A DNA stretch of 64,000 nucleotides from contig CP068257.2 in the NCBI GenBank assembly GCA_009914755.4, positions 25,952,001 through 26,016,000 on the forward strand, read 5' to 3'. Below, in pieces: positions 1 to 64,000 of this stretch; the stretch's first letter is position 1, and the number at the start of each line of letters is the position of its first letter. The notes below the pieces were generated by a model. That model was not told where the DNA came from. It was given only the letters and a program-made list of their open reading frames with translations, and searched no databases. This DNA is from the human T2T-CHM13v2.0 reference genome, Homo sapiens. The position numbers and the translations under genes are program-made.

Positions 1-39
1 TGATGAGAAGGAATGTTTAGAATCACTAAATCCTTGTAA

Positions 40-640
40 TTACTTTTCTATTGCTGCTGTAACAAATTATTGTTAGAATTTTAACAAGTGCAAATTTATT
101 ATCGCACAATTCTGCAGGTCAGAAGTCAGGTGGGATCAACTGGATCTACTCTGGATCTCACAAGGCCAATGCCAAAGTGCTGGCATGCCAGGGTTTTTAT
201 CTGAAAGCTTCTGAAAAGAATCCATTTCCAGGCTCATTCTGGTTGTAGACAGAATCCAGTTTCTTGTGCTTTTTGTGATCAAGGTCCCAATTTCCTTGCT
301 GGCTGTCAGATGGGGTTTGCATTTAGCTTCTTAGGGGCCTCACTCTAATCTTTGCATGGAGCTCGATGCCTCAGCCAGCAAAGTGTATCAAATTCTTTTC
401 ACACTTAGAATCTCTCTGACTTCTCCTTATCTCTGCCCCCAAACAGAGGACATTCTCTGCTTTTAAGGGCTCATATGATTAGATTGGGTTCACTTGGATA
501 ATCCAGAATAATCTTCTTAGTTTTACATCATTCACTTTAATTGTATCTACAAAAGATTTTTCTGCCATTTAGTATGATATATTCACAGGTTTAGAGAGTG
601 AACATCTTTAGGAAGACATTCTGCCCATCACATTCTTGAA
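40..640. repeat. Probable ancient interspersed repeat, family not assigned
   Basis: Long stretch resembling a common mammalian repeat consensus (motifs 'tgctgctgtaacaaatta...ttctgcaggtcagaagtc...ctctgactt...cttttaagggctcatatgattagattgggttcacttggataatccagaataatct'). The match is diverged, and I cannot name the family from memory. Confidence 0.3.
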
Positions 641-3600
641 TTCACTAATTGTTGGAACTATTAGAATAAATGGATAAGAAAAAAAGTGCCCTAACCTAGA
701 GATGGCAAAATTGAAATATTTAGAAAAAACTCTGTAATGCAATAGACAAAAATTTGAGCAACCTACCCTGTAACGTAAAGGTTCAGATCCAAGGCCTGTT
801 TTGATCCACTTTTCCAAGATGCTGATATCAGATGAGCTCATCTGGAAATAATTAGACTTAAAAATCATCTTTGAATTAAATTAAAAATCTGAAAACTAGA
901 AAGGATAGGACGTTGCTTAAATCAAGATTACTACCAGCCCATATAATGGTCTTAGTTTCATTGTATGGATTCCAAATCTTTTTCACCAAATAATTTCTTT
1001 ATTTTTTTCTTTTTTGCTTCTGTGCTTTATAGTTTTGAATCCAGCTGATTAGTTTGAATCTTGGACATATCTTGTTTTTGTTACTGTTGTTGATGGTGGT
1101 TGGTTGGTTGGTTGATTTTTAACTGCATTATGGTGAGAAATCTGCAGATACTTCCAATTTTTCAGGAATGTTTTGAAAAAGCACTTCCACTGTGCTGCCT
1201 TCCAGTTCTCCTCCTTCCAGACTGTCCTTGTTGCTTCTTGAATAAACCGAGCTTATTCTAACCCTTGGACATGGTTTCCTCCTTATGGAGGGTGCTTTCC
1301 ATGATTGTCATTGACTAACTCCCTGATGTTCTTCAGATTCAGTTTGGTCGTCATCATCTAGGAATTCTATTTGTCTACCTAATATAAAGTATACATTCAC
1401 CTATTCAATGTCATGTTACTCCATCTCAATTTTTTTCCATAGAAACTGTCACCAGCTGACATTTTTTATCATTTACTTATTTTTGATCGAATATTTTTTC
1501 CTATGTCCTCCTATAGTAGTACTAATGAATGAATGGATAAATAGGTGCAAGTATATCATTGCAGCCTTTTATTTTTGAACATTCTTCAAGACAAAATGAC
1601 ACAGATTACCTATAATTCCAGATTTCTAGCTATTGATACATTAGAACAAAAGCTGAGAATAAAATATTTTTTGCTTTAGTTAATGGATATGATATAACAA
1701 TAACTTAAGATGGTAGCATCTGTGGCTCTTTCGAAAACCCACTGTGATTTTCCATTGTCTGCATTCTTCAATTGTCCCCTTAGGGCCATTATTGAGATCC
1801 ATTCTCCCATGCTACTGCCCTGTATTTGGGGCTTACTTTTGTCCCATTTCTCTTTCATCAACAAGTCACACTGGGAGGGAGCAAACATCTCGATGTGGAT
1901 TTATCAGCAAATCTCTGGCACAGAGTGTTAAACCTGTCTAGAGTTTCAAATAGCATAATATGTTCTTTTCAACCACTATATAGACTTCATGTGTCCTGTG
2001 AAATACTACAGTTGCTATACTTCAAGTCCGAGTTAATGTTAAGAGCAAGTTTTGAGAGGAGGGTCCATTTTTTTGTACTTTTCACAAACACCCGTCTGAA
2101 AACAGTTACAGAAGTCTTGGGAACAGTTTTTCATAGCTTATCACCTCTTGTTCCCTCTGGCAGACATAGACGGCCACCCTGTAAGTCACAGGGATGGGTT
2201 TTCTGTGGTAATTGCTAAAGCATCGTCTTCCTGGAGTCTTTTCTTGTTTTCATGACTTCTGCATACACTTTTGATTGATATTTAGGCAATAGTGGATATA
2301 TGATATGTTTTTAGGAAGTTAGAGATTCCTTTAGATTTTTTAAAGAAGAGGTCCAATATTTTCAGAGCCTTGGAATTCGTTTCCAAAACCTCAGAGAATA
2401 GGGGGAAATGGTGTAGCACTGGTTACACTGCAGTTCCTGGTAGGGTGTGGAAGATGGTGTGGTGAGCTTGATTTCCTGTTTCAGAGATTAAAACAATTTT
2501 CTGAGGAAAAACATTTTTTCAAAAATCTTTTGGAGTATCCAGGGAGATTTCCTTCCAAGTGATTATTCCACAAAGGTAAGGAGGTGAGTCAGCCAGATGT
2601 GCTTTTTCTCATTTGGATAAACTTTTGATGGTCTCTGCTGAGGGACTTGAGTTTCCAACTTTTTGGACTCTGTCCAGCTGTTCTATTAGGGGAATGCACT
2701 TTTCAAATATGTTCAAGAATATAAGTCCTTCCAAGTACTTCTCTGACAAGTGTTTCTGTAAAACTGAATGGCAATTGCGGCATCCAAAAACATTAGAAAT
2801 GTGTATCTTTTGCATATCACAACAGTACAAAGAAGAAAGATGTGTGCTGCCCCCTGAACTGTAGTGCTTTTCTAAAATATGTTTGAACTTCAGATGTGTT
2901 TGCTTAAGGGTGTGATGGAACTAATATTCTTTATTTTGTGATAATGATTACTTGAGCACTGTCTGTGCCTTTTTTTTTTCCAAAGGAAGTACATTCTAAG
3001 CATTGCTTAATATCTGGCAGTCATTTAAGCAATAGAAAGAAACATTTGATATTTTTTGCATCATTTTCCATCCAAATAATAATATCAAAGCAAAAAAATA
3101 CCCAGACACTGGTTGTAAAAATATAGAAATTGTGGCAACAGCCAATTAGTTCCCAGAAAGTCTTTTGGTTTCATAAAACTTTCCATAATAATCATGCATT
3201 GGAAAATCTTCTGATACAAACAGGAGTCATAGTCAGGCTAATACATTAAATGAATCTAATTTATCCTCCTATTTCCAAAAAAGAAAACACATAGTCTGAA
3301 ATAGGATTCACAGAGCAACAACAAAAGCAAAAAAGATCAATATGTATTTAGTACACAGTAACTGAGGCAGAAACACTGCTATATTCATACACTATTACAT
3401 TTATACACTGTTTACATGAAGGAATTGTTGAGTGCTTGAAACATTTCAACGTGCAGTGCAACTCTGACCTGAGGTAGGATACAACAGGAAAAAATCAGGG
3501 ATTTTCCTGAAATCAATTCAATGCTGGTAACAAGTGCTTCAAAGACTGATCTATGGTTTCTACAGTGTTATTCACCAGGAAATGTACCCTCCAATAGCAA

Positions 3601-4156
3601 TATACCTTCTCTTCACTGTGTGCCATGGATAAATTTTAAACAAGGAAATTTTAAGATTGAGAAACTCTATGTTGTTTTACAGCTTCCTTCCTTAGAGCAA
3701 CTTTGGGATTTTAAATAAGTACCTTATGAAATTAAGTCATATGTGTTCTGTTTCCAGTACACTCTGAATATATGACTATATTGATTTTGGTGATTAGATC
3801 TATATCTTACCATGGTTGTATTTCTTGCTCCCAATAGACAAAAAGCAACCATAAGCCCCTTCTCACATGTTTAGTGATAGTAATCACTTCTAAAATAACT
3901 TTTTGTGAAATGACATTCCTCTTGATAACTTCACACATCGTATTTTGGATTTTAGACCTTGGCCATATAATCAGTTAATTTAATTTGAATGTAAGACACA
4001 GCTGGGATAAGATCCTGCTAAACTGAATACAAGTTAACTCCTTCTCTCCTCAGTCTCTCCTCATTTAAGATAAATATGTCATCTGTTTTCTATTGGGATC
4101 TTGACTAAGGCAGTGTTGTTACAACAGTCAAAATATGCTGTGTCTACTGTAATTTG

Positions 4157-4328
4157 TTTTTGTTTTGTTTTGTTTTGTTTTTGAGACAGAGTCTTACTCC
4201 ATTACCCAGGCTTGAGTGCAGTGGCGCGATCGTGGCTCACTGCAACCTCTGCCTATTGGGTTCAACTTATTCTTGTGCCTCAACCTCCTGAGTAGCTGGG
4301 ATTACAGGCATGAGCCACCATGCCCGGC
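4157..4328 (-). mobile_element. 5'-truncated Alu (right arm only), minus orientation
   Basis: A T-rich tail (ttttg)n runs 4157-4182, followed by the reverse complement of the Alu right monomer ('gagacagagtcttactcc...ggctcactgcaacctc...cctcctgagtagctgggattacaggcatgagccaccatgcccggc'). It is flanked by 12-bp target-site duplications, tactgtaatttg (4145-4156) and tactgtagtttg (4329-4340), matching at 11 of 12 positions. Confidence 0.85.
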
Positions 4329-6140
4329 TACTGTAGTTTGAATCAAGATATTTCTCATGTAAATAACAATGTGAACATCTTAATTTCAGAAAATATTCTC
4401 TAATTAGACTCATTTTTTTTCTACAGTACTCTTCATTTAAACAAAATCTCAAAAGCATATAAAACACAAATGTTCTGAGTCTTGCCAACTTTTGACTACA
4501 TACATATTTGTGTACCTAGACTATATTCACAAGAGACCTACTAATGTAAACAGATAAAACATGAGTTATCAAAGAGTCTTCCCCCTTTATTTCCGAAATT
4601 CAAAATGAATGCCCTACATGCTCTTAAAACCACTCTTAGCTATTGAGAAAAACTTGAAAGCAACAATTGCTGATTGCCAAATTTTCCCATAATTCTATCT
4701 CCTAGGCATATAGAAGAATTGTAATTTTTGTCCCCCATAAAAGTAGGTAGGGCTACTTGACTTGACTTGGTCAATGAAATAAGAGCAGAAGTGACATGTC
4801 ACTGCCTCTGAAAACGAGAGCCAGTGTCTAGTTCTCCAAGCTGCCTTCTTTCCTCATGCTTCAGAAAGTATGAAGACACAACTCAAAATAAAGCTTCCAG
4901 CATCCTGGAGTCTTGAATAACTCAGATGAGGAGAGCCCCTCTGTCAAAACAGTATGAACACTTAGGATCTGCAAGGAATATACTTAGCTTTTTAACGTAC
5001 TGAGACTAGGGGATGTTTTTGTTACTTCAGCATAATCTTGCCTATCCTGACTGATACAACTACTGTTACCATCCATCGTCCACCTGTGTTTCTTTCTTTG
5101 TCTTCAGCTCAGAAATCCCTTTGGCCACACAACTGTTACAACTAGCTATCATGCAGTCACCTATGTTCTACAGATGCAGCATAAATATCCATATCCCCTA
5201 TTGTTGCTAGATGCTATTGCAAAGGAAGAGGAGATGGCCTTTTTGAAACACTGTGCCACTTGGACAGCCAAAGAACTCTGCTTATGTTGCAGTGAAACAG
5301 TATCTCTCTTTAACAACTTTATTAGTTCTAGTCATTGTCCTTGCCATGAATAGCACTGATAGTTTTACTCCTGTCTTCAAGCAACTCATTTCCGAATTAA
5401 GAGACTAAGTAGGGAAATTATGTTCTGTAACATCTCCCGTTCTCCTATTCTTTCTCTTGTCCCATGTAAATACAGCAACAAAAATCTCTGTTTTGCTCAC
5501 TTATAAAACAAATGGTCTCATGCTAATCATTGAATGTAAACAGTTGGTGGTATTGATAGGGGGCAGGCAAGTTGTTCAGGCTAGTAGAATCTGAGCCATA
5601 CTTCACCCACCAAAAAATGTCAGGTTCCAGCAATGAAACAGATCATCTGAAGCTGGTGCCTCACCTCGTTTTCCTGTTTTACCAGTGATTTTACTGAGTT
5701 TTTAAAAGCCACTGAACTATAAAACCTTTTAATCTGAAAAAGTAATAGTTCATCATAGATTCGAACTATTATGTAGTTTTTTTTTCAATTACTTACTGTC
5801 AGATTATCTTTCTCCCAATTGTTTATAAATAATGGTAATTCATATTAGACGGTACCTTTATTGGGTGATTCCTCATGTATATTTATAAGTCAGCTCATAC
5901 AAAGTTACAATTTCAAAGATACATATGAACATAAAATATTTAGAATGCAATGAAAATTCTGATTCTCTGCGAATGACTTGCTCTTAGTTTAAATTTTTTA
6001 TTAAACTGTTTCTGTAGCATAATATATTTTATATTAGATTTATTCTTCAAAAATGAGCAATAAACAAAGGCTGATTGGACCACATGATTTGACTATTTTT
6101 ATTTTGCATGTAGTGCTATAAGCCACAGATTTTTTTTTTC

Positions 6141-6439
6141 TGATTCTCATCTCCCAGTTTTCCCAGCTACCCATTTAACCAGCCAGCCACCCTCCAGTTC
6201 ATTACACACCAATGTGCTACATCTTCTTTTTATCAACTTACCCTTTTATCTAATACTTCTACCTAGTATTTTCCTAGTATTTGCACTTCATATCTCATGT
6301 ATCTAAAGTAAATACATATATTTTAAAACTTTATATTTTAAAATTTTATCAAAACAGTACATGTACAATACTTAAGCAAAATAATGTCAGTAGGTTAATA
6401 TTTTAAAATAGCAGTCACTGTCCCATCCCCTCTTCTTCA
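6141..6439 (-). other. Non-L1 segment between the host L1's canonical 3' terminus and the terminal poly-A; candidate 3' transduction
   Basis: The host L1's canonical 3' end ('ttaacttttattttagg', the reverse complement of L1's '...CCTAAAATAAAAGTTAA') with its own short A-rich tail lies at ~6440-6460. A further ~300 bp of non-L1 sequence follows, then a second poly-A (poly-T 6132-6140) and the left copy of the target-site duplication. No canonical AATAAA is evident just upstream of the terminal poly-A. Confidence 0.4.
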
Positions 6440-7123
6440 GGTTTTATTTTTATTTTTAACTTTTATTTTAGGTTTGGGGGTATTATGTGAAGGTTTGTTA
6501 CATAGGTAAACTTGTGTGATGGGGGTTTTGTTGTACATATTATTCCATCACCCAGGTATTAAGTATCCAGTAGCTACCCTTTTGCTCCTCTTCGTTCTCC
6601 TGCCATCCCACTTCAAGTAGACTCCAGTGTCTGTTGTTTCCTTCTTTGTGTTTATAAGTTCTTGTCATTTAGCTCTTATTTATAAGACAGAACATGCAGT
6701 ATTTGGTTTCTGTTCCTGCATTAGTTTGCTAAGGAAAATGGCCTCCAGCTCCATCCAAGTTTCCGCAAAGGAAATGATCTCGTTCTTTTTTTATGGCTGC
6801 ATAGTATTCCATGGTGTATATGTACCACATCATCCAATCTGTCATTGATGGGCATTTAGGTTGATTCTATGTCTTTGCCATGCCATTGTGAATAGTGCTG
6901 CAATAAACATTCACATGCATGTCTTTATGGTAGAATGATTTATATTCCTCTGGGTATATACCCAGTAATGGGGTTGCTGGGTGGAATGGTAGTTCTATTT
7001 TATAGAACATTAAGGAATTGCCATAGTGCTTTCCACAATGCTTGAATGAATTTACACTCCCACCAACAGTATATAAGTATTGCCTTTTCTCTGCAACCTT
7101 GCCAGCATCTGTAGTTTTTTGAC
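6440..7123 (-). mobile_element. Host old L1, 3' UTR and ORF2 C-terminal portion (left piece)
   Basis: This is reverse-complemented L1 3'-end sequence, including 'ccagtaatggggttgctgggt' and 'ctgcaaccttgccagcatctgtagttttttgac'. It is contiguous in L1 coordinates with the sequence that resumes at 13550. Confidence 0.8.
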
Positions 7124-7339
7124 TTTTTTTTTTTTACTTTAAATTCCAAGATACATGTGCAGACAGTGTAGGTTTGTTACATAGGTATACATGTGCCATG
7201 GTGGTGTGCTGCACCTATCAAACCGTCCTCTAGGTTTTAAGCCCCGCATTCATTCGCTATTTGTCCTAATGTTCTCCCTCCCCTCTCCCCCAATCCCTAA
7301 CAGGCCCCAGTATGTTTTGTTCACCTCCCTGTGTCCATG

Positions 7340-10300
7340 TGTTCTCATTGTTCAACTCCCACTTAGGAATGAGAACATGTGGTGTTTGGGTTTCTGTTGC
7401 TGTGATAGTTCGCTGAGGATGATGGCTCCCAGCTTCATCTATGTCCCTGCGAAGGACATGATCTCATTCCTTTTTATGGCTGCATAGTATCTCATGGTGT
7501 ATACATACCACAGTTTCTTTATCTAGTCTATCATTGATGAGCATTTAAGTTGGTTCCTTGTCTTTGCTGTTGTAAATAGTGCTGCAATAAACATATATGC
7601 ACATGAGTCTTTGTAGTAGAATGATTTACATTCCTTTAGGTATATACCCAGTAATGGGATTGCTGGGTCAAATGGTATTTCAGGTTCTAGATCCTGGAGG
7701 AATCGCGACTCTGTATTCCACAATGGTTGGACTAATTCACATTTCTACCAAGTGGAAAAGCATTCCTATTTCTCCACAGCCTCATCAACATCTATCGTTT
7801 CTTGACTTTTTAATAAAGTCACCATTTTGACTGGTGTCAGATGGTATCTCATTGTGGTTTTGATTTGTATTTCTCTAATGATCAGTGGTGTCAAACTTTT
7901 TTCCATATGTTTGTTGCCTGCATAAATGTTTTCTTTTGAGAAGTGTCAGTTCATATTATTTGCCCACTTTTTGATGGGGTTGTTTTTTTCTTGTAAATTT
8001 GTTTAAATGTCTTATAGATTCTGGATATTAGTCCTTTGTCAGATGGGTAGATTGCAAAAATTTTCTCCCATTCTGTAGGTTGCCTGTTCACTCTGATGAT
8101 AGTAGAATCTCTGTGTAGAAGCTCTTTAGTTTAATCAGATCCCATTTGACAATTTTGGCTTTTATTGAAATTGCTTTTGGCATTTTCTTCAGGAAATCAA
8201 TGCCCATGCCTATGTCCTGAATGGTATTGCCTAGGTTTTCTTCTGGGGTTTTTAGAGCTTGGGGTTTTATATTTAAGTCTTTAATCCATCTGGAGTTAAT
8301 TTTTGTATAAGGTTTAAGGAAGGGGTCCGGTTTCAGTTTTCTGCATGTGGCTAGCTAGTTTCCTCAGCACCATTTATTAAATAGGGAATCCTTTCCCCAT
8401 TGCTTTCTTTTCATCAGCTTTGTCAAAGGTCAGATGGTTGTAGACGTGTGGTGTTACCTCTGAGGTCTATGTTCTGTTCCATTGATCTATATGTCTGTTT
8501 TGGTAGCAGTACTATGCCATTTTGGTTACTGTAGCTTTGTGATACGGTTTGAAGTCAGGTAGCATGATGCCCCCAGCTTTGTTCTTTTTGTCTTGACTAT
8601 ATGAGCCCTTTTTTGCTTCATATGAAATTTAAAGTAGTTTTTTTCTAACTATGTGAAGAATGTTGACGGCAGTTTGATGGAAACAGCATTGAGTCTATAA
8701 ATTACTTCGGGCTCTATGGCCATTTTTACAACATTGATTCTACCCATCCGTGAGGATGGAATGTTTATCCATTTGTTTGTGTCCTCCCTTATTTCCTTGA
8801 GCAGTTGTTTGTAGCTCTCCTTGAAGAGTTCTTTATGTCCCTTGTTAATTGTATTCCTAGGTATTTTATTCTCTTTGTAGGAATTGTGAATGGGAGTTCA
8901 TTTATGACTTGCCTCTCTGCCTTTCTGTTTTTGGTGTATGGGAATGCTTGTAATTTTTACACATTGATTTTGTTTCCTAAGACTTTGCTGAACCTGCTTA
9001 TCTGCTTAAGGAGTTTTTGGTCTGAGACAATGAGGTTTTCAAAATATAGAATCATGTCATCTGCAGACAAAGACAATTTGACTTCCTCTCTTCCTATTTG
9101 AATATCCTATATTTCTTTCTCTTTCCAGGTTGCCCTGGCCAGAACTTCCAATATTATGTTGAACAGGAGTGGTGAGAGTGGACATCCTTGTCTTGTGCTG
9201 GTTTTCAAAGGGAATGCATCCAGCTTTTGTGCATTCAGTATGATATTGGCTGGGAGTTTGTCATAAATGGCTCTTATTATTTTGAGATATGGTCCATCAA
9301 TACCTGGTTTGTTGAGAGTTTTTAACATGAAGGATGTTGAATTTTTTCAAAGGCCTTTTCAGCATCTATTGAGATAATCATGTGGTTTTTGTCATTGGTT
9401 CTGTTTATGTGATGGATTATGTTTATTGATTTGCATATGTTGAACCAGCCTTGCATCACAGGGATGAAGCCGACTTGATCATGGTGGATAAGTTTTTGAT
9501 GTGCTGCTGGATTTGGTTTGCCAGTATTTTCTTGAGGATTTTTGCATTGATGTTCATCAGGGATATAGGCCTAAAGTTTTTGTTGTTGTTGTTGTGTCTC
9601 TGCCAGGTTTTGGTATCAAGATGATGCTGGCCTCATAAAATGAGTTAGGGAGGAGTCCCCCCTTTTCAATTGCTTGGAATAGTTTCAGAAGGAATGGCAC
9701 CAGCTCCTCGTTGTATCTCTGGTAGATTTCACCTGTGAATTTGCCTACTCCTGGGCTTTATTATAGTTGGTAGGCTATTTATCACTGCCTCTATTTCAGA
9801 ACTGGTTATGGTCTATTCAGGGATTCAATTTCTTTCTGGTTTAGTCTTGGGAGGGTGTATGTGTCCACAAATTCATCCATTTCTTCTAGATTTTCTAGTT
9901 TATTTGCATAGAGGTGTTTATAGTATTCTCCAATGGTAGCTTGTATTTCTTTGGGGTCAGTGGTGATATCCCCTTTACCATTTTATATTTTTGTCTATTT
10001 GAATCTTCTCTCTTTTCTTCTTTATTAGTCTACCTAACAGTCTATCTGTTTTGTTATTTGTTTCAAAAAACCAACTCCTGGATTTATTGTTTCTCTAAAG
10101 GATTTTTTTATTTCTCTATCTCCTTCAACTCTGCGCTGATCTTAGTTATTACTTGTCTTCTGCTAGTTTTTGGATTCATTCACTCTTGCTTCTCTAGTTC
10201 TTTTAATTGTAATGTTAGGATGTTGATTTGAGATTTTTCTAGCTTTCTGATGTGGGCGTTTAGTGCTATAAGTTTCCCTCTTAACACTGCTTTAACTATG

Positions 10301-11170
10301 CCGCAGAGATATTGGTACGTTGTCTCTTCATTATCATTGGTTTCAAATAACTTCTTGATATCTGCCTTAATTTCCTTATTTATCCAGAAGTCATTCAGAA
10401 GCAGGTTGTTCAATTTCCAGATAGTTGTGTGGTTTTGAATGAATTTCTTAATCCTGAGTTTTAATTTGATTGCACTGTGGTCTCAGAGACTGTTTGTTAT
10501 GATTTCCGCTTTTTGAGTTTGCTGAGGAGTGTTTTACATCCTATTATGTGGTCAATTTTAGAATAAGTGCCATGTGGCACTGACAATGTATATGCTATTG
10601 ATTTGGGTTGGAGAGGTCTGTAGATGTCTGTTAGGTGCACTTGATCCAGAGCTGAGTTCAAGCCCTGAAATCCTTGATAATTTTCTGTCTTGTTGATCTG
10701 TCTAATATTCATTGTGGGGTGTTAAAGTCTCCCACTATCATTGTGTGGGAGTGTAAGTCTCTTTGTAGGTCTCTAAGAATATGTTTTTTTGAATCTAGGT
10801 GCTCCTGTTTTGGGTGCATATGTATTTAGGGTAGTTAGCTCTTCTTGTTGAATTGATCCTTTTACCATTATGTAATACCTTTCTTTGTCTTTTTTGATAT
10901 TGTTTGGTTTAAAGTCTGTTTTTTCAGAGACTAGGACTGAAACCCCTGCTTTTTTCTGCTGTCCATTTGCTTGGTAAATTTTCTTCCCTCCCTTTATTTT
11001 GAGCCTATGTGTGTCTTTGCACGTGAGATGAATCTCCTGAGTACAGCACACCGATGGGTCTTGACTCTTTATCCAATTTGCCAGTCTATGTCTTTTAATT
11101 GGGACATTTATCCCATTTACACTAAGTTTAATACTGTTCTGTGTGAATTTGATCCTCTCATCATGATCCT
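7340..11170 (-). pseudogene. L1 ORF2 remnant (endonuclease and reverse-transcriptase domains recognisable, multiple disruptions)
   Basis: Minus-strand ORF fragments include '...IHLTCKDTHRLKIKGGKKIYQANGQQKKAGVSVLVSEKTDFKP...' (endonuclease N-terminus) and '...[28 protein letters not shown]' (reverse-transcriptase motif). No intact ~1275-aa ORF is present. Coordinates are approximate. Confidence 0.6.
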
Positions 11171-11234
11171 ATTTGGTTATTTTGCACACTAGTTGATGCA
11201 GTTTCTTCATAGTATCATTGGTCTTTATATTTTT

Positions 11235-12230
11235 TGCGTGTTTTTGCAGTGGCAGGTACTGGTTCTTCCTTTCCATATTTAGTGCTTCCTTCAGGAGCTC
11301 TTGCAGGGCAGGCCTAGTGGTGATGAAATCCCTCAGCTTTTGCTTCTCTGGAAATGATTTTATTTCTCCTTCTTTATGAAGTTTAGATTGGCTGGATATG
11401 AAATTCTGGGTTGAAAGCCTCCACTTTCTTCTGGCTTGTAGGGGTCTGCTGAGAGGTCTGTTGTTAGTTTGATGGGCTTTGCTTTATAGATAACCTGGCC
11501 TTTCTAGCTGTCCTTTCTCTCTGGCTGCACTTAACGTTTTTTCCTTCATTTTGACCTTGAAGAATCTAGTGATTATGTGTCTTAGGGTTAATCTTCTTGT
11601 GGAGTATCTTAGTGGTATTCTCTGTATTTCCTGAATTTGAATGTTGGCCTGTCTTGCTAGGTTGAGGAAGTTCTCCTGGATGATATCCTGAAGTGTTTTT
11701 TCCCACTTGGTTCCATTCTCTCTGTCTCTTTCAGGTACTCCAAATCAATTGTACGTTTAGTCTTTTTACATCATCCCATGTTTCTAGAAGGTTTTGTTCA
11801 TTACTATCCATTTGTTTTACTCTAATCTTGCTTGCATGCTTTATTTCCAGCAAGATTGTCTTCAAACTCTGATATTCTTTATTCTGCTTGATTGATTTGG
11901 CTATTGATACTTGGGTATTCTTCTGGAAGTTCTTGTGCTGTGTTTTTCAGCTCCATGAGATCATTTATGTTCCTCTGTAAACTGGTTATTCTAGTTAGCA
12001 GCTCTTGTAACCTTTTATGAAGGTTCTTAGCTTCTTTGCATTGGGTTACAACATGCTCCTTTAGCTCAGCAGAATTTGTTATTACCCACATTCTGAAGCC
12101 TACTTCCGTCAATTCGTCCATCTCATCCCCCGCCTAATTCTGCACCCTTGCTGGAGAGGTGTTGCAATCATCTGGAGAGTAAGGGGCACTCTGGCCTTTC
12201 ATGTTAAGCCTTTTTTTCATTGATTATTTT
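11235..12230 (-). pseudogene. L1 ORF1 remnant (disrupted)
   Basis: The minus-strand ORF 11879-12121 encodes 'MDELTEVGFRMWVITNSAELKEHV...DLMELKNTAQEL', homologous to the L1 ORF1p coiled-coil region. The reading frame is broken by stop codons and frameshifts elsewhere. Coordinates are approximate. Confidence 0.6.
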
Positions 12231-13549
12231 TCATCTTCATGAGTTTATCTAGTTTCAATCTTTGAGGCTGCTTGGCTGAGGTTCTTATGGGGACTTTTGT
12301 TGTTGATGCTGTTGTTGTTGCTTTCTGTTTGTTTTTCTTTCAATGGTCAGGTGCCTCTTCTATAGGGCTGCTGCAGTTTGCAGGGGGTTCACTTCAGGCC
12401 CTCTTCATCTGGTTTGCTCCTGTGCCTGGATATGTCACTCGAGGAGGCTGGAGAACAGCAAAGATGGGTGCCTGCTCCTTCCTCTGGGATCTCTAAACTC
12501 AAGGCGTATCAACCTGAGGCCAGTAGGAACGCTCCCATGTAGGGTGTCTGACAAACCCTGTTGGAGGGTCTCACCCAGTTGGGTGGCATAGGGAGTAGGA
12601 CCCATTTAACAAAGCACTTGAGCTGTCCCTTTTTGGAGGGGGTGTGCTACGTTGGGGAGAAATCCACTTGTCTGGGCTGCCTGGATTCCTCAGAAGTACC
12701 AGGAGGAAAGACTAAATCTACTGGTCCATGGGGACTATGGCCACCCCTTCCCCTAGAAGCTAAGGTCCAGGCAGATCAGAGTTCTGTCCCTGAGACCCTG
12801 GCTGGAGTTGTTGGAGTTCCTGCAGGGAGGCGCCACCAAGTGAGAAGGTATGGGTCAGGATCAGGCCTGAAGAGGCACTCTGGCCACAGTCTGCCACAGC
12901 CAGTGTGTTGGGCTGTGGGGAATACCTTTTGGGACTAAGCCGTCCAGCCTCCCTGGCTCCAGCATGGGCAAAGCACAGCCTGGAACTACAGAGATGGCTG
13001 CTACCTTTCCCCCACCCTAGGAGCTTAGTGTGTTAGGCAGCTGGCAGTCCCAGTGTTGGCTACCACCCCTTCCCTAAGGAGTTCAAATGGCTTAGACAGC
13101 AGGCAGCCTTAGCTGTGGTGCTGGCTGCCCCTACCCCCAGGTACTTGGCAAGCTTAAGCAGATTCTAGCTGAGTGGATGTTGAGAATCTGTGCATCTCCG
13201 TGGTTGGGACCCTAGGCCCTGGTGGCAGGGGCTTACAAGTGGGATCTTCCGATCCGTGGGTTGCACAGTCCACAGAGAAAGCATGGTTTCCTAGGCTGGG
13301 TAGCACGCTCACTCACCGCCTCCTTTGACTGGGGGATGGAGGCTCCCCTGCCCAGTGTGGCTCTCAGGTGTGCGGCCTCAACACACTGCTCTTCCTTCCT
13401 CTCTGTGGGTCATGCCAGCCACCTAGTCAGTTCCGATGACAGCGCCTGGATCCCCAGTTGACGATGCAGGATTCGCATGCTGTTATGGTTCTTTTTGATG
13501 GGCTCTTCCAATTGCCACTGCTTCTAGTTGGCCATCTTGGCCCTGATCC
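12122..13549 (-). promoter_or_regulatory. L1PA 5'UTR (internal RNA polymerase II sense promoter, potential antisense promoter); only CpG-rich patch in the window
   Basis: This is the region upstream of the ORF1 remnant. A YY1-type core 'ccaagatggc' (reverse complement of 'gccatcttgg' at 13531-13540) lies at the element's 5' terminus. There are multiple CpGs, e.g. 'gacgatgcaggattcgcatg' and 'cgatgacagcgcctgg'. Confidence 0.5.
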
Positions 13550-13600
13550 CCTTGACTTTTTAATAATAGCCATTCTGACTGGTGTGAGATGGCATCTCAT

Positions 13601-25811: not shown

Positions 25812-28800
25812 GTCATCCATTTTTTAAAGTCTTGGCCAATTTCATTTTAAATTTGTCTTATTTAATTCTTTCTTCCCTTTATGTTTTTCCAATTATGTAT
25901 ATTATATCTTTTTAACTTGTCCTACAGTTCTTAGATATTCTGTCTTTTTATTTTATTGTCAGTTTCTTTTTTCTCTTTGCATTTCATTTAGGAGGTTTCT
26001 ATAGCCACATGATCCAGCTCACTGATTCTTTTCTCAGCTGTGTCGAGTCTGCTGATGAGCTAATCAAAGCCATTCTTCATTTAGATTGGTGATTTTTATT
26101 TCTATCATTTTCTTTTACTTTATTATAATATTTTTATAGCTTTTTTACATTACCTACCTGTTCTTTTACATTGTTAGTTTTTTTTCCATTAGAGCTTATA
26201 ATGGGTTAATTACAGTTATTTTAAATTCCTTATCTGATAATTTCAATATCAGTGTCATATCTGTGTCTGTTTCTGATGTTTGCCTTGTGTCTTCAGACTG
26301 TGGGGTTTTTTTCTTGCCTTTTATCATGCTTTTATTTTTTGTTTAAATCTGGACCTCATGTATTGGGTAATAGGAACTGAGATAAATAGTCCTTTAGTGA
26401 AATGGTTTATGGTGATCTGGCTAAAAATTGAGCTTTGTTTATTGTGTGCCATAGGCGTAGGTACCAGAAGCTTCAAATTTCTTTAGTCTGTTTGATTTTG
26501 TCTTCCCTGTTGTCTCTGAGATTTGCTAAGAACTCATCCTTAGATAAAGTTTTGTCATGCAGCAATTTTGTCTGTAATCCACTATTGGTAACCTGGATCC
26601 TTGCTGGTATTGGGGTAAGGTGTGAGGGAGGGTAAGTTTTCCATAATATCATGATTAAATCTCAGTATTTTAACTAGTATCTCACCTTCACAACTACTTC
26701 TTGGCATTTACTTCACCATTAGGTGAAACAGGAAGGCTAGAATGGGCTGGAGAAGGGCAAATACACTTTCCCATGGAGAGAAGGCCTTTGCTGTCAAAAA
26801 CATTCTAGATGTATTTAACAATGGCTCCTTTTCTTTATCCCTTCCAGAGCCACATATGAAGATTTTTTGACTCTTCACCATAAGATGTAGGTGCAGTTCC
26901 TGGAGATTGAACCCATGAAAGTGTAGGGAACCCCTTAGACTGTGACCTTCAGGAGTTTCTCACTCTCAAAGTAGTCTACAGTCAACCTCCCGGAATTTGT
27001 CATTATTACCACTCACGTGTTCATACCAGTTTATGGCTACAGAAACGTCTTCCCCAGATAAAGCGATCTTACTTGAGACTCTCGGATTTCATATTTCTTA
27101 GAATTTCAGGGTAGTGGTTTTCTCTGTAATCCTGTTCCTCTGATGAGTCCAAGAAAAGTTATTCGTTTTCAGTTTGTTTAGTTTTTTGTGTTTTAAGAAC
27201 GCATACAATTTACGATCTCTTTATGTATTGGAGTTAACAGTGAAACCACTTTCTTTTTAATATTATTAATTTTGATAGCAAAATATGATAGAGAAGATAA
27301 AACAGCATTGCATCATTAAATATATTTTCATTATAGTAGTTTTCATACAAGTTTATATTAATAATATTAAATTGACACTAATGTTTAAACTTCATGACTA
27401 TCAAGTGAATACACACAAGACTTTTTAAATGAACCCTAAGATATAGTCACATTGATTGTATCAACATGAACTATCCTAGAATTGCTCAAAGATTCAAAAG
27501 AAATGCTATATAAACCTTATTACAAATAGAATTCTTCCATGTGAATAATAGAATAATGTGAAATATTATTATAAATATAGATTTCATGAACCTAATTTTT
27601 TTCTTTTTTTAAAATATATTTAGCTATAAAAAATGGCATGCCTAACTTTATTTGATAGTGATGGGGTCATTTGAGTTGCCCTTTGCAGTATTACTTTTTT
27701 TAGAAAGACATTAGAAAATTATAAATCTATATGTGTGTATATATGTATGTAGATTTGTAGAATGTGTAATAAATAATTATGTTACATTGAAGGCAGGCTG
27801 AGTATATTTTTCCAGTTAAAAAATTAGTAAACTATGTATTTTATATATCCAGATCAGCAGTCAGCAAAACCCTGGCCTATAGTCCAATCCAACTCACAGC
27901 TTTTTTTTAAGATAATGTTTTACTGAAACATAGCCACCTCGTTTATTTACATGTTGTTTATGGCTTCTTGCAAAGCTGAAAAAGCAGAGTTTAGTTGCAA
28001 TCGAGACCTTATAGACTCCCAAGCTAGAATATGTATTATTGTTCCCTTTGCAGAAAAAGTTTCTCTATCCGTATTCTACATACAACATCATTTAACTTAA
28101 TGTACCAGAATTTAAAATGTAAACATAGAATATGTTGATTAACTATTGGAATTTAATGAAAAACACTTAAAACTTCTAAAAGCGTGTTTATTTTTTAAGA
28201 GAATATGTAGTTATGCTTTAGTATTTATTTATTTGTATTTTCACAACATAGGAAATATTGGCGCATTGAATCTAATTTTATGGTACACTAAAATGTTCGT
28301 ATCATTGCACATAACTAATCACGATGGATGTAACAAAAGCAAAGGGAAAATACTAATATGAGATGTTTAGTGATACCTGCTATTTTATACACAAATTCAT
28401 AAAATAAAACACTTGAGAGCCTTCTTTAGCATTAAATAGGTATTACATAATTGTACATTTTTAAATGTATATACTTATGTATGTATATTTTTTAAATATA
28501 TGTGTTAGGACAGTTGGATTTAAGAACTTTGGTTTCATCTATTACATATCTATTTCTTCCCTATATGTAATAGATGAAAAGATTTTCATCGGTAAGTTCG
28601 TTTTTTCTTTCTTTCCAAGCACTAGCATGATAAATAAACAATTTCAAAGGGAACTTCTAAATACTGCTTTCCACATAAAGTTAAAAAATTAAGTGTGACT
28701 CAAATCCTGTGCTCATGGGCCATTTAGTCTTTTTCCTGACTTGTAACAAGCTCACATGTGACCTTGGAAATCTGTACTTGTCATGAAGTTTGAGCTTTCC

Positions 28801-30177
28801 GTTAGGTTGGTGGATGCAGTGAAAATTTATTAGTTAAAGTAAGGAAGCAGTTAATAGGCATGGCATGGTCAAGTCATAAACAACACTCTTTTACTGAGAC
28901 CAAAAGTTTGGTAGTCTGGCCTTACTCTAAATTATACTTAAACCAAGGAACTAAAAGAGCAAAATTCCAGCCCTGACTCAGTGTTCACAGGAATTCATAA
29001 TCGTAATTGAGAATGAGAGCTTTCAAAAGAGGTAGACAAGGATATTTGGGGGATTTCATTACAAATGTTTCAATTTACTTTTTAAATGATGCTCAAACCA
29101 AATATATATTCTGTTTTACTAGATGCAAAGGTACCAGTTTACCTTCACATTCCTTGATCTAAAAAGGTACACATATTTAAAACAAAGCTTTAGTACATAT
29201 ATGTCAAATTGTCGATTTCTGTTTCAGTTTCCCAACTATCTTCATCAACTTTAAGCATTATATATCTGTGTATGGGCCACTTTTTGCGATAAACGCAACT
29301 TGTGTTAGTTTGGAGCCACACATCCTTCTTATCCAGGTTCCCAGGTGGCCCCAGCAATCCTACCAGCCACAACCAAGTTCCCCATTGCCCAAGAGTATAT
29401 AGAATTTGGTGAAATAAAATTGTTTTTTTTTAAATTTGGAGTTCCACCCACCAAAACATACCAAAACATTTGTGCTCATTCTCTCAAGATTGTTCTCTGT
29501 TTCTATTACAGGACCCATCTGAATTTTTAGTGCCTTTATGGAATTTCTGTACTTTGACCAACCAGAAGAAGGACTATTTTTGTTAAAGAATGTTCATCCG
29601 AGCCATTCCAAACATGCCATAGAAGCAACTGACTATTGAAGGAGACACCCTTGCTTTGACATTTTATAACAATGATCTATGTAATACTTAAGACTCTTTA
29701 AATTTGAGATAATAGAAAATGTAACTCAAACTAGTTTAAACAATAAAGTGAATTTATTGGCTCATCTACCAGAGGAGTACAAAGGCTTGTGCTTGTTTAT
29801 TTGAGGTTGCTACTCATCAAAGATTCTTCATTTAGTCTACTCTGCCTTCCTCAAAGAGCCTCACACTAAGGCTGGCTTCCTTCTTTTCAGGAATGAAATA
29901 ACCACAGCAGGAATAACATTTATACCTTGCAACACTTCAAAAGGTTTAAAGAAAGAGCGTGCAATTCTAGAAATGGTTTTCCCAGTTTCATTAGCTGAGC
30001 TTTGTTAAAGTTCAGTGGCTTCTCAATGGTATTATGCCAGTTGGCTGAATTCTGACACAACAAGCTCCACCATAAGACACAGGTGTGAGAAGGAAGTGCA
30101 AACACTCGGATGAAAAAATAGGGCAATTCTCAAGAGAAGGTGTTATGATTGGTAAGGAGACGTGATGGTTCATTTTA

Positions 30178-30719
30178 TGTGTCAACTTGATTGGCTCATG
30201 TGGTGCTCACATACTGGCCTAAAATTATATTGGTACATATCTGTAAAAGTGTTTCTGGATGAGATTAGCATTTGAATCTGCAGACTGAATACAGCTGATG
30301 GCCCTCCCTAACTAGTGTGGGCATTGGCCAGTCAGTTGAGGGCCTGAATAAAGCAAAAGGTGGAGGAAGGGTAATATCTTTTTATTCTCTGCCCTACTGC
30401 TTGAGCTGGGAGATCAGATTTCTCCTGCCCTTAGACTGGACTTACACCGTTGGTGCTCCTGACTCTCAGGCCTTCAAATGGGGACTGAAACTACACCATT
30501 AGCTTTTCCAGGTCCCTAGCTTGCAGATGGCAGATCATGGGGCGACTCAGCCTTCACAATTACACGAGCCAAAACCTTATAATTAATCTTATAGCTCTGT
30601 GTGTATATGTATGCTATATATACACATATATATTTATATGGCTATGTAGCTATGTATATTTTCTTTTATCCTATTGGTTCAGATTTTTTAAAGAATCCTG
30701 ATGAATACAGGAAGTAATG
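30178..30719 (+). mobile_element. ERVL-MaLR-type solo LTR (MLT1-like: 'tgtgtcaacttga...' start, '...cctattggttcag...gaatacag' end)
   Basis: Begins 'tgtgtcaacttgattggctcatgtggtgctcacatactgg...gtgtttctggatgagattagcatttgaatctgcagactgaatacagctgatggccctccctaactagtgtgggc...'. Ends '...cacgagccaaaaccttataattaatc...cctattggttcagatttt...gatgaatacag'. Contains an internal (TA/CA) low-complexity patch. Confidence 0.55.
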
Positions 30720-31218
30720 AGAATGTCCATGACATTCAAAATCATGAAATGATGCTTATAACCTAATGATAAATTGTAACTCTGTTTCTTAATCTTATGA
30801 GTGTCTCTATTTTACCAAATAATCCAGTCAACCAATAAAAGCCATCATGAACTGGTAGATTAAAAAGTTTTTCACTTTCAAGTTATCAAGAACACTTTTC
30901 AATAATTCATGGAAAATTCACTTCAGCTCACGCATATATTGGTATGTCTTTCTTCCCTAAAGTAGAAGAAACCAGGAGGAAATATTTCAATTTGATTACA
31001 CAAAGAAAATGGTTTCTGTATGCAGAAACAAACCTCAGAACTTACTTTAAAAAAAGACTAATAGTGCAATTCACTATACTTATTTTGAGCTACTTTACCT
31101 GAACACCAAATACTAAATTAATGGAAAGCATAATGATCACAACGAAAAATCAATCTTTAAAAATAGAGACAAATCTTTCTTTCATATTTATGTACTGGTC
31201 TGGGAAGCAATTAAAAAT

Positions 31219-31471
<253 letters not shown>

Positions 31472-31720
31472 TCAATGAAGGAATGATATTTATCTTTTTT
31501 TTTTTCCAATAGTGGCATTTTTAGCTTAATCTGAAAACAAAATTTACTAGGAGTCTTTAACCAATTTACATTTTTTTCTCTTCTTCACATATTCCTTTCT
31601 GAAAAAATAATAACCTCTATTTGATTGAAGCCCATAATCATGTCTAAAATCACCTTGCTCTTTGTGTACATTTATCCATACATATTTACTGAGAGCCTCC
31701 TACTTGACTGGCATTGGATT

Positions 31721-32127
<407 letters not shown>

Positions 32128-33405
32128 AGAAGGAATAACTTTTGTCCTGGAGCACCACACACCACCATGAAGGAGGTGAGGAGGGTGACTAAGACAGCTG
32201 TAGCTAATTAGGGACAACCATATAGAGAAGTACTTGTGAAAAGATGCATGAATTAGACTTAGCTACACAGAGGAACAGAGAGAGGATCGCAAGAAATTGG
32301 ATATGTATATGTGTGATTCAAAGAACTACAGAAAGTTAGAAAGGAAAAATGTTTAACTTAAATGAGGTAAGATACAGGCCAGATCACAAAAAGCACTGGA
32401 TCCTATGAAAGGTGTTTGGGTTTTAATTACTAAGAATTTCAAACTGAGCCTAGAAATAATAGATTTTTTTCATGTTAGAATAGTCTGTCTTTATTACTAT
32501 GAATGGGAGATTGGCTTAGCAGGAACAGAGAATGAAATGCTAAGGGCCTGAAGGAAGGAGATCAAGACAAAGAGGCAATAAGAAAGATCTAGGCTAAGAA
32601 GCTAAACACAAGGTGAAGGGTGGGAATGCTTATGGGAGTACAAAATATTTCTAGGAGGAAGTTGTTTTAATGTGGGGGAAGAGGAAGAAGTTCAGAAACA
32701 TGTCAAGGTATGTTGAGCTATGAGAAAACCACTTGAAGGAAATGCAAGAAGGGCAGGGTTTTCTTAATTCTCTTTTTTATTTTTCCTTTTGGTTTTATGC
32801 ATTGGCTCAAGTGGGAAAAGTCCCAGGACTCTGGGTATTTCCACTTCCTACCCACACTCCTAGTTCCACTTTCACGGACTCTCTAAAAATCTAAAGAATT
32901 AATCCCATCATGCTCTACTTTTCTATTTACATCCTTGCCACCAGCTCAAGTTTCCCAGATTCCTCTTTGCCTGGAATCTTAACCCTTACACGTGGATATG
33001 GATCTCTGAAATTCTAAACCACACTGGGCCCTTCAGATGTCCAACCTAAGCAAAATCTTCTACTTCCTCAAGCGTTCATCAAACATGCCCTTTACCGTCT
33101 TGTTCTAATTGAAATCTTTCTCATTTCTGTGGAAATGCTTTTTAACATTTGTTATTTTTTTCTCTCATAGTCTTTATAAGACTGGACATAGAGGTAGAGT
33201 AAGTTCCCTATTGTCTCTTGATATCATTTTACACCCGTTTGTTGCTCCCTTCTTTTTTCCAAAACTCCCAACTTTGAAACTCATACCCTTAGTCTATGCT
33301 ACCTATTACAACCCCTTGCTGTAATTGTTTACAGCTTTGGGCTCACATCGAACCCTCATTCCATGATGATTTCTCTACCTGCTTTATCTTCCAGCTTTTC
33401 AACAT

Positions 33406-35320
33406 GATAAAGATATATATAGTATATATATACATACACATATATATATCTTTGATAAAGATATATATACACACATATATCTTTGATAAAGATACATATA
33501 CACATATATCTTTGATAAATATATACACACATATATCTGATAAAGCTAGATATATACACATGTATATCTTTGATAAAGAGATATATACACACGTAAATCT
33601 TTGATAAAGATATATATACGCATATATATTTGATAAAGATATATATACGCATATACATCTTTGATAAAGACATATGTAGGCATATACGTCTTAGATAAAG
33701 ACATATATGTAGGCATATACGTCTTAGATAAAGACATATATGTAGGCATATACGTCTTAGATAAAGACATATATGTAGGCATATACGTCTTAGATAAAGA
33801 CATATATGTAGGCATATACGTCTTAAAGATATATATGTAGGCATATACGTCTTAAAGATATATATGTAGGCATATACGTCTTAAAGATATATATGTAGGC
33901 ATATACGTCTTAAAGATATATATGTAGGCATATACGTCTTAAAGATATATATGTAGGCATATACGTCTTAGATAAAGATATATATGTAGGCATATACGTC
34001 TTAGATAAAGATATATATGTAGGCATATACGTCTTAAAGATATATATGTAGGCATATACGTCTTAGATAAAGATATATATGTAGGCATATACGTCTTTGA
34101 TAAAGATATATATGTAGGCATATACGTCTTAGATAAAGATATATATGTAGGCATATACGTCTTAGATAAAGATATATATGTAGGCATATACGTCTTAGAT
34201 AAAGATATATATGTAGGCATATACGTCTTAGATAAAGATATATATGTAGGCATATACGTCTTAGATAAAGATATATATGTAGGCATATACGTCTTAGATA
34301 AAGATATATATGTAGGAATATACGTCTTTGATAAAGATATATATGTAGGCATATACGTCTTAGATAAAGATATATATGTAGGCATATACGTCTTAAAGAT
34401 ATATATGTAGGCATATACGTCTTAAAGATATATATGTAGGCATATACGTCTTAAAGATATATATGTAGGCATATACGTCTTAAAGATATATATGTAGGCA
34501 TATACGTCTTAGATAAAGATATATATGTGGGCATATACGTCTTAGATAAAGATATATATGTAGGCATATACGTCTTAGATAAAGATATATATGTAGGAAT
34601 ATACGTCTTTGATAAAGATATATATGTAGGCATATACGTCTTTGATAAAGATATATATGTAGGCATATACGTCTTAAAGATATATATGTAGGCATATACG
34701 TCTTAAAGATATATATGTAGGCATATACGTCTTAAAGATATATATGTAGGCATATACGTCTTAAAGATATATATGTAGGCATATACGTCTTAGATAAAGA
34801 TATATATGTAGGCATATACGTCTTAGATAAAGATATATATGTAGGCATATACGTCTTAGATAAAGATATATATGTAGGCATATACGTCTTAGATAAAGAT
34901 ATATATGTAGGCATATACGTCTTTGATAAAGATATATATGTAGGCATATACGTCTTAGATAAAGATATATATGTAGGCATATACGTCTTAGATAAAGATA
35001 TATATGTAGGCATATACGTCTTTGATAAAGATATATATGTAGGCATATACGTCTTTGATAAAGATATATATGTAGGCATATACGTCTTAGATAAAGATAT
35101 ATATGTAGGCATATACGTCTTAGATAAAGATATATATGTAGGCATATACGTCTTAGATAAAGATATATATGTAGGCATATACGTCTTTGATAAAGATATA
35201 TATGTAGGCATATACGTCTTTGATAAAGATATATATGTAGGCATATACGTCTTTGATAAAGATATATATGTAGGCATATATGTCTTTGATAAAGATATAT
35301 ATGTAGGCATATATATCTTT
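33406..35320. repeat. AT-rich minisatellite (VNTR-like), ~60 tandem copies of 29- and 33-bp unit variants
   Basis: Core units are 'aaagatatatatgtaggcatatacgtctt' (29 bp) and 'agataaagatatatatgtaggcatatacgtctt' (33 bp; variants 'tgataaag' and 'gacatatat'), arranged in blocks. The 5' ~250 bp is degenerate ('...ctttgataaagatatatatacacacatatat...') and the 3' ~1.6 kb is nearly homogeneous. This array produces the repetitive 'MPTYISLSKTY...' and 'RRICLHIYLYL...' ORF artefacts. Confidence 0.95.
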
Positions 35321-35419
35321 CTAAGTGGCATTCATAGCAAAAAAAGATATATATATCTTTATATATATATATATATATAAAGATATATATATCTTTTTTT
35401 GCTATGAATGCCACTTAGA
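35320..35419. repeat. Perfect 100-bp AT-rich palindrome at the 3' edge of the minisatellite
   Basis: tctaagtggcattcatagcaaaaaaagatatatatatcttt-(ta)9-aaagatatatatatctttttttgctatgaatgccacttaga. The sequence equals its own reverse complement over 35320-35419. Confidence 0.95.
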
Positions 35420-35520
35420 AATTTATTCTATTCTCTGAGACTCTCAGTTCATTGACTTTCTCTTCTATAACCACTTTGTTTTCCACTACAACTCTCATGT
35501 CTTATAATAGGCTTAGAACA

Positions 35521-35620
35521 TTGTTTTTTAAACTAGGGAATTAAAAAGAAACAGTATAAAATATTTCCTGAAGGAACATAACGTCTAATAATGAATTATG
35601 CCAATGGATAATTGGACAGA
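35521..35620. repeat. Copy 2 of the diverged ~95-bp direct repeat (partner at 31721-31812)
   Basis: 'ttaaactagggaattaaaaagaaacagtataaaatatttcctgaaggaacataacgtctaataatgaattatgccaatgga'. It is immediately followed by an L1 insertion. Confidence 0.6.
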
Positions 35621-36912
35621 TCAAGATGGATCAAAGACTTAACTCTAAGATATAATAGCATAAAAATTATAGAAGACAATATTAGAGAAACCCTTCTAAA
35701 CATTGGCTTAGGCAAAGACTTTATGATCAAGAACCCAAAAGCAAATGTAACAAAAATAAAGATAAATAGATGGGACTTAATTAAACTAAAAGGTTTCCAC
35801 ACAGCAAAACAAATAATCAGCAGAGTTAACAGGCAACCCACAAAGTGGGAGAAAATCTTCACAATCTATACATCTGACAAAGGATTAATATCCAGAATCT
35901 ACAAAGAACTCACACAAATCAGCAAGAAGGAAACAAACAATTCCATCAAAAAGTAGGCTAAGGACATGAATAGACAATTCTCAAATGAAGATATACAAAT
36001 GGCCAATGAGCCTATGGAAAAAAGCTCAACATCACTAATTATCAAGGAAATGTAAATCAAAACCACAATACAATACCACCTTACTCCTGCAAGAATGGCC
36101 ATAATCAAAAAATAATTAAAAAATAGATGCTGTCGTGGATATGATGAAAAGGGAACAATTTTACACTGTTGGTGGGAATGTAAACTAGTACAATCACTAT
36201 GGAAAACAGTGTGGAGATTCCTCAAAGAACTAAAAGTAGATCCACCATTTGATCCAGAAATCACACTACTAGGTATCTACCCAGCAGAAAGGAAGTCATT
36301 ATACAAAAAAGATAATTGTACAGGAATGTTTAGAGCAGAACAATTTGCAATTGCAAAAATATAGGATCAGCTCAAATGCCCATCAATGAACAAGTGGATA
36401 AAGAAAAGTGGATAAAGAAATGTGTGTGTCTGTGTGTATGTGTGTATATATATACGCACACATACACACACACATTTCTTTATACATATATATATATATA
36501 TACACACACATACACATACACACACATACACACACACACACACCATGGAATACTACTCAGTCATGCAAAAGAACAGAATAATGGCATTCAGAAAAACCTG
36601 GATGGAATTGGAGACTATTATTCTAAGTGATGTAACTCAGGGGGATGGAAAATCAAACATCATATCTTCTCACTCAAAAGTGGGAGCTAAGCTATGAGGA
36701 TGCAAAAGCATAAGAATGATACATTGAACTCTGTGGACTCGGGGGAAAGGGTGGGAGGGGTATGAGTGATAAAAGACTACACATTGGGTACAGTGTACAC
36801 TGCTCCAGTGATGGGTGCACCAAAAGCTCAGAAGTCACCACTAAATAACTTATTCATGTAACCAAACACCACCTGCTCCATAAAAAGTTATCAAAATAAA
36901 ACATAAATTAAA
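35613..36912 (+). mobile_element. 5'-truncated old L1 (L1PB/L1MA-like) 3' end: ORF2 C-terminal region, 3'UTR and A-rich tail
   Basis: The plus-strand ORF 35612-35956 matches the L1 ORF2p C-terminus ('...GLGKDFM.K.PKA...[53 protein letters not shown]'). It continues through 'caccatggaatactactcag...gtgggagctaagctatgagga...' to the tail 'aaagttatcaaaataaaacataaattaaaataa'. Confidence 0.8.
36421..36544. repeat. Compound (TG)n/(TA)n/(CA)n microsatellite inside the L1 3' region
   Basis: tgtgtgtgtctgtgtgtatgtgtgtatatatatacgcacacatacacacacaca...tatatatatatatacacacacatacacatacacacacatacacacacacacacacc. Confidence 0.95.
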
Positions 36913-37240
36913 ATAAGCCAGTACCAGCCACTGCAAAAACATACCAAATTGTAAAGACCATCAACACTATAAAGAAACTGCATCAATTAATGGGCAAAAT
37001 CACCAGCTAGCAGCATAATGACAGGATCAAATTCACACATAGCAATATTAACCTTAAATGTAAATGGGCTAAATGGGCTAAATGTCCCAATTAAAAGACA
37101 CAGACTGGCAAATTGGATAAAGAGTCAAGACTCGTTGGTGTGCTGTATTCAGGAGACCCATCCCATGTGCAAAGACACACATAGGCTCAAAATAAAGGGA
37201 TGGAGGATTATTTACCAAGCAAATGAAATGATAAATGCAT
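36913..37240 (+). mobile_element. Short internal L1 fragment (ORF1 C-terminus, inter-ORF spacer, ORF2 N-terminus), plus orientation
   Basis: 'gccagtaccagccactgcaaaaacataccaaattgtaaagaccatcaacactataaagaaactgcatcaattaatgggcaaaatcaccagctagcagcataatgacaggatcaaattcacacatagcaatattaaccttaaatgtaaatgggctaaatg...attaaaagacacagactggcaaattggataaagagtcaagac'. The plus-strand ORF 37018-37302 is 'MTGSNSHIAILTLNVNGLN...PIKRHRLANWIKSQD...CCIQETH..CKDTHRLKIKGW', the ORF2p N-terminus. Confidence 0.8.
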
Positions 37241-37669
<429 letters not shown>

Positions 37670-40239
37670 TTAAGGCAGGTTTAGAGAAACAATTGGGGCA
37701 GAAGCCAAGTTACAATACATGAAAGACTCAATGGGAAGACAGGAGATGAAACCGTGGGCATAGATTGCAGGCGTATTATTCTTGGCTATTAAAGGAAGAA
37801 GTAGGAGATCCACAGAGGGTTAGCTAAAGGTGGGCACAGAGTAAGACATTGAAATTTCATCTGGGAGAGGATATCTAAAGATGCTAAGGAAATTTAATCA
37901 ATAATATGGCAGCATTTGAAGACCTAGGAGGGGATACTTGATAGGATGGGGTTCAGGAACAGATAACGTGTCTAAAAATCGACATCAACAAAAATAGTCA
38001 TTTTATTGCAATTGACCAAATGTTCTTTTATTATCAGTTTTATGAATTTCTTAGTTCTGAGTACTATTAACAGGTCAGTCACTTTCTATGAAGCAAAAAC
38101 AAAGAAAACCTTCTGCAAGCTCCAACCTGATGGCTTTAAACTAAGTAATGTGAAACAAAAGGTATGAACTATATAAAAAAATAGGCTTCTGTACAACCAG
38201 TGATTAACTAGCAAAAGCAGAGGAGGACTCTTTTTTTTTTCCTGCACATTCTCTCCCTGTAGGAAAACTATAAGAGAAGCCAAAATCATATCAAAAGGCT
38301 TGCTCAGTGTAATGATTTGTTCTTGGTAGGAACAATAGTGGTCTTTGGCCTTCCTCCCCATTAGATGCTGTAACTACTGTGACGATATTCTCGTGGAAAG
38401 CTAATTTTAGAACCTACTGAGAATACAACTGCACCCAGGTGGGTTATAGTTACCAGAGTGTATCTGTAAATGTACATAGAATTTAATTAATCCATAAAAA
38501 GACTACTGATATAAAACCGGGGAAAAGCTGGAATGTTTTACTAGCAGGCAATGAATAGTCTCTTGGTAATGAATAAAAATCTTACCTTGCTAATAACCAT
38601 GAGAAAGCTCCTAGGTGTTGAAATGATGTCTCAATAATTAAGTACTAAAGCCATTTTTTTGCACAAAGTAGAAGTAGATGTACAAAGGAGATGAAAGGCA
38701 GGCATCTTCTAAAATTTGCAGGTCCTACACAATAGTACAAGTAGTGTACCACATACCATATATACACATATTTAAAATATTTGTTACTAGTCGTTCCCTA
38801 GGTCGATTAATCTTAACCTTGGCTATACATTTGAATCATGTAAAGAGTGTTTTAAAATGCCTACCCTGAACCTTTCAACTTGCTGAGACTTAGATTTATT
38901 TATTTGATGGAGTAGTTAGTATTTTATTATCAGCTCCCAAGTTGATGCTAATGTGCACCAGGGTAACAAAATTCTTCAAAGAATAATTATAAATACCCTG
39001 GCATGTGGTCTACGACAAGGATGACACTTACCTAACTTAATTCTGTGGAATATGAGAACATTCATGAATCAATCTCTCATTATATTTCTGTTTTTGGCCA
39101 GAGGGTACATTTGGCTGCTTTTAAAATTCAATAAAAAACTGCCTGGGAGGAAGACTGCAAAGCTATGTAGGGAATAAATACATCTCCAAAGATGGAGTTT
39201 TCTGAAACATCAAGACGCACGTGAAAACACCTTGAAACATACATGCAAATTATCTATCTTCTTAACCAATCTTAATGTGATTAGTTTCCTCTAAACTAGA
39301 GATCACAAAGATAAATATTTCTTGGTTCTAAATTTTCCAGGACAATTAAATAATCCACCAAAATAACATGGATATTTTGAATAGATAATTTCCTGTTCAG
39401 TTTAAGTTTACTTATACAAACATGAGGAATCATTTGTAGTTATTATCCAGGATAAGCCTGCAACTATGTAGTAAAGAAAATATTCTGTAGATAATACTTA
39501 CCACAAACATTTTTTAAAATGTAGTAATACATGTGCTTTTTACTTTGAGGGAAACTTGCTGTAGAGTTAGCAAATATATATTCATTGAAGAGAAAGTTCA
39601 ACAATCCTTGTAACAACGTTTTCAATTCCTTCCTTCTTATATAGCTGAGATAACACATTTCTAGAATGACTAAGAAATAGTTTTCTTTTGGTGCTATTTT
39701 TTTCTTAATGTCAGCATTATAAATTTATAGTAAAATGGGATGATTTACTCAAATTAGCAAATAGTTAATTCACAGACATTAAAAGTTCTAAATTTTTTAT
39801 TGAAAGTTTTTAAGAAAAATTACAAAAATGCATTAGTAACCTGTGCAAAAGCATTTGAGTATTTGTTTTTCTTTCATAAGGGACAGAATACTATGTTGAG
39901 CTATTTATTAATACATAACTCATTCTCTTTTTCATAATCATATTTTCTCATACTTGAAAGCTTCTCTAATTCAGAAAGCTAGGACATCCTGCAGTCACTA
40001 ACCTCAGAGAAGGTTTGTTACTTGTTAGAGAAGTACGCATTTCAGTAACACCTTCATTAGGAAAAACTTGGCTTCAAACGAAACATTATTTTCTGAGGTG
40101 GAACACACTTTTTGGCTATTGATAGTCACAGGTTCTTAAAGCACAGTAGTTTTATACATATATACATTTTATACTGGGCTTTATTTTTATATTTGTGTAC
40201 TATTTACTTACTTTGAAAGATATTTTTACTCTTAGATTT

Positions 40240-41185
40240 ACATAATGGAGAGGACACCACTAATCATCAGGCAAATGCAAATCAAAACCACAGTGAGATA
40301 TACTGTCACACCAAACAGGATGGCTATTCTCAAAAAGACAAAAAATAACAAATGCTCATGAGGATGTCGAGAAATGGGAACTCTTATGCATTGTTGGTGG
40401 GAATGTAAACTAGTACAGCCATTATGAAGAACAGCTAAAGATTCCTTTAAAACTACCTATAGGACTACCATATGATCCAGCAATCCCACTACTGGGCATT
40501 TATTCAAAAGAAAGGAAGTCAGTATATTGAAAAGACATTTGTACCTTCGTGTTTATTGCAGCACTATTCACAATAGCCAAAGTATGGAATCTGCCAAGGT
40601 GGCCAGCTTTCAGATACATGGACTTTAAAATGTGGTACATATACACAATGGAATACTATTCAACCATAAAAAATGAACTCTTGTCATTTGCAGCAACATG
40701 GATGAAACTGGAAGAACTCTGGAAGGCATTATGTTAAGTAAAATAAGCGATGTTGTCACTAATGTGTGGAAGCTAAAAAAAATTTAAAAGATGACCTCAT
40801 AGAAGTAAAAATAGAAGAGAGGATATTAGAGGTTAGAAAATGTAGGGGAAAAAGAGATAGAGACAGATTTATTAAAGATTACAAAATTACAGCTAGATAA
40901 GAGGAATAATTTTTAGTGTTCTATAGCACCATAAAATGACTATAGTTAACAATAATATATTCCATAGTTTCAAATAGCTAGAAGGATGATACTTAATGTT
41001 CCCAACACTAAGAAACAATAAATGTTTGAGATGACAGATATGCCAGTTACTGTGATCTGTATATGTGTATATAGTGATCTGTAATGATCACTATACATGG
41101 CACGTATCACAACATGGCTGTGTACTTCATAAATATGTAAGATTACTATATGTTAAATTAAAAATAGATTTAAAAACTGTTTGGA
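40240..41185 (+). mobile_element. 5'-truncated ancient L1 (L1MA/L1MB-like) 3' end
   Basis: '...caggcaaatgcaaatcaaaaccacagtgagatat...gttggtgggaatgtaaactagtacagccattatgaagaacag...ccatatgatccagcaatcccactactgggcatttattcaaaagaaaggaagtcagtatattgaaaagacatttgtaccttcgtgtttattgcagcactattcacaatagccaaagtatggaatc...tggtacatatacacaatggaatactattcaaccataaaaaatgaactcttgtcatttgcagcaacatggatgaaactggaag...tgactatagttaacaataatatattc...cataaatatgtaagattactatatgttaaattaaaaata'. Confidence 0.75.
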
Positions 41186-41664
41186 TGTTCAAAATGAAAG
41201 AAACACTACAATGCCTTCAGAGGTGGATCTTTCACAGTTCTATTCTCAATACAAATAAAAACTGGGACTTTTTCAGTTAAGAGCACGCAAGGCAACCAAA
41301 GACAAAACAGGATCATGCAAATACATTGAGATACCTGCCACTGTTTAATACACACCAGAATACATAGAAAAGCTCATTGTTAGTCCATATGTTCTTTCTT
41401 GAAGTAAACTGAAATACTATTTGAATTAGCTCAGCAGAAAGAAGAACAAATTTTAATGATAACGAGCTATTTTCCAAAAATGAGACTAAGAAAGCAGTAA
41501 ATAATAATTTACTGCATATCCTATAAATGTGCGCAATTATTATGTACCAATAAAAAAATGTTTGAAAAAGAAAAATAGCAGATTGCTCAAAATTAAGGAA
41601 ACAACATAATGCCTTCAGGGAACGTAATAAGGGGATCTTGTTTCTACAAGGACTCCCTTTAGAT

Positions 41665-41851
41665 CAGGGTTTCTCAAACTTGGCACTATTGACATTCTGA
41701 GCTGGATAATTCTTTGCAGCAGGAGGTTGTCCATGTAAGGTTTTCAGCAACGTCTCTGGCATTTATCCACTGGATGCCAGGAACACTTTCATTTAGTTGT
41801 GATAGCCAAAAACTTCCTGAAGGCAAAATTGCCCCTGGTTAAAAACTGCTG
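41665..41851 (+). mobile_element. hAT-Charlie-type non-autonomous DNA transposon (MER3/MER33-like MITE, ~187 bp)
   Basis: Terminal inverted repeats are 'cagggtttctcaaac...' and '...ggttaaaaactgctg'. The internal sequence is '...ttggcactattgacattctgagctggataattctttgcagcaggaggttgtccatgtaaggttttcagcaacgtctctggcatttatccactggatgccaggaac...agccaaaaacttcctgaaggcaaaattgcccctgg', which is characteristic of this family. The 8-bp target-site duplications are 'ctttagat' (41657-41664) and 'ctatagat' (41852-41859), matching at 7 of 8 positions. Confidence 0.6.
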
Positions 41852-43135
41852 CTATAGATACACACACAGATTGTCAGGTATTAGATGAATATAGACATTA
41901 GATGCAGATAACTATAGATGGAGACATATACAATATATATATATATGTACTGGTGTAGGTACTACTTGCTTCTCATCATGACTTCATTTTCAAAGTGATA
42001 AATGTGAACATAGAGTCTCACAATTTAAAATTTAGTACCTGGACATAAAATAGTTTTAGACATTTTTCTCATGCCATGTTCAAAAATCTCAGGGACTGAT
42101 TGATTCTTTTTGGTTCACATGCCTCCCTCAGATCAATGAACTTTACTCAGGGTATATGGAGTAATATAAATACAGTAAATCCTAACAAAATACGTAAGGA
42201 TGGTGTCGTGAGAGGAGTAATTAAAAGAAAGAGTCAATGCTGTTCCCCTAAAACAGAAGATTACAAAGAACCTAAATGAAATGGAAGAGGGAATGCTATT
42301 ACACAATTTAATATAGGAGATTTTTCTGAGCAGAAAGCAGACAGAGGTCTTCAATGTGAAAGGGCTTCACCAACCTCCTAAAAAAATTAACAAAAATAAA
42401 TACATAGATTGATGTCTAGCATATCAGTTCAATGTATCAACTAAAAAATCTCAAGAGAAAAGACAGTTTACCTACAACAGAATGAGTATTAATTTATATT
42501 ATTAATCTCATCTACAGTAGCTCAAAATAGAAGAAAATGGAGCTTTAATTTTCTGAGGGGAGTTGTTTTCAACCTATAATTTTATACCTATCAATCAATG
42601 AAAATAACTGGGAAATGAAGGTATTTTAAGAACTCAAAACTTTCAGCTCACTTCATCCAGTTTAAGGATTTAATGGTGAATTTGTTTGTAAAGATAAGCA
42701 GGAAAAAAGAAAACATGAGGAGGGGACAACGGATTCAATGAAGTAGAAAAGCAAAGGGAAGACCCAGAAGGACATTTGTGCTGAGAACCTAAATTGCAAC
42801 AAATCTAGACTAGAACAGGAAATAGCCATAGAGAAAAGCGTCTTTCATGGGATGGTACAAAGAATATTTTAGATATTATTGAAAGTATGACAATGTAATT
42901 GTTTAAGAAAAATAAAGGTCATCACTAACTCTAAAGAAAACAAGCTACAAGAGGATGTGAAGCCTATACAAAGAAAATTAAAAGAAGTCATAGTATACAT
43001 ACGTAACTAACCTGCATGTTGTGCACATGTACCCTAAAACTTCAAGTATAATAAAAAAGAAAAAAGAAGTCATAATGTTGAGCTATTGCTGGAAAATTCA
43101 TAGAAATATATTTCCAAATATTCTCCTTTAACTGA

Positions 43136-43518
<383 letters not shown>

Positions 43519-43589
43519 AACAATAATATTCTTTTTAAAAAAGTCAAATTTTCTCTTTCTGGTTCAGATCGGTTAAATAATAATTTACA

Positions 43590-44000
43590 TATCTTAAGAT
43601 TCACCTTTTTTAGATGTACAGTGCTATGAGGTTGATAAATGTATACAGTTCTGGAACCAATACCACAAATAAGATATGGAATATTCATTTCATCTCAAAA
43701 AATTTGTTCATGTGGATTTGTATGGTTCTCCTCACAATCACTGATCTCGTTTCTGTCCCATTATTTTTTCAGAATGTCATATCAATGCAATGAGACAGTA
43801 GAGAGTCTTTTCTTGTATAGCTTCTTTCACAAGAATACTGTCTTGGGATTTATCCACATAATTAAATCTATCAGAAGTGTGTTTCCTTTTATCACTGATA
43901 AATATTTCATCTTATGGAAATACAAGTATTTTTAGGTATTCATCACTTGATATGTACTTAATTTATTTTCATGTTTTTGGCAATGTATTTATCAGGATCC
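43590..44000 (-). mobile_element. Possible ancient L1 (L1M/L1ME-like) fragment
   Basis: Weak resemblance of '...ggtattcatcacttgatatgtacttaatttattttcatgtttttggcaatgtatttatcagg' to the reverse complement of the mammalian L1 '...CATCTGTTGATGGACATTTGGGTTGTTTCCACTTTTTGGCTATTATGAATAA...' region. The alignment was done by eye only. Confidence 0.25.
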
Positions 44001-46848
44001 CATCAGAAGAGATGGAGTTTCAATAACTGAATAACAGATTTCAGAAAAATTATGAAAAAAAATTATAGACATGTTAATATAAAAAGTATAATTTTAGTGC
44101 ATCGGTTTCTAGTTCAAGGGGTCATAAAATCTCAACCAGATTTTAATAAACTATGATAACAGCCTTCAGATGGAAAGCAGGTCACATAAAAAAAAACTGG
44201 GAATTAGAATGGCATGGTAATTCTCACAGGAAGCACTAACTACAGAGTCTGAGTAAAAATATTTTTCACCCATCCTATACTGATACATCTTAGAAAATAC
44301 AGCATCATAAATGGAATATTGGTAGAAATACGAGCATTAAAGGCATGCCTAGTGAGGGTTCATAAAGAAATGAGGAAAATGCTTATTAGAAAGTGGAGGA
44401 AAAGTAATCGTTATTATGTAGTAGCAGAAAGCTTGGCGGAATTGTGTCCTACAGTTAGTTATGTGGAAAGCAGAACCTATAGGAAATGAACTTTAATATC
44501 TAGCTGAGGGGATTTCCAAGCAATGTGCTGAAGGTAGAGCCTTGTTTCTTCCCATTGCTTACAGTGAAATGTGAGAAAAGAGAGAGATTGACGGAAGCAG
44601 TGTTAGGAAAAAGGGAAACAGGACCTGATGACTTGGGAAATTCTCAGCCAATCCAGATTGCAAAGGCACTAAAATTAGGAGATTCATAATCAAGAAAGCC
44701 TGTTCTGGACAGAAAGCCAAGGTGTGGCTGGACAACCTTTTGCTAGTACTTTGGAAGGATCAAAGGATCAGAGTATTCAATTACACACATGGCCTTTTGA
44801 AAGGATTAGAGCAGTGAATCATGGTTCCCCTCAGCCCTCCAAGCAGAAGCCAGGAATAGAGATGGTATTATAAAAAAAAGATTTGTGGATGAGCCTCTTG
44901 TCTAGTGGAGAGAATCCCTGAAACATACAGGGAATATTTGCAAGATTCTTAAGAATGTTGTGCCAACAGACATACTCAATGTCAGCTTGAACTAAAAGGG
45001 AGACAGAACAAAAGGAGGGAAGGCTATTGAATTCTCCAAATTCTACATGTAGAAAACAAATTGATAAAACTACTCAGCTGCAAACATGTAGAGTCTCTAC
45101 AATAGCAGCAGAGCCAGGAAACACAGAGAATGATTCTCAAGCTTTGAAACCTAATGTTGAATGCAAAAACAGATTTTGAAATTGCTCAGCTCTGGTGATT
45201 CCTTTTGTGAACTGGATATCTATTAGTGTTATCTGATCCCTATCTCACCATAGTATTTTAGGAGGCAATATCATGTTTTATAGTTTCACAGATCTCCCAA
45301 CGGAGAATAATTTTGCCCCAGAGTGGATAATAGTGAACGCCCTAACCATGACTAATTTAGATAAATTAGATTACAAGATTTGGGCCTTCCATGATAATGA
45401 GACCTATATCCTAATTTCTGGAACCTGTGAATATGTTGTGTGTAAAGTACGAGACTCTGGGGATATTAAGTTAAGGATCTGGAGATGGAGAGATTATTCT
45501 GGATTATTTGGGTAGACCCAATGTAATCATGAAGGTCCTACAAAAGGGAGGCAGGGGTGTAAGAATCAGAAAAGACCATGTGATTGAAGATTGGAACTGA
45601 AAGAGAGAGAGTGATTAGCAGATATTTGCTGTTGGCTTTGAAGATATAAGATAGGCCACTTCTACAAGTCAAGGATGCAGAAAGTATCTAGAAGCTAGAA
45701 AAGGCAAGGAAACAAATTTTTCTGTAAAACCTTTAAAAGGAATGCAGTTCTATTGATCAATTTTAGACTTCTAACCTCCAGAACTGCATGATAATGCATT
45801 TGTATTATTTTAAGACGTTAAGTTGTGGCTTCCCCTTCCTAACTCCACCCGTACTACCACAGCCACCTTGTCCCTCTCCCATTCTCCTACCTTAGGGTAG
45901 AAGGAATAGAGGAAAAATAAACAGAAACCAGAAATTTTAATGCAATATGAAAGATGTGTTTTATGGAGTTTTCAGAAACTTGAAACAATTCAATAGAGGG
46001 GTTTATCAGAGTTCTTAGATTGGGGCCCCATTGGTGTCTTTCCTTCATAGGATAGATGTAAACAGGGTGGACACTGGACCACACGGCAGTGTATTAAACT
46101 GGTGAGTGTCGTTCGGGGGCTCTATGTCCCATTCTGCAATGTAAGGAACCGCCATGTAAGTAGAAGGTTAAGTAATGCTGTCGGGTTTACCAGTCTGGCT
46201 AAAAGTCACAGTAGGAGATCCAGACACAGGTATCCTTCTGGAAAATACTTGAAGAGGAGGCTTTCTCAAAGCAAAAGTCTCCAGGCCAATACAAAGAAAT
46301 TTGTATTGTTTTAAATCATCAACTTTGTGGTAATATTTTACAATAGCAGTAGGGTGCTAATATATCATCCATACTATTAATCTAGGGTGAAAGCAACATA
46401 AAATTACCCTCAGATATAGCTAGATCCCAAAATTCATTTTATGTACTCTTTTTCTAGGAGGATCTTGAAGGACGTGTCTTCCAAACAGAGTATAGTTCCA
46501 AAGAAGACATGGTATCCCAGCAACCAAATGTACAACACAGGAGACAGATGAATTTCTCATTCTTGTAGGCTACCATTTCTTTTGGCTTATTACAAAACAA
46601 CAGGATGCTGCAGCTTTATCAAAGTCTACTTATTTGTCCACTAAAAGTTTATGGCTATACGTTTCCAACTAGAACATCTGAACACCAATATATGGAATTC
46701 TGACAAAGTTAAAACCAGGAAGAGATCCTATGAAGGCTGACATTTTGTACATCTGTTTTATAGAACAATAAAAATAAGAAGAACAAGAATAAGAACAGCA
46801 ACAACATTTGCAGTGAGTCTGCTCTCTATCAATGAGTTAAATTCTTTA

Positions 46849-46878
46849 ACACACACATACGCACACACACACACACAA
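46849..46878. repeat. (CA)n microsatellite
   Basis: acacacacatacgcacacacacacacacaa. Confidence 0.9.
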
Positions 46879-49624
46879 AATGGGTTTGATATCATTTGGT
46901 TATTAATCACATGTATAGATAAGGAAACTAGATTTAGAAAAGTGACATAACATGCCAATGTCATTATATTATTGAAAAAAGAAATTCAATGAGAATTGAT
47001 GTATTTCTATTTATAATTTAGGGCTATTGTGCCAGCTTCATACTAGAAACCACCAACTCTTATCACACAGGAAAAAAAAATCCAGTTTTACTTAAAGAAT
47101 AAGGAAAAGACAGAATTAGCCACAAAATCAAATATCCCCATATGCCTAGCTGAAATCTCATTAGTGTCACAATCATTTTAAAAATTTAAAATAAGACCAC
47201 TCACCTGGAGGTAAAGAGCCAGAGCATATATTTACTTGCCATGAAAAATGTTTTTCTTATACATAGTGCCTAAGAAGTATGGGATTTTATTTCCTTTTTC
47301 ACAGCTGGAAAGGCTTAGTAACCAATTCACTTTTTGTAGTGTAATATCATCTGGTTTTAGGCAGTGCCAGAAAAGAAATGAAAAAACAATTGAGCAAAAT
47401 ATATGGCTTTAAATGAATGTAAACCATGTGCATGGGTTTCATATCAAATTCTGAAATGTTTTTTCAGTTTGAATGTGAAACTATCTAATAAGGACAACAT
47501 TCTAGCTAGAGATCAATTAACTTATTTGTGATATTGCTTTTATTTAAAAGAGTAAGCAAATATGGACTGGGTGTCTATTATGTACTTGTTTCTATGATAC
47601 CTTTCATTTATTTTATAATACTAGGACTAACAACAATGCTATAGCATCATTTGAAGCAAGTATCCTGACTTCTGTGGTAGTTGTCTTGAGGGCTTTTTTC
47701 CTAACATTTTAAGAGAAAACTGAGTTAGGAAGATGTATTCCATCCAAAATATTTAAGCGAACTGACCTCTATAAGATGATGGATGCCAATAAGCTAATGG
47801 ATACATTCATTCTCTTTTCAAAGAGACAAAATCTTTTTAAAAACATTTATTACTATTTTGGTGCAATTAGAGAGGCAAAAGTCTAATTACAAGTAAAACT
47901 AAGAACACCAGAGTGTTACGTGAAATAGGTTGATTATAATAAAGGTGTTCTGGAAAGTTATAAAAGAGCTGCTGCTTTTGCTTCCAAAGCTCTAAAATAT
48001 TTAATAAATTAGAAAGAAAACACATTAGTTAAGTGTTAATTTCACTCAATTGTTTATCCTTAATTTCAATTTCCAGGGGGAAATTATTACTTGGTTTACA
48101 CAGCAGGATTTTTTTTAACCATACAGAAGTTTCAGGAAATTATTTTATAGAAGTAACGTTTCGACTACTAGTGGAAGGTGGCAGGTTGAGGATAGGAATT
48201 TACCTCCTTCCCTCCCAATATCCTGTGGAAATGAAGAAAAACTCATTTTAAGGTGTGTAAATCCAAAACATAGTTCTGGAAAGCAAGAAAGAGTGCTATT
48301 AATTCATTGCACTAATTTTGAGGACTTTCCAGAGCATAACACTGATATTGGATTAAAGGAGCAACAGAGTAGGAACAGTATAACCCAAAACAAATGCAAG
48401 ATCATTGTATTGGAGAGAGTCATCCTTCCCATCTCTACTTTAGAGAAACTAAACTCTAAGTCAACATTCACAAAGAACAGGGAATGATCCTAGGGACATT
48501 TAAAGGCAGAACCTATAGAAGGTTCTATAAAGGCTTCCATAAAGTCTATAGAAGAATTTAGCCTAATGTAACTCCCCGTCCTGATCACCGGCTATACAGA
48601 TGAGTGAGATATTCTTTTGTCAACTGCTTTACTGACCTCTTCCCATATACCCAAGCTTTATATTAGAGTTCCACAGTGCTAGGTAATGTGCTGTTTATTA
48701 TTCTCTATCATCTCTCCAACTTGATTTAAACTTTCTGTATTGCTTAAGTATCATCTATCTCTTGAAGACTTCCATTTTTCAAGTTTCCAACTCATAGCTA
48801 GATTTGAAGTCTGATTGCCTACTGACATGCCTACTTTGATGTTTCAGGGCTTCTGTAGTGACTACTCATTGGTCAGGGTTCATTCACCCATTTTGTAGTA
48901 ACAATTCATCAATCACCCTTCAGAGAATCAGTAGTTTTCCAATCTTCCCATGTTGTTCAAATTAGGTTGATTTCTTTTCTGCTCCAAGCATCAACCTATA
49001 TTCCATATTTAGTCAATCACATGAATCAGTTCTGATCAATGAGAGACAAATAAGTGGTTTTTGCAAAAGATATTTAAAAAAAAGAAAACATTACTGGGGT
49101 GGACAAGGTGAAAATAATATAAGCATGGATTTTAAAGGGCACATGCATGCACACACACATACGAGGACACATATAGAGACACAGGGCCCAGTGTAGAGGG
49201 ACAAAGACAAAATTGTTACAAAACAATTTGAACCTCATCTTCTAATGTCTTCCTCACATTATCACATTTTTGTCACCTTTGAGATGTTGCCATGTAGTTG
49301 GATTTCTCTTTACCAGGAATGCTCTGTGATCTTGGTCTTTGCCTAGCTGTTTCCTTCTCAAACTTCAGGACTCAGTTTAAATACTAACTCAAGAGAGATT
49401 TTGCTCAACTATCACTCAAAATGGCACCATCAACATTCTCTATAAAGGCTAGAAGATGTGGCTGCTATATCACTGTGTAGTGGTTTCATTCATTTGTTTA
49501 TTTTTATTATCTGTCTTTTCCCTTGAAATTCAAGCTCCGAGTCAGTAGGCACCAAGTCTGTGCTGTTCCCTGTTATAGTCCTAGAAGCTAGATTAGTGAC
49601 TGGCACCTAGTGTGCTCACTAAAT

Positions 49625-49925
49625 TTTTTTCTTTTTTTTTTTTGAGATGGAGTTTTGCTCTTGTTGCCCAGGCTGGAGTGCAATGGCGCCACCTCGGCTT
49701 AGATGTCAGCCTCCCGAGTAGCTGATTCTCCTGTGTCAGCCTCCCGAGTAGCTGGGATTACAAGCATGTGCCACCATGCCTCAGCTAATTTTGTACTTTT
49801 AGTAGAGATGCGGTTTCTCCATGTTGGTCAGACTGGTCTCAAACTCCTGACCTCAGGTGATCGGTCCACCTCGGCCTCCCAAAGTGCTGGGATGGGATTA
49901 CAGGCATGAGCCATCATGCCTGGCC
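49625..49925 (-). mobile_element. Alu, minus orientation, with internal rearrangement
   Basis: Poly-T, then the reverse-complemented Alu ending '...gccatcatgcctggcc'. The middle carries a duplicated 'tcagcctcccgagtagctg' block that replaces the usual '...cactgcaacctccgcctcccgggttcaagc'. There is also an extra 'ggat' in 'gtgctgggatgggattacagg'. Target-site duplication 'tcactaaat' at 49616-49624 and 49926-49934. Confidence 0.85.
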
Positions 49926-51575
49926 TCACTAAATATTTTCTAATGAATGAATTAATTAATTAATGAATAAAAACAAAAATTGTATAACTACCAAAACTTC
50001 AGAAGTTGAAGAAAGAGTCCTGAAATTATAAGTACACTAAATTCCTCATCTTATATAAAAAGGACTTAATAAATATTGCATAAAATTGGTAAATTTAAAA
50101 AGGAAGGTATAATTATATCAATGTTAGGATAGCAAATAGCAGAATAATTTATACTGAAACTTAACAGGCTTCCTTTCAAATGTAGAACTTGATTAATCAT
50201 AGTGTTAGTCTGCATAGTTTGGTATTTTTTTAATATGTGTGACTAAGGGTGAAGGTAAAGGAAGGAGGCTTTTAAAATTAATTAGATATGCCTCTGCTTT
50301 ATTTATTGACTTTTTCACATGTATTTACTTTTTTCACATGTATTTACTACTCTAAATTACAACAATCTTCATATCAATTTAGTTTAATTCATAGAATAAA
50401 TTCAACTCAGCACTAAAATCTGAAGTATTCCCTATACTATAAACTGATAAGCTTGTTTGTTTTATAACATAAATGAAAATTACTTAAAATATCTTACTAA
50501 AATTTTAATAAAAATTCATAGAAGTTGGATAATAAATCAGTATAAAGTACAGCCATGTATTTTATGTCACTGTTTTCAAGACACTAGCATATCTAAGGAT
50601 GATCAATACTTTGGTCCTGCTCTAAGGAAGAAGAAAAACAGAAAAAAGCTGACATTCATTTAGAAGCTACCTGTATGTGGCCCTCTGCTATGTCCTTGTC
50701 CTTCATAAATTCACACAACAACCCTGAGAGAAGATTTTGTAGTGAAAGGGACATTCAGATATTGGGAAACTACTCTAAGTTTCTACAGTTAAACATGTAA
50801 CAAAACTAGGTTTCACTTTTTTTTTTTTTCTGGCCTATTCTATTTCCCTATAACATATTGTTTTTATTACAAAAACATGAACATTTTGAAAATTTGTATT
50901 TAAAAGCGTAAGATGCTTACTTTAAGGTTTATTTTCATTTTATGCTATTTCTATTTGTCATTTAAATATGTGATGTTTCTTTATACCTATGTTGCCCTAA
51001 CATAAAGTATATTTTGGAGAAAATACGTTATATATTTATGGAGGTAGGCAGGTATGTATGTGTTTATCCAATTTATTTGGAGTGAAGTTGAGCACATTCC
51101 TTAGTATTTTTTTTTCAGTGAAAAATGTAGGACTATCTTCAATGGTAAAAAGTGAAGAAAAACATTAGTGGTTTTTGAAACACAATGTTTCAACAAACAT
51201 GTAAGTGAAATGTACTTCGGGCAATGAGATTTGTTGATTGTGTGATATAGACAGATATTTGTGAAGATGGATTTGGCTTTGGTAAAGGGAAATTAATTTA
51301 TAATATTTAAAATAGAGTTATTACAACTGATTATTACAAAATAATTTGACTTTTTACTTATGCCAACACTCAGATTCTGAAGAAAGCTCAGCAACATTGT
51401 GCAATATCAATTCTTTCCTACTCTTTGCATAAATAACATTTTTTCCATGTGCAGGAAATTTGCAAATTTCCAAATGGAGGATTTGAATATACTCATACTC
51501 CACTAACTAAAAACAGTTATATGTTTTTCATGAGCCCTATAGCAATTCTTATATTGGAAGATGCATATTGACCAG

Positions 51576-51943
51576 TGATGGTTTGGCTCTGTGTCCCTAC
51601 CCAAATCTCATCTTGAATTGTAATCACCATGCGTTGAGGGAGGGACATGTAATCCCCATGTGTGGAGGGAGGGTGTTGATTAAATCACCGGGGCAGTTTC
51701 CCCCATGCTGCTCTCATGATAGTGTGTGAGGTCTCAGGAGATCTGATGGTTTTATCAGTTTCTTGCATTCCCCTCTTACAATTCTATCTCCTGCTGCCAT
51801 ATGAAGGAGGTCCTTGCTTCCCTTTGCCTTCTGCCATAATTGCGAGTTTCCTGCAGCCTCCCCAGCTATGTGGAGCTGTGAGTCAATTAAACTTCCCTCC
51901 TTTATAAATTACCTAGTCTCTGGTGTGAGAATGAACTAATACA
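51576..51943 (+). mobile_element. THE1/MST-type (ERVL-MaLR) solo LTR
   Basis: Starts 'tgatggtttggctctgtgtccctacccaaatctcatcttgaattgtaatcaccatgcgttgagggagggacatg...' and ends '...ctgtgagtcaattaaacttccctcctttataaattacctagtctctggtgtgagaatgaactaataca'. Flanked by 'accag' and 'accac', a putative 5-bp target-site duplication matching at 4 of 5. Confidence 0.8.
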
Positions 51944-52631
51944 ACCACATAATCAAAAAGTCAAATCTGAAGGTCATGTTGAAAGAGATGCCACGGATTG
52001 TTTACCAAAAGCAAAAGAAAGGTAAAAATTAATCTGTCTGCTTCATGTATTTGTCCCCTAAGAGTGATATGGCTTTGAGATTTCCTCAATGAAAACATCC
52101 ATGTCATACTAATAAGGAAAAGTTATGTCTGAGTAAATTTAAATTATTATGTTTATTTAAATATTCAGATAACATTACTTTATATCACTAGTTAATATTA
52201 TTCAAAGTTTATTGATATTTAATTTCATATGGGATTGTCTTCAATAATTTGGAAAACTCTTCCAAATTTGACAATCTTCAAGTCTAAAGTTAGAGGTAAA
52301 GCAAATATGCGTGTAACTATGTAAAAATTATTTGAAAGCTAGTGTGTGTGTGTGTGCGTGTATATTTGAATCATGAGGTTCTTTGACACTTACCTTTTAC
52401 AAAAAAATTTGTATTATTTAGTTTTTAGTTCAGATTCTGGGATTGAAGACTTCAGAATACTTACATTGAGCATGCTAGGTAATTATCCTTTATGTTAGAG
52501 ATATGGGTTGGAAGTCAGAAAAAAAAAACAGGGAGAGTAGAGGACAACATGTTCATTCAGCTCATGTTCTCTCTTTATAAATAAGCAATTGAATACTAAG
52601 TACCTTACAAATTACTTCTATTGTTTGCATC

Positions 52632-52989
52632 CTGTTTTAGTCTGTTCTCACCCTGCTATTAAAAACATACCCAAGACTGGGTAATTTATAAAGGAAAGAG
52701 GTTTAATTGACTCATAGTTCCACATGGCTGGGAAGACCTCACAATCATGGTGGAAAGCGAATGAAGAGCAAAGTCATGTCTTACACAGCCGCAGGCAAGA
52801 GAGCTTGCGCAGGTGAACTCCCATGTATAAAACCATCAGATCTTGTGAGACTTATTCACTATCAGGAGAACAGTATGGGGGAGACTCCCCCATGATTCAA
52901 TTATCTCCACCTGGCCCCACCCTTGACATGTGGAGATTATTACCATTCAATGTGAGATTTGGATGGGGACACAGAGCCAAACCATATTA
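52632..52989 (-). mobile_element. THE1/MST-type (ERVL-MaLR) solo LTR, minus orientation
   Basis: This is the reverse complement of the THE1 consensus: 'tgttttagtctgttctcaccctgctattaaaaacatacccaagactgggtaatttataaaggaaagaggtttaattgactcatagttccacatggctgggaagacctcacaatcatggtggaaag...cccccatgattcaattatctccacctggccccacccttgacatgtggagattattaccattcaatgtgagatttggatggggacacagagccaaaccatatta'. Confidence 0.8.
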
Positions 52990-53651
52990 GGTGTTCAAAG
53001 TAAATAAGCCCTGAGAAACTCAAATAAAACCATTGATTAACATTAAGTACTTGTTATTGAAACAAAACACACAGCTATCCTTTTATAATTAAGTAAATAT
53101 TTAATGTCTGTGTTTATGTAGAAATATACACTATGTTGTAAATTTATGTGCAGGATTTTTTTTTAATTCTTCAATTAATTTTATGCCTGAAATTTCAAAT
53201 CATAGTTTTAAAGCTGAAATAGGTAAATAGGTGCTGAAATTCATTATGTTGATTTATGCTGAGTACATGTCCCAGTTACCAACTATTGCATGACAAATAA
53301 AAGCAAACTTAGTGCTGTAAAGAATGACTACTTTATTGTGTACCCAGATTCTGTAGGTCAAGAATTCAGTGTGCCAGCAGGAATGGCTTGTTTCTGATTC
53401 ATGGTATCTGGTGACTTAACAGGCAAGATTTCAATTGCTAGGAGTAACTGCAACCTAGAATCATCTGGATACTTTTTCATATACATGTCTGACAAAACCA
53501 GATTGGGAGGATTCAAAGACCAGGCTCAGGTGGGGCTGTCAACTGAGGATCTACCCTGGCTCCTGTCACAATTCCATGTGATGTGAACCTCACTGAAGCA
53601 TGTCACATTACAATAGTTGGTCTTTCTATATGGAAGCTTAAGGCTCTACTG

Positions 53652-53983
53652 TGATCAGAATGTTTGTACCCCCTCATAATTCATATGCTGAAATTCTCAC
53701 CTTCAAGGTGATGGTTAGGATGTGGGCCTTTGGGAAACTGATGAGGTCATGAAAGAGGAGCCCTCATAAATGGGATTTGTGCCTCTTTTCCCCTTCCCCC
53801 ATGTAAGGATATAGCAACAGGGCACCATCTATGAAAAAAGAAACAGGCCCTCAACAGACAAAATCTGTTGGCATCTTGATTTTGGACTTTCCAGCCTCTA
53901 TAAACATGAGGAATACATTTCTGTTGTTTATAAGCTGCCCAGTTTATGTTATTTTGTTATAGAAGCCTGAATGGACTAAGACA
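53652..53983 (+). mobile_element. ERVL-MaLR-type LTR 3' portion (MLT1-like; ends '...gaatggactaagaca')
   Basis: '...cagaatgtttgtaccccctcataattcatatgctgaaattctcaccttcaaggtgatggttaggatgtgggcctttgggaaactgatgaggtcatgaaagaggagccctcataaatgggatt...ccagcctctataaacatgaggaatacatttctgttgtttataagctgcccagtttatgttattttgttatagaagcctgaatggactaagaca'. Confidence 0.65.
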
Positions 53984-55874
53984 GGCTTCTGAATGAAATG
54001 TTTCAATGAATACAGCAGAAGTTTCATGGCATTTTATGACATAGCTTAGGAAGTCAAATAGTATCTTCTGCTATATTTTATTGGTTATGACAGTCAATTC
54101 AAAGGAGAAGGATACATCCCTATGTCTTGCTGGAAGATTATCAAAGAATTTGTGGCCATGTTTTAAAATCACTAGAGTCGGCCTTCTGTTCACAAATGAT
54201 TTGCATTTCCTCCACATGCAAATTCACTTCTTTCCGAAACCCTCCCTCCTAAAGTCTCATTTCATTCCAGTATCATCAGGTTCAGACTCAAGGTTCAAAA
54301 TCTCAATCTCAATCAAGTCCAGGTGTCCATAATACTTCCCAGGTATAATTGCTCTTGATGCACAAAAAAAATGAAGTATCTTCCTCTCCTCACACCCAGC
54401 GTACAATGGTGAGAGAATCAAGGACAATGTAAAAGAAAAGACCTATCAGAATAATTGCATTTAATGTAAAGTTATTCAGTTATTTCTGCCATATGCAAAT
54501 TCCAATGATTATATTTTAATATGACCAATTTTGAAATGTAATTTTAAGTATTTCATACTTACAGATATCTACTCATCATCAGCATTGGCACATTATCAAT
54601 AAGATGTCATTATTTCAAAGTGGCAAAGGAAGATATTTTAAAACTGTATTCAATTTCCCAGAAACAAAAAGATGAAGACAAAAGCTAGATGATCAAACAG
54701 TTTTAAAAATATTGCCAATAGCTTAACAATATAAGACATGTGTGGAAGGGAAAACTTGCTGAAGCTTGAATTGTGTCTTCTGGGAAATAAAAGGGGCAAT
54801 GACTAATTGCCACAGGATATTGGCAATTGCAGATGCCAGGTTGTTTCACAAAAATAGGAAAAAAATAAAACTACCAATCTCAGATACTTTACTTCACAAA
54901 CTAAGAGCCAATTCCTTTGATCTTAAATATTATAATAATCACAATGTATCCCAAGGTAAAGAAAATAATACTATGCAGTGATCATGGAAGGATAAAAATA
55001 TTAGTAGGTATATGCTACGACACAAAGCCTTTGGTAGAAAACATTCTAATCTGGAAATCAATGACACAATGGCAAAATATTGCAATTCTGAGCAGGAAAT
55101 AAAGAAATGCTTTTTATTGTTCTTTAGTTCCAGAAATAATAACAATAGAAATAGGGTGATTATGTGGATTAAGTCAATCAAGATTTTTTTCTAGTCAGAT
55201 TGTATAAGTACTTGAACTATACAGAAATTAAAATACAAGGAAGACAAAACTTCATGGCCTGGAGTCTGTGAGAATCCTCTATTGACTCAAGTCTGGTGTT
55301 TGAATTAAACAAATCCCATCTGTTCCAGTTCTACTATCTTGAAGTCAATAAATTTTTATTCTAATATTTAAAGTTACAATATCAGACTCCATTTGATAAT
55401 ACCAGTATGTTTAAACTCTGGCCCATTTCCAACATTTTACATTACTCCATTGCTGTACTTACAACATCTGACTTGAGTACAACTATCTGATTTGGCTTGG
55501 TGTATATTTCACTGGTGTACTCACCTGCTCCCTTGATGATTCTAATAACACGGTCTCCAAAGAATGGACAGAAATTCCTGGAGAAAACAGTGTGCTCCTA
55601 AAAATTAAGTAGAATTTTCTTCCGGGTATTGCCCTGGCAAAAGGAGGTAAGAGAGGGGATTCCCTGACAGTGTACAGGAATTTCCACTGCATTTCCTCAG
55701 AAGTGCAGGGAAATCAGAAACTTCTAACAGTCATTCAAGAGTAGAGATAATTAAGGGGAATATAATAATTTACCAATTTTAAAAAGAGACATATTATATG
55801 GTTCATAGGACCTAGTAGTAATCAAGTTTAAAAAATCAGTACATAAATAACTTGAATATATCTACTTATATGTT

Positions 55875-55900
55875 ATCTATCTATCTATCTATCTATCTAT
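55875..55900. repeat. (ATCT)n tetranucleotide microsatellite
   Basis: atctatctatctatctatctatctat. Confidence 0.95.
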
Positions 55901-58615
55901 GTAAACTTTATAATACCAGAGAACAGAAACTGATTTGTTTTTTATTAGTTTGTTTTCCCCCCGGAAACATTAATGGCATTGGAATGTACTCTGGTTTAGG
56001 CAACTAAGATGTTTCTGAAAAGGAATTGCTTAAATGAAATTACAGTAAATTATTTATTAAAGAGAAATTTAAAACAAGTTATATTCTATAAGTAAATAAT
56101 TCAGGTCTCATATGATGGTTTTAAAACAATATTTGGTTTTGTGTCTTAGGTTTTCTGGTAGTAAAACAATTTGATTAGATAGACGATAGACAGGTAGTTA
56201 TCATTAAACAGCACAGTATTTCAAATAAAGTTCCCCACAGTGAATATTAGCAGATTTTACCATATTATAAATTTTTCAAACATAATTATATGAACATTAA
56301 AACTAAAGATTATAAAGTGACAAGTATTGTAGTTCATGAAATTCTTTCCAGAACATGCCTGACTAGACAATAAGCACACACACTAAATATTCACTGTTGT
56401 AACTTAAGATGATAGCTTGTACACAAAAACATTGAAGAGTTTTGAGATAATTTTGAAAATACCTAAATAAGCAATATTTACATATTATGGCTCAGGGAAT
56501 AGATATTAACAAAAATTATCCTCTCTCAGGCCACTGTCTAGACCACAGGAAACCTGGTCAACAACATATGGGATGTCACCAGATTCAGACTCAGAAGTTT
56601 CCATAATGCCGTTGCCAACAGCTAGACACAGTGAGTCATGGGGGCCCCAGTAACCAAACTCTCATCACACACAGGCTGTTTAGATAGTGATGGAACTAAC
56701 ATGAAATAAAATCAGGCCAAATAACATCTTAAGGTTCTAAAGAAATATTTTAGATTCAACAGATCTTCTAAATTCAGCAGTATCCAGAAAGTTTTGCCAG
56801 AGCAAGAGAAGTATAATAAATTAGAAACAAGTTACTTTCCGCAACTCAGGTTGCTTTGAAAAAGAAATTATTACAAGAAAAGGATTTAATCTAGACAGTT
56901 ACAGGTAGTCACATCCATGTCAATATTTATATCTCTGTCTATATAGTAAGCTTGATATCTGTGTACATCAGTGAATAATAGTACCTACCTCAAATGAAAT
57001 TAAATAAAAAACAAATGAGATACCACAATTGAAGTTGATTAGCATGTTAGTTGTGTAAACAGTCACATGTGAGCACAAGTGTGCACACACTACTTTTATT
57101 GGGTCCTTATATTTCTTGGAAAAAAATTACATTTATATTTACCAGAGGAGCAGAGTTATAAAACATAGCAATATGCTATTCCACATACAACAATAAGCAT
57201 GTCTTGGAAGGCAAGCTAGATCAAAAACTGACGTATAAGATGGAGTTTAGAAATCAACTGTAATTATATGTCTGGAAAATTCATGCACTTTAGGGAAATC
57301 TAGCTCCTGCCAGCTTTATTTGTATGCTGTGATTTATCTTAAAGTAACGTCATGCCTCATGCCAGTGACTGATTCAACACATAACATTCTACAAGTCACA
57401 GGAGTCCATTCAGGAAGGAACGATATGTGACTCACTCACTATCATGAGAACAGCAAGAGGGAATAATCACCATAATCAGCACCTCCCACCAGACCCCTCC
57501 TCCAATTCCACATGGAGGAAGAATTTGGGCAGGGACATAAATCCAAACCATATCAACCGTGCTTTTACATAACCTACCTTTGTCACCCAGATTTTCAGTA
57601 AAACTTTCCCTCATTCATCACCAATGTGTTCAAGGCACTTCAGGGAGAAAAGTATTTCAATATATTATTTAGAAAGGGAAGAATAAGTTCAAAATACATG
57701 AACCTGATATGGATACTGGTCAGGAGAAAACAAACCCACTGGACAAACTTGGAAAGACAGGGGAGGTTTTTTGCACATGAGTGGGGACAATGTTTCATGA
57801 CTCGGATGAGCTGATGAGTTGGATGATGTTTCACAAGTTGGATGAGTAGGGAATAAACATAGCAGATCTAAGGAAACAGGAACACACTGCACATACAGTG
57901 TATGTGTAATTATGCACATACAGCAGCTGTAAAATGTAGTCTATCCAGTGGGAAATAAGATTCTTTAAATGTAAATATTCTCTAAAAGGCACGTTACTTA
58001 CCTGAAGTTTTTCTGATTTGAACATGTATGTTCTTAGTTGCAAGTATTGGTTGAGTCACATAGTTCATGTATAAGTGTATATAAGGGGTGTGAAATGGGG
58101 ATATAATAAACATAAGAAATGTATATAAATACTCTTCTCTATATGATAAAACTAAACATATTCCAATATACAATTCTTATGTACATCTAATATGGAAACA
58201 GTACAACAAAGATAATATAATATAGTCCACTCACTACTCACCAAAGAGATGGTGAGAATCCTAATCTAGAAGAACCAATAGAAAAATAATAGTGCGTTAT
58301 GCTCATCTTCTCTTTTTCGTATTATGTCCTCTGCTAATTCTTAAACTTTATAGCACTATCATTACATGTAATCTGCACATTTTATAGTTTTTACTATAAC
58401 TTACAGTTTGATTTTAGAGTTGAAAGGCACATAAATCATTTTAAGTAGAGTATTTACACAGATTTTATTTCTACCTACTATGAAGTGCAAAATGCCAATA
58501 GCATACTTTCCTGACTAACCGGGGGTAGCTTTTCTTTTATTCTTTGTCCCTGGAAATCACTCAGACACTGGTGTTCCATGAAGTACCTAGTTAGGGAGTG
58601 TACCTAGTTAGGGAC

Positions 58616-58893
58616 TGTTCTCATGCTGCTAATAAAGATATAATTGAGAATGGGAAATTTATAAAGAAAAAGAGGTTTAATGGACTCACAGTTTCACATG
58701 GCTGAGGTGGCCTCAATCATGGCGGAAAATGAAGGAGGAGCAAAGGCACATCTTACATGGCAGCAAAGAGAGCATGTGCAAGGGAATTTCCCTTTATAAA
58801 ATCATCAGATCTCATGAGACTTAATCACTATCACAAGAACAGCATGGGAAAAACCTCCCCATGATTCAATTACCTCCTACTGGGTCCCTCCTA
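58616..58893 (-). mobile_element. THE1/MST-type LTR fragment, minus orientation (truncated; lacks the LTR 5' end)
   Basis: 'tgttctcatgctgctaataaagatataattgagaatgggaaatttataaagaaaaagaggtttaatggactcacagtttcacatggctgaggtggcctcaatcatggcggaaaatgaagga...ctccccatgattcaattacctcctactgggtccctcctacaaca'. It is preceded by a short tandem duplication 'gtacctagttaggga' x2 at 58583-58612. Confidence 0.75.
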
Positions 58894-61800
58894 CAACAGG
58901 TACCATCTTCAGTTAAAATACCTACATTAACCAGCCACATTCCCTCTGAACAAGGGCTTAAACTTAGAAAAATATGATGACAAGTAGGACTGCACTGCAA
59001 GCAAGAAAAATAAAATATGATTTCTAACTTTTCCATTCCTTCGTGTTGGAAATAAAAAAATAATAAATCATTGTTACTGATGCCAGATTTTGTGTAAAGA
59101 GTTAATGCTTATGTGAATCAAAATAGATTTATAAACCTTTCAACACTGCAGCTTGGCCTTAGAACCTTTCCTCAGATACCTCCTTTTTTTTGTGAAAGCA
59201 GATGGCACACATATATGCAAATTAAAAATAGACTTTGGTTATAAAACAAAAAAATAAGATTCAACAAGCTCAACTTAAATTATTAGCTCAGCACAGGCGA
59301 GTCCAACAGTAGCTATCATTAAATTCAGACCGGCCCACCATTGTAAGAAAGACAGTAATAGTTATGCAGTATCTGCAAGGCATTTTGAATCCATTACATA
59401 AAAATGTGTGCTTGGAATACTATGCTATAGTAAGCATTATGAGACTATGCCCACTTTTACCCTGAGGAGTGTAATTAAGTGCAATGCTCAAATGAATGGT
59501 TTGCAGTGACATGTATTATCCTCCTAAGCTGGCTCAAAAGAAGCTCTGAGTCTGTGCTATAGCACTCACTTCTACCTATCTTTAACATGTATTATGTTCC
59601 CTTAAGCCTCTGGGAACGATTCAATGAAAATGTGTTGCTTGCCTCAGTTCACATTATCTTATGGCAGCCACAAACCTTAGACTATTTTTACACAGATTCT
59701 CAGTTTTCCTAGTTGAAATATAAGACTATTAAAATGAGAAGAAACTAATTGAATACAGCAGATCATTTTATGTAAGTGTTTGAAGCTGCCTCAATTTGAC
59801 TTCTGCACAGTTACTACTTTAAGGAGTAAGCTGAGAACATGAAATTGCATGTCTTCAAACAGTCTAATGACATCTATAATTCCATAATAGTTTGACCAAA
59901 ATCACTGCCGGATATATAGCACAAAATTAATCTCATACAATGAGGGTATGTTGACATTTTCAGGTCGACCTGGGCTAATGAACTTCTTGCATTATTTGAT
60001 GTGGAGTTTCCAATTGAATACGATAAATTTGGGGATGAAAATTGTTACTGAAACATCAAAGATATTCCTTTATAAAAGTGAACTCATATCAGACCTACTC
60101 AGAAACCCAGTTAATTTATAAGAATGTATAAATCCTACATAGGTGTTAAATGGAGACTAGGAAGGGTGGAGTGAGAGGAGAGTGAATGATAAGAAATTAC
60201 CTAAGGGGTACAATGTATGTTATTCAGGTAATGGATGCATTAAAGCCCTGATTTTACCACTATGCAATAATCCATAAATTAAAATTATACTTGTACCTCA
60301 TAAATTTATACAAAAAACAATGTTATAGGCCACGAGCAACATCAGTGAAATAAGTAACAATTTTAAATCCCAAGTTTTTTCAGCATTTCAACTAATATTT
60401 ATGGAGTTTGCAAATATTGTAATATATTTGTTTAAAAGTTTAGATTAATTTATATAAAAATATATCTTCTATGATAACATTTACTCTCTGAAGATTATGA
60501 GTTTAGGAAAGTAAAATATGGATAAGAACAACCATGTGATAAAAATCTGGACTATTAAAAAAATAAGAAAAAATTACAGTACCAAATCTATTTTTCTGGT
60601 ACAAATAACTTGATTATAATTTACTTCCAACACAGTAAAATAGTAATATAAGGGAAAGATGCTTTACTTTTGAAGTTCAGGCATCTTTATTTAAAGTTCA
60701 TTAAAATTTCTCATATGCTTCCAGAATGTATTATATTTACAAGTAACCTTGTGCCCAAACGTCTAGTTAAATATTGCTACTGTTTCACTATTTTTTTTCC
60801 TTGGGTTTTATTAAAATGACTGTCTTTATCGTTTTTCATAAATATGTGTAATCCTTTCCTGCTAGAGCATTATAGTGTTCATGCAGTTGAACTCAAATGG
60901 CAAGCTAGCTTTATACAATAAAGTGTGAATGGAAATGACAAGCTCGCCTTATTCCTGTGAATTGACACCTGCCATTGTTCCAGAGAGAGTACTCTATCTG
61001 TGTTCTTGAGTGGAGATGATGAAGATTAGAACTATACCTGAGTTGTGATGAACATGGAAAGTGATTTGGAGAGTTGCACTTTTCTTGGTATGAGCCAGTT
61101 ACTTGGACATCATGGGCAAATGATTTCTCTGTTCATTTTCTGTCATTTCCAACCCCAGCTGCTGTTTTCCAGATATTTCTCAAATTTTCTTGTCCTGCTG
61201 ATGTTATATTTTTTTTCCAGAAACCTGAGCCTGAGAATTTGCTTATGGATTGTATATGATGCCAGGAAATGGAATAGAGGACTGGGAAGAGTGAGAGAAG
61301 GAAGAGAAGCCAGGAGGAGAGTATGTTACGAGCTGTGAATAATTGGGACATGATTCCACTGAGCTCCTTTGAAGTATCTGAGAATTTGACTGCAGAATTG
61401 TGAACCTGAAAATCACAGAAAAGAGAATATTTATCTATTGAACCTTCTCTTCATCTTGCATTGGTCAAGAGTTGTCCTACGGGATATTAAGACACTTGCA
61501 CTTTCAAGTTTGCAGAAGTATGGGAACGAAAGCATCCAAAAAGCCCTGAGGCAGGAAGCAAGCTGAGACAAGGTGTTGGTGATGATGGTACACCTGGATG
61601 AAGCTAACTTCAGCAGCAATAGTTGCTGAATGAATTTTTCATTTCATCTAAGTTGCCACATTCATCAGCATAAAATTGTTAATGATATTCTTTTAGAACT
61701 TGGAGGGTGGTAGGAGAGAGAGGAGCAGAAAAAAATAACTATTGGATATGAGCCTTAATACCTGGGTTTTGACATAATCTGTACAACAAACCTCCATGAA

Positions 61801-63156
61801 ACAAGTTTACCTATATAACAAACCTTCACATGCACCCCCAAATCTAAAATAAAAGTTGAAGCAACAAAACAAACTAAGAATTTCTATTTCTTCTCTTGCA
61901 CGCCTGATATTGGCAATGTGTCTTCTCATCATATTTTTCTTGATCCAAGTTTGCAAGAGATAGTTTTGTCAACCTTTTCATATAATTCACTTTTTACTTT
62001 GTTAATTTCTTAAATTATATCTCCATTTTCTTTTTTATTTATGTATTCTTTTAGTATTCTTTCCTATGCCTTTTGGTTTGATTTCTTCTGTTTTCCTAAG
62101 CTGTGAATCAGGAAGATTCAATTATTTGCTTTCAGCAATTCTACTTCTATAGTATTATAAGAGTGATTATATATATAATAAGTTGATGTATAAAATAATA
62201 TTTAATATTTAAATAATGTATATATACAAAAGAATTATAGAGCTATTAATTCCATCTAAATGCTTTATTAGCTGTGTCTCACAAATTTTATGTCATGTTT
62301 CTATTAATATTCATTTTCAATTCCCCTCATGATTTCTTTTTTGATAAATGTGTTAATTAAAAGGGTGTTGTTTAATGTCCAAATATGTGAGACTTTTCTG
62401 ATTGTATTGTTTTATTTATTTTTGATTCAATCCCATCATGTTTAAATATTATTAGTACCAGTAAAATACTCTGTATAATTTCGATGTCTTAAAATTTATT
62501 GAACCTTTATGTGTCTTTATAGAGTCTACCCTGGTAAATCCGTTACTTGCACCTTGGAATAATATATACTCTGCCCTTGTTGACTGAGGTACTGTATGAA
62601 CATCAATGAAATCAAAATAGTTGATGATATTTAATGTATCATTTAGACCTTTAAAATGTTGGTGATTTTTCTTTAGTTGTTTTATCCATTGTTGAGAAAG
62701 AGGTACTAATGTCTTCAATTATAATTATCAAACTATCTCTACTTTTAATTCTGTCCATTTTTCCTTCATGCCACTGAAAGCTCTGATATATTGAATTCAT
62801 AGATGTTCATGGTGCTATGCCTTCCTGATGAGTAAACTGATATCATTGTGAAATTTCCCTTTTTATTTTTGGTAATAACTAATTTCTTGAAATGTTTCTT
62901 TAAAATGTAACTACTCCGATATTCTTATGCTTAAAGCTTGCATTAAAAATATTTTTCTATTCACTTACTTTCAACCTACATTTTTCTTTAAAATAAAACA
63001 TACTATTTTTAGATAGCAGAAAACTTGGTGTTGTTTTTCAATTCGTTCTGAAAATACGAATTTTACTTGGATTAATTCATTAACAATTAATGTAACTACT
63101 GATATGGTTATGTTGTGGGTGGTTTCCTATGTTTTCTGCTTTTTTCTCTGTCTTAA

Positions 63157-63480
<324 letters not shown>

Positions 63481-63799
63481 AGAAAAACATCCTTTTCATC
63501 TACTCAGATAGTTACCGATTCAGATTTTTTTTCCTCTATTTTGAGAATACATCTTTTCTGTGCTATCATTTTCTTTCAGCCTACAGAAATTCCCTTAACA
63601 TTTCTTGTAGTGCAAATATGCTGGTGATAATGTACCCTTAATTCTTTTATCTGACAATATTTATATTTCACCTTCATTATTGAAAGATGTTTTGCTGAGT
63701 ATAGAATTCTGGGTTGATAATTTGTGTGTGTGTATATATATACATATATATATGTAGCTTGTATATATATACATATTATATATATTAGAAGATAAAAAT

Positions 63800-63857
63800 G
63801 TCTTACAGCATTGAAAAGCTATATGTATATATAGTTCAAAATGTATTTGAAATTAAG

Positions 63858-63898
<41 letters not shown>

Positions 63899-63917
63899 CT
63901 TTTCAACACTGTAAGAC
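63800..63917. repeat. Imperfect inverted repeat (~25-40 bp arms) around a (TA)n/(TG)n-rich centre
   Basis: Arm 1 is 'gtcttacagcattgaaaagctatat' (63800-63824) and arm 2 is 'atatagcttttcaacactgtaagac' (63893-63917), with 2 mismatches. Weaker pairing extends to '(att)agaagataaaaa' / 'gtttctgtcttct'. The centre contains (TA)18 at 63865-63897. Confidence 0.85.
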
Positions 63918-64000
63918 GTTGTTTCTGTCTTCTGTTCGTAATGTTCTGGAGTAATGCATAAAAACATACATACACATCCTTGTGTATGCAATATCTGATT

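What the first reader, a model, noticed from the sequence alone, without database searches (positions are those of the whole stretch)
33406..35320. Large AT-rich minisatellite with 29/33-bp unit variants, higher-order block structure and a homogeneity gradient
About 60 tandem copies are arranged in blocks. The unit variants are 'aaagatatatatgtaggcatatacgtctt', a 33-bp form with an extra 'agat', and substitutions 'tgataaag' / 'gacatatat'. The 5' ~250 bp is degenerate and looks like the ancestral (TA)n(CA)n-containing seed ('ctttgataaagatatatatacacacatatat'). The 3' ~1.6 kb is almost perfectly homogeneous. This polarity is typical of actively mutating minisatellites, so the locus is very likely a hypervariable VNTR. 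It is not protein-coding despite the long repetitive ORFs in the track. Its location appears to be a gene-poor region, but AT-rich minisatellites of this kind underlie several fragile sites (for example FRA16B-type 33-bp AT-rich repeats), which gives it some functional interest.
Basis: partly seen in the sequence, partly recalled or inferred. Interest (0 to 1): 0.55.

Follow-up and report, generated by a model that had tools for sequence, protein, structure and literature searches.

The report
Hairpin-prone AT-rich minisatellite beside palindrome
This is a real but ordinary non-coding tandem repeat in primate junk-rich DNA: about 60 copies of a 29/33-base, AT-rich, self-complementary unit, ending against a perfect 104-base palindrome. 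It probably varies in length between individuals, but nothing links it to a known fragile site.

Summary
Tandem Repeats Finder gives 33442-35320, period 33, 59.4 copies; my parse gives 60 units from 33409. There are eight degenerate (CA)-containing units at the 5' end, five 'GACATATAT' units, 45 near-identical central units and two variant 3' units. The 29-bp and 33-bp forms lie in non-random blocks, including a 281-bp nine-unit duplication.

The window is primate DNA (nine Alus, L1PA, CpG depletion). The long ORFs are frame artefacts.

Every unit is an imperfect palindrome. The array also abuts a perfect, spacerless 104-bp palindrome (35318-35421) that carries the same AAAGA(TA)nTCTTT proto-unit.

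Both ends of the array keep older, better-pairing units, so the pattern is "old edges, young centre" rather than one-way mutational polarity.

The FRA16B comparison fails: the unit is unrelated, AT is 73.5% against 94%, and the array is 1.9 kb, not many kb. The closest described analogue is MSY1 (75% AT, hairpin unit, variants in blocks).

Hypervariability could not be tested, because no other haplotype or species was reachable. All 45 central units keep their CpG and 42 of 45 cores are identical, which argues for turnover within about 10^5 generations.

Verdict: a new member of a known kind, of low interest.

The parts
33406..33665 (.). Degenerate 5' edge of the array. Eight units of 25-48 bp of the form AAAGA(TA)n(CA)n(TA)nTCTTTGAT, matching 20-25 of 29 core positions of the main unit.
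   Evidence: hairpin potential
33666..33824 (.). Five transitional units carrying GACATAT (types M, D x3, N). They already have the GTAGGC centre and the ACGTCTT end, and C6 pairs with G25 in the unit hairpin (-6.1 kcal/mol).
33825..35257 (.). Homogeneous centre of 45 units: 21 of 33 bp ending AGAT, 13 of 29 bp, 8 of 33 bp ending TGAT, 2 with GGAAT and 1 with GTGGGC. 42 of 45 cores are identical and all 45 keep the CpG.
33825..33940 (.). First block of four 29-bp units.
34366..34481 (.). Second block of four 29-bp units.
34647..34762 (.). Third block of four 29-bp units.
34267..34828 (.). Higher-order duplication: two nine-unit, 281-bp copies (34267-34547 and 34548-34828), 279/281 identical. 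They share the rare GGAAT unit at the same relative position.
35258..35320 (.). Variant 3' edge. Unit P (ATATATGTCTTT, -7.2 kcal/mol) and unit Q, AAAGATATATATG-TAGG-CATATATATCTTT, which is a perfect 13-bp-stem hairpin (-9.0 kcal/mol, z -9.7).
35318..35421 (.). Perfect spacerless 104-bp palindrome (52-nt arms, 80.8% AT) overlapping the array's last TTT. It contains two copies of the proto-unit AAAGATATATATATCTTT (35343-35360 and 35379-35396) around (AT)9, and the unique 18-mer CTAAGTGGCATTCATAGC in both arms.
   Evidence: (dG -49.9 kcal/mol, z -17.7)

Best explanation
The locus is a neutral, non-coding AT-rich minisatellite in L1/Alu-rich primate DNA (catarrhine, probably human or ape). Its unit is an imperfect palindrome derived from the proto-unit AAAGA(TA)nTCTTT.

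Inferred mechanism:
- Single-stranded units, alone or with neighbours, fold back during replication. This promotes slippage by one or a few units.
- Unequal sister-chromatid or inter-allelic exchange and gene conversion duplicate multi-unit blocks.
- These processes act mostly in the interior. The centre therefore stays nearly uniform and young, while both edges retain older unit types.
- The 29-bp form arose from the 33-bp form by a 4-bp slippage deletion within AGATAAAGAT. It was then copied as a four-unit block.
- The adjoining perfect 104-bp palindrome is built from the same proto-unit plus an inverted copy of the right flank. It most likely arose by a fold-back or template-switch event at the (TA)n tract.

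Shown: the anatomy, non-random blocks, hairpin potential, non-coding status and primate context. Inferred: the mutational mechanism, the recent turnover and the likely length polymorphism.
For: - Array anatomy and statistics.
- Unit hairpins: -3.5 to -9.0 kcal/mol, z -2.5 to -9.7.
- Folding of 132-nt stretches: the array gives -15.6 to -16.3 kcal/mol, the two flanks -5.2 and -6.4, and four FRA16B units -21.4.
- Palindrome: perfect over 104 bp, and the only long zero-spacer palindrome in the window apart from (TA)n. It shares the proto-unit with the array.
- Recent turnover: 42 of 45 central cores are identical. All 45 keep their CpG, although CpG o/e is 0.22 in the window and 1.77 in the array. 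With textbook human mutation rates (my knowledge: about 1e-8 per bp, about 1e-7 per CpG base per generation), this implies common ancestry within about 1e5 generations, with a 95% bound of about 3e5.
- Primate context: nine Alus up to 94% identical to AluY, and an L1PA 3' end at 96%.
- Non-coding.
- Analogy: MSY1 is 75% AT with a hairpin-forming unit and variants in blocks, and mutates at 2-4% per generation by intra-allelic processes (PMC2599865).
Against: - No second haplotype or orthologue was available, so polymorphism, mutation rate and lineage-specific age are unverified.
- The main unit is a weak hairpin (-3.6 kcal/mol; 6 of 200 shuffles fold as well). The GGAAT variant is weaker still (-1.9, z -1.6). 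The hairpin contribution may therefore be modest, and plain unequal exchange could suffice.
- CpG retention could also reflect a lack of germline methylation rather than youth.
- The order of events between array and palindrome is not established.
- The flanks could not be compared with a transposable-element library.
Confidence: 0.8

Rival explanations
1. It is a FRA16B/FRA10B-type AT-rich minisatellite that underlies, or can expand into, a rare fragile site.
For: It is a minisatellite with a 33-bp period and above-background AT content, at 73.5% against 64.8% for the window. It has more secondary-structure potential than its flanks. The literature allows that various AT-rich motifs could become fragile when expanded (PMC9714581).
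Against: The unit is unrelated to the FRA16B repeat (PMC2875025). AT is 73.5% against 94% for FRA16B and 91% for FRA10B. AT/TA dinucleotide content is 45%, against 73% for the FRA16B unit and 66% for the FRA16C AT-rich element (PMC6765107). The array is 1.9 kb, whereas fragility needs >5 kb (FRA10B) or up to 2000 copies (FRA16B), and long AT-rich elements were defined at >=3 kb. No paper contains the unit sequence.
Confidence: 0.04
2. It is a classical hypervariable minisatellite. Its instability would be driven by a flanking meiotic recombination hotspot, producing true mutational polarity at one end.
For: One end (5') is much more heterogeneous than the other. The array has internal variant-repeat structure.
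Against: The classical loci are GC-rich with interspersed variants (PMC2599865). This array is 26.5% GC with variants in blocks. Both ends carry divergent units. Heterogeneity within one allele does not measure where new mutations occur.
Confidence: 0.06
3. It is the internal tandem-repeat region of a dispersed transposable element or a member of a named satellite family, not a locus-specific array.
For: The array lies among L1 and Alu debris. A direct repeat of about 100 bp, 77% identical (31712-31810 and 35519-35619), brackets the region. The palindrome superficially resembles a foldback or MITE structure.
Against: Neither the unit nor the palindrome arm occurs elsewhere in the 64-kb window. 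Neither occurs in any searched collection or paper. The graded series of unit types along the array records growth in place. No TE library could be consulted, so this is not excluded.
Confidence: 0.08
4. The array length or the perfect palindrome is an assembly or sequencing artefact.
For: Near-identical repeats and palindromes are hard to assemble and sequence (PMC4940405).
Against: The array has an aperiodic, information-rich unit order with rare variants at specific positions. The palindrome is short (104 bp) and embedded in unique sequence on both sides.
Confidence: 0.04
5. The long ORFs on the minus strand (up to 217 aa) encode a repetitive protein.
For: Five ORFs of 126-217 aa overlap the array. 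One reaches the Pfam ASK_PH cut-off (30.8 bits against 27.8).
Against: The 33-bp unit has no stop codon in 3-4 of its 6 frames, so ORFs are automatic. They end exactly where 29-bp units rotate the frame. There are no homologues in 5.8 billion proteins. The ASK_PH hit has no individually significant stretch and matches only 20 of 103 profile positions repeatedly, so it is a sum-of-repeats artefact.
Confidence: 0.01

Closest known systems
MSY1 (DYF155S1), the AT-rich Y-chromosomal minisatellite (PMC2599865)
   Same: About 75% A+T (73.5% here). The unit is predicted to form a hairpin. Variant repeats are organised in blocks rather than interspersed. The array has tens of units (48-118 in MSY1, 60 here). 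Intra-allelic slippage or sister-chromatid processes are the plausible mechanism.
   Different: The MSY1 unit is 25 bp, unrelated in sequence, and never varies in length. Here 29- and 33-bp forms coexist. The MSY1 mutation rate (2-4% per generation) is measured, whereas nothing is measured here. MSY1 has no reported adjoining perfect palindrome.
FRA16B (33-bp) and FRA10B (~42-bp) AT-rich minisatellites (PMC2875025, PMC9714581)
   Same: Minisatellite organisation, AT bias, a coincidental 33-bp period, and more predicted single-strand folding than ordinary DNA.
   Different: The unit sequence is unrelated. AT is 73.5% against 91-94%, and AT/TA dinucleotide content is 45% against about 66-73%. 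This haplotype is 1.9 kb, against >5 kb or up to about 66 kb for fragile alleles. Each unit here carries a CpG. There is no cytogenetic evidence.
Palindromic AT-rich repeats (PATRR11/17/22/8) (PMC4940405, PMC1851657, PMC7999016)
   Same: The 35318-35421 element is a spacerless, symmetric, AT-rich palindrome with a (TA)n centre and very strong predicted hairpin or cruciform potential.
   Different: It is 104 bp, against about 190-600 bp for PATRRs. It is 81% AT, against >90%. It falls in the common size class, since about 180,000 human palindromes exceed 40 bp but only 718 exceed 200 bp (PMC7999016). No translocation evidence exists.

Membership tests
Minisatellite / VNTR | Head-to-tail array of a roughly 10-100 bp unit spanning hundreds of bp to kb | tested here: met
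   Period 33 (with a 29-bp variant), 59.4-60 copies, 1.9 kb.
Minisatellite / VNTR | Copy number varies among individuals (the 'variable' in VNTR) | not testable with these tools
   No other haplotype was found in the metagenome, genome or viral contigs, the protein clusters or the exact-ORF look-ups. There is only indirect support from near-identity of units and full CpG retention.
FRA16B/FRA10B-type fragile-site minisatellite | Unit homologous to the FRA16B 33-bp or FRA10B ~42-bp repeat | tested here: not met
   FRA16B unit ATATATTATATATTATATCTAATAATATATC/ATA (PMC2875025), against AAAGATATATATGTAGGCATATACGTCTTAGAT here.
FRA16B/FRA10B-type fragile-site minisatellite | Extreme AT richness (>=91% AT; AT/TA dinucleotides about 66-73%) | tested here: not met
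   73.5% AT and 44.8% AT/TA dinucleotides (PMC9714581, PMC6765107).
FRA16B/FRA10B-type fragile-site minisatellite | Expansion to several kb in fragile alleles | tested here: not met
   1.9 kb in this haplotype. Other alleles are unknown.
FRA16B/FRA10B-type fragile-site minisatellite | Cytogenetic gap or break induced by distamycin A or BrdU | not testable with these tools
   This is an experimental criterion, and the chromosomal location is unknown.
MSY1-like AT-rich hairpin minisatellite (works-like class) | About 75% AT, hairpin-forming unit, variants in blocks | tested here: met
   73.5% AT. Unit hairpins of -3.5 to -9.0 kcal/mol. Blocks with p<1e-5.
MSY1-like AT-rich hairpin minisatellite (works-like class) | Constant unit length | tested here: not met
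   29-, 30-, 31- and 33-bp units coexist, whereas MSY1 never shows units other than 25 bp (PMC2599865).
MSY1-like AT-rich hairpin minisatellite (works-like class) | Per-generation mutation rate in the percent range | not testable with these tools
   This needs pedigrees, sperm typing or population long-read data.
Classical GC-rich hypervariable minisatellite | GC-rich unit with interspersed variants and hotspot-driven polarity | tested here: not met
   26.5% GC. Variants lie in blocks. Both ends are divergent.
PATRR (for the 35318-35421 palindrome) | Near-perfect palindrome without a spacer | tested here: met
   104/104 self-complementary with zero spacer.
PATRR (for the 35318-35421 palindrome) | Several hundred bp long and >90% AT | tested here: not met
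   104 bp and 80.8% AT (PMC4940405).
Protein-coding gene | ORF with homologues or domains, not explained by repeat periodicity | tested here: not met

The most novel reading that the evidence does not exclude
The pairing of a roughly 2-kb array of self-complementary units with a perfect spacerless 104-bp palindrome built from the same proto-unit marks an unrecognised non-B-DNA hotspot. At such a site, hairpin or cruciform formation would drive unusually fast expansion and contraction and occasional breakage or inverted duplication, as in a small-scale PATRR/FRA10B hybrid. The palindrome itself would be a product of that instability.
Probability: 0.07. Interest if true: 0.5.

Novelty: new member of a known kind. 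Interest (0 to 1): 0.2.

Why it matters
As it stands, this is one of many thousands of primate minisatellites, and its main practical value would be as a possibly informative VNTR marker.

It is a clean textbook example in two respects. First, the unit series along the array records how a (TA)n/(CA)n-flanked palindromic seed turned into a 33-bp repeat. Second, both ends keep older units with stronger predicted hairpins, while the centre is young, uniform and weaker-pairing.

If population data showed high instability, the array-plus-palindrome arrangement would be a convenient natural substrate for studying hairpin-mediated repeat turnover in AT-rich DNA.

Tried and rejected
1. Other alleles or species. 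The exact unit core (21 nt) had no hit in metagenome, genome or viral contigs. The palindrome arm (21 nt) had no hit in metagenomes. It gave one hit in a Pelagibacteraceae contig, which on reading is a chance match inside a bacterial coding region.
2. Gene-caller 'proteins' from other assemblies. The 217-aa array ORF found no homologue. Exact look-ups of the 102-aa and 217-aa ORFs found nothing.
3. Literature search for the unit and arm sequences on both strands: none found.
4. Rfam scan of the whole window: no family matched.
5. Protein-coding reading: rejected.
6. Repeats in the left flank (32128-33405). Sensitive self-BLAST found no in-window relatives. Part of it looks L2-like from memory only, and no TE library was available.
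7. Whether the ~100-bp direct repeat bracketing the region is old L1. Alignment to three L1 copies shows clear L1 homology only from about 35606-35621 rightwards, so this stays unresolved.
8. A first fuzzy-regex scan for SINEs timed out and was replaced by BLAST.
9. Covariation support for the unit hairpin was considered but not attempted. There are too few independent variants, and the C6/G25 pair in the GACAT units is a single case.

Full report
**1. The observation**

Tandem Repeats Finder reports a single strong array at 33442-35320: period 33, 59.4 copies, 94% matches, score 2722. Reading the sequence and splitting on AAAG[AC] gives 59 pieces from 33409. This becomes 60 units once a fused 54-bp piece is divided. 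The 21-nt unit core matches 52 times with up to 2 mismatches, against 0 in 100 shuffles, and nowhere else in the window.

- the 29-bp unit AAAGATATATATGTAGGCATATACGTCTT, 13 copies;
- the 33-bp form with AGAT, 21 copies;
- the 33-bp form with TGAT, 8 copies;
- GACATATAT, in 5 units;
- rarer types: GGAAT (2 copies), GTGGGC (1) and two variant terminal units.

The unit-type string is FGHIJKLMDDDNBBBBAABACAAAAAAEABBBBAOAECBBBBAAAACAACCAAACCCPQ.

**2. Gradient and blocks**

The first 260 bp (33406-33665) hold eight degenerate units with (CA)n centres, matching 20-25 of 29 core positions. Five GACAT units follow. Then come 45 units (33825-35257), of which 42 have identical 29-bp cores.

The last two units (35258-35320) also deviate, with ATATATGTCTTT and ATATATATCTTT. 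The pattern is therefore divergent edges around a uniform centre, much more extended on the 5' side. It is not a pure one-way gradient.

The blocks are non-random:
- Three runs of exactly four 29-bp units, each followed by a 33-bp unit (p<1e-5), and fewer runs than chance (p=6e-4).
- Exact repeats of 213, 166 and 164 bp at lags 822, 281 and 541.
- A nine-unit, 281-bp duplication (34267-34547 against 34548-34828), 279/281 identical. The two copies share the rare GGAAT unit in register.

**3. Context**

The window has 35% GC and CpG o/e of 0.22. It contains nine Alu copies, up to 94% identical to an AluY consensus, and an L1PA-type 3' end at 96%. It is therefore a catarrhine primate genome, plausibly human, but the species was not determined.

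A near-full-length L1 lies on the minus strand at about 7124-13540. The GC-rich stretch at 12300-13540 is its 5' region.

Around the array:
- An L1 ORF2 fragment begins at about 35606-35621 to the right.
- An Alu lies at 31822-32127 to the left.
- The left flank, 32128-33405, has no relative in the window.

Rfam found nothing in the window. Ten of the longest ORFs outside the array (97-140 aa) have no Pfam domain; the longest non-array ORF, 229 aa at 13458-14147 over Alu/L1 sequence, was not scanned. 'Gene-poor' is consistent with all this, but an intron of a large gene cannot be excluded.

**4. Not coding**

The 33-bp unit is 11 codons long and lacks stop codons in 3 of 6 frames (AGAT form) or 4 of 6 frames (TGAT form). 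The 29-bp units rotate the frame into a stop. This explains why the ORFs of 71-217 aa end at the 29-bp blocks.

The 217-aa ORF has no homologue among 5.8 billion proteins. A nominal Pfam ASK_PH hit for the 199-aa ORF has no individually significant stretch. It repeatedly matches only profile positions 14-33, which is a repeat-summation artefact.

**5.

(a) Each unit is an imperfect palindrome. Predicted DNA hairpins are:

| Unit | dG (kcal/mol) | z |
|---|---|---|
| Main 33-bp and 29-bp units | -3.5 to -4.2 | -2.5 to -4.6 |
| 5' (CA)n unit | -4.9 | |
| GACAT unit | -6.1 | |
| Penultimate unit | -7.2 | |
| Last unit | -9.0 | -9.7 |

The last unit, AAAGATATATATG-TAGG-CATATATATCTTT, is a perfect 13-bp stem.

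Stretches of 132 nt from the array fold at -15.6 to -16.3 kcal/mol. The two flanking controls give -5.2 and -6.4, and four FRA16B units give -21.4.

(b) The array abuts, and overlaps by TTT, a perfect spacerless 104-bp palindrome at 35318-35421. It is 80.8% AT, with dG -49.9 kcal/mol and z -17.7. It is the only long zero-spacer palindrome in the window besides (TA)n tracts.

The palindrome contains two exact copies of AAAGATATATATATCTTT around (AT)9. This is the proto-unit of the array. Its arms also carry the 18-mer CTAAGTGGCATTCATAGC, found nowhere else in the window. Array and palindrome therefore share an origin.

**6. Most likely mechanism (inferred)**

A (TA)n tract bounded by AAAGA...TCTTT, itself a palindrome, was duplicated with a GAT linker. 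Its centre mutated along the series (CA)n, then ACGCAT, then GTAGGC, which is preserved in order along the 5' edge.

Slippage assisted by fold-back of one or two units, together with unequal exchange, then amplified one derived type in the interior. A 4-bp deletion within AGATAAAGAT produced the 29-bp form. Multi-unit duplications copied the BBBBA block three times and a nine-unit block once.

Edge units take part less in such exchanges, so they keep older states. This is general tandem-array theory (my knowledge).

The two edge variants ACAT (unit 8) and ATGT (unit 59) are exactly the two CpG-decay products of the central ACGT. They may therefore be decayed rather than ancestral, and this is unresolved.

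The palindrome probably arose by a fold-back or template switch at the (TA)n tract that copied the right flank in inverted orientation.

**7. Age and variability**

All 45 central units retain their CpG. The array holds 53 of the window's 437 CpGs, and the uniform part has CpG o/e of 1.77. Only two independent substitutions are seen in 1305 bp of core.

With textbook rates (about 1e-8 per bp and about 1e-7 per CpG base per generation; my knowledge), the expected time for two events is about 9e4 generations. The 95% bound from zero CpG losses is about 3e5 generations. This bound holds only if the array is methylated in the germline.

Turnover is therefore much faster than point mutation, and length polymorphism is likely. 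'Hypervariable' remains untested, because every route to a second haplotype or species failed.

**8. Comparison with known systems**

FRA16B:
- Its unit is ATATATTATATATTATATCTAATAATATATC/ATA. Normal alleles have 7-12 copies and fragile alleles up to 2000 (PMC2875025).
- The unit here is unrelated.
- AT is 73.5% here against 94%, and AT/TA dinucleotides are 45% here against 73%.

FRA10B is about 42 bp, 91% AT, and fragile above 5 kb (PMC9714581). The FRA16C AT-rich element has 66% AT/TA dinucleotides, and long elements were defined at 3 kb or more (PMC6765107). Membership in the fragile-site class is therefore not met. Only a moderate, qualitative similarity in fold-back potential remains.

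The best described analogue is MSY1. It is 75% AT, has a 25-bp hairpin-forming unit with variants in blocks, spans 48-118 repeats, and mutates at 2-4% per generation by intra-allelic processes (PMC2599865). That paper contrasts MSY1 explicitly with the GC-rich, recombination-driven classical minisatellites to which 'polarity' applies.

The palindrome resembles PATRRs in symmetry and in lacking a spacer, but it is far shorter and less AT-rich (PMC4940405, PMC7999016). Palindromes over 40 bp number about 180,000 in the human genome (PMC7999016).

**9. Verdict**

This is a real and accurately described feature, and it is ordinary: a new member of the known class of AT-rich, hairpin-prone minisatellites. 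The fragile-site link is unsupported and hypervariability is unproven. The adjoining perfect palindrome and the old-edges, young-centre layout are the only points of modest extra interest.

Noticed in passing
window 35318-35421: A perfect, spacerless 104-bp AT-rich palindrome directly abuts the array. It contains two exact copies of the array's proto-unit AAAGATATATATATCTTT and an inverted copy of the right-flank 18-mer.
   Followed up: yes
window 31712-31810 and 35519-35619: A direct repeat of about 100 bp, 77% identical, brackets the Alu, the left flank, the array and the palindrome. It could be two copies of an old interspersed repeat (perhaps old L1) or an ancient local duplication. Clear L1 homology starts only at about 35606-35621.
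   Followed up: partly
window 33666-35320: Every central unit carries one CpG (ACGT). The array holds 53 of the window's 437 CpGs, and the uniform 33666-35320 part has CpG o/e of 1.77 against 0.22 for the window, at only 27% GC. Its methylation state would be worth checking.
   Followed up: partly
window ~7124-13540 (minus strand): A near-full-length L1 whose GC-rich 5' region (12300-13540, 50-57% GC) explains the only GC-rich stretch in the window. A younger L1PA-type 3' end (96% to L1HS) lies at 13971-14111, with an Alu at 13659-13908.
   Followed up: partly
window 36458-36543: A compound (ACACAT)n/(AC)n microsatellite sits inside the L1 fragment 1.1 kb downstream of the array. Its composition resembles the centres of the array's degenerate 5' units. 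This is probably coincidental.
   Followed up: no
window 63733-63897: Two (TA)n microsatellites (27.5 and 20 copies) lie next to an Alu at 63193-63480. These are the only other zero-spacer palindromic tracts in the window.
   Followed up: no
window 34732-35331 (minus-strand ORF): The repeat-derived 199-aa ORF passes the Pfam gathering score for ASK_PH (30.8 bits against 27.8) purely by summing many weak repeated matches. This is a caution for automated annotation of minisatellite ORFs.
   Followed up: yes
L001 4709-4729 (Pelagibacteraceae contig CACCND010000017.1): The only database hit to the palindrome-arm 21-mer is a chance match inside a bacterial coding region. About 0.3 such matches are expected by chance in 596 Gb, by my own estimate.
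   Followed up: yes
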